A stretch of DNA of 61,570 bases. Source: a virus. Its lineage: Duplodnaviria; Caudoviricetes. Each line of letters opens with the position of its first letter. Within the stretch, counting starts at the first letter, position 1. The stretch is taken from IMG/VR virus record IMGVR_UViG_3300036853_000133, positions 1 through 61,570 of that record, one strand, 5' to 3'. Shown one piece after another: positions 1 through 61,570 of this stretch. The notes beneath the pieces were generated by a model, which had not been told where the DNA came from, searched no databases, and saw only the letters and a program-made list of their open reading frames with translations. Made by a program: the position numbers and the translations under genes.

Positions 1-40
1 GTCCCGGTTCGAAGGGTTTCGGACTTTTTACCCCCCCCCT
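1..40. other. cos/packaging-initiation region (genome end)
   Basis: A G9 tract on the minus strand follows the HNH stop. Joined to the A/T-tract right end upstream of terS, this gives the HNH-cos-terS layout of HK97-like phages. Confidence 0.6.
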
Positions 41-434
41 ATAGGAGGGTACGAGTAAGTTCCATTGCCATTATTGAATTTAATTTCAGATCGAGCACTG
101 ACGCCTTGCCTTGGGCAAAGCGCCGCTCAATGCGCCGCTTGACCACGTCATGGTGCGGCCTACACGAGGGTTGCCAGTTGCGCTCGTCCCACATCAGGCG
201 CTGGTCGCCCTTATGTGGAATGATGTGGTCTACAACGTCAGTGACAGAGACGCGGCCAACCGCTTCACACCCTAAGCACAACGGATGCTCACGCCTGAAC
301 CCTCTTGCCCTGTGATCCCATCGGGTATCGTATCCGCGCTCGCGTGCGCTGCCTCGATCTATCTCGGCTTGGCGCTTGGCTTGATCTAGTGTTCCAAGAT
401 GTGAGGGCCTGAAGCTCTGGGGTTTCGATGGCAT
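39..434 (-). CDS. HNH endonuclease, terminase cofactor (HK97 gp74-like)
   Basis: SARERGYD..W, CLGC, VVDHIIPHKGD, NWQPSC..HH motifs; adjacent to terS across the genome ends. Confidence 0.9.
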   Translation of the reverse strand: MPSKPQSFRPSHLGTLDQAKRQAEIDRGSARERGYDTRWDHRARGFRREHPLCLGCEAVGRVSVTDVVDHIIPHKGDQRLMWDERNWQPSCRPHHDVVKRRIERRFAQGKASVLDLKLNSIMAMELTRTLL

Positions 435-438
435 CTAC

Positions 439-588
439 TTAAGACAGTGAGCGTCGCATCGAGAACGCGATTTGCTTCACCAGCAGGGGCAGCAAGTCTC
501 CAAACCAAATCAGCAAAACAATCGTGGCGCCCCCTGCGAAAGTAAAAGCGAGGATACCAGCGACAATGATGATCAATATGGTTCCCAT
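439..588 (-). CDS. small membrane protein (49 aa)
   Basis: Hand-translated MGTILIIIVAGILAFTFAGGATIVLLIWFGDLLPLLVKQIAFSMRRSLS; hydrophobic; below the ORF-track cutoff. Confidence 0.55.
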   Translation of the reverse strand: MGTILIIIVAGILAFTFAGGATIVLLIWFGDLLPLLVKQIAFSMRRSLS

Positions 589-602
589 ACCCTATGAACG
601 AC

Positions 603-627
603 AAAGCCCGGCACAATGGCCGGGCTT
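603..627 (-). terminator. intrinsic terminator in the late leader
   Basis: AAGCCCGGC-CATTGT-GCCGGGCTTT hairpin. Confidence 0.65.
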
Positions 628-732
628 ATTGACTGGGGTGACGCCGCCCAACAGTAGGTCAGACGGTATCTGACCGCGCGCTAGGTCCTGATTTCCTAGC
701 GTGTCGCCTTGGCGACTCAGCCTCTCGGCTGT

Positions 733-1338
733 TCAGGCTGGCTCGATCTGGTCTACGGAGGCGTATTGCTTGGAACTTCCGTTGAAGAGTTCGCACAACA
801 ACTCGATTCGCCCGTCGTCGTCAAGCCTGATGATCTTCATAACAATATCGGCCAACGGGCCTTCCACCATCCTGACGGGCTGACCTGGCTTGTACACGGA
901 ACCAGGCTTGGCCAGCTCAGCCGAGATGCGCTCGGCCTGGCGCAGCAACTCGACATCGCGAGGGCACAGGATGACGTGTTCCCCGTTCCGAACGTAGAAG
1001 CATCGGCCGTTCTGGCGCAGCCCATCGCAATTGTAGATCGGACCGAACCTCCAGCCACGATTGAGAGGCAGGAAGAGGTAGCCACGGAACAATGGCTTGA
1101 TCACCTCGCGCTTGCGCGTCGCGCTCGTTCGGCCGGATCGAACTCCGTAGTTTACGAGCTTGGTTTCCTTCGGCACGAACGGGTCAAAGCCCATGTCTTT
1201 CAGGTTCCGTTCCGCGCGAAGCTCTTTGTTCGGCTCTGTGAGCATCACGAAATAGCGCAGATCAACAACCGGGTCGCAACGCTCGATCAATGAACGAAGG
1301 TCCGCTGACTGTTCGAGCTTTTCCGTTGCCATCAGCAT
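733..1338 (-). CDS. NusG/RfaH-like late antiterminator
   Basis: NGN domain (YFVMLTEPNKE, KPLFRGYLFL) plus KOW (GQPVRMVEGPLAD); occupies the lambda Q position. Confidence 0.9.
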   Translation of the reverse strand: MLMATEKLEQSADLRSLIERCDPVVDLRYFVMLTEPNKELRAERNLKDMGFDPFVPKETKLVNYGVRSGRTSATRKREVIKPLFRGYLFLPLNRGWRFGPIYNCDGLRQNGRCFYVRNGEHVILCPRDVELLRQAERISAELAKPGSVYKPGQPVRMVEGPLADIVMKIIRLDDDGRIELLCELFNGSSKQYASVDQIEPA

Positions 1339-1379
1339 GTTCCCTATGTCCCTCTTCGTTGCGTGTAAAATTCAGAATG

Positions 1380-2231
1380 TCAGCGGTGCATGCGGCTTTC
1401 TTGCAACGCAGCTAGTTCGGGATCATCATACTCGCCAGACTCGCTCGCGGTCTCTCGGCGTGGTGGAAATAGCGTTGGAAACCACCATCCGGTTCGCTTC
1501 ACGCCGTCGATGATCATCGTTTTCGTCAGCGTCCAGCGAACGCGCTCAGTCGCGAGTTTGTGCGCCATCCAAGCGTCCCACGCTGGTGTTCCCATGTAGA
1601 CGAATATCGGTTTTGCGGCATCGGGATGCAGCGCGCCTTGGGGCACTAGCGGTGGCGCATGATATTTTCGGGGCGCGGCTGCGAATTGGCTCCCCGAATC
1701 CTTTTCTTTCTTGGATGGTTTAGTCTTGGAAGGTTCATCGAGACTCTTCCGCATGCACGCAGGTGCATGCGGACCGGATGCACAGGGAGACATTTCCACA
1801 GGCTCGGAGGCTGGTTCGGAGGTATTTTTTCCGTCGGCATGGCGTGCCGACGGCTCACCAGATATTGCGTCCGCGACCTCGATTTCATCGGGCTCGCTAC
1901 TTGCCGGTTCTTCCTCATTCGCGGTCGATTGCGTTCTGTCGCTTATCCATTCGGCCGGCGCTCGATCGAAGATAATCCAGTAGTCGCTGGCGCGCTGCTT
2001 GCCGTCTTCGGCCTTGCGCAGCTCCTTCCGGATGTAGCCGTTACGGATGAGATCGCCGACGAAGTTGAACACGGCGCGCGCCGAGCATGCGGCTTCCTCG
2101 CCGATTGTGTCGGCCTTAAGCCAGCAGTAGCCGGTCCGATGATCGGCATGATTGGCGATCGACACCAGGACCAGCTTCGGCCTGGCCGGCATGTCCTGTT
2201 CCAGCGCCCATGCGACGGCTTGGATGCTCAT
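1380..2231 (-). CDS. replication initiator with N-terminal winged HTH
   Basis: MSIQAVAWALEQ..KLVLVSIANHAD N-terminus typical of phage HTH_36 replication proteins; ATGA overlap. Confidence 0.75.
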   Translation of the reverse strand: MSIQAVAWALEQDMPARPKLVLVSIANHADHRTGYCWLKADTIGEEAACSARAVFNFVGDLIRNGYIRKELRKAEDGKQRASDYWIIFDRAPAEWISDRTQSTANEEEPASSEPDEIEVADAISGEPSARHADGKNTSEPASEPVEMSPCASGPHAPACMRKSLDEPSKTKPSKKEKDSGSQFAAAPRKYHAPPLVPQGALHPDAAKPIFVYMGTPAWDAWMAHKLATERVRWTLTKTMIIDGVKRTGWWFPTLFPPRRETASESGEYDDPELAALQESRMHR

Positions 2232-2629
2232 CGCGCAGCCTCGATCAGCCCGAGGCGTTTGGCACAACCCAAGAGCCGGCGACCGTCGCGCATGCGGAAG
2301 TATTTGTCGCCCTTGTTGTGAAGCTCAACGAGCCATGGCTCTTCGTCGTCGGTTAGATCCAGTCGGGCTTCGAAACAGCGCTGTAATACGGTGCTCAGAT
2401 TGAAGCCTAAAAGAACATCGACGGGCATCAGATCGTCTCGAATTTGCAAGAGCTTTTCCGCTTGGCGCGTGGAGAATTTGTCGGCGCGACTGTTTCGCGC
2501 GATGCTTTCGAGGAACGTCGTCTCCCATTCGCTGAGAGCGGTGCCGTAGACGTCGAAGACCCGTCGCGCCAACTTGCGGCACGCTTCCTGGTCTGCGCTG
2601 TAAGCGCTGATTTCTCGCCATGGAGCCAT
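2228..2629 (-). CDS. hypothetical protein
   Basis: Coupled ORF with LSEWETTFLESI..FSTRQAEKL motif. Confidence 0.65.
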   Translation of the reverse strand: MAPWREISAYSADQEACRKLARRVFDVYGTALSEWETTFLESIARNSRADKFSTRQAEKLLQIRDDLMPVDVLLGFNLSTVLQRCFEARLDLTDDEEPWLVELHNKGDKYFRMRDGRRLLGCAKRLGLIEAAR

Positions 2630-2699
2630 AGACAGTAGCGTCTCTTTCTTGCGAGTGTTTTCGGTTCGAACGCTACGCAACAGGATTGAAACGGAAGTG

Positions 2700-2945
2700 T
2701 CAGCGGATCGAGACTGTGTCGCCCCTTGCAATGCACGGCGGCGTGTGCTCGCACACGAACTGCATCGGATTATTCGGATGTCGCCAGGCTCTGACGTATT
2801 GCCCGTCAGGCTGATGGATGGTGATCTTCGTGATTTTGCATTGGCAGCATGGCTTTTCGTTCTGATCGCAGCCCGATTCAGAGTCGCATGCGGCAATGCG
2901 CTTCTCGTTGTCGTAGTCCCATTTGTGGCGGGTGGATTCGCTCAT
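2700..2945 (-). CDS. hypothetical Cys-rich protein
   Basis: ATGA-coupled ORF. Confidence 0.55.
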   Translation of the reverse strand: MSESTRHKWDYDNEKRIAACDSESGCDQNEKPCCQCKITKITIHQPDGQYVRAWRHPNNPMQFVCEHTPPCIARGDTVSIR

Positions 2946-3508
2946 CGCTCACACCTCGCAAGACGATATCCGCCGCGCGCTCTTACCGGCTGAATCTGCC
3001 AACCCGTCGAGACGATCTTGCGCGAGAGATACCAGCAGATGCCGCGCACACTTTCGCGTGAGGTCTTGATCAAGCGGGCAAGTTCATCGCCTTCAGCGAA
3101 GTAGTCCGGATCGACGCTATAGAGATTGAACAGGCGAGAGAGGATCTGGGTTTGCTGTGTGCCGCCGATAGCGATCAGGACGGAACCGCAACTGAATTCC
3201 CCGGTCATGTAATTCCAGACCGGCTGCCCTTCTGGCATCTTGGCGCACTTCGCACGCTCAGCGGCAAGCGCGTCGCTTTTGACCTTGGCTGCGCGTTTGA
3301 GCTTTCTGTCGGCCTTGGCGGCGCTAATCTGCGCAGGTTCTTGAGGCGGTTCAACGACGGGTGCAGGCTTGCCAACGGGCCGATATTCGTACCCATGGTC
3401 GCGACAGATACGTGCAACGCGGTCTTCAGGCCAGCCGAGTTGATCGCCCGTTGCGCCGGCCTTGATGCGTCGCCATGTGGCGGGGTTGTTGGGGGCGGGC
3501 TCGATCAT
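2942..3508 (-). CDS. putative DNA-binding protein (GcrA-like N-terminus, winged-helix C-terminus)
   Basis: Short N-terminal HTH; C-terminal IQPVRARGGYRL wing. Confidence 0.55.
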   Translation of the reverse strand: MIEPAPNNPATWRRIKAGATGDQLGWPEDRVARICRDHGYEYRPVGKPAPVVEPPQEPAQISAAKADRKLKRAAKVKSDALAAERAKCAKMPEGQPVWNYMTGEFSCGSVLIAIGGTQQTQILSRLFNLYSVDPDYFAEGDELARLIKTSRESVRGICWYLSRKIVSTGWQIQPVRARGGYRLARCER

Positions 3509-4314
3509 TTGCTGCCTGCCACAAGATCGATCAGCCAGAATTTGTCACAGCGCCGGATATCGACCGCGCCGACGTTCTCGACTACGAAACGGCGCACGGC
3601 TGCGTGGTGAATGTGATAGATGTCGTTCTGGCGCGTGGTGCCGCGCGTCTGCGCCTTGAGCCAGCCCTTCTCGATCCAGCCCGATACGGTTCTGACTTGC
3701 ACGCCGAAGAGCCCGGCTAGACCTGAGGCTGTATAGTGATCGTCGTCGCTGCGATCGCAGTGAAGGACGATGATCTGCCGCGCGATGGCGCCAGTGGTGC
3801 GCTTGAATCCCTTGCGAAGAAATATCTTCTCGATGTTGCCGGGAATCTTAGCTGCGTGCTGGCGCAGCAGTGCGATTTCAGGCTCCGACCATGGCCTGCA
3901 TGGGAACTTCTCGCGCGTAATCCCCAGCCGCCGCGCTCGCGCTGAGACCCATGCGGGCGGGCGAGAAAGCGAATGCGCAAGACGCGCAAGCCCTCCACGC
4001 TTGGGCGAGTTCGCATAGTAGCGGCGGATTGCATCGTCAATGAATTGCGTCGTTGTCCATCGCTCGGCGCGGCCGTCGTTCTTTGGTGCCCATAGGCCGA
4101 GCTTTCGCGCCTTCCAACGAATTGCGCCAATGCGCCTGTCAGGCAGCAATTGACGACAACGTGGTGCCCCTCCGCTGGAATAGTTCTGGCGCAATACTTC
4201 GAGTTCGAATTCAGTCCAGGGCGGGCGCCCGCCTGCCGGCTTGATCTCGATCCGCGCGAGAAACCGGTCAACTGTTTCTGTTGTCGCGACGAAGTCTGAA
4301 TGTTGATCCATCAT
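3505..4314 (-). CDS. multi-HTH DNA-binding protein
   Basis: Three Myb-like W(T/S)xxE repeats plus a MerR/Xis-like HTH (YTASGLAGLFGV..TVSGWIEKGWL). Confidence 0.7.
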   Translation of the reverse strand: MMDQHSDFVATTETVDRFLARIEIKPAGGRPPWTEFELEVLRQNYSSGGAPRCRQLLPDRRIGAIRWKARKLGLWAPKNDGRAERWTTTQFIDDAIRRYYANSPKRGGLARLAHSLSRPPAWVSARARRLGITREKFPCRPWSEPEIALLRQHAAKIPGNIEKIFLRKGFKRTTGAIARQIIVLHCDRSDDDHYTASGLAGLFGVQVRTVSGWIEKGWLKAQTRGTTRQNDIYHIHHAAVRRFVVENVGAVDIRRCDKFWLIDLVAGSK

Positions 4315-4538
4315 GCACTCATCCGTGTGTAGCGATAGCGAACTGTGCCTCGATGCGGCTCTGATGATCGGAGAACTCGCCCGTCATCAACGAGAAGCTT
4401 CAACGCGGTCTTGATCTGCGTATGCGAGATGCGACAGCCCATGCCTTGCCAAAGCTCCAGGGAGGTTGCAGGCGGCGAGGTTGGGACCACGCTCTCGATC
4501 CGCGAGACAGTTTCCGGGAGGATGCTCGTGCTGGCCAT
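4311..4538 (-). CDS. small winged-helix protein
   Basis: IKTALKLLVDDGRV..RYRY. Confidence 0.55.
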   Translation of the reverse strand: MASTSILPETVSRIESVVPTSPPATSLELWQGMGCRISHTQIKTALKLLVDDGRVLRSSEPHRGTVRYRYTRMSA

Positions 4539-4542
4539 TCGG

Positions 4543-6027
4543 TTACTCCCTCACTTCTGCAAATAGAGTCCCTGCGCCTCTGTCTTTATCGAGAGCGGAG
4601 GCAGCTTCGAGCTTTTCCCCAAGCCACCGCATGACCTTGACGGCCATCGAGTTGCCGAAGGTTTTGTATTGCGGGCCATCAGGGCATTGCTCGGCGGGCT
4701 TGCCGCGCCATGGAATGCGTGAGTGATGATCTGGGAAGCCTTGCAGGCGGGCACATTCGACGGGCGTTAGACGACGCACGGCCCACCCTTGTTGCACAGC
4801 GATTTGACCGCCCGAATTCTGATGGCTGTCTTTGTGTCCCATGGCGCGCAATGTCGGCGCGATATCACCAACGCCGAAACCGTTACGTCCTGAGGCTTTG
4901 CAATCGAACGCTATCGCAACGGGTACAAGTGGAATGCGGCGCCCTGTCCCATCCTCACTGGCGTCGAAGCCTTCAGCGCGCAATGTGTGGGCAACCATCG
5001 GAGCGCACCCTGCGGCGCTGCCGCAGTTCATCGCGAGCGTCCCGCTGATTTCGCCAATACTGAGATTCGTGCCGCATCCTTGAAACGCGATGAATGTTTC
5101 GCTCTCGAAATCCAATCGCCCAGCGGGGCCACCATGTGCGTTGATCGCGGTTGAAATATCGATCGGTCCTAGAGTGTTGTTTCCTCCGAATGCGAGAGGG
5201 ACACATCCTCCGTCAAGATCGAAATCTGTTCCGAGTCCGCCACCGCCTTGAGTGCGCGCAGCAATAGTTCCGGCAACTCTTTCCCCCGTTTCGCGGCGCG
5301 GCGGAGAATTCCCCTGCATGCCTTTGGGCTCAAATAGTACCGCTGCGGGATCGGCCCCGTTTCCAAAATCGACGACAACGAACACACGCTCGCGTCGTTG
5401 GGCCAGGCCGAAATATTGAGCGTCGAGAACCCGCCAAGCTGCCCGTGCGAGAGGCCCGGCAACCATACCTGCGTCAGGCCATGCGGGGCGGATGTCGTCG
5501 ATCTCATTGCTGTAGGTCCACGCGTCGTTGCCTCGCTTGCCAGCGGGCTTCGGAGTTGGAAGCAAGGGATCATCTGCCCCGACAAGCGCTCCCAAGAAAC
5601 AACCGAAGGCGTTGTCGTCGGTTGAGAGGACTCCGGGAACGTTCTCCCAAACAGCGTTTCGGAGTCCGTTTTTTTCCGCAAGTTCATGAGCAAGCACCGC
5701 ATAGGCCAGAGTAAGATTGCCGCGGGCGTCCGCGAGTGAAAGCCGCCGACCCGCGAACGAGAATGCCTGACATGGTGTGCCGCCAACGAGCGCGTCGACA
5801 CGGCCCAGCGTGGCCACGTCAATGGTGGTGAAATCGCCGTGGTTTGGTACGCCGTTGCACGCCAGAGGCTCGCCTGGGAGGTTTGAGCCGAACAGGTGCG
5901 CCAGCACAGCCGATGCGAATTTATCGATCTCGGCGAAGCCCACCGGGAGCCAGCCAAGGGGATGCCAAGCTACGGTCGCAGCTTCAATGCCGGAGCAAAT
6001 CGACAGATAGCGCAGCGGTGGGTTCAT
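4543..6027 (-). CDS. DNA (cytosine-5) methyltransferase
   Basis: Motifs I (SICSGIEA), IV (GGTPCQ), VI (WENVPG), VIII (QRRERVF), IX (RRLTPVECARLQGFP) and X (GNSMAV). Confidence 0.95.
   Translation of the reverse strand: MNPPLRYLSICSGIEAATVAWHPLGWLPVGFAEIDKFASAVLAHLFGSNLPGEPLACNGVPNHGDFTTIDVATLGRVDALVGGTPCQAFSFAGRRLSLADARGNLTLAYAVLAHELAEKNGLRNAVWENVPGVLSTDDNAFGCFLGALVGADDPLLPTPKPAGKRGNDAWTYSNEIDDIRPAWPDAGMVAGPLARAAWRVLDAQYFGLAQRRERVFVVVDFGNGADPAAVLFEPKGMQGNSPPRRETGERVAGTIAARTQGGGGLGTDFDLDGGCVPLAFGGNNTLGPIDISTAINAHGGPAGRLDFESETFIAFQGCGTNLSIGEISGTLAMNCGSAAGCAPMVAHTLRAEGFDASEDGTGRRIPLVPVAIAFDCKASGRNGFGVGDIAPTLRAMGHKDSHQNSGGQIAVQQGWAVRRLTPVECARLQGFPDHHSRIPWRGKPAEQCPDGPQYKTFGNSMAVKVMRWLGEKLEAASALDKDRGAGTLFAEVRE
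5169..5957 (-). CDS. nested alternative-frame ORF, M.EcoHK31I beta-subunit-like (true start probably internal)
   Basis: C-terminal SLSSILETGPIPQRYYLSPKACRGILRRAAKRGKELP lies in a shifted frame inside the MTase gene. Confidence 0.6.
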   Translation of the reverse strand: MAGSRWASPRSINSHRLCWRTCSAQTSQASLWRATAYQTTAISPPLTWPRWAVSTRSLAAHHVRHSRSRVGGFHSRTPAAILLWPMRCLLMNLRKKTDSETLFGRTFPESSQPTTTPSVVSWERLSGQMIPCFQLRSPLASEATTRGPTAMRSTTSAPHGLTQVWLPGLSHGQLGGFSTLNISAWPNDASVCSLSSILETGPIPQRYYLSPKACRGILRRAAKRGKELPELLLRALKAVADSEQISILTEDVSLSHSEETTL

Positions 6028-7151
6028 TCCGCAGCCTCCCCTATGATCTCTCCTGTTTCTTGATCGGTGGGAGAGCCGTCGTCTGCGCAGCGGTCTGCCG
6101 TTCCCTTCGATTGATTGCCCCAGGTGAAGAAGTTCGTAGGCAACACGTGCTGTTCGTCTTCCCGTGCGAACAGTTCGAGCACGGGAACGCCGCCGGTCAT
6201 GTCGTTGATCATGTCGCGGTAGTAGGTTGGCTTTGCTGAGTGGCCTGCGGCGCGCTCGCGATGGTTCGAACCATGCTTCTTGCCTGAATCAGGTTTCGGT
6301 AGGCCGTTGCCTCGTTTGAAGAGGCACAGCACCTCGTCTTGATCCCAGGCGATCAGCCCTAGCCCGTGATCATCCGGCATCTCTTCGTCAGTCTTGGTCC
6401 AGATGAAGCACGTTGAGTAGGCGTCGAAGCCCCATGCTTGCGCGACCGCCCACGCGAGCGGAAGTTTTATCTTGCATCGCCCGAGTGGCGTATCGATTTC
6501 AGTTGGGTGCAGCGCCAGCAAATGCGCCCGCGGTATCCACAGGTAGAGCCAGGCGTCGGGCAGCATGCGCTGCGCAACCGGCATCGCCAGGATGTCGTCC
6601 CATGACATGGTGAGGTACGTGTTTTCGTACGCTCGATCGCCGATGCCGGCTTTCCGGCTCCATGCGGGATCGGCGTAAACCACAGGGAATTTTCGGCCTG
6701 ATGGCTTCAGCGAAGTGGCATTGGATAGCTGCTGTGCAAGTGACCGTCGCGAGGTTGCGTTGCGCGCGCCGATCAGTGACGTGATCTCGTTTCGCTCGAC
6801 ATCCGGCCGAATTGTGCCGTCCGCGACCTTGGCCTTGAACTGCTCGTCATTGAGACGCGTCATTTCGTAGAGCGTTCCCCAGCTCGCCGGCAAATGCGAC
6901 ACGTGTGTCGCTTTTGACAGTCGCTCATCGGCGGCGATGGCCATTAACCGCTGTGCCGTGCGCGCTGTAAACGGAAGCTTGCTCTGCGTGAGCACCAAGA
7001 ATTCGCCATGCGGAAGCGCCGTCTTTGCCTCGGCGACCAGCGTGCCAGCGTCGAAGATGCCCTGCACGCTCTGTTGCCAACATGAGGCAATCCGCGTCGC
7101 CCATCCATCAACGCTTGACGCATCAAAGGTTGTTGCCAAAGCAGCGCTCAT
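6024..7151 (-). CDS. MT-A70 family N6-adenine methyltransferase with DUF3102-like N-terminus
   Basis: VVYADPAW, LYLW, WGF..FIWTK, HSAKP, LELFAR; N-terminal EAKTALPHGEF..RTAQRLM. Confidence 0.85.
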   Translation of the reverse strand: MSAALATTFDASSVDGWATRIASCWQQSVQGIFDAGTLVAEAKTALPHGEFLVLTQSKLPFTARTAQRLMAIAADERLSKATHVSHLPASWGTLYEMTRLNDEQFKAKVADGTIRPDVERNEITSLIGARNATSRRSLAQQLSNATSLKPSGRKFPVVYADPAWSRKAGIGDRAYENTYLTMSWDDILAMPVAQRMLPDAWLYLWIPRAHLLALHPTEIDTPLGRCKIKLPLAWAVAQAWGFDAYSTCFIWTKTDEEMPDDHGLGLIAWDQDEVLCLFKRGNGLPKPDSGKKHGSNHRERAAGHSAKPTYYRDMINDMTGGVPVLELFAREDEQHVLPTNFFTWGNQSKGTADRCADDGSPTDQETGEIIGEAAE

Positions 7152-7573
7152 TCCGGCGACCGCCCTGCCATGCGCGCCAACTCCATCACTTTGGTGAATT
7201 CTTCTTCGGAGAGGTCGGGGTGCACGGCGCGGGTAGTGCGCCCACGCGCTCGCATTGCCGGAATCTCCATCGACCGATTGTCGCCAATGATGAAAAGGTG
7301 AACGATCGCGTGATGGTTCGGGCAGAGCCAAGAGAATTCTTGATCAGGGTATTTGAACCCGCGATCATACTGCGTCGTCAGTGGGATGACGTGATGAGCC
7401 TGTGCAATCCCCTTGAACCGCCCGCAGATGACGCAGGGTTGGCGCTCTCCAGGATCGAATAGCTTACGGCCCGCCCATATCCACAGATCACGCTCCGACG
7501 CGGGCGCCTGCTTGCGATGCTGGACGCGCTGATGTGTGTCGTAGATGCGCTGAACGATTTCGTCGTTACTCAT
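7148..7573 (-). CDS. HNH-like Zn endonuclease
   Basis: CVICG, AHHVIP, LCPNHH. Confidence 0.7.
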   Translation of the reverse strand: MSNDEIVQRIYDTHQRVQHRKQAPASERDLWIWAGRKLFDPGERQPCVICGRFKGIAQAHHVIPLTTQYDRGFKYPDQEFSWLCPNHHAIVHLFIIGDNRSMEIPAMRARGRTTRAVHPDLSEEEFTKVMELARMAGRSPE

Positions 7574-8009
7574 GAATGTGCCCCGCTACCCATGCCCGCA
7601 TGCGCACGAAGCGCTGTTCAGGCGTCTCCTTTGACCAGTAGCCAGCACCCTCATCGTTTTCGTAGACGATCTCTTTCGCGAGAGCGTCGGCGATCTCGAA
7701 CGTATCGGCGACCGTCTCCGGGTCATGAGGATCGATGCCGCTCATGTCGATGTTGCGTGCCTTGCCAACCGCGCCGATGGCACAAACGGACTCAGCTTCG
7801 ATCAATCCCCAATGCGCGAACGAGACACGATCTGGCGCGGCCAGTTCATTGGCAATGAGGCGCTTAACCGGCATCGCATCGAGAGCCGCGAGCATTTCCT
7901 TCAGGAAGGATTTCCCGCACTTTCCACGAATTGCGCTCTTCACGGCCCCACGCCAGCGGATCAGCGCCCACTGATCATCACAGTCTTCGCTGTATCCGGA
8001 GCGGCTCAT
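7566..8009 (-). CDS. conserved phage hypothetical protein
   Basis: [24 protein letters not shown]; ATGA coupled. Confidence 0.7.
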
Positions 8010-8296
8010 AGCAGCATCCCCAACGCCTGCAGATACGTCTCCAATATCGCTTCCTGCTCCGCTCGTTCGTCTTTGTCTTGCTTGCGGAGTTTCACGACCG
8101 CACGCAGGGCTTTGACGTCGTAGCCATTGGCTTTTGCTTCCGCATACACGTCGCGAATATCGTCGGAGAGGGCTTTCTTTTCTTCTTCGAGACGTTCGAT
8201 GCGTTCTACGAAGGCTTTGAGTTGGTCTTTGGCGAAGCGATGGGCGCGGTCTTCGGCAACGGCTTTGGATGCGCCGGATGCGGTTTGGGTTTGCAT
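8006..8296 (-). CDS. gapR: GapR/DUF2312 nucleoid-associated protein
   Basis: [55 protein letters not shown]. Confidence 0.93.
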
Positions 8297-8307
8297 GCTC
8301 GCCCTCC

Positions 8308-9405
8308 CTAAACGTGGCACGGCATGATGACGCCAACGATATCGGCGTCATCCGGACTCTCGACGCGAATAGGATCGCCGGGACCGTCTATGAACAGACG
8401 AAGACGCGTGCCTCCGATCGCACTAACGACGGCCTGAATATCATCGAGACGCATTCCCACCTCGCCGGGATCGCGCCCCGAACAATCGCAATCGATATGC
8501 TCTGCGCCTTCGCCGAACTTTGAGCGCAGAACAACGTCGATTGACTCGACATCATCTCGCCAACTCAGCTTGACGACGGTCGTGAGTTCGGGATCGCGTG
8601 CCGTCAGGAGTCGACCAAGGCCTGCGTCGATATCTTCCCGCATGACCGCGATCACGGGGGCGGCTGCATCTGGGATAACGCGTGGATAGTCCGGATAAGT
8701 CCCGTCAATGAGCTTGCTGACATAGCGGCGCCCCGCAGCCTGAATTGCGATCAGATTCTTCGTTACTTCGATCTGTGCTTCATCGATTGCGCCGGCCGTG
8801 CGAACGAATTCAGCGCATGCTTTTTCAGGAACTATGACGCCCTCGAACTTAGGCGATTGAGCATCGGAGAAAACGCGCACGAGCGTGTGACCGTCAGTCG
8901 CGACAGCCGCGAGTCGGTCATTCATACGATGAAGGTAGATTCCGCACAGATACGCCCGACTGACTTCCTGGGAGATGCAGGCGTCAGGCGTCTTGAACAG
9001 GCGTGCAACCTGTTTGCCGGTCAGTGAGAACGTAACGGGGTCTTTGGGAGTCAGGACCAGCGGGAAATCAGCCGCCGGCAATAATCCAAACTGATAGCTC
9101 GATCGTCCGCAACGCACGCGAGCTAACACGTTGTCTGTGTCGCAGACGACCTGTGAACCGTCGGGCCAACCCATAATTAGGCGCGAGAAGCGATCCGAGG
9201 GCATCGCAACCGCGCCTCCGGATGTGACTTCAGCCGGGATCGTTGCCTGGCTACAAGAGTCCAGATCGTGGCCCGTGATCTTGATCGATTGTCCTTCCGC
9301 CTCGATCAGAAGGTGCGACAGAATCGGGATATTATTGCCCTTCGCGCGTGCCGAAACGACGTGCAAGGCCTCCTTGAGTGCGTCACGCTCGACAAGAAAT
9401 TTCAT
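8308..9405 (-). CDS. dnaN: DNA polymerase III beta clamp
   Basis: 365 aa; [44 protein letters not shown]. Confidence 0.95.
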
Positions 9406-9411
9406 GATGCC

Positions 9412-9738
9412 TCAGATCTTCCGACCGATGGCGTCATGCAAACCAAGCATGGCGCGGTTGAATTCATCAGGTCGCGGGATGTCGAAGGTCAGCTTGCCAA
9501 CCGGACGGTCAAGCGCGTCGCAGACCCTGTGCGCGGCATCCGTCGCGGCGGTCAGGCTTTCCTCTTCCTCCGCTTTAAGGCGCTGAATTTCGTTGTTTTT
9601 TTCTTCGATCTCATCTTCGTGAGCGCTTTGGGCGGACTTTATCGCCTCTTTGGCGTCATCAATCGCCGAGGTGACCGCGCGTTGTGCCGCGTCGAGTGCA
9701 TCAAGGACACCTTCAAGTCTGGTATCACTACTTGCCAT
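9412..9738 (-). CDS. coiled-coil hypothetical protein
   Basis: GGAGG RBS; heptad pattern. Confidence 0.65.
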   Translation of the reverse strand: MASSDTRLEGVLDALDAAQRAVTSAIDDAKEAIKSAQSAHEDEIEEKNNEIQRLKAEEEESLTAATDAAHRVCDALDRPVGKLTFDIPRPDEFNRAMLGLHDAIGRKI

Positions 9739-9972
9739 TACCAACCTCCAATGTTGATCTTGTCCGCACACAGGCGTGATGGATGGATGAGGCGAGATCG
9801 TTTGCGTAGACGTCATGAATTGCATTGCAGATGTCGACGCTGGCGCAGTCGCTCTCATCGCAACAGTTCGGACATTCCGGCGGTGCTGTCGCCCTGACGT
9901 GGTTGTGTGTCCGTTCGATCATCTCGTTGAGTGAGGGGTGATCGCGATGGGGTTTGAAGGGATTGCGATGCA

Positions 9973-10629
9973 TCATGTGGCCTCCGCACGCGCGAGCGCG
10001 AGTTGCTTTGCGAACGAGGGCAACAGCTTCATGCATCGCGACAGATACTGTTTCTGCGCGACCTCCCATGGCCACGGGAGAAGGATGCGCTCCGCAAGCG
10101 TCATGACGTTTTCATAGGGTGCCCAATTCGGATGCTCGATGCCCTGCATCAGGTCGCGCCATTCCGTCACGAACATCACCTTGTCCCAGTACTTCACGTT
10201 CGTGATGATCTCGGGATCTTCAGGAGGCCAGGCGAGGCCTGCAGCTTCGTGAATGGCAACGTCGTGGCGATATTCTATATTCTTGATGACAGCCAGGACG
10301 TACTCGGCATCGATTCCGCATTGTGCTTCGCACTCTTCTGCGATGGCTTTTTTGTAGGGCGTCGTTTTGTCCTTCAGTACGTGTTCGTGGCCATCGTGGA
10401 CGTGGAAGTAGGCCGCAAGCAGCCGATCGCCGGTCAAGCGGATGATGGCGTCACTTCCGCGACATTGATGTTCGGCGACCGAATAGAACTTGCCGGGCGT
10501 TGCGCCGTTGAAGCGCGCTTCTTTTGCAGTCTGTTCGGCAATTACATTCCAATCGATATCGTTTGCGTGCGGGGCACGAAGATCGATGCCGCGACCGTTG
10601 GCAAGCGTGAGGATGGTTTGCGCCGACAT
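9973..10629 (-). CDS. HD-domain phosphohydrolase (YfbR-like 5'-deoxynucleotidase)
   Basis: RFNGAT..YSVAEH, HDGHE, D..MFVTEWRDL. Confidence 0.85.
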   Translation of the reverse strand: MSAQTILTLANGRGIDLRAPHANDIDWNVIAEQTAKEARFNGATPGKFYSVAEHQCRGSDAIIRLTGDRLLAAYFHVHDGHEHVLKDKTTPYKKAIAEECEAQCGIDAEYVLAVIKNIEYRHDVAIHEAAGLAWPPEDPEIITNVKYWDKVMFVTEWRDLMQGIEHPNWAPYENVMTLAERILLPWPWEVAQKQYLSRCMKLLPSFAKQLALARAEAT

Positions 10630-10641
10630 GTTTTATGATTC

Positions 10642-10923
10642 TCAGATGAACTGCGCCGGCTTCCTGTTCGGGTATTCCCGATGCAGGAATTCCGCGATGT
10701 CTTTGTCGATGGGTGTTTGATGAATGCGGGTGCGGACACGCGGGGCGTTGCGCCAGTCAGGCTCTTCCAAGTTTCGGAAGAATGCACGCAAGAGCATGCG
10801 AATGATGGCGTAGATGATCGCGCCGATCAGAAGGGCCGCAGCGATGACGCCTGCGCAGATGAGTGCAATCGTGACAAACAGCGCCCAATCGACGTTGATG
10901 CTGGCTGCTGCAATAAGTGCCAT
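10642..10923 (-). CDS. membrane protein
   Basis: Long hydrophobic N-terminus. Confidence 0.6.
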   Translation of the reverse strand: MALIAAASINVDWALFVTIALICAGVIAAALLIGAIIYAIIRMLLRAFFRNLEEPDWRNAPRVRTRIHQTPIDKDIAEFLHREYPNRKPAQFI

Positions 10924-11045
10924 GTGCGCAAACCTTCGATACGGCAAGAGACCGTCAGTCGTCTTGTCGGGATGAAGCTGTTACGCGAGGCTCACGCTTA
11001 CATTTACTGGCAGGGAGGAAACGAAAAGTAGAAATCAGATTTGGT

Positions 11046-11288
11046 TCAGTCCGAGAGCAGTGCCCGCGGTTTCGTGAGTGCCATCACCCTCACGCATCGC
11101 CCGTTGAATGAGACCTCTTCAACGAGCTTGGCGGTGAGAAGCGCCTTCAGTGTCGGGTTTTCGAAGTTGATCATCTCGTAGCCGCCGGGCTCGCGTGCCC
11201 TGCGAAGCGCATAGGCGGCGCCGCATTCGCCTAAGAGGCCGCAACGGTTCGCCTTAGCGTGTGGGCATGCCTTGAGGATGCACGTCAT
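11046..11288 (-). CDS. hypothetical protein (also the C-terminus of the 1021-codon ORF)
   Basis: GGGAGG RBS; ATGA overlap with the upstream ORF. Confidence 0.55.
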   Translation of the reverse strand: MTCILKACPHAKANRCGLLGECGAAYALRRAREPGGYEMINFENPTLKALLTAKLVEEVSFNGRCVRVMALTKPRALLSD

Positions 11289-11443
11289 GCCGCCCTCCCC
11301 TGAAAAGTCGCCGGGCAATGCATGTGCTGCAGACACAATGCACCCTTGACCGCGTCCGGGTCCGCGTTCGTCAGCAATACCGCCGAACAGACAGCGCTGA
11401 CGTTCGCCGTTCCATTCAGCCCGTGTACGGCGATCAACCGCAC
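11285..11443 (-). CDS. small hypothetical protein
   Basis: GTG start, GC3-rich codons, ends GRAA with ATGA coupling. Confidence 0.45.
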   Translation of the reverse strand: MRLIAVHGLNGTANVSAVCSAVLLTNADPDAVKGALCLQHMHCPATFQGRAA

Positions 11444-11449
11444 GCAGCT

Positions 11450-12160
11450 TCGCTCTTTCGCGCTGGGGTATGGTGAAATAGATCTCGCGGCCCGGGCATG
11501 TCCGGGGATGCAGTCCGGCGCCGTTGGCTCTCCGGAGGAAACGGTTTCTGCACCACGCCCCGCTAGCGTGTTCGGAAGCGATCCGAACAATCCGCGAGAA
11601 CTCCCGGGTGAGACTGGACCGCTCGCTACCCATCCCGGCTTGATCGTGGCTTTGGTGGTACATGTCGCCGTCTGGACGCAGCCTCTGGCTCCCACATCCC
11701 GCCACGATCGCACGGGCCAAAGCCTCGTCCGTCCGCTCACCCGAACTGAATTCTGCGATGTGGGAGCCAAGCGCGAAGCTTGCAGCCGCCCCACATCGCA
11801 CGCCCGTTCGTGGACATTTATAGGCCGTCTTGAACGGAGCCGAAGTCATCCAGCCTTGACGTTCCGCTGGTGCGGAAACGAACGGAATGCAGACGCACTG
11901 CTCTTCGCCGCAGATTTCGCATGCTGCATTCGAATTGAATCGAGCGACCGCTAGCCCTTTGATGCGGTCACGCACCCTTCCCTGTCGCTCAATACGCGTT
12001 GAAGCGAAACGCGAGTCGGTTGACCTGGGTTGATGGATGGCGAGTCTGTCGCTCGAACTGAATTGGTCCGGGGAACCTACGACGCCCCGGCTCGCCGCCG
12101 CTTTCGCGGGCAAGTCCAAATGATCTTTTCCGTAGTTCCGAAGCTGTGCAATTTTGGAGA
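11450..12160 (-). ncRNA. putative structured RNA array (part 1)
   Basis: Consecutive hairpins and multibranch stems separated by AATTCAGTTCG-like linkers; no convincing protein gene. Confidence 0.45.
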
Positions 12161-12229
12161 GCGTTACGATCTCTTCATTCGTGCCTCCTGGGTTATCCCG
12201 CGACGGGACGGGGAACGTGGTTGCGGCAA

Positions 12230-12406
12230 TCAGTCGCTTGCGCAGGCAATGCCGCGAGGCCACCAGATATGCAGCGCAATCGGGCCGGCGCGAAGCGTGA
12301 AGCCGTTGCCGAAGTTGATCTTGCCCCAGCGTTTGCCGTGGCCGCGATAGCCGACGATCAGCGCCAGCTTCGTTTGGTTGCCCTTCGGGCCGATGGCGAG
12401 TCTCAT
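12230..12406 (-). CDS. small hypothetical protein (58 aa)
   Basis: Hand-translated MRLAIGPKGNQTKLALIVGYRGHGKRWG..; ATGA coupled. Confidence 0.55.
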   Translation of the reverse strand: MRLAIGPKGNQTKLALIVGYRGHGKRWGKINFGNGFTLRAGPIALHIWWPRGIACASD

Positions 12407-12828
12407 GATCTGCCTCGATCTGTGATGGCGAGAACTTTGCGGCCGACCTCGGCTTCACGCTCCCGGTCAAGCCACCATGCGGCGTTACAGCCATCCATGA
12501 ATGCGTCGTGAAACGGCGCTCCGTGATCGGAGCGGAAGAGAATGCGCAGGAATTCGACGGGCGGCTTGCGGCGCTGGCCTGGGTCGCGCGTGACGAAAGC
12601 GTAGCAACTGGTGCGTGGCCAGCCAGTGGCAAGGTGCAGAAGCTGTCCGGTTTCCTTGTTGCCGAAAACCGCTGTGGCGCAGCCGTAAAACCAATCGTCA
12701 GAACCTTTCGCTCCCGCTTCCGGAACAGGCATTTCGATCCGTAATCCCGATTCCGGACGACGATCGATTCCGCTTTCGGGAGCGGCATTGATTGCGGCGA
12801 TCTGCGCTTTCGACAATGGTTGATGCAT
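12403..12828 (-). CDS. putative CII-like regulator
   Basis: Position downstream of cro; HTH-like TGQLLHLATGWPRTSCYAFV. Confidence 0.5.
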   Translation of the reverse strand: MHQPLSKAQIAAINAAPESGIDRRPESGLRIEMPVPEAGAKGSDDWFYGCATAVFGNKETGQLLHLATGWPRTSCYAFVTRDPGQRRKPPVEFLRILFRSDHGAPFHDAFMDGCNAAWWLDREREAEVGRKVLAITDRGRS

Positions 12829-12860
12829 GATGATTTTCCCCGTTGATGATCTGAAGTTCT

Positions 12861-13693
12861 CGCGCTCCGAGCGCTGCCAGCCACAGTCCCCGTGGCAACG
12901 CTCGGATGCGCGTAGCTCCAGCCGACATGACACGGGGATGCATCATGCCGGCTGGACCCGTCGTCAGCCTGGCCGGGCTGGGACGGGAATTGGAACGCAA
13001 CGCAACGCAGTGGAACGGACACAACATGCGAACGGGCACGAAGGTCGGACTGATACTGATCGGATTGATCTGGCTCGCCGTGTCGACGGGCATCAGCGCG
13101 CACTTCGTCATGAAGGCGCAGAGCGAGGCTGCTCAAACGAAATTCATGGACCCGCTGCGTGTGTATCGCGGGCGCGTACCGGCGGGCGCCAGATCCCAAG
13201 GCGGTCTTTGGGTCTGAGCGTCCGCCGGCAGTCTCCAACGCATATCGGCCGACATCTGAGGTCGCTGGGAGGCAGGCTCCCAGACATCGGCCGATCTCTC
13301 TCGCCTGGAGGGCGGAGGGAGACGATTGGAATGCGCATCGGCCGACGCCTGGGAGGTGCTGGGGGGCGGGACTCAGACGCCGGCCGATCTCCTGCGTGGG
13401 GACGCGCGGAGAAGATTCAAATTGGATCGATTGCGGTAAGTCCGGCTTGTGAAGTTCCAAGCCTGAATATCGAGCTGCCTGAGGCCCGGAACGTTCCACT
13501 CCGGGGTGACGGCAAGAGCGCGGGCGGACCAGTGCACGGGTTCGCTCGCGTGCGGGCGGGCTTTGATGCTCGAGCAGGTCGAAGTGTCGCTGCGGCAGGG
13601 CTGTTAATTCTGGGGAAAACTCGGAACCAGCAGTGGTATTCGGAATGTGAAAGTGACAGCCGCAAGCGATTGGAAACCCTTGCGGCAGTGTCA
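12861..13693 (-). ncRNA. putative structured RNA array (part 2)
   Basis: About ten strong hairpins, including a 93-nt tandem duplicated unit with C-rich loops. Confidence 0.5.
13026..13217 (+). CDS. small membrane protein, antisense to the lytic transcript
   Basis: MRTGTKVGLILIGLIWLAVSTGISAHFV transmembrane segment. Confidence 0.45.
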   Translation: MRTGTKVGLILIGLIWLAVSTGISAHFVMKAQSEAAQTKFMDPLRVYRGRVPAGARSQGGLWV

Positions 13694-13817
13694 TTTGATA
13701 CGATGCCGGCAACCCCTTACCCGGCTCAGATGTGGTCAATATTGACCAGTCAGGGCACGGGAAAATTTCACAACCTACACCCGTGGAACGCTGTTGCTTT
13801 GAAACGGGTGCGTCATC

Positions 13818-14114
13818 ATGGGAGCCAGTCGCGAGTTTGCCACGCAGTACACGGAACCGACGATCATCCACGACATCTTTGCAAGCGGAGCTGCACATGC
13901 GGTCGCCATCAACGGCGGATGTGTGCGGCTGACCTGGTACGTCGATATCCCGCTGTTCACCCCGGATGGGGTTCTGGAACATCGCATCGTCGATCGCGTG
14001 GTGATTCCACAGGAAGCCATCCCTGGATTGATGCTGATGCTCGGCAGCGCGATGGTCACCCAAACAGAAGGGTTGTTTTCGATCGCTCGACGGGTGCCGA
14101 AGATCGGTCACTGA
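13818..14114 (+). CDS. hypothetical protein convergent with cro
   Basis: Protein-like composition (IIHDIFASG..VRLTWYVD..IVDRVVIP). Confidence 0.6.
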   Translation: MGASREFATQYTEPTIIHDIFASGAAHAVAINGGCVRLTWYVDIPLFTPDGVLEHRIVDRVVIPQEAIPGLMLMLGSAMVTQTEGLFSIARRVPKIGH

Positions 14115-14341
14115 GCGGCCTCCGCACCAACGCGGGCGCCCCCGCCTCCAACGAACGCCATGATCGGAACGACTCCGCCCGTCGCTTCGCTGAGCTTCAC
14201 GGCCATGTTGAGCGAGGGCGTCTTCTTGCCGCTCAGGATTTCAGACAGGTAGGGCTCCGATAGCCCGGCAGCTTCGGCAAACCGAGCCTGCGAGGTGTTC
14301 TTTGCGATCCAGGCCTGAAGTGGATGCGGCGAATCATTCAT
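14108..14341 (-). CDS. cro: Cro-like HTH repressor
   Basis: SQARFAEAAGLSEPYLSEILSGKKTPS..LSEATGGVV; divergent from cI. Confidence 0.85.
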   Translation of the reverse strand: MNDSPHPLQAWIAKNTSQARFAEAAGLSEPYLSEILSGKKTPSLNMAVKLSEATGGVVPIMAFVGGGGARVGAEAAQ

Positions 14342-14348
14342 GACCGAA

Positions 14349-14401
14349 AACTTAGCTATCGGCGAACATATAAGTCAAGAACGAAATTCGCTATCGGCGA
14401 A
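14349..14401. promoter_or_regulatory. OR operators and PR promoter
   Basis: TTAGC-N5-GCGAA (14352-14366) and TTCGC-N5-GCGAA (14387-14401); minus-strand TTGACT-N18-TAAGTT. Confidence 0.8.
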
Positions 14402-14435
14402 TGGACCGTTCTCGCATACACTTCGACACTCGGGA

Positions 14436-14768
14436 ATGCCGCGACCGAACCGCAATTCCCGATCGAAGCCGCCCCGGCGCCTGTTCCTGGGTCTCTGGCT
14501 CAAGCGCTTGAACCGCAAGCAGGCCGAGATTGCGGAGGCGGCCGGGATCACTCCGACCTACGTTTCTGAGCTAGTCAATGATCCGGGCAAGAACCCGTCT
14601 CCCACGGTTTTGCTCGATATTTCAGAGGCTTTGGGCCTCACGGTGAATGACCTCTACAATATGCCCCCAGCCATCGAGGCAACCGAAGCCGCAGGCAAGC
14701 TCAACCCGGCTCAGCTCGCGACACTCGGGCGGCTTTTGGATGAGATGAAGCCGATCAAGCGGCGGTAA
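14436..14768 (+). CDS. cI: CI-like XRE repressor (no S24 peptidase domain)
   Basis: KQAEIAEAAGITPTYVSELVN..PS..LLDISEALGLTVNDL; flanked by operators. Confidence 0.85.
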   Translation: MPRPNRNSRSKPPRRLFLGLWLKRLNRKQAEIAEAAGITPTYVSELVNDPGKNPSPTVLLDISEALGLTVNDLYNMPPAIEATEAAGKLNPAQLATLGRLLDEMKPIKRR

Positions 14769-14824
14769 TCTGATTTCATTTCCTTGAGAACGATCCGGGA
14801 ACATCAGACCTGTGGACAAATGAG

Positions 14825-14877
14825 TTAGCTAGTGGCGAATATTTCGCTTGACGGCTAGCTTCGCTATCAGCTAAGTT
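14825..14877 (+). promoter_or_regulatory. OL operators and PL promoter
   Basis: TTAGC-N5-GCGAA (14825-14839) and TTCGC-N5-GCTAA (14860-14874); TTGACG-N18-TAAGTT. Confidence 0.8.
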
Positions 14878-14925
14878 TCTCCCACGAACCCAAAACTGAT
14901 TCACGCCTGAGGGGTTCGGGGGAAG

Positions 14926-15132
14926 ATGAAGATGGCCGAGCGCACGCCCCACACTGTCACTTTTCGCCGCGCCCCGAACATGGACCGCGAGATGGTCACC
15001 AAGTGCAGCGTCAACGAGGCGCACGCGTTCTGCGACAATCAGGCGCGCATGAATATTCTGCACCACACCATTTCCATCGCGGATGCCGATGGCAAGGTTG
15101 TCTACCGCGGCCCCGCCCCTGAGGCCGCGTGA
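14926..15132 (+). CDS. hypothetical protein (first PL gene)
   Basis: RBS; first ORF after PL. Confidence 0.6.
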   Translation: MKMAERTPHTVTFRRAPNMDREMVTKCSVNEAHAFCDNQARMNILHHTISIADADGKVVYRGPAPEAA

Positions 15133-15461
15133 TGCGCATCATCTGTTTCAATTGCTGCCAAATCTTTACAGCGCGGAGAGGTCCAGCCCTTCGATGCCCC
15201 GATTGTGCGGCTCTATTCCGCGAAACGGTGAGTCACGTCCGTGTCGTTGTTAAGGCCGCGATCCAAGGAGGTGCTCTCGTTCGACGTCCTTGCGAGGCTT
15301 GTTCTGACATCAAGGCGGACGCTCACCACGACGATTATCGTTATCCGTTGCGAGTGCGTTGGCTCTGTCGAACTCACCATCGGCGATTTCACGTGGCCGA
15401 AGCGCATGCCCATTTTGTGGCAAGCCGCAGTGCCAGCATACAGAACGGAGCAATCTCATGA
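15129..15461 (+). CDS. HNH-like Zn-finger protein
   Basis: CEAC..DAHHDDYRYPLRVRWLCRTHH. Confidence 0.7.
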   Translation: MMRIICFNCCQIFTARRGPALRCPDCAALFRETVSHVRVVVKAAIQGGALVRRPCEACSDIKADAHHDDYRYPLRVRWLCRTHHRRFHVAEAHAHFVASRSASIQNGAIS

Positions 15462-15544
15462 TCTTCCAACTCTGGCCCACTCTTCTCATCGTCATCGCGC
15501 TGGCTGAGATTGTCTATCTATGTGTGAAGCCAAGGGGTGTGTGA
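15458..15544 (+). CDS. membrane peptide
   Basis: MIFQLWPTLLIVIALAEIVYLCVKPRGV; GGAG RBS. Confidence 0.5.
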   Translation: MIFQLWPTLLIVIALAEIVYLCVKPRGV

Positions 15545-15798
15545 TGGCCATCCGTCATGAAGTGCTCGCTCGCTTCGTCTTGAATGCGATCAAGGACGCC
15601 TTCGCTTCAGGGGCCGGATCGCGGCACGGAATGCACGTTCGTGGAATCGATATTTACGGCAATGGAGACGTTCGGTTCGACCTTGATGACGGCAGCCGGG
15701 TTTTGGTCGAAGTCCAACACAGGGTTCCGCCTGGATACTTCGGAACGCCCCGCGACGACGGGACTGCTGTTGATCCCGATGGCGAGCCGGGAGCCTGA
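15544..15798 (+). CDS. hypothetical protein
   Basis: Coupled ORF MAIRHEVLARF.. Confidence 0.6.
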   Translation: MAIRHEVLARFVLNAIKDAFASGAGSRHGMHVRGIDIYGNGDVRFDLDDGSRVLVEVQHRVPPGYFGTPRDDGTAVDPDGEPGA

Positions 15799-15800
15799 AC

Positions 15801-16022
15801 ATGCCGATCTTCGCAAACCTCACCCCACACGAACGCGCCGCGCTCGCCCGCGCTGCAGATCAGGTTCACGGCGCGCTTGAGCGCCCATGGATCACAGCAA
15901 TGAATGCGGAGCGCGTCGAGATCGAGAACGCGCCCTGCAAGAATGATCGGTTCACGGCCGTTGAACACGATGGATCGTGCCTGCGCTGTGGCGCGGAACA
16001 GGGCGAGGTTTGCCGGTCATGA
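15801..16022 (+). CDS. hypothetical protein
   Basis: RBS GGGAG; CLRC motif. Confidence 0.55.
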   Translation: MPIFANLTPHERAALARAADQVHGALERPWITAMNAERVEIENAPCKNDRFTAVEHDGSCLRCGAEQGEVCRS

Positions 16023-16252
16023 CCATCAAGCTCAGCAACGCCATGCGGCTTATGCTCAAGTGTGCTCCGGAAGACTGGAGCCGGGCGCCGAATGGATCGT
16101 CCGTTGATGCCTTGCGGCGGCGAGGGCTTGTCGAATTCCGGTCAAAGCCAAACGAGTTTGGCACCATGGCTACTATCCAGTGGCGCATTACCGAGACAGG
16201 CCGCGAGGTCGACGGGCGCAAAACAAATCAGAGCGAGGCTTGCCGGTCATGA
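16019..16252 (+). CDS. small winged-helix-like protein
   Basis: DALRRRGLVE..WRITETGRE. Confidence 0.6.
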   Translation: MTIKLSNAMRLMLKCAPEDWSRAPNGSSVDALRRRGLVEFRSKPNEFGTMATIQWRITETGREVDGRKTNQSEACRS

Positions 16253-16431
16253 CCGCAGAGCAACGCAAGGCGCTTCAGGTCACAGCCGCATGGCTGAAAC
16301 TCGTCTCCGACCGTTTCGAACTAGATCGCCGATTAACGGAAGCCACGATCCGACACGAGGGCGAAGTCATCGGCACATATTCAATATCGCAAGCTCTCGA
16401 CATGGCGAATGAGGCATTGGAGCCGAAATGA
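16249..16431 (+). CDS. hypothetical protein
   Basis: ATGA-coupled ORF MTAEQRKALQ.. Confidence 0.55.
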   Translation: MTAEQRKALQVTAAWLKLVSDRFELDRRLTEATIRHEGEVIGTYSISQALDMANEALEPK

Positions 16432-16874
16432 GTTTCAAACCACGGAGAATGAAGATGTCTGTGAAACGCCCCGACCCGATCGACATCGAGGTTGGACACA
16501 GGATTCGCATCGAGCGCAACGCGAGGGGCATGAGCCAGACCGTGCTCGCCAACAAGCTCGGCGTGACGTTCCAGCAAGTCCAGAAATACGAGAAGGGCGT
16601 CAACCGCGTCGGTGCTGGCCGGTTGACCAAGATCGCCGAAGTGCTCGGCATCACGGTCGGCACGTTTTTCACCGGCAAGGAAGTTCTCGATACCGAGCAC
16701 AGTGTTGCCAAGGACAACGGCGAGGCATCGCCGCTGCGCTTGCTGACGATTGCCGGCGCGTTCCGCTTGTTGCGGGCTTATTCGCAGATCGAAGACGCAG
16801 CGTTGCAGCGCTCGATCGTGGATCTGGTGGAGCGGATTTCCACGGGTGGGGCGACGGTTTCAGAAGCTGCCTGA
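16428..16874 (+). CDS. XRE-family HTH regulator (host-like)
   Basis: PDPIDIEVGHRIR..GVTFQQVQKYEKGVNRVGAGRL. Confidence 0.9.
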   Translation: MSFKPRRMKMSVKRPDPIDIEVGHRIRIERNARGMSQTVLANKLGVTFQQVQKYEKGVNRVGAGRLTKIAEVLGITVGTFFTGKEVLDTEHSVAKDNGEASPLRLLTIAGAFRLLRAYSQIEDAALQRSIVDLVERISTGGATVSEAA

Positions 16875-16919
16875 ATTCCAATTCCTGCGCCTGCGGAGAA
16901 CAGATAGAGAGGACTGACA

Positions 16920-17456
16920 ATGCGCCTGACAAAAGAAGTGCGCGACCAAATTCATGACGCGGCGTTGAATGCGAGCTTCAAGAAGGAGACCGAAGCACTC
17001 ACCAGGCAGGAAACCAAGCTCACTGCGCTTTGCTACAAGAGCTTGTTCCTGGCATCTGCGCGGGCCGCCGCAGCCGCGATGCCGAAGGGATGGATTCCCC
17101 AGGCGAACAGCTTCCTTCTGAATATTAGCGGCGAGCAGATACGCCTGACGTCGAAGGAGTTGTTTCTGGTCCCGACGACGCACCACCATCACGAATCCTA
17201 CGTGCTCAAGAACGCTGACCTCGCGGCCGAAGTCCGCGCATGGGCATACGCGAAGGAAGACCTCCGCACCCGCCGCAAGCAGGCCGGCGCCGCGTTGTCC
17301 GGCATGCTGCTCTCAGTCAGCACCATCAAGAAGTTGTTCGAAGTCTGGCCCGAAGGTCAGGCGTTCTACAAGAACGTGGCGCCGTCGCCGATCAATCTCC
17401 CGGCTGCTCACGTCGGCGAGGTGAACAAGCTACTGAAGCTGAAAGCCGCAGCCTGA
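16920..17456 (+). CDS. Nmad5-like protein (nucleotide modification associated domain 5)
   Basis: MRLTKEVRDQI N-terminus; STIKKLFEVWPE C-terminus. Confidence 0.65.
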   Translation: MRLTKEVRDQIHDAALNASFKKETEALTRQETKLTALCYKSLFLASARAAAAAMPKGWIPQANSFLLNISGEQIRLTSKELFLVPTTHHHHESYVLKNADLAAEVRAWAYAKEDLRTRRKQAGAALSGMLLSVSTIKKLFEVWPEGQAFYKNVAPSPINLPAAHVGEVNKLLKLKAAA

Positions 17457-17515
17457 TTTCCATTTTGTACCTGCGTCGCGACACGGCTGCGTAAAGCCGA
17501 GCAAGGAATGAAACC

Positions 17516-18784
17516 GTGGCGATCAAAGAACATTTCGAAGGCAAGCGCGACCTGGGCCTGATCGATCCGCGGAAACTGTCGGTTGATCCTGGCTACAACG
17601 TTCGCGATCTGGACAAGCCGGAAGCGCGCGAGGGCTTGGACTATCTCAAGTCGCTGATCCGCGCATCTGGCGTACAGGCGCCACTACGCATTCGCGAAGA
17701 CGGAGTCCGCGCGGACGGCAGCGCAAACCTGCTGATCGTGCGCGGACATCGCCGCCACAAGGTGGTGATGGAGCTGATTGCCGAAGGTCATCCGATCAAG
17801 CTAGTTCCCGTCACCCAGGAGCCGCGCGGCACCACGCCGGCCGAACGCAACTGGGACTTAATCGATTCCAATTCCGAAGAGCCGCTGAAGGGGTTCGAAC
17901 GCGCCGACGCGCTTTATCGTCAGATCCACACGTTCGGATGGACGGAAGAAGAAATCCTGCGCCGTACCGGCAAGACCAAGCAATGGCTCGATCAGCAGCT
18001 TGAACTTCGCACGGTCGCGCCGGAGTCGCGCAAGATGGTTGACGAAGGCAAGTCATCGTTGACTCTGGCGCGGCAGACCACACGCGAGCATGGTGACAAA
18101 GCGCCGGAAATTCTCAAGAAAGCCGCTGAAGCCAGCCCGAACAAACGCGCCACGCCACGCGCGGTGGCTAAAGTAACCGGCAAGCGCCCGGCGCAATCCC
18201 GCGAGATGACCACCCTCGCGCTCGACTATATGGCCATAGCGAATGAGATCGAAGACGCGGCGAAACTTGCCGGCGGCGTAGACAAGCTCGGACCGGAACG
18301 GACCAAGGCGCTTCTGACGAAGACGCTCACCACGCTCGCGAAGTCGAAGGGACAGAAGGTCGAAGAGCCGAGAGCTTCCGAACCGTCCGCAGAAACCGGA
18401 GCGCCAGTCTCAGGCGCACAGTCCCTCGATCAGCTTAAAGAAGAGATCACTCTGCTGACGGAGCCGAAGCCGGAAGACGACGCGATCGCCGAACAGCGGC
18501 GTCGCGATGCTGCGGAATTCGAAGCCGCGGCGCCGAAGGTGCTGCCGTACGCAAGCTCGAAAGTTGATAAGCTTCTTGCAGGCTTCATCGCAGCCGATGC
18601 TGCGGCCTTGGCCCGGCAATACGCCCAACTTCTCAAAGAATTCGAAGATGCTCGCGGCTACGGCCAGCACACGGATGCACAGGAACAGCTTTGCATCGCA
18701 TCCGATGTGATCGGACAGCTTCGCTTCCCCGACGATTGGGAGAATGCAAAGGCCACCGCAGAGCTGTCTCAGGTGGCCGCGTGA
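17516..18784 (+). CDS. ParB N-terminal-domain protein
   Basis: GYNVRD, IRASGVQAPL, IVRGHRRH, followed by an HTH. Confidence 0.8.
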   Translation: MAIKEHFEGKRDLGLIDPRKLSVDPGYNVRDLDKPEAREGLDYLKSLIRASGVQAPLRIREDGVRADGSANLLIVRGHRRHKVVMELIAEGHPIKLVPVTQEPRGTTPAERNWDLIDSNSEEPLKGFERADALYRQIHTFGWTEEEILRRTGKTKQWLDQQLELRTVAPESRKMVDEGKSSLTLARQTTREHGDKAPEILKKAAEASPNKRATPRAVAKVTGKRPAQSREMTTLALDYMAIANEIEDAAKLAGGVDKLGPERTKALLTKTLTTLAKSKGQKVEEPRASEPSAETGAPVSGAQSLDQLKEEITLLTEPKPEDDAIAEQRRRDAAEFEAAAPKVLPYASSKVDKLLAGFIAADAAALARQYAQLLKEFEDARGYGQHTDAQEQLCIASDVIGQLRFPDDWENAKATAELSQVAA

Positions 18785-19068
18785 GAACTTGGCCACCAAC
18801 ACCCTTCATGATCAGGGCACTCGTAGCCATTGTTGCTGGCGGCGGTCGGGTCTGGCCGATGAAGGGCGGATGGTGGACCGTCGACAAGGTCACTCACTTG
18901 CTCATCGAACCGGAGCCGCAATCATCCTCTGGAATCGTCGGAACATTGACAATTCGTGCGCTGGAGAGGCGCGGAGCGCTAAAGCGCGCGATGGTCGAAC
19001 AACGTGACTGGCTGGACGCGCGCGACGTTACCGATGTCGGCCGAAAGCTCGCGCAGGATTTGTCATGA
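18781..19068 (+). CDS. hypothetical protein
   Basis: GTGA coupled; TIRALERRG..VTDVGR. Confidence 0.6.
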   Translation: MRTWPPTPFMIRALVAIVAGGGRVWPMKGGWWTVDKVTHLLIEPEPQSSSGIVGTLTIRALERRGALKRAMVEQRDWLDARDVTDVGRKLAQDLS

Positions 19069-19154
19069 TCACCACAGGCGCCATCACCATCGTCCTCTCT
19101 ATCGGATGTGCGGTCGGCGCCGTTCTCGTGAACAAGTTTGTTGAGTGGGAGTAA
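19065..19154 (+). CDS. membrane peptide
   Basis: MITTGAITIVLSIGCAVGAVLVNKFVEWE. Confidence 0.45.
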   Translation: MITTGAITIVLSIGCAVGAVLVNKFVEWE

Positions 19155-19160
19155 CAGTCA

Positions 19161-19535
19161 ATGCGTAGCCGAACCGAACAGCATCAGATCCCCGCGCCCG
19201 TCCTCTTCCCCATCCCGCCGATGCCGGCGGCACGTGAGATAGCGCAACTCCCGTTCGCGCAAGGCGATACGCTTCTCTGCGCAGGTATGACGCGTGAAGC
19301 CTCGATCGAGTTGCTGCGCCTGTGTCCTGGCCTGATGGCATCGGCAATGTTGCCGAAGCTGGAGATGCGCAAGCGTGAAGGCGGACCCGATCAGGCAACA
19401 GTCTTCGATTGGCTTGTTGCACAAGGCTACGCCTGGCGACCACCTGGAATGAATACGACAGAGGTTCGGTTGACACCGGGCGGGCAGGAGAAGGCCCGTG
19501 GTGTGTTGATCTATGTGGCGAGTGGGCATTGGTGA
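19161..19535 (+). CDS. hypothetical protein
   Basis: GGGAG RBS. Confidence 0.55.
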   Translation: MRSRTEQHQIPAPVLFPIPPMPAAREIAQLPFAQGDTLLCAGMTREASIELLRLCPGLMASAMLPKLEMRKREGGPDQATVFDWLVAQGYAWRPPGMNTTEVRLTPGGQEKARGVLIYVASGHW

Positions 19536-19539
19536 AGAC

Positions 19540-19902
19540 ATGAAAGACGCCATCGCAGCCGCGCTCAAGCCCTATGGATACGAATGGCTCGTATCGGCAA
19601 CCGGCATCGCTGGCCCCGGCAGCGTGATCGTTGTCTTCGCCGGCAAAGGTGACTTCTACACGGCATGTCTCACGCATGACGATCAGGTTGTCTGGGTCAT
19701 GACGTGCGGCGGCCAGGAAGTCGACGCCAACACGGACGAGTGCAACGCGCTCCATCAGCGAACGAGAGACCTTTACCGAGTTTCTGATTCAGGCTCCGCC
19801 AAACAATATTGCGTACCCAGGTTTGAGGCGGACCTGAAGAGCCCCGGCGCGGGTGCACGTAGCGTATCAGCGTCCGCGCCGGGGGATTCTTTGGAGGTGT
19901 AG
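19540..19902 (+). CDS. hypothetical protein
   Basis: ORF in operon order. Confidence 0.55.
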   Translation: MKDAIAAALKPYGYEWLVSATGIAGPGSVIVVFAGKGDFYTACLTHDDQVVWVMTCGGQEVDANTDECNALHQRTRDLYRVSDSGSAKQYCVPRFEADLKSPGAGARSVSASAPGDSLEV

Positions 19903-19929
19903 AGGTGACATCCCAACAACGCGGCACAG

Positions 19930-20658
19930 ATGTCTGACCTATTTACATCGATAGCACCGAAGGAAGGTCGCCCGCTGAGCGTCATGCTCGCACGCGATCC
20001 CGAGGTTTTGCAGGTGATGCTTGATTTCTATGCTTGGCCAGAGGCGAGGGTCTTGGACGTAACGGCCAACGAAAGGCGTATGTGGAAGGGAATCGCTCAC
20101 CCTGGGGGCGTCACTTTTGCTGACATCGACCCGGCCATGAATCCAGACATCATAGCGGACTTTCGGGCGCTCCCCTGCGAACCGTCAAGCTATGATGTGA
20201 TTGTCTTCGACCCTCCCCACCTGCCTGCGGCGGCGGCCAGCCCGGAATCGCTAAAGAAGTTTGTGGGAAATTATGGGCTCGGGCACGCGCCGAGAGGCGA
20301 CAATATCGCTCAGTATTTTGAGCCGTTTCTCAAAGAAGCTGACCGCGTGCTGCGTCCAGAGGGTCTTGTATTCGCCAAGCTCAAGGACTTTGTGCACAAC
20401 CACGCCTATCAATGGATGCTCGCCGACTTCATCTACGCCGTTCGCGCGCAGACCGGGCTAACTCCGTGCGACTTGATCGTGAAGCGTGACCCGAACGGCG
20501 GTGGCCTCAAGTCATCTAAGTGGCAAAAAGCTCACCACGTCCGCAACGCCCATTGCTGGTGGATTGTGGTGAGAAAGGGACGCTGCGAAACACGGCGTCG
20601 CGTAGCAATATCGCAGGTAAACAAGCCGGAGGGAAGCCATGAGCACAAGCGCAGATGA
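19930..20658 (+). CDS. amino (N6A/N4C) DNA methyltransferase-like protein
   Basis: RVLDVTAN..MW, DID, YDVIVFDPPH, EADRVLRPEG. Confidence 0.8.
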   Translation: MSDLFTSIAPKEGRPLSVMLARDPEVLQVMLDFYAWPEARVLDVTANERRMWKGIAHPGGVTFADIDPAMNPDIIADFRALPCEPSSYDVIVFDPPHLPAAAASPESLKKFVGNYGLGHAPRGDNIAQYFEPFLKEADRVLRPEGLVFAKLKDFVHNHAYQWMLADFIYAVRAQTGLTPCDLIVKRDPNGGGLKSSKWQKAHHVRNAHCWWIVVRKGRCETRRRVAISQVNKPEGSHEHKRR

Positions 20659-20911
20659 GGATTGGCGCGAAGACCCGAGTGCGGACGAGCGATGGAATGC
20701 TGGCCTCGATTACGCAATGACCCGGTTCTGTCACGTCCTGGGGGTCGATCCGAAGGATGTAACTTGGGATGCTGCGACCGAAGAGCTTGACGGTGACGTA
20801 TGCGCCGTCATTGGGAACATCCTCCGGGTTAAATTTGGCGACGATTTTGACCCTACTGCGCCCGGCGTAGCGATAACGCAGGGGAGCGTAGCACATGACG
20901 TATCCGTATGA
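20639..20911 (+). CDS. acidic hypothetical protein
   Basis: GGAGG RBS. Confidence 0.6.
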   Translation: MSTSADEDWREDPSADERWNAGLDYAMTRFCHVLGVDPKDVTWDAATEELDGDVCAVIGNILRVKFGDDFDPTAPGVAITQGSVAHDVSV

Positions 20912-21122
20912 AGAATTTGGCGACCCTGTTGCCAACGCGCGGGACTCCTACCGGGAAGAAAACGAGCGGTTACGCGCAACTCTACGAGCGATAGAGAACA
21001 TGCCTGCAACAATGGCCAACGATTCCGAAAGCTTGCGGCACACAATCAAGACGATTCGATACATGGCGAGAGCCGCAATAACCAGTGGTCAACAATCCAC
21101 CGTCTCTCAGCAGAAGGAGTGA
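20895..21122 (+). CDS. hypothetical protein
   Basis: RBS; coiled-coil segment. Confidence 0.55.
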   Translation: MTYPYEEFGDPVANARDSYREENERLRATLRAIENMPATMANDSESLRHTIKTIRYMARAAITSGQQSTVSQQKE

Positions 21123-21463
21123 CCATGCCCACAGACGGCCGCGCATCCGGCAATTCTCTGTCTCCATCATGCATTCGAAGCGGAGATGGACCAGAGGTCG
21201 CATGCGCGGCTGGGCAGGCTTGTGTCTCTACTCCCAAATACAAACCGATCCCTGCCGATCATCGCGCGTGTCTCTCTCGGCTGATCGAAATGGGCCGCAT
21301 GATCCGAAGGCATGATGGAAGCTACGGCACACCATCGAAGATGATGATTCCGAACGCCATCGCAACCGCACTCAAGGCAAGACGGATGATCGTTGCTGGG
21401 TTCAACAGTGAAGTTGTTCCGACAGAGCTTGGGCGACGGTTCAATGAGGAGAAGAACACATGA
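21119..21463 (+). CDS. hypothetical protein
   Basis: AAGGAG RBS. Confidence 0.5.
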   Translation: MTMPTDGRASGNSLSPSCIRSGDGPEVACAAGQACVSTPKYKPIPADHRACLSRLIEMGRMIRRHDGSYGTPSKMMIPNAIATALKARRMIVAGFNSEVVPTELGRRFNEEKNT

Positions 21464-21738
21464 GCGCCGAAGCATGGAATGCGATGTCCACCATCGTCTT
21501 CATACTTGCGATTCTCGCTTATGTCGTTTGGTCACGATGGCTCGACTATAAGAGCGGAAAATCTTTTCACCACGTGACCGTACCACACATGGGACAGTCT
21601 CCAGTATTTGAAGTGCTCCAGATATCGCCAGACTGCGACAGCCCCAATCTGTCGATCGACTTTAGGACCTATGAAGATCGTGAGCGCGCGATGGAATGGT
21701 TCAAGTTGATGATGCCGGGGGATCCCAATGCGTCATAG
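21460..21738 (+). CDS. membrane-anchored hypothetical protein
   Basis: N-terminal TM; GAGGAG RBS. Confidence 0.55.
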   Translation: MSAEAWNAMSTIVFILAILAYVVWSRWLDYKSGKSFHHVTVPHMGQSPVFEVLQISPDCDSPNLSIDFRTYEDRERAMEWFKLMMPGDPNAS

Positions 21739-21994
21739 CGCCATCGCGTTCATCATTCCGATCGCAGCCGGGCAAGAGCCATACGTTCAGGTCATCGAGG
21801 ACGATCACGACGCCTTCGATTCCGCTGACTGCTCCATCTATTCCGATGAAACCGGAGACACCGGAAGCGTCATCGAGATGATCGAGAACTCTCTCGTGTG
21901 CGATTGCGGGAATGACATCTTCGTCTTCAATCGATGCACGGGGTGTGGATCTCCTGCGCCGTGGGCAAGCAAGTTTGGGTGTGGGCTGGCATGA
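21728..21994 (+). CDS. Zn-ribbon hypothetical protein
   Basis: CDCG..CTGC. Confidence 0.55.
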   Translation: MRHSAIAFIIPIAAGQEPYVQVIEDDHDAFDSADCSIYSDETGDTGSVIEMIENSLVCDCGNDIFVFNRCTGCGSPAPWASKFGCGLA

Positions 21995-22749
21995 CGATGG
22001 GCTCGCATCAAACCACGATCGGCAAGAACGACGCGCGTTTCACACCGCGCTATGTGTTCGAACCGCTCGGGCCATTCGATACCGATGTCTGCTCAGGCGA
22101 TCCGCGCCCATGGGATATCGCCGAGATCAACATCACGGCCGCGCAGGACTCGCTGCTACTCGATTGGCGCGAGCTTGGACGCAAGTGGTGTAATCCGCCA
22201 TTCAATCGCTACCAGGTTGGCGCCTTCGTCGCGAAGATGTGCGAGGCGAACCACGGCACGCTGTTACTCCACGTCCGCACGGAAACCGAATGGTTCAAGC
22301 CGATCTGGGATCGCGCCTCCGCGCTGCTGTTCCTCGCCGGCCGCGTGATCTTCTGCAAGGCGGACGGGACGCCATGCACGATCGAGAACCCGGAGGCCAA
22401 ACACTACGGCAAGACTGCCAACTCAGGCGCTCCGGTTGTCCTGTGTGCCTTCGGCGACTTCGACGCCGACGTGCTGGCCGCGCAGCCTCGCGACTTCGGC
22501 GCCTTCGTGCCGCTCATCTTCCAGCGTGGCGTTCTCGTCCTCCCGATGCCGGATGACCGAAGTTGGCGCGAGACGGTCAACGCGTGGCTACAGCGCCAGA
22601 ACGGCCCGGTACGCGTGTCAGATCTTTACCGGGTGTTTCAGGGACATCCGAAAGCACAGGGCTCGCCCTACTGGCGTGAGCAAATCCGCAAGGTGCTGCA
22701 GCTCGGAGCCGGCAAGAGTGTCGGGCGGGATCAATGGGTGGCGGCATGA
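21991..22749 (+). CDS. phage Dam-family N6-adenine methyltransferase
   Basis: FTPRYVFEPLGPFDTDVC, WCNPPF, RTETEWF, FLAGRVIF. Confidence 0.88.
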   Translation: MTMGSHQTTIGKNDARFTPRYVFEPLGPFDTDVCSGDPRPWDIAEINITAAQDSLLLDWRELGRKWCNPPFNRYQVGAFVAKMCEANHGTLLLHVRTETEWFKPIWDRASALLFLAGRVIFCKADGTPCTIENPEAKHYGKTANSGAPVVLCAFGDFDADVLAAQPRDFGAFVPLIFQRGVLVLPMPDDRSWRETVNAWLQRQNGPVRVSDLYRVFQGHPKAQGSPYWREQIRKVLQLGAGKSVGRDQWVAA

Positions 22750-23627
22750 GCAACGCTCCGAACTACGCCCCACTGTTCTACTGGGTCCGCGAGCGCGAAT
22801 ACATTCGCAAGCGGAAAGAAAGTGACCCAGGCGAGTTCAAGTCCTGGACCACGGACATCATCCTCAAGATATATCGCTTCTGCAATGTTCGTCGCGAAGA
22901 CGACCGCGGCACGATCTGGATTCGAAAGAACATCCGCGAGCCGTTCGCCGATCATCCGTACCTATGGCTGATGCTCTGCATTGCCCGGCAGATCAACTGG
23001 CCCGACACACTGGCGGAATTGATCGCGGACGGCGGCGCATGGCCGGACAGCACCAACTTCGATTTTGCACCACGCATGACGCAAGTGCTGAACGACCGCA
23101 AGGCGCGCGGCGAGAAGGTCTATACAGGCGCCTACATGATCTCGGCGCCGGCCACGAAGCGGCAGGACAAACAGTCCTATATCGCAGAGACCGTGATCGG
23201 CGATCTGTGGAATCGGCGAGATTTCTTCGCGCGCCTCTTACGCCGCAAGCCCGCATTGCGCGAAGTTCACGAAGGCATCACGCGCTCGAACGGCTGGGGG
23301 CAGTTCATGGCCTATCAGGCCGTGGTCGACATGCGGTTCACAGCGCTACTGCAGGATGCCGAAGACGTATCACGCTGGGCTGCTGCAGGCCCTGGCACGC
23401 TGCGCGGATTGAACCGCATCCACGGCCGCGCCGTCGACTACTCCCTATCCCAAAGCCAGGCGCTCACGGAGATGCGCGCCATCTATGCCGTCGTCCAGCA
23501 AGAGACCGGCGTCACGATGGACTTCAGCGACGTCCCGAACATCCTCTGTGAGACGGACAAATATCTGCGCGTGAAGAACGGCGAAGGCAAGCCGCGGGCG
23601 CTGTATGTGCCGGGGCGTGGATCATGA
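22746..23627 (+). CDS. 5-hmdU DNA kinase-like protein (aGPT-Pplase family)
   Basis: EREYIR..WTTDIILKIYRFCNVRREDDRGT, YTGAY, FMAYQAVVD, GPGTLRGLNRI, LCETDKYLR. Confidence 0.8.
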   Translation: MSNAPNYAPLFYWVREREYIRKRKESDPGEFKSWTTDIILKIYRFCNVRREDDRGTIWIRKNIREPFADHPYLWLMLCIARQINWPDTLAELIADGGAWPDSTNFDFAPRMTQVLNDRKARGEKVYTGAYMISAPATKRQDKQSYIAETVIGDLWNRRDFFARLLRRKPALREVHEGITRSNGWGQFMAYQAVVDMRFTALLQDAEDVSRWAAAGPGTLRGLNRIHGRAVDYSLSQSQALTEMRAIYAVVQQETGVTMDFSDVPNILCETDKYLRVKNGEGKPRALYVPGRGS

Positions 23628-24019
23628 CCTATTCCCGCCGCGAGTTCTCAACCGAGACAAAGCGCCAAGCTGTTCGGCGCAGCGGCGGTATCTGTGAATG
23701 CCACCTGCTTGCGAAGGCTGGCGTACCGGGATTCAGGCTTGATGGATGTGGGGTTCAGATTGGAATCGGCAACTGTTTCTTCGAACACATAGAGCCGAGT
23801 TACTTCGCAGGCCGGAACGATCTGGACAATATCGCTGCTATCTCGCGCACGTGCTGGAAGACGAAGACAGCGAAGTATGACCTCCCGAAGATCGCAAAGG
23901 TGAAGCGCCAGCAGAATATGCGGTTCGGGATCAAATCTGATTCAGGTCCGCCGATACCTGGCTCCAAGCGTTCTGCGTTTCGCAAGAAGGTGAATGGACA
24001 AGTGGAGTGGCGGACGTGA
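23624..24019 (+). CDS. degenerate HNH endonuclease
   Basis: RREFS..RSGGICEC, FEHIEP..NDLDN, KTAKYDLPKIAKVKR. Confidence 0.7.
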   Translation: MTYSRREFSTETKRQAVRRSGGICECHLLAKAGVPGFRLDGCGVQIGIGNCFFEHIEPSYFAGRNDLDNIAAISRTCWKTKTAKYDLPKIAKVKRQQNMRFGIKSDSGPPIPGSKRSAFRKKVNGQVEWRT

Positions 24020-24438
24020 CGGACAAAGACTTCACTCTCGACCCGCGCAAACTCCCCTCGTGGCTGCGCGAGCGTGCGAATGGCCATTCGCCAAAGTTTG
24101 CTATCGCTGTCTACGCGCGGCCTGCCGCATGGCTTGCGTTCGCGGATATCATCGAGTCCGCCCAGGCGGTGGCGCGGCCGGCGAGCGAATACGATCCGAG
24201 TATGGGGCCTGTGCTGTGGTGGAAATTCCCCATCACCGAACCGCCCTACGTCGGAGCGCCCGACGACTGCGGCATGACTGTTGAAGTCGACATTCGTCAT
24301 TACGTTGGTGGCGAGGGCGAGGTTAAGACTACATCGGCACGAACCGATGTCGGCGGATGGCCGGGTTATCATACGCACTTCACACTGATATCCTTCCCCA
24401 CCCCTCCATCAGCAGAGAAGAGCGGGGGTGAGAAGTGA
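24016..24438 (+). CDS. hypothetical protein
   Basis: GPVLWWKFPITEPPYVGAP..GGWPGYHTHF. Confidence 0.65.
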   Translation: MTDKDFTLDPRKLPSWLRERANGHSPKFAIAVYARPAAWLAFADIIESAQAVARPASEYDPSMGPVLWWKFPITEPPYVGAPDDCGMTVEVDIRHYVGGEGEVKTTSARTDVGGWPGYHTHFTLISFPTPPSAEKSGGEK

Positions 24439-24614
24439 CGCAAGAGATCATCGCCACATGCAAAGCACTGCGCGTCTTTCGCCACGGAAAGCCGGATCAG
24501 ATCCGCTGGGCCGCAGAGAACACGATCTATCTTCTGCGCAGCATCGTCCGCGGAAGAGTATCGCCGGAGTTGTTTGCTTCGCTTCGTGAGAAGATCGAGC
24601 AGATGCGCGTGTAG
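24435..24614 (+). CDS. hypothetical protein
   Basis: GTGA-coupled ORF, hand-read. Confidence 0.45.
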   Translation: MTQEIIATCKALRVFRHGKPDQIRWAAENTIYLLRSIVRGRVSPELFASLREKIEQMRV

Positions 24615-24641
24615 GGGCCGTCAACGCGGCAGGAGGAACCG

Positions 24642-24995
24642 ATGGGTTTCAAACCAGACTTCAGATCGAAGAGAGACGATCTGCCGGACGACTTCAACAG
24701 CCTACCAGTACGCGAGCGCGAACGCATGATGAAAGAACGGGTTCGGTTGCTGCACGTCTATGGCCAATATTGCTGGCACGGAGAGTGTCGGATCGTCGGG
24801 AATAAGAACGCGCTCACGGTGCTCCGCGACGCGATTGATGAGGCAATTCGCAAGGGTCGCGCTGAGACAGGCGCGATGGTGGCGGACGGAGAGGGCTACA
24901 CCGTTGAGGTCGAGATGTGCGACGCCGAATGGGAATCCGACAAATGGAAACGGCAGCCAATGCCCTATACGGCGGACTACGCCCGAGGCCGCTGA
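24642..24995 (+). CDS. hypothetical protein
   Basis: AGGAGG RBS. Confidence 0.65.
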   Translation: MGFKPDFRSKRDDLPDDFNSLPVRERERMMKERVRLLHVYGQYCWHGECRIVGNKNALTVLRDAIDEAIRKGRAETGAMVADGEGYTVEVEMCDAEWESDKWKRQPMPYTADYARGR

Positions 24996-25013
24996 CTGCC
25001 ACGCATACCGGAG

Positions 25014-25286
25014 ATGACTGCCATGAAAATAGAATGGATCGACGGCGGCCGTGAACCGAAATGTCCGCCAAACCCAGCGCATCCAAACGGCATCGACATT
25101 GATGCATCCGGCGGCGCCGAAGCGGCGTGCGGCGCGGAGTTGCGTCCGTATCCAGCGCCGCGCTGCGGTCACTTCCTCGTCACTTGCGAAACTTGCGGCC
25201 AGAGCATGGCAATTACCACCGCCGGGCGCCCCGATGATCCGCGTTCCGTGAAGATCGCCTGCCATCTCGTCAAACTAGGACACTGA
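25014..25286 (+). CDS. Cys-rich hypothetical protein
   Basis: CETCG; GGAG RBS. Confidence 0.6.
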   Translation: MTAMKIEWIDGGREPKCPPNPAHPNGIDIDASGGAEAACGAELRPYPAPRCGHFLVTCETCGQSMAITTAGRPDDPRSVKIACHLVKLGH

Positions 25287-25289
25287 CCC

Positions 25290-25550
25290 ATGGCTACCTT
25301 TACCGCTACCGCACTTTCTCCCGCCGCAGTCGAGATGCTCGGGCAGCTATACGTCAGCGGCCCAACCTGGGACGGCAACGTCTGCAGCAAGAACGGCCGC
25401 GGGGAGCTTTGCCGAGCTGGGCTTGCGTGGCACGAACATGGCTATGCTTCACTCACACCGGAGGGCGTGCGTTTGGCGGCAGAATGGAGCATCGCGGACC
25501 TGAAACACAGGAACGACGGTCGTTGGCTCAAGAAGCGGCGCGAGTCCTGA
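25290..25550 (+). CDS. hypothetical protein
   Basis: GPTWDGNVCSK..LTPEG. Confidence 0.6.
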   Translation: MATFTATALSPAAVEMLGQLYVSGPTWDGNVCSKNGRGELCRAGLAWHEHGYASLTPEGVRLAAEWSIADLKHRNDGRWLKKRRES

Positions 25551-25903
25551 TCTGCCGCGCATATGGGGAAGCACTGCCATGACGGGTGAGGACACGGTCT
25601 ATGTTGTGGGATGTGGCGCTGGCGCACGGCAATACCACATCATGGATGGCAAGCACGTTCCGGTTTTCCCTGCGACGGTCGGAAAGTGCCAAGCTCCGAA
25701 CGGCAGCGGCCGCACGACGGCAGACTGCCCTGGCAAGGAATGCCGTCGAACGGGCCAATGCCAAGTCGCGTAGTGGTAATGCGTCGGGAGCGCGACATGA
25801 TTGAATGCTGCAATAAGCCGTCGCAGTGCGCCTACGGATCAGGCGGGTATTGCCCTTGGACCGCACTTTGGTTCTGGGCGTGGTGAACAGGAGGTAATGA
25901 GCC

Positions 25904-26209
25904 ATGCAGCACGATTGGGTTCCCTCGACGCTTGGACACGGCAACCAGATGTGCAAGCGCTGCTGGGTGACAGACATGGAGGCCGCCGCGATCGGCATGA
26001 CCGAGTGCGACGCGCCAGCGCCGAAGGCCGCGAATGAAAACGCTCAGGAGCGCGTCTGGACCCAGGATGAGATCGACGCTGACGCCGAGCTGCCGTTCAT
26101 CTGCCCCGTAACGTGCCAGCCTTGCACGACTGAGCAGGACGAGTTTTGCGAGGACTACGGTTGCGCGCGCAAGGCTGGGATTGATGTCGATCGCGACCTA
26201 ATCGCGTAG
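25904..26209 (+). CDS. Cys-rich hypothetical protein
   Basis: AGGAGG RBS; CxxC pairs; AANEN motif. Confidence 0.6.
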   Translation: MQHDWVPSTLGHGNQMCKRCWVTDMEAAAIGMTECDAPAPKAANENAQERVWTQDEIDADAELPFICPVTCQPCTTEQDEFCEDYGCARKAGIDVDRDLIA

Positions 26210-26256
26210 CCCACTATGAGGCAGGCAACACCAGATAGCATCAGGCCGCAATTGAG

Positions 26257-26709
26257 ATGACTAAGACCACACCCTCACGAGACGATTTCGATCCCAACCA
26301 GCCCATCCGTTTGGCGCTGGCGGCCGAGATCGTCTATGGCGAGGGTGGTATGACGGCCAGTGGATTGAGGCGGGAGGCAGCGCGGGGACGGCTTGTAATA
26401 GAACGCACGGCGGGCAAGGATTACACCACCTTGGCCAACATCGACAGAATGAGGGAGGCATGCCGGCTCGATCAAAAGGCCCGCGCCTGTGGTGGCGAAA
26501 GCCCCGGCGCAGCAAAAGAACCGGCAAAATCACCCACCCAGGCGTCTGGATCATTCGCGATGGAAAGCGTCAGACGAGCACAGGCTGCGGCCACAACGAT
26601 CTTGACGGAGCTGCAAGGAAGCTCGCCGAGTATATCGCCCGAAAGCACGTCGTCACAACGACGAAGGGCGGGCCGCGTGATCCCGCTGAAATCCCCGTCG
26701 CCGACGTGA
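26257..26709 (+). CDS. xis: excisionase
   Basis: IRLALAAEI..MTASGLRREAARGRLVIERTAGKDYTTLANIDRM; overlaps int. Confidence 0.8.
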   Translation: MTKTTPSRDDFDPNQPIRLALAAEIVYGEGGMTASGLRREAARGRLVIERTAGKDYTTLANIDRMREACRLDQKARACGGESPGAAKEPAKSPTQASGSFAMESVRRAQAAATTILTELQGSSPSISPESTSSQRRRAGRVIPLKSPSPT

Positions 26710-27641
26710 TTGCGCTTTATGCAAAGAACGTCGTGCCGGGGCACGCAAGACCAAAGGAAACCGCACAGCGGCTCGCACGCGTTCTGACGTTCTTCGGCGG
26801 CGATATGCTCGTCTCGATCAACGGCGATCGCTGCCGCGCCTACGTCAAGTCCAGATCCACAGATGCTGCCGCTCGAAAGGAACTGGAAGACCTCCGCGCC
26901 GCAATCAACCATCATCGCAAGGAAGGCCATTGCGAGAAACTGATTTCGATCGTGCTGCCGGCCCGGCGCGTGAACCGGGAACAATGGCTGACCCGGCAAG
27001 AGGTCGCCAAGATGGTCTTTGCGGCCTGGCAATATCGGGAGATTCAGAAGGGCACACGAACGGACCGGCGATCGCGCCAGCATGTCGCCAAGTTCATTCT
27101 GGTCGGATGCTATACCGGCACGCGGGCGGGCTCGATCTGCGCCGCCGCCCTCCAGCCAACGCCGGGGCATGGATGGATCGATACCGAGCGCGGCGTGTTC
27201 TACCGCCGCCCTAGGGGGCGCAGGGAGACTAAGAAACGTCAGCCAGCCATTCCGCTGCCGGCCAAGCTGATGGCACACATTCGGCGCTGGAAACGGCGCG
27301 GACAACGGTTCTGCGTGGAGTGGAATCGAGAGCAGGTCCGGGATGTCGACAAGGCGTTCCGGCGCAATGCCTCCGAAGCCGGGGTCAAGGCCACCCCACA
27401 CACACTACGACACACGGCCGCTACCTGGCTGATGCAGGAGGGAGCGGACCCATGGCAGGCTGCGGAATATCTCGGAATGACGCTGAAAACGCTACTGGAC
27501 AACTACGGTCATCATCATCCGGAGCATCTGCGCGGGCCAAGAAACGTATTCGATCGGCCGCCACAGCAACGCCACAACATCCAGTCAACAGACCAAGAAC
27601 AAACGTCATCGAACGTGGTGAAAATCAGTGGCAAACATTGA
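26460..27641 (+). CDS. int: tyrosine integrase
   Basis: YTGTR, TPHTLRHTAATW, YLGM, NYGHH. Confidence 0.95.
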   Translation: MPARSKGPRLWWRKPRRSKRTGKITHPGVWIIRDGKRQTSTGCGHNDLDGAARKLAEYIARKHVVTTTKGGPRDPAEIPVADVIALYAKNVVPGHARPKETAQRLARVLTFFGGDMLVSINGDRCRAYVKSRSTDAAARKELEDLRAAINHHRKEGHCEKLISIVLPARRVNREQWLTRQEVAKMVFAAWQYREIQKGTRTDRRSRQHVAKFILVGCYTGTRAGSICAAALQPTPGHGWIDTERGVFYRRPRGRRETKKRQPAIPLPAKLMAHIRRWKRRGQRFCVEWNREQVRDVDKAFRRNASEAGVKATPHTLRHTAATWLMQEGADPWQAAEYLGMTLKTLLDNYGHHHPEHLRGPRNVFDRPPQQRHNIQSTDQEQTSSNVVKISGKH

Positions 27642-27661
27642 ACATTTAAGCATACCCTGTT

Positions 27662-27707
27662 GTTCGGGACGAGGGGGTCGCAGGTTCAAATCCTGCCACT
27701 CCGACCA
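27662..27707 (+). other. attP core: 3' part of tRNA-Pro(CGG)
   Basis: GTTCGGGACGAGGGGGTCGCAGGTTCAAATCCTGCCACTCCGACCA contains the anticodon CGG, T-arm and CCA, but no 5' half. Confidence 0.9.
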
Positions 27708-27767
27708 ATACTTAGCCGATACTTACGGCTTTCCCGCCACACCCTGCGCCACACCTTCAAGGCGCCG

Positions 27768-28040
27768 ATGGCCATGCCACAGCCACCCCGCCGCTTCCCC
27801 AAGCCCTGGCAACTCGTCGAAAACCATGAGTCCTTCGAGGTCCAGGACGCGAATGGGTTCCCGCTCGCCTATCTGTATTTCGAGGATGACTTCAAACGGA
27901 ACTGGGCCTCGATCAGAGGGCGGATGACCAAGGATGAAGCTAGACGGATCGCGAATGCGATTGCGAGATTACCTGAGTTGTTGACGTTGGAAAAACAGAT
28001 GAAGGCCGGCGGGGACTTCGATCAGGGCAGTGAGACTTGA
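27768..28040 (+). CDS. conserved rhizobial hypothetical protein
   Basis: RRFPKPW..VQDANG..LAYLYFEDD..TKDEARRIA. Confidence 0.7.
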   Translation: MAMPQPPRRFPKPWQLVENHESFEVQDANGFPLAYLYFEDDFKRNWASIRGRMTKDEARRIANAIARLPELLTLEKQMKAGGDFDQGSET

Positions 28041-28061
28041 TGTTGCTGAATCTTATTTTGG

Positions 28062-28352
28062 ATGCCCGATAACCCGGAAGGGAAGGAAGAGCAGATGACT
28101 GCAATCGATCACTGGAAATTCTTCAACTGGGCGAACATTATCGGCGAGGCCAAGATGCTGCATGAACAAGCGCTGGCGAGCACGGCCGCAGCGATCACTC
28201 CGGAAATGCGAACGCTGGAATACTGGACGGCACATTGCGCGCACGCCAACATGGCGGCGTGTATGGAGTCGCGAGCCAGCGTATCCATGATCCAGTCAGA
28301 GCCATATGACTGGCGCAAAGACCCGACAAAGAACGCCGGTAACGGTTACTGA
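28062..28352 (+). CDS. hypothetical protein (moron)
   Basis: ORF next to attP. Confidence 0.5.
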   Translation: MPDNPEGKEEQMTAIDHWKFFNWANIIGEAKMLHEQALASTAAAITPEMRTLEYWTAHCAHANMAACMESRASVSMIQSEPYDWRKDPTKNAGNGY

Positions 28353-28361
28353 CCCAAACCC

Positions 28362-28598
28362 ATGCCCCTGTTCTGGATCGTCCACATCATCAACAACAAC
28401 CCTACCGTCTTCATCCAGGAGGCAACCGGAGTTGAGATCGCAAGACTGAAGGCGAGCATTGCAGGGTTCAATGAAGGGACGTTCTCAGAAGCTCACATGC
28501 TCGATGCAAAGAGAGCGAAGAAAGTCCCGAAGAAGATGATCGGGCGTGTGTTGGATCAGGATGAAGCGAATGCGTTGTTGAAGCGGATTGGAAAATGA
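28362..28598 (+). CDS. hypothetical protein (moron)
   Basis: MPLFWIVH..KVPKKMIGRVL. Confidence 0.6.
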   Translation: MPLFWIVHIINNNPTVFIQEATGVEIARLKASIAGFNEGTFSEAHMLDAKRAKKVPKKMIGRVLDQDEANALLKRIGK

Positions 28599-28631
28599 AA
28601 AAGCCCGACCGCCATCTCTGACGATCGGGCC
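28598..28631 (-). terminator. terminator ending the late transcript
   Basis: GCCCGATCGTCA..TGGCGGTCGGGC-TTTTT on the minus strand. Confidence 0.65.
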
Positions 28632-28723
28632 AAGTATGCGGGGACGCGAAAGCAGACCACAGACAGTGGACTGCTATGCCCGCTAGGGGCTACGGACGGC
28701 GACACGTGATCGCCGAATTAGAT

Positions 28724-29317
28724 TCATCCTCCCGCCCCAGCAATAAAGCAAATCACTCCATCCGGATAAACATACTCCCGCTCTGGCGGAGGTGCACAGA
28801 GATGATTGCGCCCGTCAGGGCTGTCACGTCCGGTCTCGATCTTGGTTGCTGGGATGTTGAGCCACTTGCCGTCTTCACGGCGCTTGGCCTGGATGCGACC
28901 GCCTGAGCTGCGCATTTGCGTGGCGTAGCAATCAGCCTTGTTGCAGCAGGAGATGCTTGGATTGTCCGGACGATTCCATGTGCTGTAGAACTTCGCGACA
29001 TCGCCCGTAAGCGTCTCTGTGGGATGGTGATGCGGCATCTCCTGTGCGAAGGCCTGAGCCCGCATCAACAGCACAGCGACAAGCGCCAGCACATGAACTG
29101 CTGCGGATGTGCGCTTCGCAATGTAGGGCGCAAGCTGCGCCATACGCTCGATCACTTCTGATCGAAGTTGCTTCGCTTCGTCTGTCGATCCGTGGTGAAG
29201 GTCATCGAGCAACAACTTCCATTGGACGTGCCGCAGGAAAGCGATTTCGGTTTCAGATTGAGATTCGATTTCGGCCGCCGCTTCGGCCCAGACTTGCCGG
29301 GTGGGTTTCTTTTTCAT
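28724..29317 (-). CDS. membrane/exported Cys-rich protein
   Basis: Internal signal/TM segment followed by SCCNKADC..HLC..ICF. Confidence 0.6.
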   Translation of the reverse strand: MKKKPTRQVWAEAAAEIESQSETEIAFLRHVQWKLLLDDLHHGSTDEAKQLRSEVIERMAQLAPYIAKRTSAAVHVLALVAVLLMRAQAFAQEMPHHHPTETLTGDVAKFYSTWNRPDNPSISCCNKADCYATQMRSSGGRIQAKRREDGKWLNIPATKIETGRDSPDGRNHLCAPPPEREYVYPDGVICFIAGAGG

Positions 29318-29718
29318 GGATGCGGCCTCGCCGACATCCACGCGGGAAGGTTTTCGGAGATCCGGCCGAGAGCCCACGCGACGAAGCCGCCGAAAACGGA
29401 ATAGAAGACGATCAAGAGCTTCTTGGCGCCGCGGGCCTCAGCCTTCGTATTGCGATAGTCTTTAGCCTCATCGATCGCCGTTGCGATGTCCGCACGTTTG
29501 TCGCGGAAGTCCTCCACCAGGGGCTTCATGTAGGCAACATCCCGCGCCACGTTGCGCATGGACTCGCCCGTCGCATCCACGATGATGTGGACCTTGCGAT
29601 GCTCTTCTGTGGTGTCTTCCTTAAGCTCTCGAACGGCCGACACCAGGTTCTTGATGTCGGAACGCATCTCGCCGATTTCGAGGCTGATCTGGTGAAGCTC
29701 ACCCGTCATAGCGGTCAC
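29314..29718 (-). CDS. coiled-coil protein with C-terminal TM (lysis-associated)
   Basis: Heptads plus LLIVFYSVFGGFVAWAL. Confidence 0.6.
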   Translation of the reverse strand: MTAMTGELHQISLEIGEMRSDIKNLVSAVRELKEDTTEEHRKVHIIVDATGESMRNVARDVAYMKPLVEDFRDKRADIATAIDEAKDYRNTKAEARGAKKLLIVFYSVFGGFVAWALGRISENLPAWMSARPHP

Positions 29719-29993
29719 CCGGCGACCGCAGCCCTACCCCTAACTCAGTACCAATACGTAGGAAGTGTGCAATACAGCACACTCCGATTTCCGGATTCGT
29801 GATTTGATGCTGGTCAGCCATCGCTTGCCCCTCAACGGCTCGCTGTGGTGGTGACAGCCCTGGAAGGGGCTGGTTACGGGGTGCTCGGATGTTCGTAGCA
29901 ACCGGGCGCCCCACTGGATTTTCAGAAAACTCCTTACACGTTTAGATGGTTTCGCGAGTCAGTGATTCCTCTTATTGCCGTTTGGGCAGGACG

Positions 29994-30350
29994 CTACGCG
30001 CCCTCATATGGATAAAACCCAGGCCGCTCCGTGTGGCTCACAGCCCAGTTGGGGCGGCGCCATCCGAACATGCGACACACTCGCGTCGTCATGTTCTGGA
30101 CCGCAAACCACATCAGCAAGACGAGCACGAAGGGAACAGCCAAAAGGTAGAGGCTCAGCGGCGCACATAAGAACCCAACCAGCATGACCGCGATATCGCC
30201 AGACGCCTCCCCTGCATGCGCCGGAGTCGGCATCAACATATTAACAACCCAGAACCCGAGCGCTACCGCAGCGGTCCACAGGATCACGTTCCAATAGAGA
30301 TTCACGAAGCCGGCAACACAATTGCCATGGCGTGTGTCGCTACTGAACAT
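29994..30350 (-). CDS. membrane protein
   Basis: Two to three TM segments. Confidence 0.55.
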   Translation of the reverse strand: MFSSDTRHGNCVAGFVNLYWNVILWTAAVALGFWVVNMLMPTPAHAGEASGDIAVMLVGFLCAPLSLYLLAVPFVLVLLMWFAVQNMTTRVCRMFGWRRPNWAVSHTERPGFYPYEGA

Positions 30351-30353
30351 GGC

Positions 30354-30518
30354 TTAGAGCCTCCCTAGCAGCAGCAAGATCAGAATGATCACGATGATGA
30401 GGCTGAGTCCGCCACCGCCGTAATACCCCGTTCCATAGAATGGTCCGCCGCCGATGCCGCTGAAGCCACCCAGCAGAGCGATGATGAGAATAATGAGTAT
30501 GATTGTGCCGAGACTCAT
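30354..30518 (-). CDS. DUF3309-like small membrane protein
   Basis: Hand-read MSLGTIILIILIIALLGGFSGIGGGPFYGTGYYGGGGLSLIIVIILILLLLGRL; AGGAGG RBS. Confidence 0.75.
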   Translation of the reverse strand: MSLGTIILIILIIALLGGFSGIGGGPFYGTGYYGGGGLSLIIVIILILLLLGRL

Positions 30519-30531
30519 TGCCGCCTCCTAT

Positions 30532-31248
30532 TCATTTCGCTTGCGGATTGACCGGCGCATAGAGCACCTGAGGCGCTGGCGTCGGATGGCTATTGATCAC
30601 AGCAAACGCCAGCGATCCGAGTGCAATGAAGAACATGAGTGCGCCGAACACGATTCCAGCGATGCTTGCGACCTGAGATGTGTTTTGCGTTGTAGCGACA
30701 GCGCTCTCTGTCTTCTGTTGCGTCATGCCCTGCGTGCGCGCTTCGATGACTGTCAGCCGCACCTTGAGGTCGTCGTTTTTCTCATCCGATTTCTTCTCGG
30801 CAGCCTCAATGCGCTTGCCTTGCTCATCGAACTGCTTGGTGAAGTTGTTCTCGGTTTTCGTGATGGCCTTGTCGGCGGATGCAAACGCAGCATCGACAGC
30901 CTTGATGCTGTCCTTCTCGGTCTTTTCCGTGCGCGCATCGCGCTCACGAAACTGCGTCTTGATCCCCTCGAACTTCTCCAGGGTCAGATCGCGCAATGCC
31001 GTCACTTCGTGCTGGATATCCATCGTGGTTGGTGTTCGATCGGCGAAGGCCTGCAAGAGCAGGATGGCTTTATCCATCCCGTTCAAGCGGGTTTCGAGCA
31101 ATTCACGCAGCCAGAAATTCTCCCGCAGAAGCTGCTGCGTTGTCAGGGCAGATGGGTCCTGCTTGGGCGCAACATTGGTGTTGTAGCGCAGAGCCCCATT
31201 GTCGGCGGACTCTGCGCTTGGTGCGCGAGGAATTTCCGAACCAGGCAT
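30532..31248 (-). CDS. coiled-coil protein with C-terminal TM
   Basis: Heptads; IAGIVFGALMFFIALGSLAFAVI. Confidence 0.65.
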   Translation of the reverse strand: MPGSEIPRAPSAESADNGALRYNTNVAPKQDPSALTTQQLLRENFWLRELLETRLNGMDKAILLLQAFADRTPTTMDIQHEVTALRDLTLEKFEGIKTQFRERDARTEKTEKDSIKAVDAAFASADKAITKTENNFTKQFDEQGKRIEAAEKKSDEKNDDLKVRLTVIEARTQGMTQQKTESAVATTQNTSQVASIAGIVFGALMFFIALGSLAFAVINSHPTPAPQVLYAPVNPQAK

Positions 31249-31550
31249 CAGTCTTCCTCGCCTTCTTCCTTCTCGGGAAGCGGAGCGTGAAGCTTGGCCC
31301 GCGCCGTCGCGATCCGCGCATCGAGCGCAGCGAGTTGCGCGTCAGTCGGCAATCCGCCGGAGAACGTGTCCTTCAGATCGGTGACTAGATTGGCGATGTT
31401 CTTGCCCTGGCTGAGCGCGAGCTGCGCGACGTCGATCACGCTTGAGACCGTGCTGACATAGGGGATCAGGTTGACGACCGGCAGATCGGTCGCAGCCTTG
31501 ATGGTGCCGAGCGCGGTACCGACTGCATCGAGAAGATTTTTGATGTCCAT
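31248..31550 (-). CDS. hypothetical protein
   Basis: Coupled ORF in the lysis region. Confidence 0.65.
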   Translation of the reverse strand: MDIKNLLDAVGTALGTIKAATDLPVVNLIPYVSTVSSVIDVAQLALSQGKNIANLVTDLKDTFSGGLPTDAQLAALDARIATARAKLHAPLPEKEEGEED

Positions 31551-31564
31551 TGGTGGTTTCCTTG

Positions 31565-32035
31565 TTACTGAACGGTTGCGACGGATGCCGCAGACGTGTT
31601 GATGACGCCTTGGAAGTTAGTCACGGCCGCCCACGCCTCGCGGACCACCGTCACGGCGCTGATCGTGGGATTGCGCGCAATGAAGTCTTCCGCTTTGGCG
31701 ATCGCAGCCGATGCCTGATCGTCCGCGACTCCAAGCTTCCTCACGATGGATCGGCGGCTTTTGCAGACCGGGCCGGCAATCGGATCGGCCATCAGGGTCT
31801 TGAACGGCCGCGCGTAGCAGTAGTCGCGATAGCCGTTCGCAAGATCGAGCGCTGCGGCATAGACCGACTTCACCTGATAGATATTGACAGGCGTTGCCGG
31901 GTTGGCGATCGGCGCCGTGATCGAGGTCCCGCCCTTGAAGACGGATACGCCGCCAGAGTCGAACGTGAGGCATCCGCCGAGCGAAAGCGCGATGGCAATG
32001 ACAGCGAAGATACTGAGCAAGCGTTTCATGGTCAC
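31565..32035 (-). CDS. lipoprotein, possible spanin component
   Basis: Signal peptide with lipobox LGGC. Confidence 0.65.
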   Translation of the reverse strand: MTMKRLLSIFAVIAIALSLGGCLTFDSGGVSVFKGGTSITAPIANPATPVNIYQVKSVYAAALDLANGYRDYCYARPFKTLMADPIAGPVCKSRRSIVRKLGVADDQASAAIAKAEDFIARNPTISAVTVVREAWAAVTNFQGVINTSAASVATVQ

Positions 32036-32043
32036 TCCTTTGG

Positions 32044-32547
32044 TTACGTGGATTGAATTGCGTTGGCGCGATCCTGCGTCAGCAGATTCTTGCTGACGAG
32101 ATATGTGATCTCATCCGGATCGGGTTTCATCTTGACCGGGCCTGAGACGATGGCGGAGAGCTTCGCGTCGGACGGATCGGAGCCGGATGCGGACGTGATG
32201 GCGCTACGCTCCGCATCGGTCATCCTGTTCCACCACGGCGTTCCGTTCGCAGGTGGAGGCGGAGGCACAACAACGGGCGCGACCTTGTCCGCGAGAGCCC
32301 CGGCGACTTTCGCCTGCGTCTCATCCTTCTTGTCGCTGCCTGAACTGGAATTGAATTGGTAGCCGATGGCATCCGCTGCCATTTTGATGAACAGCGTGAC
32401 GAAGCCTGCGAGCAGCCCGATCTGGCTCGCGTCACCACTTGGTGGATGCAACATCCACAACACGACCATGAATGCCGATGTACACACGAGAAAAAACGCA
32501 AGCGCGCCCTTGAGCGTGAGGTTCTCCCACTTCATCGGTTCATCCAT
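32044..32547 (-). CDS. holin-like protein
   Basis: Two TMs followed by IGYQFNSSSGSDKKD (YxFGSSxGS-K holin motif). Confidence 0.65.
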   Translation of the reverse strand: MDEPMKWENLTLKGALAFFLVCTSAFMVVLWMLHPPSGDASQIGLLAGFVTLFIKMAADAIGYQFNSSSGSDKKDETQAKVAGALADKVAPVVVPPPPPANGTPWWNRMTDAERSAITSASGSDPSDAKLSAIVSGPVKMKPDPDEITYLVSKNLLTQDRANAIQST

Positions 32548-32582
32548 GGTCAGTGATTGACCGGCATCCGGCCGGCGACGGT

Positions 32583-32780
32583 TCAGATGGGTAGAGACAA
32601 CACATAGCCAAAGTAGATAGCCAGAAGGATTCCAGTCGCGGCGAGAATGCCGAACACAAACTTCTCTTTGCGCTCACGCGATCGCTTGCGTTTGGCGACG
32701 AACGCTCGGTTATTCACGCGGCAGCGTTCGTCCTCATCGTCAATGTGATCGGCGGGCATCGGCTTGAAGTTGCGCTGCAT
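32583..32780 (-). CDS. small membrane protein
   Basis: Basic patch plus C-terminal TM. Confidence 0.5.
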   Translation of the reverse strand: MQRNFKPMPADHIDDEDERCRVNNRAFVAKRKRSRERKEKFVFGILAATGILLAIYFGYVLSLPI

Positions 32781-33622
32781 CACGCGACCTTCGGCGCAAC
32801 ATCGCACGCGCAGCCTTCATGATGACCAAGATCATCATGGATCGCAGCGATCGTTGCCGGGTCAGCGGCGCGCGTCATCGTCAGACCCTTGCGATGCTGA
32901 TAGGCGCCGATCGCCGTTAATGTCTTCGGCCCGATATATCCATCCGCATTGAGCGGAGGGTTGGCGCCGAGCGCGTTGAGCGAGAGCTGCAGCCATTGTG
33001 TAGACTCAGTCCCAGTCGAGTCGGTCTCGATCGGATGATCGCCAGCGTCGCCGCCCATGTAGGAGGCAACGCGTCTGCGAAACGCCTCCATCGCAACGAT
33101 ACGCTGCGCTCGCGTCCCGACGCTGAAGGCTGGATCCGGCTTGCGACCAACCGGGATCGCCCATTCCAGATGTCCAACGCACATGATCGGTTTTGCGTTG
33201 ATGTGCTTCAGGATCGCGGCGACGCCCTTTGCGTAGGACTCCATCTGCACCGCAGGCCACGGGTTGTCGTTCGGCAACCCGGTGTTCTCGGCCTCGATGC
33301 CGATCATTTCCGAGTTGCCGTTGTGCACGCCCTGCCACACGCCTGCGCCGGCATGCGAGCACTTGCCGGCGGCGATGACGTGGAACGTGCCGTCACGGCC
33401 GAGCACGAGCTGCGCGAGCGGGCCTGAGAGATCGGGGCGCCCATTCGTCACGATGCCGATCGACGGAGCGTTGCCCTTCGGCGATCCTGCCGTGTGATGG
33501 CAGATCACGCCCTTGATCGTGCCGACGTCGCCATGTCCGCATGTCTGCCATCCTGGCTCTTCGATGACGGGAAGCCCCGCCGCTTTGAGCACTGAGGGCA
33601 ACCAGGTGAGAGAATACGTCAC
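32780..33622 (-). CDS. endolysin: N-acetylmuramoyl-L-alanine amidase with PG-binding domain
   Basis: ICHHTAG, HAGAG, IGIEAEN, GH.EW..RKPDP; WLQLSLN..ADGYIGPKT. Confidence 0.9.
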   Translation of the reverse strand: MTYSLTWLPSVLKAAGLPVIEEPGWQTCGHGDVGTIKGVICHHTAGSPKGNAPSIGIVTNGRPDLSGPLAQLVLGRDGTFHVIAAGKCSHAGAGVWQGVHNGNSEMIGIEAENTGLPNDNPWPAVQMESYAKGVAAILKHINAKPIMCVGHLEWAIPVGRKPDPAFSVGTRAQRIVAMEAFRRRVASYMGGDAGDHPIETDSTGTESTQWLQLSLNALGANPPLNADGYIGPKTLTAIGAYQHRKGLTMTRAADPATIAAIHDDLGHHEGCACDVAPKVA

Positions 33623-34149
33623 GATGCTCGCTCCGATTTTGGAAACGCGATCTCTTCCGGCTTCGTCGTGTTTGGGTCGCCGCGCCAGATTTTGACCTTC
33701 GACAGATCGCCGTAGTTGCCATGCAGAAACAGGGCGATCTCGTTCATGCGCCGCTTGGCCAGGCCTTCGTTGAACTTGCCGGCCTTCGGACCTGACTCGT
33801 TGCGATTGATCGTGAGCAGCACCGCCATCGCTTCGAGCCGATCGCCGGCATTGATCAACTCGATGACCGGCAGGACGTGCGAGCCCTTGTTGTAATACGC
33901 ATCCACCAGCGCATCGAACTCATGTTGCTCGACGGGGACCGTCAGCTTCTTGGTGATGTACACCTCACGCGGCACGAGATCAGCCGCCAGCAGCTTCAGC
34001 GCATCATCCAGGCTGATCTGATCGCCGGGTTTCAGGGCGGGGTCATTATGACCCGCGCCCCAGCTCATATGCTTGCCGTCCGGATAGGCGACGAGCACGA
34101 TGGCTTCCCCTCTTGCGAGGAAGACGACCCCGTTGCGTGAAGTCTTCAC
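33619..34149 (-). CDS. GH24 lysozyme
   Basis: GEAIVLVAYPD..SWGAGH, QHEFDALVD..YNKG, GLAKRR..E..LF. Confidence 0.88.
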   Translation of the reverse strand: MKTSRNGVVFLARGEAIVLVAYPDGKHMSWGAGHNDPALKPGDQISLDDALKLLAADLVPREVYITKKLTVPVEQHEFDALVDAYYNKGSHVLPVIELINAGDRLEAMAVLLTINRNESGPKAGKFNEGLAKRRMNEIALFLHGNYGDLSKVKIWRGDPNTTKPEEIAFPKSERAS

Positions 34150-34150
34150 G

Positions 34151-34516
34151 TCAGCCGTTCGCGCTCGGATCGAACTTGGTGCCGGCCGGGATCGCGGTCT
34201 TGAGGCCCTCGACGACCGCGCTCTGATCCGTCACTGCGGTTTCGAGCGCCGCGAAGTCCGCATCCGCTGCGCCGCCGGCCGCGATCTGCGCCTTGAGCGC
34301 CGCGATCTCGGCAGCGATCGTGGACTGCCCTTCCTTCAACGCATCGGCCGCCGTGGCGACGGATTTGAGGGCATCGGTATTGGCAGTGATTTGCGCAAGG
34401 ATAGCAGCGGAGCGTGCAGACATGTCGTTCATCCTTTCAAGGATCATGAGAGTGTCCCGCGAGGGACGGCGGAGGTAGTTTCGGAATCGATGTGAGAGCC
34501 TGCGCATGACGCACAT
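34151..34516 (-). CDS. Ala-rich coiled-coil protein
   Basis: IAAEIAALKAQIAAG; start uncertain. Confidence 0.6.
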   Translation of the reverse strand: MCVMRRLSHRFRNYLRRPSRDTLMILERMNDMSARSAAILAQITANTDALKSVATAADALKEGQSTIAAEIAALKAQIAAGGAADADFAALETAVTDQSAVVEGLKTAIPAGTKFDPSANG

Positions 34517-34520
34517 CCTG

Positions 34521-34748
34521 TCAGCGAAACAAAACTAAGATCGCGAGCAAGAAGACGATCGCCGCTGCGATCATGATTCCATCGAACCATCGACGCCGCC
34601 GACGCGCGCGCAAATTGTCTTCCGCGATATAGGAATCATCGATGCAGGGTGGATCGTCCCGCATGGTGTCAGGGTTCTTCATGTGCCACCAGCAGGGATC
34701 CCCCTTGGCTGGACTTCCGCAATGACGGCAGGCACGAGCGTTATTCAT
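34521..34748 (-). CDS. small membrane protein
   Basis: CRHC; C-terminal TM. Confidence 0.5.
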   Translation of the reverse strand: MNNARACRHCGSPAKGDPCWWHMKNPDTMRDDPPCIDDSYIAEDNLRARRRRRWFDGIMIAAAIVFLLAILVLFR

Positions 34749-34879
34749 TCAGCCCATCCACCAAGCGGCGTACAGAAACGTCGTCACAAGCCAGGCCCTA
34801 CCGACATCGCTGAGATTGACGGCCGTGAAACTCACAAATAGCGAATAGAGCGTGGCCGCGCTTGCAAGGGTCAGCATCG

Positions 34880-35677
34880 CTACGCGCCGCGCGGGTTCAC
34901 AATCGTGTAGCCGGCGATCGAGCGCGGATGAATCCGCGTCCGCCGTCCACCTGAATTGCTGTCGTGAACGAGCCAAACATGACCGGCGATATGACGTTCC
35001 AGGACAAACACGTGCCCGCGCCGCGCGGCAACCATCTTTGGAGCTGGCGCTGCCCGCGGGAACCGGAGCCAATTCGCCGCGAGGTTCAAGGCAGGAATGA
35101 TCCGGCCGAACAGATGCAGAGAGGCGCCGCAGCCGCAGAACCGCGACGGACAGCCCTGTGGGCGACCGCCTAGAACCTGAGCCCCAGCCCTCCCCACCTC
35201 CCGCGTCATTCCACCCCACATCGTCTGTGGAGACACGTCGCCTGGCTCTGCGATCGGGCGCCGTTCCCGCGGCACTGGCACATCGCCACGCCAGCGCTGT
35301 CCCCCACGTGTCCCCCATTTGGGGGACGGACGATGCCGTGACTTGCCCACCCGCTTGCGCTGACAGGCCGGCGGAGGGCAGCGCATTGACCCCGAAACCT
35401 CCGGCCCGAGCTGCGTGTGCGCTGAATACCTATCCCCGCTGAACTGTGTCACACCGGGATAGGGCGAAGGCCTGGCATGGGCCGAAATCGCGCCGCAGAT
35501 GCATGCGCCGATGACGATGCAACACACCACCAGGGCAATGAATGCGCCTCTGAACGCGCCTCGGCTGGCGTGCCGGGGATCGCCATCGCGCCAGTGATCG
35601 TTGTCCCGGAGCACGAAAAAGCCAGCGAAAAACCCGATGGCGCATAGCACAGCGATCACGGCGAGAATCCGCAGCAT
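34880..35677 (-). CDS. membrane-anchored protein with CHAP/NlpC-like C-terminus
   Basis: Two TMs; FCGCG..LAANW..RRGHVFVL..HDSNSG. Confidence 0.55.
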   Translation of the reverse strand: MLRILAVIAVLCAIGFFAGFFVLRDNDHWRDGDPRHASRGAFRGAFIALVVCCIVIGACICGAISAHARPSPYPGVTQFSGDRYSAHTQLGPEVSGSMRCPPPACQRKRVGKSRHRPSPKWGTRGGQRWRGDVPVPRERRPIAEPGDVSPQTMWGGMTREVGRAGAQVLGGRPQGCPSRFCGCGASLHLFGRIIPALNLAANWLRFPRAAPAPKMVAARRGHVFVLERHIAGHVWLVHDSNSGGRRTRIHPRSIAGYTIVNPRGA

Positions 35678-36052
35678 GCAGGGAACCTCTCAAGGTGGTG
35701 GAAGGGGCTTGGAAACTCAACTAGGATGGGCGCCCGAACCCAGGGACCGCATCAATGAAAGTTTTTCCGCTGAGCGGGCAAAACCAAATGGAGGGGAGCA
35801 TTCCATCCCCTCTCGCCGCTTGGCTGTGGTGGCGATCCGGCGGCAAGCCTCCGACCGATTGGCATCAATACCGGCAACCGCTCTGGCGCCTGTGCTCGGG
35901 TCGTTATCTGATCTCGATCGCGGGCGAACCATTACGCGATCTCGCGGTCATGCGCCGATTCCACGCGGGCAAATGGCAGTATCGCCGCGAGACGCCGGAA
36001 GAGCAGGAAGACAGCTTCAAGGGCGAGATCTGGTGAACGCGGAAACAAAAGA

Positions 36053-37195
36053 ATGAACGTCGCCGCAAACACGAAATTACCGATCTCCCCCTATATCCAG
36101 GCAAATCCGACACTGTCGGCCCTCACGTCATTGCGGTTCATCGCCGCTGCCATGATCGTAGCGCTTCATGCCCAAGGCCATTTCGGCATCCCGGCAGGGA
36201 TCGCAAGCACCTATTCGCTCGGCGCAGGTGTAACGATCTTCTTCGTGCTGTCTGGGTTCATCCTGACTTACGTCTACCCGAACCTGCGTGCAAGCGGCGC
36301 GACGCGGCGTTTTCTGGTCGCGCGTGTTGCTCGAATCTGGCCGCTGCACGTAGCCTCCAGCCTATTCGTCATGTGGCTGTTCGGCTGGTTCCAACTCGAT
36401 CAGCAAAACGCCGCTTGGCGTATCGTGATCAACTTGACCATGACGCAGGCATGGATTCCGCTGGCGCAAATCGGTTCGATCAACGGACCGGCATGGACGA
36501 TCTCGACCGAATTCGGTTTCTATCTCCTGTTCCCGTTTCTGATCGCCGACTTCGCCAAGACTTGGTGGTGGAAGCTGTTGATATCCGCCGGTCTCGCTGG
36601 CGTCATGGTTGGTATCACCGCGGCATTTTCGATGCCCTTCGGAGGGAATGAGGGAGTGAACGGGGCCGCGCTTGTCTACATGCACCCCTTCGGCCGCCTG
36701 CTTGAGTTCGTCATCGGCATGTGCACCGCGTTGGCGTGGAGAAGTTTTAAGCCGGCGCGGTCGATGAATGTCTGGTACGGCACCGCGATCGAAATTTCTG
36801 CCGTCGGTGCACTGTTCCTGAGCATCCAGCATCTAACCTTAGGGGACATCAACAATCCGCTGATCCGATGGTACCATACTTCGCTTGAGCCAGCCATGCC
36901 GGCCGCAGCGCTGATCTTCGTGCTCGCCTCCCGCTACGGATGGATCAGCCGCGCGCTCGAATTCAAATGGATCGAGACGCTCGGAGAGGCATCGTATGCC
37001 ATCTACCTCTTACATATGCCGCTGCTTTTGTACTATTGGGGCGTGATCGCGCCATCTCAGGTGCCGCAGTGGGCGCAGCTTTCGATATATTTGTGCGTAC
37101 TTCTAACGGTATCGTTTGTCTTCTGGCAGGGTATCGAGAAGCCAGCGCGCAGAACACTTGTGCGCACGTTTGGCTGCGGCACTCAGTACAACTGA
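36053..37195 (+). CDS. acyltransferase-3 (OafA/Oac-like O-acetylase), lysogenic conversion gene
   Basis: LTSLRFIAA, FFVLSGFIL, RVARIWPL, WTISTEFGFY, LGEASYAIYLLH, IEKP; many TMs. Confidence 0.92.
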   Translation: MNVAANTKLPISPYIQANPTLSALTSLRFIAAAMIVALHAQGHFGIPAGIASTYSLGAGVTIFFVLSGFILTYVYPNLRASGATRRFLVARVARIWPLHVASSLFVMWLFGWFQLDQQNAAWRIVINLTMTQAWIPLAQIGSINGPAWTISTEFGFYLLFPFLIADFAKTWWWKLLISAGLAGVMVGITAAFSMPFGGNEGVNGAALVYMHPFGRLLEFVIGMCTALAWRSFKPARSMNVWYGTAIEISAVGALFLSIQHLTLGDINNPLIRWYHTSLEPAMPAAALIFVLASRYGWISRALEFKWIETLGEASYAIYLLHMPLLLYYWGVIAPSQVPQWAQLSIYLCVLLTVSFVFWQGIEKPARRTLVRTFGCGTQYN

Positions 37196-40100
37196 TAAAT
37201 GTTGAGTTTGGAAATCTCCGCTCCGCCAAGAAAGAGTGGCGAGGGTCCGCTGGAAAATCCGAATAGCTCAATGTAATCGGACGATCCGTTCATCTCTACC
37301 AGAGCCGGAACGGACAACTGCATTGCGTCTGTTGCCGATGTTGGCAGAATGAATTTGTTATACTCCGTCCCGTTTTTATAGATAGCGATTCCGCCATAAG
37401 AACCAGCACCGACAGCGGTGTTCGTTGATCCGACAACAGAGAAGACACCCGCCACGTTCGGCTGAAAGCGATAGTTTGTTGCATTGTCGAACCATCCGTT
37501 GGGGTCAGACACTTCGGTATTGAGTTGGATCTTGACCCACGAACCGGCGGATGGCGTCTGATTGGTCGATCTATATGCATTCAAAACCAGAGCAGACTTG
37601 CCAGCATGCGTGATCGTGTTGCTCGCACCATCGATCGTCTTGTTTGTAACCGTGGCGGTGGATGCCGCTCCAAGCAGCGTGTCTGTTGCGCTGGCTGGAA
37701 GTGTGAAAACACCAGACCCTGCAACAGATGGCGCCTTTATTGATGATGTGCCGCTCGTGAGCCCATTGAGTGCAAGTCCGTTTCCGTCAAGAGACGCGTA
37801 CACACTTCCAAAGCCACGCCCGGACCAGCGGTGCGTTGTCTGGCCCCAGTTCATAAGCGCGCCAGCGGCACTACCCATCGATCCGACAAGCGTGTTGTCG
37901 AAGTCGTAGAAATAGACATTCGAGGCGCCGGTATCCCGCTTGGCGAACGCGCTCGATCCAAACCAATATCCGTCCGTCGTACTCGCAGACGACGCACTAC
38001 TGCCTGTAATGACCTTAGTAGAAGTCACATTCCGAATGGTCGTATCACCACTGGCATCGCGCGACACCAACGTGCTTGCCGTAGCCGCATTGGCGACCCC
38101 TGTGCCTGTCGGAAGACCATTGATGACAGGAGTCGTTAGTGTCTTGTTGGCGAGGGTCTCAGATCCCGACAAAGTCGCCAGGGTGCCCGTGGTGGGCAAC
38201 GTGACGTTTGTCGTTCCTGTCACCGTGAGCGTTAACGCGAACGCACCGGAGGTGACGAGATTTCCACCGAGCGTAATCGTGTTCGATCCATTATTGACCC
38301 CAGTACCGCCCTGCGCCGATGTCGCGACACCGGAGAGGTTACTGAATGCCGGCTGCGCCTTGCTGATTGCTCCGGTCAATGGGTTGATGGCAGTCAGAAA
38401 GTTATTCGAGGCCCCGCTGTCTCCGACCACGGTGGTACCGACCACACCAGCGCTGTTCTTGTCGTGAAACCTCAAATCAGTGCTGTCACCCCAAACATTG
38501 AGCGACCCGGACGCGGGAGAAGACGGCGCAGCAACATTCGTCCAGGTCCACCCAGACGATCCAAGTGATGCGTATGTGCCGCCATATCCGCGAGATGACC
38601 AACGATGTGTCGTCTGCCCCCAATTAATGAGCGGAGTCGCACTACCTCCCAACGCGCCAATCAGTGTATTGTCGTAGTCAAACAATTCAACACCCAGCGC
38701 GCCGCTGTCTCTCTTTGCGAACGCGCTGGCGCCAAACCAGAACCCGTTCTTTGTGTCTCCAGAGGATGAACTGTTGCTGGCCCGAACCGCAGTGTCCGTC
38801 GTTGTGACATTCAGGATGCGACCGAGCAGGCCGGGTGCTCCGATCTGCGGAGCGATGAAGTTAGCGCTCGGCGCACCGCTGGTGTAATTGGCCTCTCCGA
38901 CCTGGTAATCGTTATTTGCGGTCGTATCCTCAATCGTGTTTTGCCCAACTGTAACGCCCGTCGTCAGTGACCCATCCAAGATGACGCTAGCTGAGAGCGT
39001 CGTATCACCGATGTTGCAGTTGCGCAGTTTGTTGCCCTGCGCCGAACCACCGGTCGTTCCCACGAAATAGATGCAGGTGCCGAACGGTGAATCAATCAGA
39101 TTTCCGACCACGCTCGTATTGATCGACGGCGGACCATTGTCCGATGAAACGCTGATGCCGACATCGCCGCTGGTTGAGTCAAACGTCAGATCGTTATTCG
39201 AAATGATGACATTCACACCGGAATCCGTGTGGACCCCTTCGGTGGCTGTGTACCTGATCACATTCCCGGTAATGGAAACACGCGCGCCAAGACCCGAACT
39301 TATGCCGAAATGGCCGGATCCGAGAATTTGATTCTTGCTGACCACAACATCGCTGGCGCCGATGAGTACTATCGCTTGGCTATTCACTGACGCGCTTTTG
39401 TAGAGCGTATTACCCGAAATCGTCAGTCCATTCGGCCCGTTCGACGTATAGGAGTGCGCTCCGCTCTGCGATCCGCTGGTGTTGATCGCGGCGCCGCCCG
39501 ATGTCAGGCTCAGCGTAAACGTATTGGCTGTGGGGACCGTCTTGACATAGTAGACGCGGCCCGACACCAGCGGCGTGTAGAGCGACCCGGTTGAATAGAT
39601 GATGACCGTATCGCCAACGGCGAGCCCATGTGTTGTCTTGGTAAAGACCGCTGGACTTGCCGATGTTACGGTGAACGTCGAGGCAGCAGAGCCATCCGAC
39701 GTTGCAAAGATGCCGCGACCGAATGTTGTGCTTTCGAATCTGTTGTCGAGAACCTGAGTATTTGAACTGCGTCCAACAAGAACCGGAAAGATACCGCTCA
39801 GCGACGAATTCTTGACGACCGCGTCCACCGTCCCCGAGAACAAGACGCCATTCGTGGTCGTATACGTCGAGACATCCACGCTGATCGTGAGATTGTCGAT
39901 TGTGAATCCGGACGTATTGCCGGTGACGCTTACGACCGCCGTGCTGGACGCGTAAGTTCCTCCTGCAATGATGGTGCAATTGCGCAAGCTGCGCGCGGTG
40001 ATCGGAACAACGATTCGCTCGCTGTAAAAGACGCTCCCGGGATTGCAATAGACATCCGACGACGCTGCGAGTGCATTGGCAAATGCCGTTGCATTGCTTG

Positions 40101-40449
40101 CTGCCACGCCGGCCGCGTTGCTATTCGCAACGGCGCCATAATCAACAGGCGTAACACCGCGTTCCTGAAGAGAGGCAGAAACAGTGCGGGTCGTGCCACC
40201 CGTGCCGCTCGGAATCCAGGATACCGACGCCGCCGATGCAGAGCCGCAGACGGGATCGGCGGCAACGCCTGCACCGATCATTGGAACGCCGGCAAGACAT
40301 GGTCCCAAAGTCTTGAACGAACCAGATCCAGCGCCGCGGCTGACAGGAATGCCGTGCTCGGCCACACCCATCTGCGCGAGAACAGGAGACGCAGCAAAGA
40401 CCAGCGCAAGCACAGTGATCGCACGCAGTGCGCGTGTCATGAACGCCAT
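37183..40449 (-). CDS. tailspike/receptor-binding protein (beta-helix plus C1q-like tip)
   Basis: PVDYGA..NATAFANAL, ISGN/ITGN beta-helix repeats, THGLAVGD insert, WFDNATNYRFQPNVAG tip. Confidence 0.8.
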   Translation of the reverse strand: MAFMTRALRAITVLALVFAASPVLAQMGVAEHGIPVSRGAGSGSFKTLGPCLAGVPMIGAGVAADPVCGSASAASVSWIPSGTGGTTRTVSASLQERGVTPVDYGAVANSNAAGVAASNATAFANALAASSDVYCNPGSVFYSERIVVPITARSLRNCTIIAGGTYASSTAVVSVTGNTSGFTIDNLTISVDVSTYTTTNGVLFSGTVDAVVKNSSLSGIFPVLVGRSSNTQVLDNRFESTTFGRGIFATSDGSAASTFTVTSASPAVFTKTTHGLAVGDTVIIYSTGSLYTPLVSGRVYYVKTVPTANTFTLSLTSGGAAINTSGSQSGAHSYTSNGPNGLTISGNTLYKSASVNSQAIVLIGASDVVVSKNQILGSGHFGISSGLGARVSITGNVIRYTATEGVHTDSGVNVIISNNDLTFDSTSGDVGISVSSDNGPPSINTSVVGNLIDSPFGTCIYFVGTTGGSAQGNKLRNCNIGDTTLSASVILDGSLTTGVTVGQNTIEDTTANNDYQVGEANYTSGAPSANFIAPQIGAPGLLGRILNVTTTDTAVRASNSSSSGDTKNGFWFGASAFAKRDSGALGVELFDYDNTLIGALGGSATPLINWGQTTHRWSSRGYGGTYASLGSSGWTWTNVAAPSSPASGSLNVWGDSTDLRFHDKNSAGVVGTTVVGDSGASNNFLTAINPLTGAISKAQPAFSNLSGVATSAQGGTGVNNGSNTITLGGNLVTSGAFALTLTVTGTTNVTLPTTGTLATLSGSETLANKTLTTPVINGLPTGTGVANAATASTLVSRDASGDTTIRNVTSTKVITGSSASSASTTDGYWFGSSAFAKRDTGASNVYFYDFDNTLVGSMGSAAGALMNWGQTTHRWSGRGFGSVYASLDGNGLALNGLTSGTSSIKAPSVAGSGVFTLPASATDTLLGAASTATVTNKTIDGASNTITHAGKSALVLNAYRSTNQTPSAGSWVKIQLNTEVSDPNGWFDNATNYRFQPNVAGVFSVVGSTNTAVGAGSYGGIAIYKNGTEYNKFILPTSATDAMQLSVPALVEMNGSSDYIELFGFSSGPSPLFLGGAEISKLNIYQLY

Positions 40450-40498
40450 GATCTAACCTCTTCAGATGATTTCAGAAATTGAATGGATCGAGCGCGCA

Positions 40499-40978
40499 CT
40501 AGGGCGCGAGGTACCAGCCGCCGAGCGCGGTTGAAGGATAGAGGCTTGCGCCGCCGTTCTGCGTCGCGCTGGAGAAGATATTATAGTTCGCATTCCCCAT
40601 GATGGTTTCAGATCCATCGGGCGTCAGCGTGATCGTATGATCGGTCACCGCTGTTGACCAATCAGATATCCTGAGCGGAATTCCCTGTTGATCCGCTACA
40701 GCAGGAAGTGCCAGTGCGGTCGTAGACGGTGCTGCACGCTGTACGGCGATTGCAGTCGTCTTAGCCGCAATCGTGGCTGAAGCGCCCGTGACCAGAATAG
40801 GTTCGGCTCCGACAGGCAGCAATGCAAAGATTGTCTCCAGCGCCGACTCAACATCGTCGCCCCATTGCTCAATGTCCTGCAATTCCGGACTATGTAATCC
40901 TGACGCCGGAACTCCAGCAGTATTGTATTTTCGCCAGACCTCAGCCGCGAGCGCTATAAAGCTATCGAGAATGCCCAT
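40499..40978 (-). CDS. tail fibre adaptor
   Basis: Shares the WRK..GVP.SGLHSP anchor with the 41549-42319 protein. Confidence 0.6.
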   Translation of the reverse strand: MGILDSFIALAAEVWRKYNTAGVPASGLHSPELQDIEQWGDDVESALETIFALLPVGAEPILVTGASATIAAKTTAIAVQRAAPSTTALALPAVADQQGIPLRISDWSTAVTDHTITLTPDGSETIMGNANYNIFSSATQNGGASLYPSTALGGWYLAP

Positions 40979-40987
40979 GGAGATATC

Positions 40988-41548
40988 TCAACCCAGGACT
41001 TCTGGCCAGATGGCCTTCAGCGCGTCCGGCGTCATTGCATTATCGATATCTGGATGCGCGGTTATATCCCGCAATGTCTGCTTTTCTGCTGCGATGGTAC
41101 GCTTCTGGTCTATATCGCCAGCCTCGTCCGCACGCTGATATGCGACATCGAGTTCTCTCAATTTTGGCCCACGAGCAGATCGCATGCGGTCGCGATGAAT
41201 CTCACGCGCCTTTGACATGTCGATTGATACCAACCGACCCACATCACGAGTCCAAGCCGCACGGAACGTGCGATCGGCCGGAATCAGACTGTCATCGATG
41301 ATGAGTGCCTCTCTGGCCGTCGATGGAACGTCCTTTTCCATAATACGCCGGACGAATTTATCTTCAGTCTCCGCCCATTCAGGCGCAAGATCGACGGTCT
41401 TATAGCGCCTCACAAGCTGATCAAACGGACGCGGCTCGAATTGAACGCGTTTTCCGTCATATGTAATAGCGCGGCAGAGTCGTGCCCAGGGCGCTGGACG
41501 CACGATGCAGACGCGACCATCAGTCGATGTATAGATGATGGCTTTCAT
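40988..41548 (-). CDS. tail fibre assembly chaperone
   Basis: IPADRTFRAAW, DMSKAREIHRD, KQTLRDIT, LKAIWP. Confidence 0.75.
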   Translation of the reverse strand: MKAIIYTSTDGRVCIVRPAPWARLCRAITYDGKRVQFEPRPFDQLVRRYKTVDLAPEWAETEDKFVRRIMEKDVPSTAREALIIDDSLIPADRTFRAAWTRDVGRLVSIDMSKAREIHRDRMRSARGPKLRELDVAYQRADEAGDIDQKRTIAAEKQTLRDITAHPDIDNAMTPDALKAIWPEVLG

Positions 41549-42319
41549 TCACTGATCTCCGAACGCCACGAAGTTATAGGCATTCGGGTCGCCAGATGCG
41601 GCGGCACCCGCAGAAAACGTAACTGCTAAGACGCGGCAATGATCAGTGGCCTTCTCGGCTCCCGCAAACGACTGCCCATGTGTAAAGATACCGGAACTCT
41701 CCGTACCCACGAGGCTGCAATAGTTCGCGCTCGAAAAGTGTGTCGTGAAATTGACCGTTGCATCTCCTGGTCCGTTGTCTCCGATAGAGGACACATTGAA
41801 AGATACGATGTTGTTGCCGGTGACGCCAAAATAAGCCCAGACCTTCGCGGCACTCGGATGCCGATGCTGAACGCCCGGCGTGACAGCAACACCGTTGCTG
41901 GAGGCTGTTTCCTGATCCGATGCGGATGCCTTGGGAAATTCAGAGGTCCAATTGCTTCCCGTGAACGTCAGTCGTGCGGCTTCATCGACGATATAGATCG
42001 CATTTCCGATGGATGGCGTGCGATTGCTCCACAGGACTCCATCCCATTCGGCGATATCATGCTGTAAGTATGTCGACCAATCTCCGTCCGGCGATGATCC
42101 TACGATATATCGCGCTCCCGTGGCAGGGGACACGGGCGGAGTCGAAAGCGAGCGTGTGATGACAGATATTCCAAATCCAACATCCAGAAGGCTCTCGACG
42201 TCGCCAGCCCAAGACTGAATCTCGTTCTGATCCGGAGAATGCAGCCCGGAACTCGGGACGGCATCCGTCACATGCTTGCGCCAAATCTCGACGCCGGATT
42301 GGATCAGATTGAGTGTCAT
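41549..42319 (-). CDS. tail fibre with DUF2793-like domain
   Basis: STPPVSPATGARYIVG..GDW; AKVWAYF..SFNVSSIGDNGPG. Confidence 0.75.
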   Translation of the reverse strand: MTLNLIQSGVEIWRKHVTDAVPSSGLHSPDQNEIQSWAGDVESLLDVGFGISVITRSLSTPPVSPATGARYIVGSSPDGDWSTYLQHDIAEWDGVLWSNRTPSIGNAIYIVDEAARLTFTGSNWTSEFPKASASDQETASSNGVAVTPGVQHRHPSAAKVWAYFGVTGNNIVSFNVSSIGDNGPGDATVNFTTHFSSANYCSLVGTESSGIFTHGQSFAGAEKATDHCRVLAVTFSAGAAASGDPNAYNFVAFGDQ

Positions 42320-42340
42320 CGAAAATCCTACGGGAAAGGA

Positions 42341-44227
42341 TCAGGCCGGATCGACCGCGTCGAACGGCGCAACAACCGCGCTCGTAAAGGCTGATGGCGA
42401 CCCGCTGGGTGCGAAGGCGCGGATCTCGACGTCGAGCGTATAGGCTGGAACGAATGAGCTAGAAATGCTGGTCAGGAACACGGTCTTCACCCGACCGCTC
42501 GTCAATGTTCCGCTCTGCCTTGGAAGCTGCGTAAATGGCGAGCCAGAACCCGTGATGCGATATTGTGCCTGGTAAGTGATATCGGAGCGAACGGGATCAT
42601 CCACTTTGCAGACGATACTGATCTGGGTGCCACTGATCGCCTGCATGTTTGCGGCGAGACCGGTGGGAAGCGGCGGAGGCGGAGACACCAACTTATCGGG
42701 AATCGTCGGTGCCGCGCCTTGTTCCGTTGCAGCATTCCATTCATCGATCGTATCAGGGTCAACCGATATCCAATCGAACGTCACCTGCGCATTGATAAGG
42801 TCGATCTTCATGCCCTGCACTTCGGCCACGAGTCCGTCAAAGACGCCATCGACATCCACCGCATCGATCGTGATCCAGCGCTCGCCAAGACCTTGAAGAC
42901 CATAGAGTGTCGTCTTGATCGATCCGCGCAACGGCGCGTTGACCTTGGCAAGCTTGCGTTTGGAGAGTCTCCTGCCTTGCGAATGTGATTGCACCCACGG
43001 CATGTCGAAGGGCTGCGAACGCGTCTTTCCGCGCGCAGAAATATTCTCTTCGTCGCGCCATGGCTGACCGGGAAGAGTCTTATAATCAGCCAAAGGCTCG
43101 GTGTAGGAGAACGTTATCTCATTCACCAATTCCTCATCCGCGATGCCATCTTGAATGGTAAAGCCGCGGACATGTCGCGAGGGGATCGTAAACTCAGGCT
43201 CGCGATATTTTCCAACCACACAGACTAGACCGCCGGCCCCATCCTCAGAAATCCATCCGTCGCAAGTATCAAGAATTCCCGCAATCACGTTCACTGGATC
43301 GGTATCAAGCGAAAAAAAACCATTCGATGCGTAGCGCGGTTCGATCCCACCATCAGCAAGCAATATCGGTTCGTCGCAAACGTCTGCTTGCGCATTCAAG
43401 GCCTCAATCACCGGGTCGATCAGGATTGACCTTTCAAAGCCCATGCCGATGTCGGCGTCTGTCAGAAACCTTACGAGCTGGAGCACCGGATTTGAGGTTG
43501 ATGTCCATGTCCCGTCATTGTCCACAGACTGTGTTTCATCACGCGGATCATAAACCGGCGTGCAATCTGCAATGATCGAGAGCTGCGGCAGACCACGCGG
43601 GTAGACTTGCGTGAAAGCATCGATGCTGACGCCATGGCAGATCAACAGCGCGGATGCCAACCCGTTGCCCAGATGACTACCGGAGGTCCAGATTTCGGGC
43701 AGCGCTGTGACCGCTGGTCCGTAAGATGTTTCAGATTCAACCCCTAAGCGCGCTTCGATATAGATGACGTCGTTTGCATAACGCCCGTCACCTTGTTCCT
43801 GGACCGTTCCCCCGACGCGTTCCACCACGTCGTCATGCAGGTAATAACCAACGATGTTGAAGATGCGGCCATGGTGAAACACAGTGATGTCGTAAGAATC
43901 CCCATTCTTCTCTTCAAACAACACATAGGTGCCAGCCAATCGCGCGCGGCCGAATGCGACGATCCGTGGCGCAATGGATTGCCGAATCGGAACATGACCG
44001 TTCTCGGCAGGGTTCGCCGATCCAGAAGCAAGCCCAGAGGTCGATTGGTTGCCCGCGTTCTTGGAGAGCAGCGCTTGAATGCCAATCGTTCCGGCCAGGA
44101 TGATGCCTGTCCCAAGGATCGTCGCGCCACTCACTCCTGCAATCGATATCGCGGTAATAGCCGCAGCCGTTTCAGCACTCGCAAGCGCGATGCCTTCAAT
44201 CGCCAATGCACCGACTACTGCTGGCAT
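42341..44227 (-). CDS. tail tip/hub protein (gpJ-like)
   Basis: FGRARLAG, VYDPRD, SNPVL, VQSHSQGRRL. Confidence 0.8.
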   Translation of the reverse strand: MPAVVGALAIEGIALASAETAAAITAISIAGVSGATILGTGIILAGTIGIQALLSKNAGNQSTSGLASGSANPAENGHVPIRQSIAPRIVAFGRARLAGTYVLFEEKNGDSYDITVFHHGRIFNIVGYYLHDDVVERVGGTVQEQGDGRYANDVIYIEARLGVESETSYGPAVTALPEIWTSGSHLGNGLASALLICHGVSIDAFTQVYPRGLPQLSIIADCTPVYDPRDETQSVDNDGTWTSTSNPVLQLVRFLTDADIGMGFERSILIDPVIEALNAQADVCDEPILLADGGIEPRYASNGFFSLDTDPVNVIAGILDTCDGWISEDGAGGLVCVVGKYREPEFTIPSRHVRGFTIQDGIADEELVNEITFSYTEPLADYKTLPGQPWRDEENISARGKTRSQPFDMPWVQSHSQGRRLSKRKLAKVNAPLRGSIKTTLYGLQGLGERWITIDAVDVDGVFDGLVAEVQGMKIDLINAQVTFDWISVDPDTIDEWNAATEQGAAPTIPDKLVSPPPPLPTGLAANMQAISGTQISIVCKVDDPVRSDITYQAQYRITGSGSPFTQLPRQSGTLTSGRVKTVFLTSISSSFVPAYTLDVEIRAFAPSGSPSAFTSAVVAPFDAVDPA

Positions 44228-44230
44228 GAA

Positions 44231-44641
44231 TCAATGCATCTCCAAGTGCCAGACAGCGCAGACGGGAAATGGCGCAGCAGCGATGCTATTCCCATCTGCG
44301 GTCTTGATTGCCCATAGATCCTCGCGCAAACAGATCGCCCCCATCAGGCCGGCGTAAGTCTCCACAATTCCGACATCACCGCGCTGAATCCCATGCGATT
44401 GCGCTATTCCGATCGCGGTCATGCAATGATCCGTATGCGCAACAATCCCACCCGCATGCTTGATGATCCGATATGCGCCGCGTGCGCTGTGATAACTTCC
44501 GCGCCATCCCGACGCCGGATCGCGATCCGTCTTGCGCAGCACCCAGTCCGCAACAGACATGAGACAATCGCACTCGCCCCAGACAAAGGCGCGTGATCTT
44601 AGTTCGGTCAGAAAAAGCGATAACGTATCAGGCGCAGCCAT
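44231..44641 (-). CDS. NlpC/P60-like tail protein
   Basis: FVWGECDCL..WRGSY..RGDVG. Confidence 0.75.
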   Translation of the reverse strand: MAAPDTLSLFLTELRSRAFVWGECDCLMSVADWVLRKTDRDPASGWRGSYHSARGAYRIIKHAGGIVAHTDHCMTAIGIAQSHGIQRGDVGIVETYAGLMGAICLREDLWAIKTADGNSIAAAPFPVCAVWHLEMH

Positions 44642-45240
44642 CAGCTAAACCGCGGCCACACCTTGTTCGAGTCCTGCGCATAGAGTGACGTGCGCTCCAA
44701 GAACCGATCCCCGGGATGACGCAACTGCTGATCCTGATCGGTCAGATAGGAGAGACCGCGCCGACGACGCCCGGTAAAGCGAGATCCGACAGAGAGCGAT
44801 ATCGTGCGGACAATCCCCCCTTCCGCGGTTTCCTGGTTGCGTGTGATATAATCTGCGATGCCACGAAACACCCATTTCGGAGACCCGAGCTGCTGCCAGG
44901 ACGCTCCGAACAGACAAACACCAAGCGCACAAGCCGCACCTTGAATGCTGCGTGCGTCTTCCACAGCAGCTTGCATCGCGCGACCAGACACGCCGGACAC
45001 CATGAATTCAACGCGTGTTGCAACACCATTGATGAGTTGGTCGACGTCCGGGACGTTATTTAGCTCTCCGAACCCGGTATAGATCGCTCCGTTAGCATCC
45101 ATCGCATTCGACGCAACGCGACACGGTCCAACCCCAAGCCAGAGACGAACAACCGGGTCGGTTTCCAGCCGAAAGAAAATCCCAATACGCTGTGTTGAGC
45201 TATCGATTGCGTCGACCTCGTCATCATTGAGAGCAAGCAT
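44641..45240 (-). CDS. minor tail protein
   Basis: VRLWLGVG..YTGFGEL..TDQDQQLRHPGDRF. Confidence 0.75.
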   Translation of the reverse strand: MLALNDDEVDAIDSSTQRIGIFFRLETDPVVRLWLGVGPCRVASNAMDANGAIYTGFGELNNVPDVDQLINGVATRVEFMVSGVSGRAMQAAVEDARSIQGAACALGVCLFGASWQQLGSPKWVFRGIADYITRNQETAEGGIVRTISLSVGSRFTGRRRRGLSYLTDQDQQLRHPGDRFLERTSLYAQDSNKVWPRFS

Positions 45241-45243
45241 GAT

Positions 45244-45978
45244 TCAAGGCACCGGAAACGGCGGGAAGGATTCGATGAAGTTCACGGTCGGACGCGATAC
45301 GTTCGGGCTTTCAAACGTCGCATCCATCGCGTTGCCCGTCGCAAGCCGCATGACAACCTTCGGGCTTTCGAAATTCAGAAATATGCCGGCGGGAGTATCG
45401 GCACGAAGTGGCGGTGTGATCGTGACATTCCACGTGCCGTCACCATTGTCCTTGACTGTACGCACCCGATAGAGCCGATCGCGCAATACCGGATGATTGA
45501 TCGAGAAGTGCTCGCCGCCCTGAAGATCGCCGCCATAGGCGATATCGACCTTGATCGATGTCGCACCCAGCAAAGCTGCAACACTAAGTGTCGCATCGAT
45601 CACGCCGACATGATATCCAACGCCAGAGGCGAACGGCACATCGTCCGTATGCATGACATCCGGATACGATGTCAGCAAACCTCCGCCTCCAGCTGGAAAC
45701 GGCGCATCGTGACTGCATTGCAACGGCACCACGATCGGCGACGCACCTCCATCACATATCGCTGATACCGAACGCCAAGACCGCCGATGTTCCGGATGCC
45801 GTAAATTGAAATTGGACAGCGTTGCCTTCCACGCCCCGCCACCATCTATCCGCGTCACCGGGCTGACCCCCGACGCGGTCTGCCCAGACCCCACAAGCTG
45901 GCTGGTGATCTCCCATGACCACTGCGCGGCCTTGAGCAGCGATGACGGAAAATGAAAGAGCGCGACAGTGGTCATCAC
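45244..45978 (-). CDS. distal tail protein
   Basis: Follows the tape measure gene; ITPPLR motif. Confidence 0.7.
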   Translation of the reverse strand: MMTTVALFHFPSSLLKAAQWSWEITSQLVGSGQTASGVSPVTRIDGGGAWKATLSNFNLRHPEHRRSWRSVSAICDGGASPIVVPLQCSHDAPFPAGGGGLLTSYPDVMHTDDVPFASGVGYHVGVIDATLSVAALLGATSIKVDIAYGGDLQGGEHFSINHPVLRDRLYRVRTVKDNGDGTWNVTITPPLRADTPAGIFLNFESPKVVMRLATGNAMDATFESPNVSRPTVNFIESFPPFPVP

Positions 45979-47969
45979 GTACCCAGCAAATTCAAGCGGC
46001 GTTGACGGCCAGGCATGCCCGCATTGGTGATCTGAACAGCCTGCGCAACAGCCGCACGCGCCGCAGCCGCGGACATTCGTGCAATCGTCTCATCCCCGTT
46101 CGCACCTTTGAGATCGACCGACATGCTGATATTGATCGGGCCTGAGTTTCCCCCGCCTGCCATCGCGACATTGTTCGGAATGATCTGCGCGCCCTTCGGC
46201 ACGTTCATCAGCTCCGGACCCCCCTCACCCACCCACGAAAGACCACCTGGCCAATTGTCGGTGCCGCCGGCATTGTGGCCGATCCCGCCCTGTCCGAGCA
46301 CGGCGCCACCAGGAAGAACACCTCCGCCCGCCCCGCCAAGAAGAGACCCCAGCGCATTCGCAAGCGGACCCACAATCGCCTGACGAATCGCAAGCCGTGC
46401 AAGATCACGCAGGATCGAGTTCGCCATGTCGCGAAAGCCGTCCGAAACAGATTTCGTCCCCGTGACGATATCGGCAAGTCCATCCGTGACCGTATTCACG
46501 CCGCTGGTTGCGAACTCATCGAGCCCCTTGCGGGCATTGCGGGCATCAAGCTCAAGCTGTTTGAGCCCCGGTAGGTAAGCTTGCCGAACCGTCAACGCGT
46601 CTGCCGCGTCTTTCGATTCACGCAAGATCACAACAGTCGCCCTCTGGACCTCGTTCTCGGTCAACCCGAACTTCACCTTGTCCTGCGCGAGCTGCGCGAG
46701 CTTCACATCAACGATCTGCTGTTCGGTCGCGACTGCAAGACGCTCGCGTGTTGCCAGCGCAGACGCCTTCATGGTCAGATTGAATGCAGCCAGCGCCCGC
46801 GATGCCGTGCCGTCGCTCAATCCACCCTTCTCCGCAGCCGCTGCGATCTCAAGGCGCTTCTGTTTCCATTGCTCGCCTTGCGTGATCGCATCGCCGATCA
46901 GCGCGAGATTCTTGCGCAGAATCTCCAGTTCTACGGACGGAGAACCTGCCCCCGTAGCTGCCGGCACAACCTCAGGAGTTCCTCCGGTCCTGATCCTGAG
47001 CGGTCCACCTGGCAGCGCGTCGAAGCGATCTGCGAACGACGCCGGCTGCGCCTCGCCGGTTGCTTTCGATCTCTCCTTTGCGGCCGTGATGCGCTCGACC
47101 AATTGCGCAATTGCGAGCAGGACTGTAGCAGAATCCTTCTCAAGGGTCAGGATCGCATCGGAAAACATCCCTCCCCAGATATTCTTGGTCTTCTTCTCGA
47201 TCGCCTCGATCTCAACGCGGAGCTGCGCCGCGCGCTCGATCTGTTTTTCATCAATCTTCGGGTTGTTCGCCTCCAGCCCGGTCAAGCCGCCTTGCTTGCC
47301 CAAAGTATCCAGGAGACGCACGCCGGCAAGCCCGGCCTTGCCGCCCGCCGCCTTTGCGATATCAAGCTTGTCCGTCTGGTTGTTGAGCTTGATGAATGCC
47401 GCGACCAGAAGATCAACGGCCTTCGCGCTGTCTTTAGTAGTCGACAGTTGCCGCAGTAGACCGGTGTCCACCTTCAGCAGCGCTTCGTAAAGCGGCCCCT
47501 GCCCTTCGCGAAGCTGGCCCAGATTGGCAATGAACTTGATGAAGAATGCCGATGTCTCCTCGAAATCCAGACCAACTGTCTTGCCGGCCGAACCGAGCTG
47601 CTTGAATTGATTGATCGACAGCCCGGCAGTGTCCGCGCCTTCCTTCAGCAGCTTGGCTTTATCGGCGAACTCCCCGGTCTTGCTTGCGAGAAATGTAATC
47701 GCTCCAGCGACGACGCCGATCGCAACTGCTGCAGCCGCACCTTTGCCGCCGAGCGACGACAGCAGATCGCCGAGAAAACCGATATTGCCCCTTGCTTGTG
47801 ACGAGACCGCGTTGAGTTTGTTGTTGATCGTCGTATTCAACGCAGAGAACTTGCCTTCGATCTCCTTGGTGCGCTTGTCGGCTATATCGACAGCGCCCTT
47901 CATATCCTTCTCGAACTTCGTCAGTTGCGCCGAAAGCGCGACCACGAGCGCTGCTGTATCATCAGCCAT
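45975..47969 (-). CDS. tape measure protein
   Basis: LVVALSAQLTKFEKDM N-terminus; Ala-rich helices; WVGEGGPEL. Confidence 0.9.
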   Translation of the reverse strand: MADDTAALVVALSAQLTKFEKDMKGAVDIADKRTKEIEGKFSALNTTINNKLNAVSSQARGNIGFLGDLLSSLGGKGAAAAVAIGVVAGAITFLASKTGEFADKAKLLKEGADTAGLSINQFKQLGSAGKTVGLDFEETSAFFIKFIANLGQLREGQGPLYEALLKVDTGLLRQLSTTKDSAKAVDLLVAAFIKLNNQTDKLDIAKAAGGKAGLAGVRLLDTLGKQGGLTGLEANNPKIDEKQIERAAQLRVEIEAIEKKTKNIWGGMFSDAILTLEKDSATVLLAIAQLVERITAAKERSKATGEAQPASFADRFDALPGGPLRIRTGGTPEVVPAATGAGSPSVELEILRKNLALIGDAITQGEQWKQKRLEIAAAAEKGGLSDGTASRALAAFNLTMKASALATRERLAVATEQQIVDVKLAQLAQDKVKFGLTENEVQRATVVILRESKDAADALTVRQAYLPGLKQLELDARNARKGLDEFATSGVNTVTDGLADIVTGTKSVSDGFRDMANSILRDLARLAIRQAIVGPLANALGSLLGGAGGGVLPGGAVLGQGGIGHNAGGTDNWPGGLSWVGEGGPELMNVPKGAQIIPNNVAMAGGGNSGPINISMSVDLKGANGDETIARMSAAAARAAVAQAVQITNAGMPGRQRRLNLLGT

Positions 47970-47977
47970 AAACGAAC

Positions 47978-48208
47978 CTATGCATCGCCGTGCGCGGCTT
48001 TCGCAGCTTCGAATTCTTCAGCGGTAGGCGCCTCAACCGCTTCTGCGTCTTGCGATTCGTTCCAGCCATCAACGCAGGCTGCATATTGAAAGAGGCTCAT
48101 TTCCCCGATCTGTTTCGGCGAAAAGCCCATCACTGCGCCGTTTCGGTAGAAGGCGGCGACGGAGAGTCTTTGGCTCCCCGGCGCTTCCGACGCCGCCCTT
48201 CTTTTCCC
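47978..48208 (-). CDS. tail assembly chaperone gpT portion (-1 frameshift product)
   Basis: G-GGA-AAA slippery site at 48202-48208; -1 frame reads FYRNGAVMGFSPKQIGEMSLFQY..DGW. Confidence 0.75.
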   Translation of the reverse strand, partial: GKRRAASEAPGSQRLSVAAFYRNGAVMGFSPKQIGEMSLFQYAACVDGWNESQDAEAVEAPTAEEFEAAKAAHGDA

Positions 48209-48528
48209 ACCGGTTCTTCCGGATCGCCCGCGAGCGCATTGAGTAGGATCGCCTGAGCGATCAGAACATTTGCTGTCAGGCGCCCTTCGCGCACGTTCTC
48301 GTCAACGAGCTTGCGCGCAGCGCCGCCATCCACGCCCGCGCCGATGAGACCGATGCGGATCGTTTCCTGCAAATCCTCAACGCGCCACATGCCTGTTTGC
48401 AGACGCACCAGGATTTCGTAAGGGCCGGAATCGCGCTTGACCTGCAGCGACAGAAGCTCCGCGATGCCTAGACGAAACTTCCGCTCATCCCCGGCCCAGA
48501 CGAGATCAACCGATCCGTCAAAGCTCAT
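48130..48528 (-). CDS. tail assembly chaperone gpG (GTA-gp10-like)
   Basis: WAGDERKFRLGI..ETIRIGLIGAG. Confidence 0.8.
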   Translation of the reverse strand: MSFDGSVDLVWAGDERKFRLGIAELLSLQVKRDSGPYEILVRLQTGMWRVEDLQETIRIGLIGAGVDGGAARKLVDENVREGRLTANVLIAQAILLNALAGDPEEPVGKEGRRRKRRGAKDSPSPPSTETAQ

Positions 48529-48968
48529 GAGCCAGGAACGAAGGCAGAGAGCGCACCATCCGATTCCAGAGAAATGCTCGCTTGGGCATTGTCGTTGCGA
48601 TCGCCGTTGATCTCCCATCCGGTCAGATGGAAGGCGCCGCTCCAGTGCCCCATCGTGCCGAGATAGATCCGCACGTTGCGCGAGTCGACGTCGCGGAACC
48701 ATGCGTCATAGAAGCTGATCACTGCCGCCTTGTTGTCAAGCGTACCGGCGCCATCGATCGAAGCACTCAGGGCGTCCTTGATCGCCTCCGACCATGCAGG
48801 GTCTTCCGGATTGTCGCAATCCGGGATGATCACCTTGTTGGTACTGGACGCGAATTTGATTCCGCGCTTGGTGTTGATGAGGCAAGGATGCGCAAACACC
48901 TCCGGCGATGAACCATCGCCAACCTTGATATAGAGCTGTGTTCCCCGAAGCGGAGTAATCGCGACCAT
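48525..48968 (-). CDS. tail tube protein
   Basis: IKVGDGSSPEVF..PDCDNPEDPAW..ISLESDG. Confidence 0.88.
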   Translation of the reverse strand: MVAITPLRGTQLYIKVGDGSSPEVFAHPCLINTKRGIKFASSTNKVIIPDCDNPEDPAWSEAIKDALSASIDGAGTLDNKAAVISFYDAWFRDVDSRNVRIYLGTMGHWSGAFHLTGWEINGDRNDNAQASISLESDGALSAFVPGS

Positions 48969-48978
48969 GACGGTCTCC

Positions 48979-49386
48979 TTAGATGTTGTGGGTGATCAGA
49001 TAGCGGAACTGAATTGCCGCATGCCGCGTCTTGCCGTCAGGATCACGCAGGTACTGGCATTGCTGAAACTGGATAACCGACACTTCAAATCCCGATAGCG
49101 CAATCGGTATCTTCAGAGCTGTGCGAATGGCAGCGGCGATTGATTTGACTTCAGGATACCCAACCGCACGCGACCATGCGTCGACCTGAATGAATATCTC
49201 AGAGCCATCGCCGCAATCTTCCGTATCGTCACCAATGATCTGCCCGTCACCCACAGTCACATATGGAAACGTCGGTACCGGCGGAACCTCATCGTAAATC
49301 CTGCCGGCGACAACGGCAGGAAGCGCGCCATTTGCTCTGAGCGCAGCGAAGACCGCGCCCTGCAGAAGAAGGCTTGGATCGCTCAT
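48979..49386 (-). CDS. tail terminator (DUF3168)
   Basis: RIYDEVP..FPYVTVG..RDPDGKTRH. Confidence 0.85.
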   Translation of the reverse strand: MSDPSLLLQGAVFAALRANGALPAVVAGRIYDEVPPVPTFPYVTVGDGQIIGDDTEDCGDGSEIFIQVDAWSRAVGYPEVKSIAAAIRTALKIPIALSGFEVSVIQFQQCQYLRDPDGKTRHAAIQFRYLITHNI

Positions 49387-49784
49387 TCTGCCGATCTCTT
49401 CTTGATCGATGCCGTGATCTTGCGCTTCATCGCCGAGACGATCTTCCTTTTGCGCAGACGATAGGTCGGAAAGAAAAACGGCTTGGCCGGCATCTTCTGC
49501 GTGCCGAATTCATCTGCCCTCGCGTAGTCGTAGGGCTTCGATGATATAGCTGTTCGAACCGTCAACCTACCGCCAGCGACAACACGAACCTGCGTATCGA
49601 TCTTGCCTGGTATGACATTGACGGAATGCTCAAGGTTTCCTGTTTCACCCTTCGGGGCGACGCTTTCGATCAACGCTGCAAGGCCGAGCGCCTGATTGTG
49701 CAACTCGCTGACCGCGCCGTCATGAACCTCTTGCTTTAGGTTATCGATCAGCTTCTTGAATCGTTCAACGCTGGCGTTCGCCAT
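49383..49784 (-). CDS. HK97 gp10-like tail completion protein
   Basis: APKGETGNL, EFGTQKMPAKPFFFP. Confidence 0.88.
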   Translation of the reverse strand: MANASVERFKKLIDNLKQEVHDGAVSELHNQALGLAALIESVAPKGETGNLEHSVNVIPGKIDTQVRVVAGGRLTVRTAISSKPYDYARADEFGTQKMPAKPFFFPTYRLRKRKIVSAMKRKITASIKKRSAE

Positions 49785-50137
49785 TATGTCGCAACCCCAG
49801 CGTCACATTCCATGTCGATGAATTTGTCTTTCTCATCCGGGTTCACGATCGAGCGGATATTGTATATCGTCCCCGAGCGCACATCGCGTGCACGCCATTC
49901 CGACTTGACCATGCGCATATTGGATGACGATCGAACCGTGATGACCACCGGCTGAGACCCGGCGAGCCTCGCGGCCTGGATCGTCTCTCCGCCTCGCGCC
50001 GGCTTGATCCGTGCCGCCGCCCTGAAGCGCTCGACCCAATCCGCCTGCGAATTTCCGTATCCATCCGATTGCAGCGCACGCTGATCGAATGCAACGATCT
50101 CCCGCAACCCGCCGGCCGTTGTTCTATCCTGCGCCAC
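49784..50137 (-). CDS. head closure protein (head-tail adaptor)
   Basis: AGGLRE..DGYGN..W..GGE..YNIRSI. Confidence 0.85.
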   Translation of the reverse strand: MAQDRTTAGGLREIVAFDQRALQSDGYGNSQADWVERFRAAARIKPARGGETIQAARLAGSQPVVITVRSSSNMRMVKSEWRARDVRSGTIYNIRSIVNPDEKDKFIDMECDAGVAT

Positions 50138-50140
50138 GAT

Positions 50141-50326
50141 TCAGCGGCCAACGGGAAGAGCTTTGATGCGGTCAGATTGCGCCGGCTTTGTCATCCTGGC
50201 CTTGCCGGCCGCAATCGCCGCGTCGCCACAAGCCTGAGGAACGGCCATTTCCATGCCCTTCTTGTACGCAATTGTCGTTCTGGGGTTTGGATGCCAATCG
50301 AAGTCGGCGATGAATTTAACGCGCAT
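50141..50326 (-). CDS. small head-associated protein
   Basis: MRVKFIADFDW..YKKG..VPQACGDAAIAAGKA. Confidence 0.6.
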   Translation of the reverse strand: MRVKFIADFDWHPNPRTTIAYKKGMEMAVPQACGDAAIAAGKARMTKPAQSDRIKALPVGR

Positions 50327-51170
50327 GCTCGCCCCTGTAGCGTTCGAAAGCAGCAACGATCGAATGCCTGTCGTCGCTCTCCCATACCAAACGCTGCGTT
50401 TCCAGTGCACCAGGCACTTGCCCGCCGCGATCAATCCCGCTTGCAAAGAAATGAGAGCTACGCGCGGCAGGATTATTCGACTCATCATTGATCGGCCGAA
50501 AGATCAGGCAGGGCGCCCCAAGACCAATCGCCAGCCATGCCGGTCCGCTCGATACGAACAGATTGCAGAACGCAGACGCGTATAGATTGGCCCGCGCAAC
50601 TATGCCTGTTGAGGCTTGCGGTATAGTACGGAACCCGCCGATAGGCGTATGCGCCTGAAGGCTGTCCCGCACGAATAACACCTTGAACCCACTCCGCTGG
50701 ATCTCCCCTGCGGCATCAATCCATTCCTCTTTGTCACTGTTGCGCTCAGGCCAATGCTCACACTCACGAAGCGTGATCGTGACAAATCCCTTCTCGGCAA
50801 CCGGACAAGGAGCGCGCAGCGTCGCACCCGTCTTCGACATAGCCTCGACAAAGACTCCAAGCCCGTACAGACGATCAAGGTTTCCGATCGATGGAGCCTT
50901 CAGAGCCCCGCGTTCGCTGCGCTGTGCGCTAAGACACGACGGCAATAGCGAGCACATTGGCATGACGAGGTTGTTCAGCAGGCCTTCACGCTCGGCAACC
51001 GAAAACGGCCACAATCGATCACGCCGAAAACCGCCAACCGTACCTGGAAGAAACTCGACGCTGCAATGGGTTTCCTGACGCCTGATCCGCTCGCACTCCA
51101 CATGCAGCAGGAACGACACGAAGTCATATGTCGGGGGACACAGCGCAAGATCGTAATAAGCCGTCAGCAT
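50316..51170 (-). CDS. GT-B/GT9-like glycosyltransferase
   Basis: VTITLRE..RNS..W; LYASAFCNLFVSSGPAWLAIGLGAPCLIF resembles the GT9 DSGPxHLA motif. Confidence 0.6.
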   Translation of the reverse strand: MLTAYYDLALCPPTYDFVSFLLHVECERIRRQETHCSVEFLPGTVGGFRRDRLWPFSVAEREGLLNNLVMPMCSLLPSCLSAQRSERGALKAPSIGNLDRLYGLGVFVEAMSKTGATLRAPCPVAEKGFVTITLRECEHWPERNSDKEEWIDAAGEIQRSGFKVLFVRDSLQAHTPIGGFRTIPQASTGIVARANLYASAFCNLFVSSGPAWLAIGLGAPCLIFRPINDESNNPAARSSHFFASGIDRGGQVPGALETQRLVWESDDRHSIVAAFERYRGEHAR

Positions 51171-52217
51171 TCAGGACCGACCTGAAGCAGATCGCGCATG
51201 CATCAGCAATCTGGAACTCGTGACCTCGACATCATGCCATTGCGCTTCATCGCTCACTTGGCGCTTGATCCGAAGCGCAGTTTCCGAGAACTTGATCTGC
51301 TGCGGATCGGCCCGATCCCCGACGAACCGGCGCAGGATCGCGTTTCTATTGCCACCCCGCATCCGTGAATCAACATGCGTGTCGTGCAGCGAGAACACCA
51401 TCACGTCATCTGAATCCACTGCATGCACGACCTTGCCGTTCTTTGCGATCTCTGACGTGTAGTGCCCATCGAGCGTGCCGTTCGTGATTCCCCGCTTGTA
51501 GTGCGCATCGTCGCGCTTTACCCGCAACACCAGCGCCGTCTGATGATAGGCCCGAACGACAGCCCCGTCTTCCCCGACCCGAAACAGCAGATATGATGGA
51601 AAATGTGTGAACGATGGCGCATCCCAATAACGATAGCTTGCCTCACGATGCAGCGAAGACAGACAGATATCCGCGAGCGCCCGCGGCGTTACATCGATCG
51701 TATCACCCGATCGCCATCCCTCAAGCGCAGCTTTGCCAACCTGCAAATCGACCGGCATGCAAAACCCGAGAACCGCATCGACATCGTCGCCTAACAACCG
51801 GACCGCACCAGGCAGCGCACCATTTGCCCAGACGAAATCCGCATAATTGAAGATCAGCGCGTCATGCTCGCCGGCCCGTACCATCGCGAGGTTCTGCAAC
51901 AGCGTCAGGAACCCGTACTTGCGAGCGTCCGTGTTGCTTGGTCCGTCACCCAGATCGAGATCTTCAAACCAGTCCCACGCAATCGTGCAATGCTCAGCAA
52001 GCCTCGCGATCACCGGCATTGCGTTCAGCTTCTGATAGTCCGCATACGATGTCGCGATATGAACCGTGATCGCGTTGTCGCGCGCAAGCGCCGGAAGATT
52101 CCCAGACGCAAGCAGACTTGCAAACGAAAACCGCGCCAACAGTTCAACGTTCTTGTCACCCCATGCGGCGACAGACAGGCAGATATTCACGACGCCATCT
52201 TCAAAACGCGATGCCAC
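51171..52217 (-). CDS. putative GT-A-like glycosyltransferase
   Basis: VAAWG..SLLASGNLPAL, IFNYADFVW; context. Confidence 0.5.
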   Translation of the reverse strand: MASRFEDGVVNICLSVAAWGDKNVELLARFSFASLLASGNLPALARDNAITVHIATSYADYQKLNAMPVIARLAEHCTIAWDWFEDLDLGDGPSNTDARKYGFLTLLQNLAMVRAGEHDALIFNYADFVWANGALPGAVRLLGDDVDAVLGFCMPVDLQVGKAALEGWRSGDTIDVTPRALADICLSSLHREASYRYWDAPSFTHFPSYLLFRVGEDGAVVRAYHQTALVLRVKRDDAHYKRGITNGTLDGHYTSEIAKNGKVVHAVDSDDVMVFSLHDTHVDSRMRGGNRNAILRRFVGDRADPQQIKFSETALRIKRQVSDEAQWHDVEVTSSRLLMHARSASGRS

Positions 52218-53311
52218 CCCGGAACGTCCACACCCGAACCGATCGCGCTCAAGACCTCGACAAGCGGAAGATCAGAGGCCTCGATCAGTTTGCGATTCTC
52301 ACGCGAGAGCGGCACGCCCTCCATCGCCTTCAAAAAGTCATCGGCCGAGATCGGCGGCAGCATGATATCGCTGATATCGCCCATCGCGTTCGTGGCGAAC
52401 CATCCCCACTTGTGCGCGATCTTGTTGCACATGAAGAGCTTGAACACCGCACGCATCATCGCATTGCGCAGCTCTATGAATTCCACATTGTCGCCGAACG
52501 CCGCGTTGATCGAGGCGACGCAATCCTGCAGATGCGCGAGCTGCGTTCCACGATGGCTGGCGTTGTTGCGGTCGACCGCCGTCATCACGCACGGCTCATC
52601 GAGATAATACACATCGCCCTGCGTCGCGGCGCCGGCCAGGATCGCGTATCCCGCCTGCCAGCGCACGCCGTCAGCGCGACCGAGCGAGCCCGACGCCTTG
52701 AACTTCACGGTATCGAACACCGTCGCGCCGATGACGATGTTGCGGTTCTTCGGATCTTGCGCGAAGAGCCTGAGATATTCGGTTCCGCGGATGAACCCCG
52801 GCGGGAAGAGCGTACCCCAGAACACCTGCGTCTTGTCGACGTCCAGGAACGAGTAGCTGACGTAATCCTCATTCGGAGCGAGCTTCGGCACGGGATGCGG
52901 ATAGCAATGCACCATGCCACCTTGGACGAACGCGATCGAGCGATGTTTGGTGAACGCTGCGACCGCTCTGCTGATCAGGTTCGTTGGCAACCAATAGTCG
53001 TCATCGCAGAGATAGACGAACATGTCGCCATCGCAGAATTCTTCCAGGAAACGCTTGATGATCGCAAGGTCGCCCGACTTCGAACCGACATTGACCTCGT
53101 TGCGAACGTAGCGAAGACGCGGGCTCACGAACTCGGCCACGACATGCGGCGTGTCATCCGCCGAACAATCGTCGATCACGACAACGTCAATGTTGTCGTA
53201 GTCCTGCGCCAGCACCGACGCCAGTGCGCGACGCAGCAGCGCTGACCGATTGAATGTCGTGATCAGAACAGAGACTTTTGGCGCCACGTTCGGAGCTTTG
53301 ACCGGATTCAT
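52187..53311 (-). CDS. GT2 glycosyltransferase
   Basis: VSVLITTFNR..SVLAQDY..IDDCSADDT..YLCDDD. Confidence 0.92.
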   Translation of the reverse strand: MNPVKAPNVAPKVSVLITTFNRSALLRRALASVLAQDYDNIDVVVIDDCSADDTPHVVAEFVSPRLRYVRNEVNVGSKSGDLAIIKRFLEEFCDGDMFVYLCDDDYWLPTNLISRAVAAFTKHRSIAFVQGGMVHCYPHPVPKLAPNEDYVSYSFLDVDKTQVFWGTLFPPGFIRGTEYLRLFAQDPKNRNIVIGATVFDTVKFKASGSLGRADGVRWQAGYAILAGAATQGDVYYLDEPCVMTAVDRNNASHRGTQLAHLQDCVASINAAFGDNVEFIELRNAMMRAVFKLFMCNKIAHKWGWFATNAMGDISDIMLPPISADDFLKAMEGVPLSRENRKLIEASDLPLVEVLSAIGSGVDVPGWHRVLKMAS

Positions 53312-54081
53312 GCGTGCGAGAACCCCAAAACGCGCGCCAGATGTTGCGCCGGGAGCGGATGATCCTCAACTCCCGCTGCTGCGCGATACACGATCAGCAA
53401 ACCATTGCCGATCGGGAGCAGTAGCGTTCCGATGTCGGACCTGCCCTGATAGTGGTTCAGCAGATCGCGACAACCCACGCCCTTCGCCGTCGTCGGCTCC
53501 TTGTTGAGCGCATCGCCATGAAAAAAGACATCGTCGACAACGAGCATCCCACTTTCGCTCAACAACGCCTCGCACGTCTGCGCGGCCACCAGATAGTCTT
53601 GCTTGCCGCCATCGAGAAAGATCAGATCGAACTTGTGCGGCAACATCGCAAGGCTGGCCAGCACCGATCTTCCTTCCCCCTCCATCAGCGTGATGCGGTC
53701 CGACAGACCGTTGGCGGAGAAATTCTGTTCGGCCAGATGTGCGAACTCCGAGCCGCATTCGATCGTCACGATACGCGCATCCTCACCCGCAGCCTTGACC
53801 AGATGCATGGTCGTGTGACCGATGAAGGTCCCGATCTCGAGGATCGACTTTGCACCCGTCGCCTTGATGAGGAACACCAGCAGCGACAACGCCGCGGGCG
53901 TGCTGCTCATTTCCTCAAAGCCGACATGCGCTGGTGTCTTCAGACGGAATTGGTCCGGCGAACGACCCGCTGAAAACTCCATCACAGATCGCGCGATCGC
54001 CAGGCTGTATCCTCCACCCTCGAAAAGGCGCGAAAAATACGGCTGCGTCGGCAGCACCTTGTCGCAATAGCGGATCGACAT
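53308..54081 (-). CDS. O-methyltransferase (Methyltransf_3/24-like)
   Basis: ILEIGTFIGHTT, FDLIFLDGGKQDY, VVDDVFFHG, LPIGNGL. Confidence 0.9.
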   Translation of the reverse strand: MSIRYCDKVLPTQPYFSRLFEGGGYSLAIARSVMEFSAGRSPDQFRLKTPAHVGFEEMSSTPAALSLLVFLIKATGAKSILEIGTFIGHTTMHLVKAAGEDARIVTIECGSEFAHLAEQNFSANGLSDRITLMEGEGRSVLASLAMLPHKFDLIFLDGGKQDYLVAAQTCEALLSESGMLVVDDVFFHGDALNKEPTTAKGVGCRDLLNHYQGRSDIGTLLLPIGNGLLIVYRAAAGVEDHPLPAQHLARVLGFSHA

Positions 54082-54092
54082 GCAAAACCCTG

Positions 54093-54704
54093 TCAGCGAT
54101 AGACGCGCAGCTTGTCGCAAAGAGATTTCACGCCAGGCGCCAGATTGGACAGCGCTCCCACCGTCGTCTCTTCGCGGTTTTCGTACCAATGCCCGACCAG
54201 CAGAAGCACAGCGGCACGGGCGAGATATGGCAAGCGCAAATCCGGATCGTCGCCCGTTCCGGTATGGCCCGGCACGTCAAACCCCGCATCGAAGGTCACG
54301 AACACCGTATCGCGCCGCTCATTGAGAAGCGTTGGCCATGAATACGACCGCACGAACGAGACCGTTCCCTTGCCCTGCGTGTTCCGCCGCCACATCCATT
54401 GATCCGCGGCGATCGTCTGTTCCGCGCCGTTCGCATCCAAATATTTGACGCTCTCGACATCGCGCACGGGCGCTGCCGGCAGATCGAGGTCATGGCAGCA
54501 ATGACACGGCCAGCCTTCCATCCGGAACTGAACGGTTGCCGGCGCAAGCCTAAGGTTGGTCTCACTCTCCACGAACTCGATCGCGGTCCTCAGATAGACC
54601 TCGATCATCACATCGTCATCGGTAAAATCAGCCGTGCGCGTGTGCGCCTTGGCTTCCGCCATCGACACTGCAAGTTCTGAGGCCGGTATGATCGTTGCCA
54701 GCAT
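54093..54704 (-). CDS. head-tail connector (gp6-like)
   Basis: VSMAEAKAHTR..DD..; AVLLLVGHWYENRE. Confidence 0.9.
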   Translation of the reverse strand: MLATIIPASELAVSMAEAKAHTRTADFTDDDVMIEVYLRTAIEFVESETNLRLAPATVQFRMEGWPCHCCHDLDLPAAPVRDVESVKYLDANGAEQTIAADQWMWRRNTQGKGTVSFVRSYSWPTLLNERRDTVFVTFDAGFDVPGHTGTGDDPDLRLPYLARAAVLLLVGHWYENREETTVGALSNLAPGVKSLCDKLRVYR

Positions 54705-55317
54705 CGAGCGCAGCCTCAAGTGTTGCGAACGGAAACGCAGTCAGTGCGGAATCAGGATTGGCGTTGAAGACTCTCACACCAAGCACATCAAGATCAGGCG
54801 CCGCTGCATGGAAGGCGCGGCGCCAACGAAACAGATTCGCCTCACTCGGATTGTTCAGGCCGCGCTGGTGACGGCCGTGCCAGTGAATTCCGCGGTCAAG
54901 CCGCATGTCGAAGCCGACAAGGATGATCTTCGAGGCTCCGAACTGAACCACAATATTGAGCGCCTGGAACCCTGAGTTACCGCCATCCCCAACAACACCA
55001 GCACGGGCCGTGAGTATCCGATCCGATTGCTCTTCAACCGTGATGTTGTTCAGCGCCAGAAATTGAGTGCATGCGCCGTTGTCGTTGGTGATCTTCGTTC
55101 CTGAAAACTCCGGAACTCCCTCTCGCGCCTTCCACCAATTGCCGTCGCATCCGTAGAGAACATCAGCCCATGGACACAGCCGCCACGATTCGTTGATGGC
55201 TATAAATCGAGCGCACCCGCGGAACGCTTCGAGGTTTGCCGACGCGGCTGACGGACCTGATCCGACGATGATGGCGCACTCGCCGCGCCAGTCTCGCCAC
55301 CAGCCGAAGCTAAAGGG
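54628..55317 (-). CDS. Maf/DUF115 (sialyltransferase-like fold) domain, expressed by -1 frameshift
   Basis: The open frame reads WRGECAIIVGSGPS..IAINESW..ADVLYGCD..GNSGFQALN..GASKIILVGFD; no ATG/GTG/TTG precedes the motif. Confidence 0.75.
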   Translation of the reverse strand, partial: PFSFGWWRDWRGECAIIVGSGPSAASANLEAFRGCARFIAINESWRLCPWADVLYGCDGNWWKAREGVPEFSGTKITNDNGACTQFLALNNITVEEQSDRILTARAGVVGDGGNSGFQALNIVVQFGASKIILVGFDMRLDRGIHWHGRHQRGLNNPSEANLFRWRRAFHAAAPDLDVLGVRVFNANPDSALTAFPFATLEAALDAGNDHTGLRTCSVDGGSQGAHAHG

Positions 55318-55577
55318 CCGGATGTGGCCGCCTTGTTCTGTGGCGCCGGCTCCATCTTGTTGACCGGCAAGGGCGCCATCTTGTCGGCGCGAATTTCATC
55401 CAGCTTCGACGCAGGAAGCGGAACAGCAAGACCTGCGCGCTCCATCTCGTTAGCGCGGGGCTCAGTGGCACAGAAAAATTCAGAGCCGGCATCAATGTAC
55501 CAGGTTCCGTCCGGCTGCTGGACGCCCTCGCCTGGACTGCCGTTGTAGGATTTCAGGGCCTTCATTCGGATTCGCAT
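55200..55577 (-). CDS. small post-capsid (head-associated) protein; frameshift donor
   Basis: AGGAGG RBS; NKM(A/E)P repeats; C-CCT-TTA at 55311-55317. Confidence 0.75.
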   Translation of the reverse strand: MRIRMKALKSYNGSPGEGVQQPDGTWYIDAGSEFFCATEPRANEMERAGLAVPLPASKLDEIRADKMAPLPVNKMEPAPQNKAATSGPLASAGGETGAASAPSSSDQVRQPRRQTSKRSAGALDL

Positions 55578-55591
55578 TCACGCCTCCTGCC

Positions 55592-55621
55592 AAAATCAGG
55601 TCCGCCCGAAGACGGACCTGA
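55592..55621 (-). terminator. terminator after the major capsid gene
   Basis: TCAGGTCCGTC-TTCG-GGCGGACCTGA-TTTT. Confidence 0.8.
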
Positions 55622-55653
55622 CTGCTTGGTTCATTCGTCGAAACGAATGCGAC

Positions 55654-57012
55654 TTACGTCGTCGCCTGGAAAGTGCCGTAGATGAAGGCTTGCGGCCGAT
55701 AAATCGCGAGGGCGAGCCGCTCTTCCGCGCGGATCGTGACGAGGTTCTTCACGAAGTTGTCGTTGTCTTCGGTCGACACCTCGACGTTCGCGTCTTCGCG
55801 ATCGAACACCTGGGCACCCAGCTTGAACGCGCCGGTCAAGAACTTGGTCACGGTCATTGCCGGGGTTGCAACGACAGGGCGGCCCCAAAGCGTCGGAGAC
55901 GTGACGGTCTGCGGGTTGGTGAAGATATAGCGCCCCTCGTTGTCTTTCGTCAGCTCGATACGCGCCCAGTCGGTCGGGTTGATGACGATGCCGGTAGCCG
56001 GCAGCAACGCCAATTCAGACTGAAGGATCGCCAAACGAATGGCGTCGATGCGGTTCGGAGTTTCCGGCGCGAACGCCGCCGAATATGCGGTCGCCTGCGT
56101 GACAAGGCCGCTGAGATGATTGCCAAGGCCAGAGCCCAGCAGCAACTCGGCTTCCTCCACGTAGGCGAGACCGTAACGCAGACGGCCGTCGATCTGCGAC
56201 TGCAACTGCGGAAGATCGTCCAGGATCTGCTTGGATGCGCGAATCCAGTGCGCGATCGTCGCGACGTTGGCGGTCACGAGCTGATCGACAAGCGTCGACT
56301 CCGGCTTCGTGACGCCTTCCGAGACGACCGCGGCGTTGTTCGTGAACGAGGTCTCCTGCACGTATTGCACCGCATTCGAGTTGGTGCGACCAGGCGTGAG
56401 AAGATCGCGCACCGTCATGCGACGTTCCGGCGGGATGAGTACGCCGGGCTGACGATCCGGGGCCACAACGGCGCCGGTCATCGACGCAGTCGTGATCGCC
56501 TTCACGTCGATGCGAACGCGACCGCGGGCCTTGCTGCTCTCCGCAGCGAACTGCTTGACCTTGTCGTTAGCGACGAACTGTTCGCCCGGGGACATCTCCT
56601 CGATCGTGCGTTCGTGCTTGTGGCCGCCAGCCATCTTCTGTTCGAGTTCAGATGTGCGCGCCTTCAGCTCGTTGATCGTATCCGGCATCTTCGCCAGATC
56701 CTCGATCTGCTTGCGCAGCTCGCCCTGCTCGGCGATGGCCTTGTCGGTCTTCTCCTTGAGGTCGCCCGTGATCTTGTCGCCGGCCTCGCTCTTGGTCTTG
56801 TACTCCTTGCCGAATTCCTTGACCTGGCCGGTGACCTCATCGAGCTTCTTCGTCAGCGCAATGATGTCGTCGGCCGTGAAGCCGCCGCCGCTTCCGTCTT
56901 CGGCCTTGAAACAGATTTGCGGACGGCCAATCTGCCGCATTCCTGTCGGCACGGCACAAAGCCATGCGGCGCCGCCCGACATCAGGGCCGCGTGCAAAAT
57001 CAGATTCTTCAT
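55654..57012 (-). CDS. HK97-fold major capsid protein
   Basis: Coiled-coil delta domain, VSEGVTKPES, IAHWIRASKQILDD, FVKNLVTIRAEERLAL. Confidence 0.95.
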   Translation of the reverse strand: MKNLILHAALMSGGAAWLCAVPTGMRQIGRPQICFKAEDGSGGGFTADDIIALTKKLDEVTGQVKEFGKEYKTKSEAGDKITGDLKEKTDKAIAEQGELRKQIEDLAKMPDTINELKARTSELEQKMAGGHKHERTIEEMSPGEQFVANDKVKQFAAESSKARGRVRIDVKAITTASMTGAVVAPDRQPGVLIPPERRMTVRDLLTPGRTNSNAVQYVQETSFTNNAAVVSEGVTKPESTLVDQLVTANVATIAHWIRASKQILDDLPQLQSQIDGRLRYGLAYVEEAELLLGSGLGNHLSGLVTQATAYSAAFAPETPNRIDAIRLAILQSELALLPATGIVINPTDWARIELTKDNEGRYIFTNPQTVTSPTLWGRPVVATPAMTVTKFLTGAFKLGAQVFDREDANVEVSTEDNDNFVKNLVTIRAEERLALAIYRPQAFIYGTFQATT

Positions 57013-57028
57013 CGCTGTGAGTCCTTTT

Positions 57029-57751
57029 TCAGATTTCCAGTTGGGTGAAGCTGTCGACGCGCTTGCGGAAATCCGCGAGCGCCTTTGCGACAGCAGGATT
57101 CGCCTCATCACCCCCAGACTCACTCCGGATGGCCTTCGCATAACCGACAGAGGCGATCTGTACGGCCATACTCTTCGGGACCCCTGCCTCACGCAGGATG
57201 TCCTCAAATTCCTTGGTGGGAAGCGGCTCGCCGTCGCGTAGTTTTCGCGCCAGAATTTCCAGCTTGCCCCATGCGTCGCTCTTCACAGCCTCTACCAATG
57301 CGCGGCGATTGGCCGGAAACGAAACGATGGATACTTCCATCAGATCGAGCTTGATCAGCTTGCGCGGCTCACCATCCTTCGATGGCTCAACATCAACTTC
57401 CCGGTATCCGATCGACATGCCGCGAACGGCCTTCGCCTTGAGCAACGCATGCGTCTTGTCAGCAGTTGGGACATTTTGATTGATCAGCAGCCCGCCTTCG
57501 GAATAGAGCCCCTTGCCATCGTCGGAGAAGTCATCCCAGACGCCGATCGGCTCATCCGAATTGTGCTGCCATAGCATCAACGGATAGCTTCCTTCGCGCT
57601 TATGACGCGCGAGAGAGTCCGAGAACGCGCCGGGAAGCACGACCTCGTTGTAACTGTCCCTGACGTTGAACACGGAAGCATAGCCCTTCAGCTTCCCGGC
57701 TTCGTCAAGAGCCTTGACTTCGAACCCGAATGCTTTGGTTTTCATCGTCAT
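57029..57751 (-). CDS. HK97 prohead protease
   Basis: GYASVFN, LWQHN, GMSIGYR, LMEVSIVSFPAN. Confidence 0.95.
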   Translation of the reverse strand: MTMKTKAFGFEVKALDEAGKLKGYASVFNVRDSYNEVVLPGAFSDSLARHKREGSYPLMLWQHNSDEPIGVWDDFSDDGKGLYSEGGLLINQNVPTADKTHALLKAKAVRGMSIGYREVDVEPSKDGEPRKLIKLDLMEVSIVSFPANRRALVEAVKSDAWGKLEILARKLRDGEPLPTKEFEDILREAGVPKSMAVQIASVGYAKAIRSESGGDEANPAVAKALADFRKRVDSFTQLEI

Positions 57752-58995
57752 GGCGTGGGCTCCGGAATTGGCTCGCCTGGCGCGTGTTGCACCCGTGCAA
57801 CACGATTGCCGACTTGCGTGAGCGGAATGAGCGTGGAATTGACGAGAGCGACATCGCCGCCGTCGACAGGCAGACGATTGAGTTTCTTGCGACCCTCGTT
57901 CGGCGTCATCTGCGCGTTCTGAATCTGGCTGTTGATCAGCGCCGCGCGAGCCGCGCTATCAGCACGCAACAGACTGTCGCGATCAAACTCGGCGTAATAC
58001 TTGCGACGATCGCCCGGCAGCAGCAGGCGCTTGTTGATCGATGACTCGATATTGCGCAGGAACGAGTCGAGCCCAAGCGTCAGCCACGCAAGGATTATGT
58101 TTTCAACACCCGACCCCCACATGGTCTGGCCATCGGAGGCGTGACCCAACAGAATCGGAGGAACGCCCATGAACCGCGCAACGTCTTCTATGTTGTGCTT
58201 GCGCGAGAGCAACATTTCCGCATCCTTCGGCGGAATGTTGATCGTCTTGAAATCGAATGAGGGCGGCAGGATTCCGTAATGCGCCTTCGCATCATTGCCC
58301 GTGATCGGGTCGATGAAGACTTCTTTGAAATCCTTTCGCTGCGTTTCGTTGGAGAGCGGCCCGGTAAAGAACCCCGACAACCGCATGCCCTGAGCGAACG
58401 TCTTTCCAACTGCCTCTTCTGTCGCAAGCGAAATACTCAGCGCCTGTCGCGCAGCCGTCAGAGGTGAGAGCCCCAGATCACCACCAAGGTTGAATCCCTT
58501 GGTGTGAAACACCTTATCGCGCGGCAAATCGTCGCTGTAGGGCCGCCCAGGAATGCAATACCAAAGACTGCCGTCCGAACGCCGGTAGGGTCTCGTCGTG
58601 AACGGCAGCGGCTCCAGCGTTACAAGGCGATCGCCACTGAATTTCTTTTCCGCAAATGCATTGCCGGAAATGCACAGCGCGGCAGACTGGCATCCCCAGA
58701 ACTCAAGGGGCGTCTGATCGATATTCGGACTGAGCGATATCAGCTCCGCAACGTAGTGGTCCGGAGCCGGCTTGCGATTGTCATCAGCGATGCGCTCATA
58801 GAACTTGAGCGACATGGCGCCAGTGACTTCAGCATAGAGCTTGACCGACCGCCACCAGGCGGAAATCTCCATCGCATTGTCGTGCGTGACGGGTTTCCCA
58901 GCCCAGTTTCCATAGCCCAACTGCTCGCGAATCTTCGCCCATTCAGAGACGTTCGCTAGTCCGAACTTCTGCGCTGCCCATGATAGAAGGCCCAT
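57748..58995 (-). CDS. HK97 portal protein
   Basis: GNAFA, GLSPL, VARFMGVPP, LLRADS, MTPNEGR. Confidence 0.95.
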   Translation of the reverse strand: MGLLSWAAQKFGLANVSEWAKIREQLGYGNWAGKPVTHDNAMEISAWWRSVKLYAEVTGAMSLKFYERIADDNRKPAPDHYVAELISLSPNIDQTPLEFWGCQSAALCISGNAFAEKKFSGDRLVTLEPLPFTTRPYRRSDGSLWYCIPGRPYSDDLPRDKVFHTKGFNLGGDLGLSPLTAARQALSISLATEEAVGKTFAQGMRLSGFFTGPLSNETQRKDFKEVFIDPITGNDAKAHYGILPPSFDFKTINIPPKDAEMLLSRKHNIEDVARFMGVPPILLGHASDGQTMWGSGVENIILAWLTLGLDSFLRNIESSINKRLLLPGDRRKYYAEFDRDSLLRADSAARAALINSQIQNAQMTPNEGRKKLNRLPVDGGDVALVNSTLIPLTQVGNRVARVQHAPGEPIPEPTP

Positions 58996-59035
58996 CAGCG
59001 AATAACCTTCATCGCGGGATCGGAAATGTGCGCGA

Positions 59036-60853
59036 TCAACCAGGCTTCATGGACTTCAGGAAGTCGTCCAGGCTTTCGCCCTTCGGACCCATCGCGAGGG
59101 CCTCTGCCATGACGGCAGCGACGATTCCATCGATCGATTGCTCGGAGCGCTTCTTCGCCGGCACAAAGTTCATGTTTTCGTCAAAGCGCACGTGGCAGTG
59201 CTGGATCATCCAGCGTGCGATCGGGTTGCCGCCGTGGTCGATCGCGCCGCCAAGAATCTTGCGCTCGAATTCCTTGGTCGGCGGCCCAAGCGTCTTCGTC
59301 CCGAATCGCAACTCAAGGAACAGATCTTCAGGCAACGGCCGATCATCGGTCTGCGGATTAACGAGTTCGGTATAGAACGGCAACGCCTGGAACGGATCGT
59401 ATCCGACCTTAGTCACATTCCACCGCGCGAGGCTCTTGCGAACTTCCGTGATGGCATAGCGAAGCTCAAAGACCTCACCGGGAATGGAAACCAAAAGACC
59501 GGACTTGACCCAATACGCGAACTCGTTCTGCAGGTTCTCCGCCCGACCGCGCCTCGCGATCGTCGCTTCGGGCAAGAAGAATTTCCACAAAAACTTCGGG
59601 CGCTCGCCATGCTTTAGAGGTTCGAACCGCCAGCACATCGCCGCGAAGTCGAAGTTCTTCGTGGAGTCGAATGTCAAAACACAGGAGCGACCGTCCGCGA
59701 TACGATCCTCAGACCCCGTGTCGTACCAACGCCGCCACGCCTCCTTGTCTTTGACGTCGTCGCGACATGCGTCCCACTTCGAAACCGGTATCCACCGGAC
59801 CAGATCCTCAATCCACTGATTGAGGTGATATCGGCGGAACTCAGCTTCTGCTCGCGGACTCTCCAGCGCCTTGGAACGCTCTCCATGCAAGAACTTCATC
59901 GTCGGCGAGAGGCCGATTGACGGATTCACGCGAGCGATAAGCTTGTCGTCCTTCCAATCTTCCTCATCACCCGCGGCGAAGAGCACCACCATGATCGACG
60001 GATCATCGAGACGACCGTCGAGTAGCTTCTCGGATTCCTGATAGAGTTCGCGCCCAACAACCTGCGTCTTCAATCCGGCTGTTCCGGCATAGAGACGCAT
60101 CGGTTGGAGCTGCGCACCTTCGCCTTGCCGGAGCGCGTCGGCGAGCGCACGTGAGGCCCACTCTTCCATTTCGTCGCCGACCGTGACGGCCGGGGCGCGA
60201 CCTTGCTTGCCCTTCGCCTTGCCCGGCATCAACCGGAACGGCGCCTTGATCTTCTGGACCCAGAGCTGGCGGTTGAGAACGCGAACTGACTTCTTCATCG
60301 TCGGCGAGTTGCCGACCATATCTCCCATTTTGTCGAAGACTTCGCGCGCCTGACTCTCGTCGTGGGCGAACACGAACCCGGTAGCGCGATAGGTGCCCTC
60401 GTAATACCAGAAGTACAGCGCGAGCGCAGCGAAGAATTCCGACTTTCCGTTCTTGCGCGGCACCCAGAGCCGCAATTCCTGGAACAGTCGGACGTGAACG
60501 GTCGTCGGCTTCAGCGTCTCAGGATCGAGTATCTCAGTCGGCGCCTTCCAGCCAACCAGAAGGCGGACCGTAACCTCTTGCCAGAACAGCAGGCGAAACG
60601 GCTTGCCTGCGAATCGCAGCGTCGTGAGCGTGAACCAGCGAGGAAACTGCTCAACGACGCGATCGGCTTTCTTGGCATCGAACCACGAGCCAGGAACACG
60701 CGAAGCACGCTGCCAGTTCTGGCGCGCCCAACCCCAGCCGAATTCATCGGCTGCCTGCGTAATCCATTCCGGCTCAGGATGAAGGCAGGGAGGCGACGCA
60801 GACAGCAGTGACGTTTCGTGTTCGGTCGAAGACGCGACCTCGATCAATTCCAT
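59036..60853 (-). CDS. terL: terminase large subunit
   Basis: Walker A PRKNGKS, GDE, FRRYHLNQW, IDGIVAAVMA. Confidence 0.95.
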   Translation of the reverse strand: MELIEVASSTEHETSLLSASPPCLHPEPEWITQAADEFGWGWARQNWQRASRVPGSWFDAKKADRVVEQFPRWFTLTTLRFAGKPFRLLFWQEVTVRLLVGWKAPTEILDPETLKPTTVHVRLFQELRLWVPRKNGKSEFFAALALYFWYYEGTYRATGFVFAHDESQAREVFDKMGDMVGNSPTMKKSVRVLNRQLWVQKIKAPFRLMPGKAKGKQGRAPAVTVGDEMEEWASRALADALRQGEGAQLQPMRLYAGTAGLKTQVVGRELYQESEKLLDGRLDDPSIMVVLFAAGDEEDWKDDKLIARVNPSIGLSPTMKFLHGERSKALESPRAEAEFRRYHLNQWIEDLVRWIPVSKWDACRDDVKDKEAWRRWYDTGSEDRIADGRSCVLTFDSTKNFDFAAMCWRFEPLKHGERPKFLWKFFLPEATIARRGRAENLQNEFAYWVKSGLLVSIPGEVFELRYAITEVRKSLARWNVTKVGYDPFQALPFYTELVNPQTDDRPLPEDLFLELRFGTKTLGPPTKEFERKILGGAIDHGGNPIARWMIQHCHVRFDENMNFVPAKKRSEQSIDGIVAAVMAEALAMGPKGESLDDFLKSMKPG

Positions 60854-60859
60854 GACGCA

Positions 60860-61486
60860 TCAGTTCGGCCGATCGACTGGAGGCATTGAGTCAAATTCTG
60901 ATCCCGCTCCGATTCCGTCGTCATCGTGAACTGGCGCGGCTTCATCGCCAGTATTCGGCGATCGCCCGAGCGGACCCCACTCATCCGATCCGCCTCCGGC
61001 AGAGGCGAACTCGCGCTCCAGAACCGCACGATCAAGTGCGGTCAGTCCGAAGCGTTTCGAAAGCTCAAGCACCCGCTGTGACGCCACATCGCGGATCCCG
61101 ACCGCGGGGTTCGTCCAAGGACGCATCCCGCCAGCCGTGGCCTTGGCCATCTTGGAGAAGCCGTTCTTCTTCACGTCGGAGTCGGCTGCAAAGAACTCCG
61201 CCTGGTAGACGCAGTACATCGCGAACGTCAGGCGATCGAGGGCGCCGAGAAAGTGGTTCTTGTGCAGCAGCGCTGCGCACGCATGCCAGATCGCGAGAAC
61301 ATCCTTATAGAGCGGTGCCAGCATGAACGGCGGCGCGGCAAGCTGATCGCCGCCATCGGCCGGGATATCCGCGAGCAGCTTTGCGCGGGCGTCCGCCTCT
61401 TCGATAAAACGCTCTACCTTTGTCCTGCGCTTGCCAGGATTGCCCTTTTCCCGCTGATCACGCGGGTTATCTCGCCGACGACCCAT
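60860..61486 (-). CDS. terS: terminase small subunit (P27 family)
   Basis: GNPGKR, LDRLTFAMYC, NPAV, FGLTALDR. Confidence 0.9.
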   Translation of the reverse strand: MGRRRDNPRDQREKGNPGKRRTKVERFIEEADARAKLLADIPADGGDQLAAPPFMLAPLYKDVLAIWHACAALLHKNHFLGALDRLTFAMYCVYQAEFFAADSDVKKNGFSKMAKATAGGMRPWTNPAVGIRDVASQRVLELSKRFGLTALDRAVLEREFASAGGGSDEWGPLGRSPNTGDEAAPVHDDDGIGAGSEFDSMPPVDRPN

Positions 61487-61570
61487 CTGCCTTGCCGGGC
61501 AAGCCCGACCCTCCGTATTTGGTCTCGCAAAAAAAATATCCGCCGGATTTCGCGTAAAAATTTTCGATTT

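Follow-up and report, generated by a model that had tools for sequence, protein, structure and literature searches.

The window, by which we mean the whole 61,570-nucleotide stretch of DNA that was analysed, comes from a temperate-type soil phage whose early operon runs from a cro-like gene toward replication genes. In this operon the minus strand carries, at 12230-11289, an array of about 940 nt in which stem-closed modules are separated by AUUCARUUCG linkers. Real genes lie between it and cro, from which it is 1.9-2.8 kb away. It starts with a conserved Shine-Dalgarno sequence and mini-ORF and ends with the Shine-Dalgarno sequence of the next gene, both in the window and in a metagenome relative, L064. 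Its features, 5' to 3', with the adjoining gene and the long frame that spans them, are as follows.

12173-12217, minus strand: array head, with small hairpin CCCG-UCG-CGGG (12207-12197), strong Shine-Dalgarno sequence AGGAGG (12189-12184) and mini-ORF MKRS* (12178-12164)
12068-12114, minus strand: module 1b, a GAAA-loop hairpin and an adjacent CCGGGG...CCCCGG hairpin, with 3' end ..GGACCA
12054-12064, minus strand: linker 1, AAUUCAGUUCG, repeat family D2
11940-12056, minus strand: module 2, a 9-bp closing stem CGAGCGAC/GUCGCUCG around one variable and one conserved hairpin
11931-11940, minus strand: linker 2, AUUCAAUUCG
11860-11930, minus strand: module 3, a hairpin (11930-11886) and a small hairpin (11880-11860)
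11803-11856, minus strand: module 4, an H-type pseudoknot, from covariance model R1 and family covariation
11754-11800, minus strand: hairpin with an 11-bp stem (z −3.34, 0 of 200 shuffles as good), its 3' arm also complementary to 11698-11686
11742-11752, minus strand: linker 3, AAUUCAGUUCG
11606-11742, minus strand: module 5, closed by GGGUGAG/CUCACCC; relatives conserve its ends but vary in the middle
11595-11603, minus strand: linker-like GAGUUCUCG, followed by hairpins at 11590-11530 (z −0.57, not significant)
11300-11440, minus strand: module 6, hairpins GUCAGC...GCUGAC and UGCAUUGUG...CACAUGCA (z −0.44, not significant)
11046-11288, minus strand: gene for an 80-aa protein with a Cys-rich N-terminus, a real small gene at the array end
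11046-14111, minus strand: 1021-codon ORF, spanning the array and all of the DNA between it and the cro-like gene

Modules, linkers and relatives

The analysis supports a modular organization of the interval 11450-12160, in which stem-closed modules are joined by a recurring single-stranded linker. The linker AATTCAGTTCG is found at 12064-12054 and 11752-11742, and its variant ATTCAATTCG at 11940-11931, all on the minus strand and exactly where an earlier note on this DNA had placed them. The consensus ATTCARTTCG occurs three times in the 61.5-kb window, always inside the array (shuffle mean 0.48; three or more in 2 of 100 shuffles). In both the window and L064 the linker has the same layout, AUUCARU followed by a UCG that opens the next stem. 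The CCAAT(T) motifs that had been noticed in 12990-13430 are present as well, at 13425, 13329 and 12993. Each module is single-copy, and no further copy of a module or linker lies elsewhere in the window. A search of the minus strand between 9800 and 15000 gave no sigma-70-like promoter and a single terminator-like site, at 14402-14386.

As a whole, the interval does not outperform shuffled sequence (minus strand, z −1.28, 2 of 20 shuffles as good; plus strand, z −0.24); of ten sub-pieces, two are clearly better than shuffles and eight are not significant. Module 2 reaches z −2.40 (4 of 200 shuffles as good), and its counterpart in L064 keeps the architecture with another inner hairpin and 12 bases fewer (z −2.39, 3 of 200). 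Module 1b (z −0.17; L064 homologue −1.60) and module 3 (z −0.88, and part of a fold with −0.93) are not significant in the window. Module 5 is indeed closed by GGGTGAG/CTCACCC, as had been proposed, and folds with z −2.19 (5 of 200 shuffles as good), or −1.71 when the linker is included.

The pseudoknot that the earlier note placed inside module 5 is not supported. The two complementarities, 11655-11648 with 11724-11717 and 11650-11642 with 11709-11701, have three bases in common and are, therefore, alternatives rather than a knot. Moreover, the 3' partner lies inside the part that differs in the relatives P0002 and P0007, which retain FSSGERTDEALAR and QAGMGSERSSL around a differing stretch, and the proposed knot has no comparative support. 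A covariation-supported pseudoknot does exist in the interval, at 11856-11803, in a module other than the one singled out. A proposed switch fares similarly: 11769-11757 can pair with 11698-11686 over 13 nt without a mismatch, or alternatively with 11800-11790 in the 11-bp hairpin, but the switching itself has no comparative support. The supposed tRNA-like 3' end of module 1b, where CCCCGGACCA occupies 12073-12064, is not conserved, as GGACCA in the window reads GGACCCA in L064, and the hairpin before it has 6 bp and an 11-nt loop. ARAGORN found 0 tRNA or tmRNA genes in the whole window, and Rfam, including RF00005, gave nothing at gathering score in the window, nor at E ≤ 10 in 11000-13800.

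Comparison with relatives shows that the modules are conserved as nucleotide blocks that are combined differently from one relative to another. Whole modules are gained or lost between the same flanks, as present or absent blocks in alignment A1, which is without any conserved stretch. L064 carries one extra module of 170 nt, and its modules fold with z −2.39, −3.07, −1.84 and −4.42. The array head has 40 of 45 bases in common with L064, where the mini-ORF reads MKR*, and is translated as FPVPSRDNPGG in the junk-frame ORFs P0004, P0005, P0008 and P0015 of relatives. Module 1b is translated as PAKAAxSRGG in six of nine aligned ORFs, and the translation of module 3, NAACEICGEEQCVCIPFVSA, is identical in P0001. 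Module 6 recurs in P0080-P0083, P0001 and P0005 at 66-91% identity in another frame, followed in relatives either by a Shine-Dalgarno sequence plus ATGA or by more linkers and modules. The product of the 80-aa gene is 72% identical to P0003.

The proposed structures of modules 1b, 2 and 5 are based on single-sequence folds and the junk-frame ORFs of relatives, because each has one DNA relative (L064) or none. The DNA pattern of module 1b matched three metagenome loci and one genome locus, of which one, L064, is a true relative; the others, L063, L065 and L066, have only 23-24 nt in common and were set aside. The patterns of the array head, module 5 and module 2 each gave 0 matches in viral_contigs, and protein patterns found no close relatives in viral_contigs or genome_contigs. 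Relatives of the flanking dNMP phosphatase are all at most 35% identical. BLAST against phages returned a sole match, the pseudoknot in RiverRider, and against plasmids no match. Two soil DNA runs yielded identical contigs only and, therefore, no variant information. L064 contains an IS256-type gene; otherwise no transposase lies nearby.

On balance, we lean toward reading the interval as the core of a noncoding array, about 940 nt long, of independently folded RNA modules in the early operon. The array would be transcribed together with this operon, and host endonucleases would cleave it in the closing stems, or else at or next to the linkers, releasing small stable RNAs. Such release would parallel that of stable non-tRNA RNAs from phage tRNA clusters, of which the species 1 and 2 RNAs of phage T4 (rnaC/rnaD) are examples. 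Extra stable RNAs in phage tRNA clusters have long been known, and to our knowledge nobody knows their function. Like the pseudoknot family described below, RNAs of this type are small, structured and located on the tRNA strand in or beside phage tRNA arrays, and they are presumably released by the host enzymes that process stable RNA. They differ in setting: the window is without any tRNA, and the array, with its own linker and one stop-free frame, belongs to an early mRNA operon and has protein genes on either side. The comparison with a tRNA cluster drawn in the earlier note is thus sustained in the modular build, the linkers, the recombination of modules in relatives and one covarying pseudoknot family, but not in the presence of tRNAs. 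Host take-over or anti-defence would be candidate functions of the modules if these are set free as RNAs.

The open frame across the array

The RNA proposal presupposed that no real protein gene lies here, and in this respect it escaped only by half, since a 1021-codon ORF covers the interval, but has a junk-like composition and no family. It starts with GTGA on the cro stop and is rich in Arg, Ala, Ser, Gly and Pro. Pfam and PHROG gave no family for this ORF, for the ORFs 11285-11794 (minus) and 11322-11954 (plus), or for neighbouring ORFs. At codon position 2 the long frame has a GC content of 0.50-0.66, compared with 0.41-0.56 in genes of the phage, and differences between the window and L064 are spread over all three codon positions. 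The ORF thus lacks a family, a protein-like composition and amino-acid constraint. Among 51 phmmer matches, 30 are proteins of 70-117 aa that cover only residues ~942-1017, and the other 21 are junk-frame ORFs with lengths of 161-942 aa. Part of the long frame is shared with a conserved 141-aa gene that is read in another frame and has 27 homologues of 83-148 aa; two plus-strand ORFs are crossed as well. That the ORF really encodes a large modular protein, disordered and Arg-rich, with the RNA-like features incidental, would fit a frame open over 3.2 kb, long same-frame ORFs in relatives, and the recurrence of FSS/FNS linker peptides. We consider this highly improbable, given the missing family, the codon-position composition and the overlapped 141-aa gene; in addition, the frame of module 6 is not the same in relatives, and at other loci the pseudoknot module does not code for protein.

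Nevertheless, the frame calls for an explanation. It is stop-free from 14242 to 11049, or 1064 codons, over which 25-30 stops are expected from the densities in alternative frames of 35 genes of the phage (0.015-0.037 per codon). Across the array, the three frames contain 0, 11 and 4 stops in the window and 0, 7 and 7 in L064. Such a frame counts against a purely noncoding array, because the latter does not predict one. If selection keeps it, there is an unusual double constraint, RNA structure plus an open reading frame on one sequence.

A rival account takes the modules to be selfish, palindrome-ended insertion elements that accumulate at one hot spot and are able to sit inside reading frames. 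Each insertion would duplicate a AATTCAGTTCG target, and the elements would persist because a translated 'filler' ORF stays open, with ribosomes that run from the cro stop as far as the next real gene guarding the early transcript from Rho; the folds would be a by-product of the palindromes. This account draws on the stop-free frame and the same open frame in L064, the GTGA start on the cro stop, the near-identical 10-11-nt direct repeats that flank each module, the indels between relatives, which are in frame, and the 21 of 51 phmmer matches that are junk-frame ORFs. Of ten such ORFs fetched, eight end in GR(A/V)(V)A, RRSA or similar, a reading that in the frame-1 ORF of the window and in L064 corresponds to the Shine-Dalgarno sequence plus ATGA of the next gene. 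There are precedents: Rickettsia palindromic elements inside genes stay in frame and stop-free, and REP/BIME and RIME are other mosaic palindromic repeats. The array resembles them in its short palindrome-ended units in varying combinations and, as in the Rickettsia elements, in being stop-free and frame-keeping within an ORF. These elements, however, are scattered over a genome in tens to hundreds of copies, whereas each module is single-copy within the phage record, and no additional module or linker copy is found elsewhere in the window. Nor is there a transposase nearby apart from the IS256-type gene in L064. The module 4 pseudoknot is plainly a functional RNA and elsewhere lies mostly in open stretches of just 25-140 codons. 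The long frame crosses the real 141-aa gene and the plus-strand ORFs, and the conserved Shine-Dalgarno sequence and AUG with which the array begins belong to another frame than the long ORF, one that ends after four codons. The number of open-frame relatives is itself biased, because closed-frame relatives are invisible to a protein search. We, therefore, regard insertion elements as an unlikely origin of the array.

Module 4 belongs to a large family of H-type pseudoknots

Module 4 is a member of a large and uncatalogued family of compact H-type pseudoknot RNAs. In stem P1, 11856-11851 pairs with 11827-11822 (AGGCUG with CGGCCU), and in P2, 11841-11832 pairs with 11809-11803 (CUCCGUUC with GAACGGG, including one U-G); loops L1 and L3 are GAUGACUUC and AUAAAUGUCCAC. 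The module has the family pattern, P1 nnnCUG / CGGn'n'n' and P2 x(4-7)UUC / GAAx' in crossed order, together with the conserved loops GAUGRYUU, UUCAAGA and UAAAUGUCYA. Two independent anchor scans recovered 46 and at least 119 viral stretches; the invariance of the anchor letters is by construction, because both anchor patterns fixed part of the motif. Covariance model R1 scores 67.6 bits at 11861-11797, with no other copy in the window, and matched 84 of the 84 loci given at 39.8-80.1 bits, against a best background match of 19.5 bits in 35 unrelated phage loci (~494 kb; 555 kb including the window).

The pairing itself is strongly supported. Across 83 distinct copies, P1, which is absent from model R1, is paired in 99.4% of cells and covaries, with AU/GC/UA/CG alternation at two positions, and P2 is 98.1% paired with a covariation score that 0 of 500 shuffles reached; slid controls were 24-47% paired. 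The invariant U-G and many G-U pairs make the fold strand-specific and, hence, RNA. One loop base covaries with the base before AA (A:G 45, G:C 20, A:U 7, G:U 1, A:C 2; n = 75). A GACG/UGUC hairpin and a long-range helix suggested by RNAalifold for 167-nt variants were not adopted, as the columns involved are invariant. Literature word searches, which are weak evidence, found no published description of the motif. The family is a widespread and well-supported one, without an entry in Rfam 15, found in at least 119 viral stretches that range from a Xanthomonas phage to contigs with permuted tmRNA, and it offers a clear, testable fold.

The genomic context of the family is telling. In other phages and in prophage-like contigs, the pseudoknot is located on the tRNA strand beside tRNA or tmRNA genes. 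Around 74 loci, 55 such genes are on the same strand as the motif and two on the opposite strand. They lie within 500 nt of the motif at 14 loci and within 100 nt at eight, and 19 of the 74 loci have a tRNA/tmRNA-side context. The motif starts 4-21 nt past a tRNA end in four loci; in an unannotated gap of Xanthomonas phage RiverRider, it comes after seven tRNA genes. In L098, L076 and L169, a permuted tmRNA is found ~190-340 nt downstream. In four loci, a −35/−10-like site ends 7-8 nt before P1, placing the motif at a predicted transcription start. At most loci outside this phage, the open stretch in which the motif lies is short, 25-140 codons. The family, therefore, occurs at transcript starts and tRNA junctions and also inside a tRNA-free mosaic RNA array of an early operon.

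This distribution bears on what the pseudoknot may do. We would guess, tentatively, that stable-RNA transcripts carry it as a structural element, 5'-terminal or punctuating, which would either protect a new 5' end or mark it for processing. A broader proposal joins this element to the open frame: the pseudoknot would be a new RNA class at the 5' ends and junctions of stable RNAs (tRNA arrays, permuted tmRNA and phage RNA arrays), acting as a new self-cleaving, RNase-guiding or polymerase termination-resistance element, and the array would be kept ORF-compatible over more than 3 kb, serving as both filler and RNA source. Ribosomes coupled to the cro stop would then read through the array, and the translated filler would shield the early transcript. 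In this combined form, the proposal appears quite unlikely.

The same location at predicted transcription starts, there of untranslated operons (the four loci above), could instead suggest that the array is not a source of free RNAs at all, but a single long leader that acts in cis on the 80-aa gene and those behind it, through processive antitermination of the put/nut kind at the lambdoid nutR position or through translation control. The array is, after all, downstream of a cro-like gene and upstream of replication genes, with a Shine-Dalgarno sequence and mini-ORF at its start and the next gene's Shine-Dalgarno sequence at its end in both the window and L064. For a leader, though, it lies far from cro, with real genes between; the pseudoknot also occurs in the middle of arrays, just behind tRNA genes; module content varies freely among relatives; and the phage has its own match to a Q-like antiterminator family. 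Taken together, this makes a leader a decidedly doubtful reading. The antiterminator match, phrog_6386, is at 733-1338.

Comparison with ribozymes and riboswitches

HDV-like theta ribozymes adjoin phage tRNAs and are like the pseudoknot in being small pseudoknotted RNAs a few nucleotides from phage tRNA genes (Nat Commun 2024, PMC10879173). The C-G-A-A just before the P2 3' strand of the pseudoknot also has the position of the catalytic C of J4/2 in HDV-like ribozymes. In contrast to these, the pseudoknot is without P4 in alignments A3 and A5 and without a P3/L3 hairpin, because only UUCAAGA separates the P2 5' strand from the P1 3' strand. In 30 of 75 copies the G of CGAA gives way to C or U and the loop base changes with it, and no Rfam ribozyme family matches. 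The nested double pseudoknot (P1, P1.1, P2, P3/L3, P4) that defines HDV-like and theta ribozymes is, therefore, not present. The HDV-like, hammerhead, pistol and guanidine-III folds did not fit when mapped onto the pseudoknot. Compared with the hammerhead, which has three stems around a core CUGANGA ... GAAA, the motif CUGGAUGA has one extra G, and its GAA is followed by a variable paired base; Rfam gave no hammerhead match in the window.

The SAM-II and preQ1-II riboswitches are triple-helix H-type pseudoknots. The family differs from them in showing neither sequence likeness nor an Rfam match, and in its position beside tRNA/tmRNA genes and at transcript starts, not before metabolic genes. 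What it shares with them is a length of ~55 nt, the order P1, L1, P2, P1', L3, P2', highly conserved loops, and a loop-1 base that covaries with stem 2.

Genome setting and the stop-free frame

The window is the entire IMG/VR record (61,570 bp, completeness rating 73%), and two soil metagenome runs contain DNA that is near-identical to it. A divergent pair of cro-like and cI-like HTH genes marks a lysis/lysogeny switch, and leftward of the cro-like gene all is on the minus strand.

Genes around the array
14340-14768, plus strand: cI-like HTH gene (family hit)
14108-14341, minus strand: cro-like HTH gene (family hit)
Next to the cro-like gene, ~3 kb, minus strand: orphan stretch without a family hit
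Between the orphan stretch and the dNMP phosphatase, minus strand: 80-aa gene (11288-11046), then a membrane protein
9973-10629, minus strand: dNMP phosphatase
8308-9405, minus strand: sliding clamp
Leftward of the sliding clamp, minus strand: methyltransferases and a primase-like protein
1380-2267, minus strand: O-like replication initiator
733-1338, minus strand: antiterminator-family protein
Beyond the antiterminator-family gene: terminase, head, tail and lysis genes
26460-27641, plus strand: integrase

The gene order, the HTH pair and the integrase together place the array (12230-11289, minus strand) within the early operon of a temperate-type phage, with the minus strand as the transcribed strand. 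The array would be transcribed with this operon, and its transcript would be cut into small RNAs. Three early small genes are without a Pfam or PHROG family (12403-12828, 12230-12406 and 11046-11288, all minus strand). The first, of 141 aa, has 27 homologues from soil-type metagenomes, all but two of them 124-148 aa long; the 58-aa ORF at 12230-12406 is linked to it via ATGA; and the 80-aa gene at 11046-11288 has a Cys-rich N-terminus and many relatives of 70-117 aa. The 80-aa gene is real, because 30 of the 51 phmmer matches to the long ORF (1021 codons, 11046-14111, minus strand) are 70-117-aa proteins that align only to this part of it.

The modules of the array could also be frame-tolerant insertions within a translated filler ORF. 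The main evidence for such insertions is that one minus-strand frame (14242-11049) runs through 1064 codons with no stop, spanning the orphan region from the cro-like gene to the 80-aa gene; the other two minus frames hold 35 and 23 stops across 10900-14300. Alternative frames of 35 family-supported phage genes, used as a baseline, contain 0.015-0.037 stops per codon, no long one being stop-free, and ~25-30 stops are therefore expected across the 1064 codons. Frame by frame, the stop counts are 0, 11 and 4 for the array alone and 0, 7 and 7 for L064, a related metagenome contig. The GTG of the long ORF overlaps the cro stop as GTGA, and the ATGA of the following gene marks the end of the open run both in L064 and in the second open frame of the window. 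In relatives, the equivalent frame has ORFs of 161-942 aa, a set biased to open frames by the protein search that yielded it; L064 was found by DNA. The stop-free frame also crosses the real 141-aa gene (12403-12828) in another frame, the 58-aa ORF and ~1.7 kb without a gene, as well as two plus-strand ORFs; relative to these two it is a "shadow" frame, in which stops are usually few. The RNA-array and insertion readings are compatible, as a functional RNA module may be spreading as a cassette.

A mosaic array of stem-closed modules

Three copies of the linker ATTCARTTCG lie where the earlier note placed its AU-rich linkers; these are the only copies in the window, all of them in the array (shuffle mean 0.48, three reached in 2 of 100 shuffles). 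In folds of the window and of L064, a stem follows each linker, opening with the linker's UCG and closing with CGA directly before the next AUUCA. Such stem-closed modules make up a mosaic array here, encoded on the strand from which the early operon is transcribed.

Parts of the array, in order (all minus strand)
From 12217: conserved head with a small hairpin, AGGAGG and the mini-ORF MKRS*
After the head: module 1b, two hairpins
After module 1b: module 2, a three-way domain closed by a 9-bp stem
After module 2: module 3, a hairpin
After module 3: module 4, a pseudoknot
11800-11754: strong hairpin, between modules 4 and 5
After the strong hairpin: module 5, the domain singled out by the earlier note, followed by weaker hairpins
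Last before 11289: module 6, then the Shine-Dalgarno and ATG of the 80-aa gene

Also at their stated positions are the CCCCGGACCA end likened to that of a tRNA, the closing helix GGGTGAG/CTCACCC and, further upstream, copies of CCAAT(T). Both pairings behind the proposed switch are real, the perfect 13-nt complementarity (11769-11757 with 11698-11686) and the competing 11-bp hairpin with 11800-11790 (z −3.34, matched by 0 of 200 shuffles). What was proposed as a pseudoknot within 11606-11742 is not a knot, as its two complementarities have bases 11650-11648 in common and are alternatives. Nor does the whole interval 11450-12160 fold better than shuffles (z −1.28 on the minus and −0.24 on the plus strand); of ten sub-pieces folded separately, two are exceptional, namely module 2 (z −2.40, 4 of 200) and the hairpin 11800-11754. 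ARAGORN reported 0 tRNA and 0 tmRNA genes in the whole window. Rfam 15 gave no match at the gathering score, and none of relevance at E ≤ 10 in 11000-13800, and no ORF overlapping the interval matched Pfam or PHROGs.

The remaining 21 of the 51 phmmer matches are the ORFs of 161-942 aa, which share the junk-like composition of the long ORF and in which translations of the modules are recognizable in differing combinations. The head and module 1b are found in P0004, P0005, P0008 and P0015, P0006 has a partial head and module 1b, and module 2 is translated in seven of these ORFs. P0001 has modules 3-4 identical to the window, module 5 in P0002 and P0007 keeps its ends around a replaced middle, and several relatives have extra modules that are not in the window. 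Module 6 recurs in P0080-P0083, P0001 and P0005, followed by a Shine-Dalgarno and ATGA or by further linkers and modules; judged from translations only, its stem letters are retained and its loop is variable. At the DNA level, the comparison of most modules rests on one relative, L064, the 1450-bp contig that encodes P0008 and the sole DNA relative fetched. It matches the window at 40 of 45 bases in the head, shares module 1b, and is 80% identical over 148 nt in module 2, where the architecture is the same and the inner hairpin differs. A 170-nt extra module sits between those common to both, two others follow behind, and the L064 modules fold well (z −2.39, −3.07, −1.84 and −4.42).

The head mini-ORF (window 12164-12217; L064 600-670) has a strongly conserved AGGAGG and AUG with 3-4 codons (MKRS* or MKR*), in a frame other than the long open frame. 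Elsewhere, 13237-13391 contains two 93-nt units in tandem, both of them hairpins whose arms are 15 nt long (ATCGGCCGACATCTG ... CAGACATCGGCCGAT), directly after a plus-strand ORF (~13026-13217) for a small membrane-like protein; the units are recognizable in P0001.

The pseudoknot family of module 4

Only module 4 of a 3.3-kb query matched a deposited phage, Xanthomonas phage RiverRider (51 nt, 87% identity), in an unannotated gap directly behind seven tRNA genes. Searching with its two constant blocks as a pattern gave 46 viral stretches, and a pattern with a different pair of blocks as anchors gave at least 119; 75 distinct sequences fit an expression for the full motif. The covariance model R1 matches all 84 loci given to it (39.8-80.1 bits) and one copy in the window (67.6 bits), and its best background score is 19.5 bits in 35 unrelated phage loci (~494 kb; 555 kb including the window).

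The family fold is an H-type pseudoknot. Its order is the P1 5' strand (nnnCUG), L1 (GAUGRYUUn), the P2 5' strand (x4-7 UUC), AAGA, the P1 3' strand (CGGn'n'n'), L3 (nUAAAUGUCYAn) and the P2 3' strand (GAA x'). In 83 distinct sequences P1, which is not in the model, is paired in 99.4% of cells, and two of its positions alternate between AU, GC, UA and CG (38/29/10/4 and 44/26/11/2), and P2 pairing reaches 98.1% and includes three to four covarying pairs. The covariation score is reached by 0 of 500 shuffles, slid partners pair in 24-47%, and a first, smaller alignment gave the same pairing picture. The search patterns fixed CTGGATGACTTC, TTCAAGACGG and AAATGTC in turn, making the invariance of those letters partly one of construction, and left the covarying positions free. 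One U-G pair is invariant and G-U pairs are numerous, which restricts the fold to the motif strand; it is therefore RNA. The R of the GAUGR loop co-varies with the base preceding the AA with which the P2 3' strand opens (A:G 45, G:C 20, A:U 7, G:U 1 and A:C 2; n = 75), which points to a loop 1-stem 2 contact as in triple-helix pseudoknots.

Stable-RNA genes beside the pseudoknot

In 74 motif loci, ARAGORN placed 55 tRNA/tmRNA genes on the same strand as the motif and 2 on the opposite strand. Of these loci, 19 have a same-strand gene no further than 2 kb from the motif, 14 have one within 500 nt and 8 have one within 100 nt. A tRNA is also present in 14 of 60 unrelated phage loci, so the signal consists of proximity and strand, not mere presence. 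The motif starts 4-21 nt past a tRNA end in L133, L186, L112 and L123, and a tRNA starts 50-69 nt behind it in L171, L177, L068 and L127. In most loci the motif lies within open stretches of only 25-140 codons and is therefore noncoding. Module 4 is a genuine structured RNA, and its family is associated with stable-RNA genes.

In L098 (1351-1924), L076 (3701-4419) and L169, a permuted (two-piece) tmRNA gene follows ~190-340 nt downstream of the motif, and in these and the 15-tRNA locus L189 a promoter-like site (TTGmmn-17-TAnnnT) ends 7-8 nt before P1; the pseudoknot would therefore be the very 5' end of the transcript. Judging by this arrangement, the motif may belong to the leader of alphaproteobacterial-type ssrA transcripts. 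A conserved hairpin (CsGGrrArACsGG; GACAsCCGGrAAGACsGG) lies 22-239 nt downstream in 26 of 84 motif contexts (e.g., L082 2570-2736) and is absent from the window copy; its position suggests discrete RNAs of ~100-200 nt headed by the pseudoknot, whose middle part varies between groups. The preferred reading, itself less likely than not, is that the pseudoknot works at junctions or 5' ends of RNAs, which it would either protect or mark; it may instead be a ribozyme, an antitermination RNA, a ligand sensor or a protein decoy.

Stable RNAs other than tRNAs, such as T4 species 1 and 2, occur in phage tRNA clusters. In genomic setting, these are the closest known situation. Literature searches by keyword turned up no account of the motif. 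The theta (HDV-like) ribozymes (PMC10879173) have a tRNA-adjacent position, which they have in common with the pseudoknot family. The pseudoknot lacks P3/L3 and P4 and is therefore, by its fold, not a member of that class.

The tRNA-like genes of two loci, L085 (8031-8149) and L110 (~170-420 nt downstream of the motif), contain long insertions, and complementary flanks such as CCATCAT...ATGATGG or CCACACA...TGTGTGG surround these genes. Flank stems of a similar kind surround other modules in L112, L111, L103 and L074. In L062 (8438-9796, minus strand), an unrelated viral contig, the pseudoknot sits between AATTCG motifs inside a 452-codon ORF with an N-terminal part that resembles a real protein, being either an in-frame insertion or a miscalled fusion.

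Follow-up and report, generated by a model that had tools for sequence, protein, structure and literature searches.

A programmed −1 ribosomal frameshift probably joins two overlapping genes in the head module of a tailed phage. Its product would fuse a small domain, a predicted binder of the major capsid protein, to a sugar-transferase-like enzyme. The window, meaning the whole stretch of DNA analysed, comprises 61,570 nucleotides of a soil metagenome assembly (IMG/VR virus record IMGVR_UViG_3300036853_000133; Duplodnaviria, Caudoviricetes). A first-pass annotation, made from the letters alone, had proposed that a −1 slip fuses the upstream gene, here ORF A, to the transferase domain, and comparison of 58 distinct related loci strongly supports this. 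We put the probability of programmed frameshifting and of the fusion protein, judged from comparative sequence analysis, at about 0.8.

The proposed pathway begins with initiation at ATG 55577. Ribosomes would translate ORF A through a 55-residue N-domain and then a linker. At the heptamer C_CCT_TTA (55317-55311), a fraction would slip one base back and continue in the −1 frame. The slip could be made by two tRNAs on the heptamer, or by the tRNA-Pro alone on C_CCU. Slipped ribosomes would yield a protein of 316 amino acids, in which the N-domain is followed by a CstII/Maf-like transferase domain. Those that do not slip would stop 36 codons on and release the 125-amino-acid ORF A protein. The first-pass annotation had further supposed the transferase to be sub-stoichiometric, as the fusion may be.

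Two overlapping frames behind the capsid gene

All features described here lie on the minus strand of the window. The HK97-type major capsid protein (MCP) gene occupies 55657-57207 (Pfam Phage_capsid, E 4.7e-57). Its open reading frame is listed from TTG 57207, and the true start is likely an ATG near 57012, just beyond the stop of the protease gene. ORF A lies directly after it. This zero-frame gene of 125 codons (55200-55577 in the list of open reading frames) runs from ATG 55577 to TAG 55202-55200 and has four parts in order. A small beta/alpha N-domain (approximately residues 1-55; 55413-55577), probably of the phrog_2616/DUF7302 kind, is the predicted MCP binder. A low-complexity linker (55318-55412; AlphaFold pLDDT 60-77), whose length differs between relatives in sequence comparison, leads to the proposed slip site (55311-55317). 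Beyond the slip site, a zero-frame tail of 36 codons extends to the TAG.

The transferase is encoded in the frame −1 to ORF A. This frame is open from 55395, immediately after a TGA (55398-55396) beyond which the shift window cannot extend upstream, and it ends at TGA 54630-54628. Counted from 55311 it holds 227 codons, and with the slip site included it spans 54628-55317. The list of open reading frames starts the protein at GTG 54951. The first-pass annotation held this start to be too late and the upstream stretch, between the GxGPS region and the TGA near 55398, to lack any ATG, GTG or TTG. Both points are borne out: GTG 54951 is the first such codon in the frame, and it comes only after 148 codons, well past the GSGPS motif. 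The annotated sum of 89 + 227 = 316 residues for the fusion is also right.

The next gene encodes a gp6-like head-tail adaptor (54093-54719; Pfam Phage_connect_1, E 1.9e-6; phrog_442, E 3.7e-24). At its 5' end this gene overlaps the transferase frame, whose C-terminal tail, poorly conserved, lies there. Two sugar-chemistry genes follow inside the head-neck module (52187-54189). These encode an O-methyltransferase (54189-53308; Methyltransf_3, E 9.4e-26) and a family-2 glycosyltransferase (GT2; 53311-52187; Glycos_transf_2, E 2.7e-22).

Frame relation and slip site in related loci

We collected 161 related loci and located the GxGPS motif in 154, all except L124, L025, L041, L058, L062, L071 and L079. 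Collapsing 18 duplicate regions left 136 distinct regions. An ORF A-like N-domain lies upstream of the transferase in 59 of these, and the window's ORF A matches the family HMM built from relatives (E 7.9e-12). The relation between the frames is uniform. A −1 shift is needed in 59/59 N-domain loci, with no in-frame and no +1 case, and the zero-frame stop falls beyond the GxGPS motif in 56/59. The N-domain part and the transferase part are both under purifying selection; in the start-less frame dN/dS is 0.06-0.33 (19 of 20 hand-picked relative pairs, those with a defined dS). Since the frameshift loci have related capsid genes (42-70% identity), they are one old lineage rather than 58 independent inventions. 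The P1 gene pair pmgN/pmgO was considered as a further case and set aside, as pmgO stands in the +1 relation to pmgN and its start is annotated, a different layout.

An in-frame fusion gene could in principle have been split in this way by a single-base error of sequencing or assembly, or by a true frameshift mutation that made a pseudogene. In-frame fusions of the N-domain and transferase do exist (4 among the 120 database proteins listed), and the window comes from a metagenome assembly in which contigs, not raw reads, were compared at the junction. Against this, the same −1 relation recurs in 58 distinct loci and the +1 relation in none, and it is also present in the finished genomes of phages D3, PMG1 and S20. 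Nothing interrupts the 227 codons of the −1 frame, and dN/dS among its relatives is low, as given above. The source contig, at a depth of 33.6, is identical across the stretch, and a diverged 151-nucleotide contig from another sample carries 19 substitutions and runs across the junction without a gap. Contigs from a second soil sample cover 54600-54940 and 55372-55700, on either side of the slip site, and a third sample covers only 55443-55628. We therefore regard an error or pseudogene as extremely improbable.

The absence of a start codon is shared as well. No ATG, GTG or TTG occurs within 30 codons of GxGPS in 58/59 N-domain loci, which answers a check suggested in the first-pass annotation. 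At 70% identity these 58 start-less loci fall into 41 clusters, and they come from isolates, metagenome-assembled genomes and viral contigs. Relatives that have no adjacent N-domain gene are different, in that the transferase has its own start (Met) in 64/78 loci.

This distribution bears on whether the transferase is instead translated separately, from a non-canonical start in the −1 frame or by reinitiation coupled to ORF A, with no fusion made. A near-cognate ATC does lie at 55323, two codons before the heptamer, and the form seen most often in the family is the standalone transferase. In phages D3 and PMG1 the motif is preceded, at a distance of 20 codons, by a GTG from which independent initiation is possible. 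However, absence of the canonical start in 58/59 loci with the N-domain and its presence in 64/78 without fits fusion, not weak initiation. The stop of ORF A lies 61 nucleotides past GSGPS, and reinitiation after it would therefore lose the nucleotide-binding motif. The four natural in-frame fusions show that the fused polypeptide is a selected product. In addition, the in-register C_CCT described below, with its rare proline codon, would have no role under separate translation. We consider separate translation unlikely.

The first-pass annotation had counted homologues with an independent start or an in-frame fusion as evidence against recoding. Both kinds are found, in the numbers given, and the frameshift reading is not refuted by them. 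The own-start relatives do not speak against fusion because they are not adjacent to an N-domain gene.

In the window, CCT (55316-55314) and TTA (55313-55311) are codons 88 and 89 of ORF A, which places C_CCT_TTA in the X_XXY_YYZ register exactly as first annotated. Conservation of the site in homologues had been named as a further check, and the site is conserved. An in-register heptamer falls inside the shift window in 36/59 related loci, compared with 7/59 for both other registers together. An in-register C_CCT lies 33-75 nucleotides upstream of GxGPS in 44/58 loci, and the other two registers give 0/58 and 1/58. Elsewhere in the same genes CCT makes up only 10.3% (65/631) of proline codons. 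The shift window is at most 45 nucleotides long in six loci, with the slip site inside it, and in virus S20 a −1 frame TGA immediately 5' of CCC TTT G pins the slip position. C_CCU is the sole element common to most relatives, and many sites have the tetramer only. Distant members have G_GGA_AAA, A_AAA_AAC or A_AAA_AAA at the site. C_CCT is absent in 14/58 loci, and 6/59 have neither heptamer nor C_CCT.

Such a pattern could reflect slippage of RNA polymerase, which omits or adds a base in the mRNA, rather than slippage of the ribosome. Transcriptional slippage is known at A-runs of seven or more, and a few distant members (L051, L073) do carry A-runs of at least seven at the site. At the window's site and at most others the runs are no longer than three C with three T, or three C alone, which is too short for polymerase slippage. 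The common element is also a feature of codon register, C_CCT in the zero frame (44/58 against 0 and 1). This register dependence therefore points to tRNA re-pairing, and polymerase slippage is very unlikely. We infer the slip itself, and its efficiency, from this comparison. In Escherichia coli, which may not be the host of this phage, heptamers of the form C_CC.U_UU.N and the C_CC.U tetramer are shifty in experiments according to the portions of Sharma 2014 (PMC4066793) available to us. The same portions report at most a few percent shifting for tetramers, and that only with a strong pseudoknot.

We looked for stimulatory elements of two kinds, a hairpin or pseudoknot 5-9 nucleotides downstream and a Shine-Dalgarno (SD)-like sequence upstream. 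The first-pass annotation had described a stem 3' of the heptamer (TGGCGC..GCGCCA plus GGCTG..CAGCC). Both stems are present as predicted nested hairpins in the minimum-energy fold of 55310-55235 (−33.4 kcal/mol). However, this fold is not beyond chance (z = −0.84; 42/200 shuffles equal or better), and as a group the frameshift loci are not more structured there than own-start relatives (z −0.58 versus −0.40, p = 0.35). A stimulatory role for the stem is not supported. An SD-like 4-mer lies upstream of 18/48 sites, compared with 5, 7 and 11 of 48 in control windows, and with 5-mers there is no excess.

The same layout is found in three named viruses with finished genomes: Pseudomonas phages D3 (orf6.5/orf7) and PMG1 (gp7/gp8), and "Tetraselmis viridis virus S20" (TVGG_00050/00049). 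Their gene order is that of the window, with the capsid gene followed by the small N-domain gene, the −1 frame transferase and the head-tail adaptor. The N-domain HMM matches D3 (E 3e-6), PMG1 (E 1.2e-5) and S20 (E 1.5e-6), and the transferases are 28-39% identical to that of the window. The in-register heptamer is C_CCA_AAG in D3 and PMG1 and C_CCT_TTG in S20. All three records list the pair as two separate genes that overlap and whose starts disagree (PMG1 5813, D3 5951, S20 truncated), and none carries a ribosomal-slippage annotation. The D3 annotation also names PLES_25431, a gene in a prophage of P. aeruginosa LESB58.

A transferase-like domain and its predicted capsid-binding carrier

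The −1 frame domain carries the motifs GSGPS, NES, CD, GGNSGF, GFD and HWHGxH, and its AlphaFold model has a pLDDT of 92.7. Residues 44-231 of the stop-to-stop translation match positions 1-174 of the 178 in phrog_4603, annotated as alpha-2,3-sialyltransferase (E 6.9e-47). The closest structural matches are the Campylobacter jejuni sialyltransferases Cst-II/Cst-I (PDB 1ro8, 1ro7, 2p2v) and the flagellin glycosyltransferase Maf (5mu5), and a Foldseek search also returned MptE. CstII (1ro8_A) scored E 3.8e-5 with a TMq of 0.54 and 11% identity, and Maf 5mu5 gave a TMq of 0.57. Cst-II has a GxGPS-like motif, and the window's domain likewise begins with a GxGPS nucleotide-binding strand-loop.

The likeness is one of fold more than of sequence. 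TM-scores are only about 0.5, and identity to Cst-II, Cst-I and Maf is only 10-15%. For GT42, the Cst-II type, the fold match is the one given above, and no solved structure matched by sequence. When the family profile was compared with sequences of solved structures it found no relative, its only two hits (E 0.64 and 0.77) being Rossmann enzymes of other kinds that are not related to it. Pfam PF01973 (MptE-like, DUF115, which includes Maf) stayed below threshold in the window (20.9 versus 34.6 bits, E 3.4e-4, residues 127-165 only); a precomputed PF01973 match is present in 16 among the 120 homologues listed. The flagellin context of Maf is not found here, since the genes nearby encode a portal protein, a protease, the capsid protein, an adaptor, a methyltransferase and a GT2; unlike Cst-II, Cst-I and Maf, the domain has no flagellar or lipooligosaccharide gene context. 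The original description as Maf/sialyltransferase-like therefore holds for the fold and for phrog_4603, but misses the Pfam MptE-like threshold. The −1 frame encodes a complete CstII/Maf-like transferase domain, for which sugar transfer is a putative activity.

The N-domain is predicted with a pLDDT of 93-96 per ten-residue block over residues 1-50. ORF A of the window has no Pfam match and no PHROG match. Among aligned relatives, 41/51 match phrog_2616 and 16/51 match DUF7302. Both families, phrog_2616 and Pfam DUF7302, consist of small phage proteins of unknown function. Homologues in PAJU2 (ORF010) and Klebsiella phage Eowyn are labelled "structural protein", by annotation only.

The first-pass annotation had called the N-domain head-binding, and two lines of evidence agree with that, gene position and a complex model. 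The modelled complex of N-domain and MCP reached an ipSAE of 0.76, and the best of three controls reached 0.00; a value of 0.76 is attained by 58/80 solved complexes and by 2/110 mismatched pairs. Three runs agreed in at least 97% of contacts, with a partner pLDDT of at least 88. The modelled contacts involve MCP residues 114-139, 214-220 and 275, numbered in the fragment 56502-55657. On the strength of this model we lean slightly towards the view that the enzyme is anchored to the MCP through the N-domain.

Similarity searches establish no sequence-family membership for the N-domain with either gpFI of lambda or ribosomal protein L9. ORF A lies directly after the capsid gene, like FI in lambda, whose product interacts with the capsid. 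The likeness to the gpFI C-terminal domain (PDB 2lsm) is weak and not significant (E 0.075, TMt 0.67). Likeness to the N-domain of L9 is also not significant (profile against PDB sequences, E 0.044-0.22; Foldseek 2hbb, E 0.77), and Pfam Ribosomal_L9_N matches 3/51 relatives with a best E of 0.021. An insensitive word-index search with the N-domain alignment against longer proteins gave no match.

Acting with the GT2 and O-methyltransferase encoded nearby, the enzyme would glycosylate the virion from a CMP-activated acidic sugar. We offer virion glycosylation as a tentative proposal.

Comparison with known recoding and implications

The closest precedent is the lambda-type −1 frameshift of the tail assembly chaperones G/GT (Levin 1993; Xu, Hendrix and Duda 2004; both as treated in the portions of PMC5009743 available to us). 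Like it, the frameshift proposed here is conserved, of the −1 type and set in overlapping frames of a phage morphogenesis operon. It would likewise give a short product and a long one with the same N terminus, the extension having no start codon, and in both, as far as those portions describe G/GT, the slip position is kept among relatives and its sequence varies. The differences are equally clear. Unlike the tail genes G/GT, the present pair belongs to another gene family and to the head module, and its extension is enzyme-like, approximately 210 residues long and not tail-binding. Here, the zero frame also runs 36 codons past the slip site, and own-start and in-frame extensions exist.

A second precedent is the Ig-like domain added by frameshifting to coat or tail proteins of T3, Lactobacillus phage A2 and Listeria phages A118, A500 and PSA (Fraser 2006, as cited in PMC5009743). 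In the sections of that review at hand, the authors cited explain these cases by mobile domains that land in or out of frame. As there, an accessory C-terminal domain would be joined to a protein of the virion module, through a frameshift in some phages and by in-frame fusion in others. The carrier here is a small predicted capsid binder rather than a capsid protein, and the cargo has a transferase fold rather than an Ig-like adhesion fold. The direction also differs, being −1 in 59/59 loci here and a mix of +1 and −1 in the Ig-like cases that the review sections describe.

These two kinds are the best-known programmed frameshifts of tailed phages. The present case combines a sugar-transferase-like enzyme as cargo with a carrier domain predicted to bind the capsid protein. 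Those sections of the 2016 review name no enzyme cargo for tailed-phage frameshifts. In the literature searched we found no description of a frameshift between ORF A and the transferase, though the family may already be among the five prophage clusters in Tables S4 and S5 of Sharma 2014 or among the clusters that Antonov 2013 obtained with GeneTack.

At least 58 distinct loci share the layout, and so do cultured phages, D3 and PMG1 among others. The gene pair is annotated inconsistently in D3 and PMG1, and the full-length protein is therefore missing from databases. If frameshifting is confirmed, a gene pair that is widespread in phages would have its annotation corrected. The loci would also provide a natural series of slip sites, from C_CCU tetramers to classic heptamers, on which weak frameshift signals could be studied. 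Capsid self-glycosylation by Gram-negative phages would become directly testable in a laboratory phage.

A broader scenario, speculative at this point, is that an HK97-like temperate lineage including D3 uses recoding to put a few glycosyltransferase copies on the capsid through a capsid-binding adaptor domain, and so glycosylates the head of its own virions from a CMP-activated acidic sugar. By filling the remaining sites, or competing for them, the short product would set the enzyme dose. If this capsid-lattice reading is true, the transferase would be the first enzyme brought to a virion by programmed frameshifting, and recoding would offer phages of Gram-negative hosts a way to glycosylate themselves.

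The start-less frame overlapping ORF A

In the window, the portal (58995-57748), S78 prohead protease (57751-57029) and HK97-type major capsid protein (57207/57012-55657) genes lie on the minus strand, as does ORF A, a 125-aa gene after the capsid gene (55577-55200). The window's sequence also occurs in soil metagenome runs. A long open frame on the same strand, −1 to ORF A, encodes the transferase domain. It follows a TGA at 55398-55396, is open from 55395 and stops at 54630-54628. Its earliest ATG, GTG or TTG is GTG 54951, 148 codons in and well downstream of the GSGPS motif, so the first-pass annotation was right to call the frame start-less. ORF A carries CCCTTTA at 55317-55311. Here codon 88 is CCT and codon 89 is TTA, which places the proposed X_XXY_YYZ heptamer in register. 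The arithmetic of the proposed −1 slip, 89 + 227 = 316 residues, is correct. The stems described downstream are present in the minimum-energy fold of 55310-55235, but that fold is no better than chance (42 of 200 dinucleotide shuffles equal or better, z = −0.84). The observation made at the ORF A/transferase junction is real.

The transferase frame matches phrog_4603 ('alpha-2,3-sialyltransferase'; E 6.9e-47), whose profile begins one residue before GSGPS. Its AlphaFold model (pLDDT 92.7, alignment of 73 sequences) has as its best matches among solved structures Cst-II 1ro8 (E 3.8e-5, TMq 0.54), Maf 5mu5 (TMq 0.57), archaeal MptE/HPPK 8sd5 and a sialyltransferase from Pasteurella. The family profile found no relative by sequence among solved structures. 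The earlier assignment as Maf/sialyltransferase-like is borne out by fold and by phrog_4603, but not by Pfam MptE-like, where the score is below threshold (20.9 vs 34.6 bits).

Downstream of the transferase, and on the same strand, lie a gp6-like head-tail adaptor (54719-54093) and, between it and the head-closure gene, an accessory block (50316-54189). The block includes an O-methyltransferase (54189-53308; Methyltransf_3, E 9.4e-26) and a family-2 glycosyltransferase, GT2 (53311-52187; E 2.7e-22). Its other two ORFs, of 348 and 284 aa, match nothing in Pfam at E ≤ 0.001 or in PHROGs at E ≤ 1e-5. Genes for head closure, the neck and the tail terminator follow. Farther along the minus strand, an ORF at 48968-48525 is overlapped by one in its −1 frame (48702-48130), and a 664-aa ORF (47969-45975) comes shortly after the pair. 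Judged from ORF positions, such a layout is typically seen where a tail chaperone G/GT frameshift precedes a tape measure gene.

Frame relation and proposed slip site across related loci

Loci were fetched from species-representative genomes (80) and from IMG/VR (80). GxGPS was located in 154 of 161 loci, counting the window, and collapsing identical regions left 136. An N-domain HMM that started from residues 1-60 of ORF A, with further rounds over upstream translations in all three frames, matches 59 of these. Every match (59/59) is in the frame needing a −1 shift into the transferase frame, with none in-frame or in the other frame. The matches are located upstream of the junction and so are not out-of-frame echoes of the transferase. 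In 58 of the 59, the transferase frame has no ATG, GTG or TTG within 30 codons of GxGPS; the exception, L021, has the N-domain as a separate gene ~800 nt off. The zero-frame stop lies past GxGPS in 56 of 59.

Among the other 78 loci (77 unmatched plus L021), 64 have an own start, typically 13-30 codons before GxGPS, and in those inspected the transferase comes after a gp6-like gene instead. Several of the 14 lacking one resemble more divergent frameshift cases. In-frame N-domain-transferase fusions make up 4 of the 120 database proteins listed (P0018, P0049, P0065, P0069). Three arrangements of the transferase thus occur: a standalone protein that starts at its own Met, a −1-frame fusion and, rarely, an in-frame fusion. 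The first-pass annotation had looked to homologs for the absence of a start, which is what the N-domain-linked loci have; the independent starts and in-frame fusions it had weighed against a frameshift do exist elsewhere in the family. Two loci, L074 (3502-4002) and L036 (278-661), have one distinct N-domain subtype in common. In L036, C_CCT_TTC accompanies a start-less transferase. The small gene of L074 stops 16 nt upstream of the motif, and there an ATG is available to the transferase itself. They form a natural pair of split and frameshifted forms.

Conservation of the heptamer, the other point to be checked in homologs, extends to many but not all of the 59 loci. In 36 of them the shift window contains an X_XXY_YYZ heptamer read in the zero-frame register, vs 7 for the other two registers pooled; 18 of the 36 are CCCTTTN. 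The commonest shared element is C_CCT, in register 33-75 nt upstream of GxGPS in 44 of 58 loci, and in the other registers of that stretch in 0 and 1 of 58. In 44 of 52 cases CCT comes directly after a C, and yet among Pro codons elsewhere in the same genes only 65 of 631 are CCT. The bases after C_CCT are TTN, TCN, ACN, ATN, CCG or CGN, and those before it are often AA or GG (A_AAC_CCT, G_GGC_CCT). Distant members have G_GGA_AAA, A_AAA_AAC or A_AAA_AAA in its place. In six loci the −1-frame stop and the conserved W.xW are at most 45 nt apart, with the site inside. In 'Tetraselmis viridis virus S20' a −1-frame TGA stands immediately before CCC TTT G and so fixes the position of the shift at the heptamer. 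The window and locus L096 share 18 identical bases over the slip site, although their transferases are only 54% identical.

In E. coli, C_CC.U_UU.A/G/U shifts at >0.1% without a stimulator and is under-represented in genes, C_CC.U_UU.C gives high-level shifting, the best motifs include V_VV.A_AA.R and H_HH.U_UU.Y, and C_CC.U is one of six tetramers clearly over background with a pseudoknot (Sharma et al. 2014, PMC4066793). Over the 95 nt past the site, frameshift loci show no more structure (mean z −0.58, n = 58) than own-start loci do over the homologous stretch (−0.40, n = 63; p = 0.35). Shine–Dalgarno (SD)-like 4-mers occur 5-19 nt upstream of 18 of 48 sites, vs 5, 7 and 11 of 48 in control windows; SD-like 5-mers upstream of these sites show no difference from control windows.

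A sequencing artefact or gene decay is very improbable. Grouped by transferase identity, the 58 loci give 52 clusters at a 90% cut-off and 41 at 70%. Among 20 hand-picked pairs, dN/dS is 0.06-0.33 for the start-less frame (19 pairs with defined dS) and 0-0.51 for the N-domain (17 pairs). A contig of the probable source run has zero differences over the stretch at depth 33.6, and a contig of 151 nt, belonging to a different sample and diverged by 19 substitutions, spans 55185-55335 without a gap. The −1 relation and C_CCT conservation support the proposed frameshift fusion well, and from these sequence comparisons we put its probability at about 0.8.

The frameshift loci have related capsid genes (42-70% identity) and are one old lineage keeping the layout, not many independent origins. 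In an alignment of their capsid proteins (A4), K66, N253 and E260 of the mature fragment are invariant. Their sequence contexts resemble those of the cross-link Lys and Asn and the catalytic Glu of HK97.

Cultured phages with the transferase

The transferase is present in 78 GenBank phage records (tblastn). In Pseudomonas phages D3 and PMG1 the order is capsid, orf6.5, orf7 (−1 frame), adaptor. The annotated orf7 starts differ between the two records (5813 in PMG1, 5951 in D3), and with a GTG 20 codons upstream of the motif orf7 may be initiated independently there. C_CCA_AAG stands in the register of orf6.5, 36 nt upstream of orf7's ASGPS, and both small ORFs match the N-domain HMM (E 3e-6 for D3, 1.2e-5 for PMG1). 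The orf6.5/orf7 pair (PMG1, L162 2355-3073; D3, L164 1355-2073) is thus a candidate for a frameshift that the annotation of these classical phages lacks. In phage PAJU2 the transferase follows the adaptor, has its own start and bears the annotation label 'structural protein'.

The S20 locus (L161, NC_020840.1, 2109-3265) is from a record filed with an alga as host. Its head module is of tailed-phage type, with protease, capsid, N-domain gene and −1-frame transferase, and the record further includes genes for a methyltransferase, a glycosyltransferase and another sialyltransferase-like protein. Phage P1 pmgO (L165 1332-2091) is a transferase homolog, with a glycosyltransferase gene, pmgQ, nearby. 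We rejected pmgN/pmgO as the same layout: pmgO stands in a +1 relation to the 51-aa pmgN, with which it shares 59 nt.

Known phage frameshifts include lambda G/GT and T7 10A/10B, and Ig-like domains are added by frameshift in T3, A2, A118, A500 and PSA (review PMC5009743); the words 'glycosyltransferase' and 'phage D3' are absent from the first 300,000 characters of that review. Literature on frameshifting in connection with prophages, capsids, glycosyltransferases and sialyltransferases gave no description of the N-domain-transferase frameshift. The family may already be listed among the GeneTack clusters or in the supplementary tables of Sharma et al. 2014 (PMC4066793), which list five prophage clusters.

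The N-domain and a putative role at the head

ORF A's own sequence has no match in Pfam or PHROGs. Its first 55 residues form a small domain, modelled with the help of relatives (pLDDT 93-96 per ten-residue block, residues 1-50), of which 41 of 51 match phrog_2616 and 16 of 51 DUF7302. The N-domain profile retrieves 2,216 proteins at E ≤ 0.001 from 1.84 billion representatives, most of them 50-145 aa with the domain N-terminal. Tandem repeats also occur (P0127, P0149 and P0221, with 10 stretches in 1,976 aa, 5 in 303 aa and 4 in 388 aa). The fold has no significant solved neighbour; weak likenesses are to the lambda gpFI C-domain (E 0.075), the GINS B-domain (E 0.04) and the L9 N-domain (E 0.77 by fold, 0.044 by profile). 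Among viral structures the model is closest to a protein of 415 aa with a GT1 domain (E 1.3e-3), which suggests that the N-domain may carry enzymes besides the transferase.

The mature capsid fragment (282 residues, alignment of 44 rows) was modelled in complex with residues 1-58 of the N-domain (alignment of 51 rows). The ipSAE is 0.76 in three runs, and 0.00 for the best of three controls. Of 80 solved complexes 58 score this high, as do 2 of 110 mismatched pairs; these counts are rough with custom alignments. Contact agreement between runs is at least 97% and partner pLDDT at least 88. The models support a putative binding of the N-domain to the capsid protein.

Phage-encoded transferases are said, by Freeman and colleagues in 2023, to glycosylate virions in mycobacteriophages. 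The GT2 and O-methyltransferase genes of the window lie within its head-neck module, and like genes adjoin the S20 and PMG1 copies. Because of this placement, virion-directed glycosylation with a head-docked enzyme is the simplest reading. The frameshift is testable in D3 or PMG1. The N-domain would dock a Cst-II/Maf-like enzyme on the head, where it would act in a virion-directed glycosylation system; that the transferase adds a sugar to the virion is our reasoned guess.
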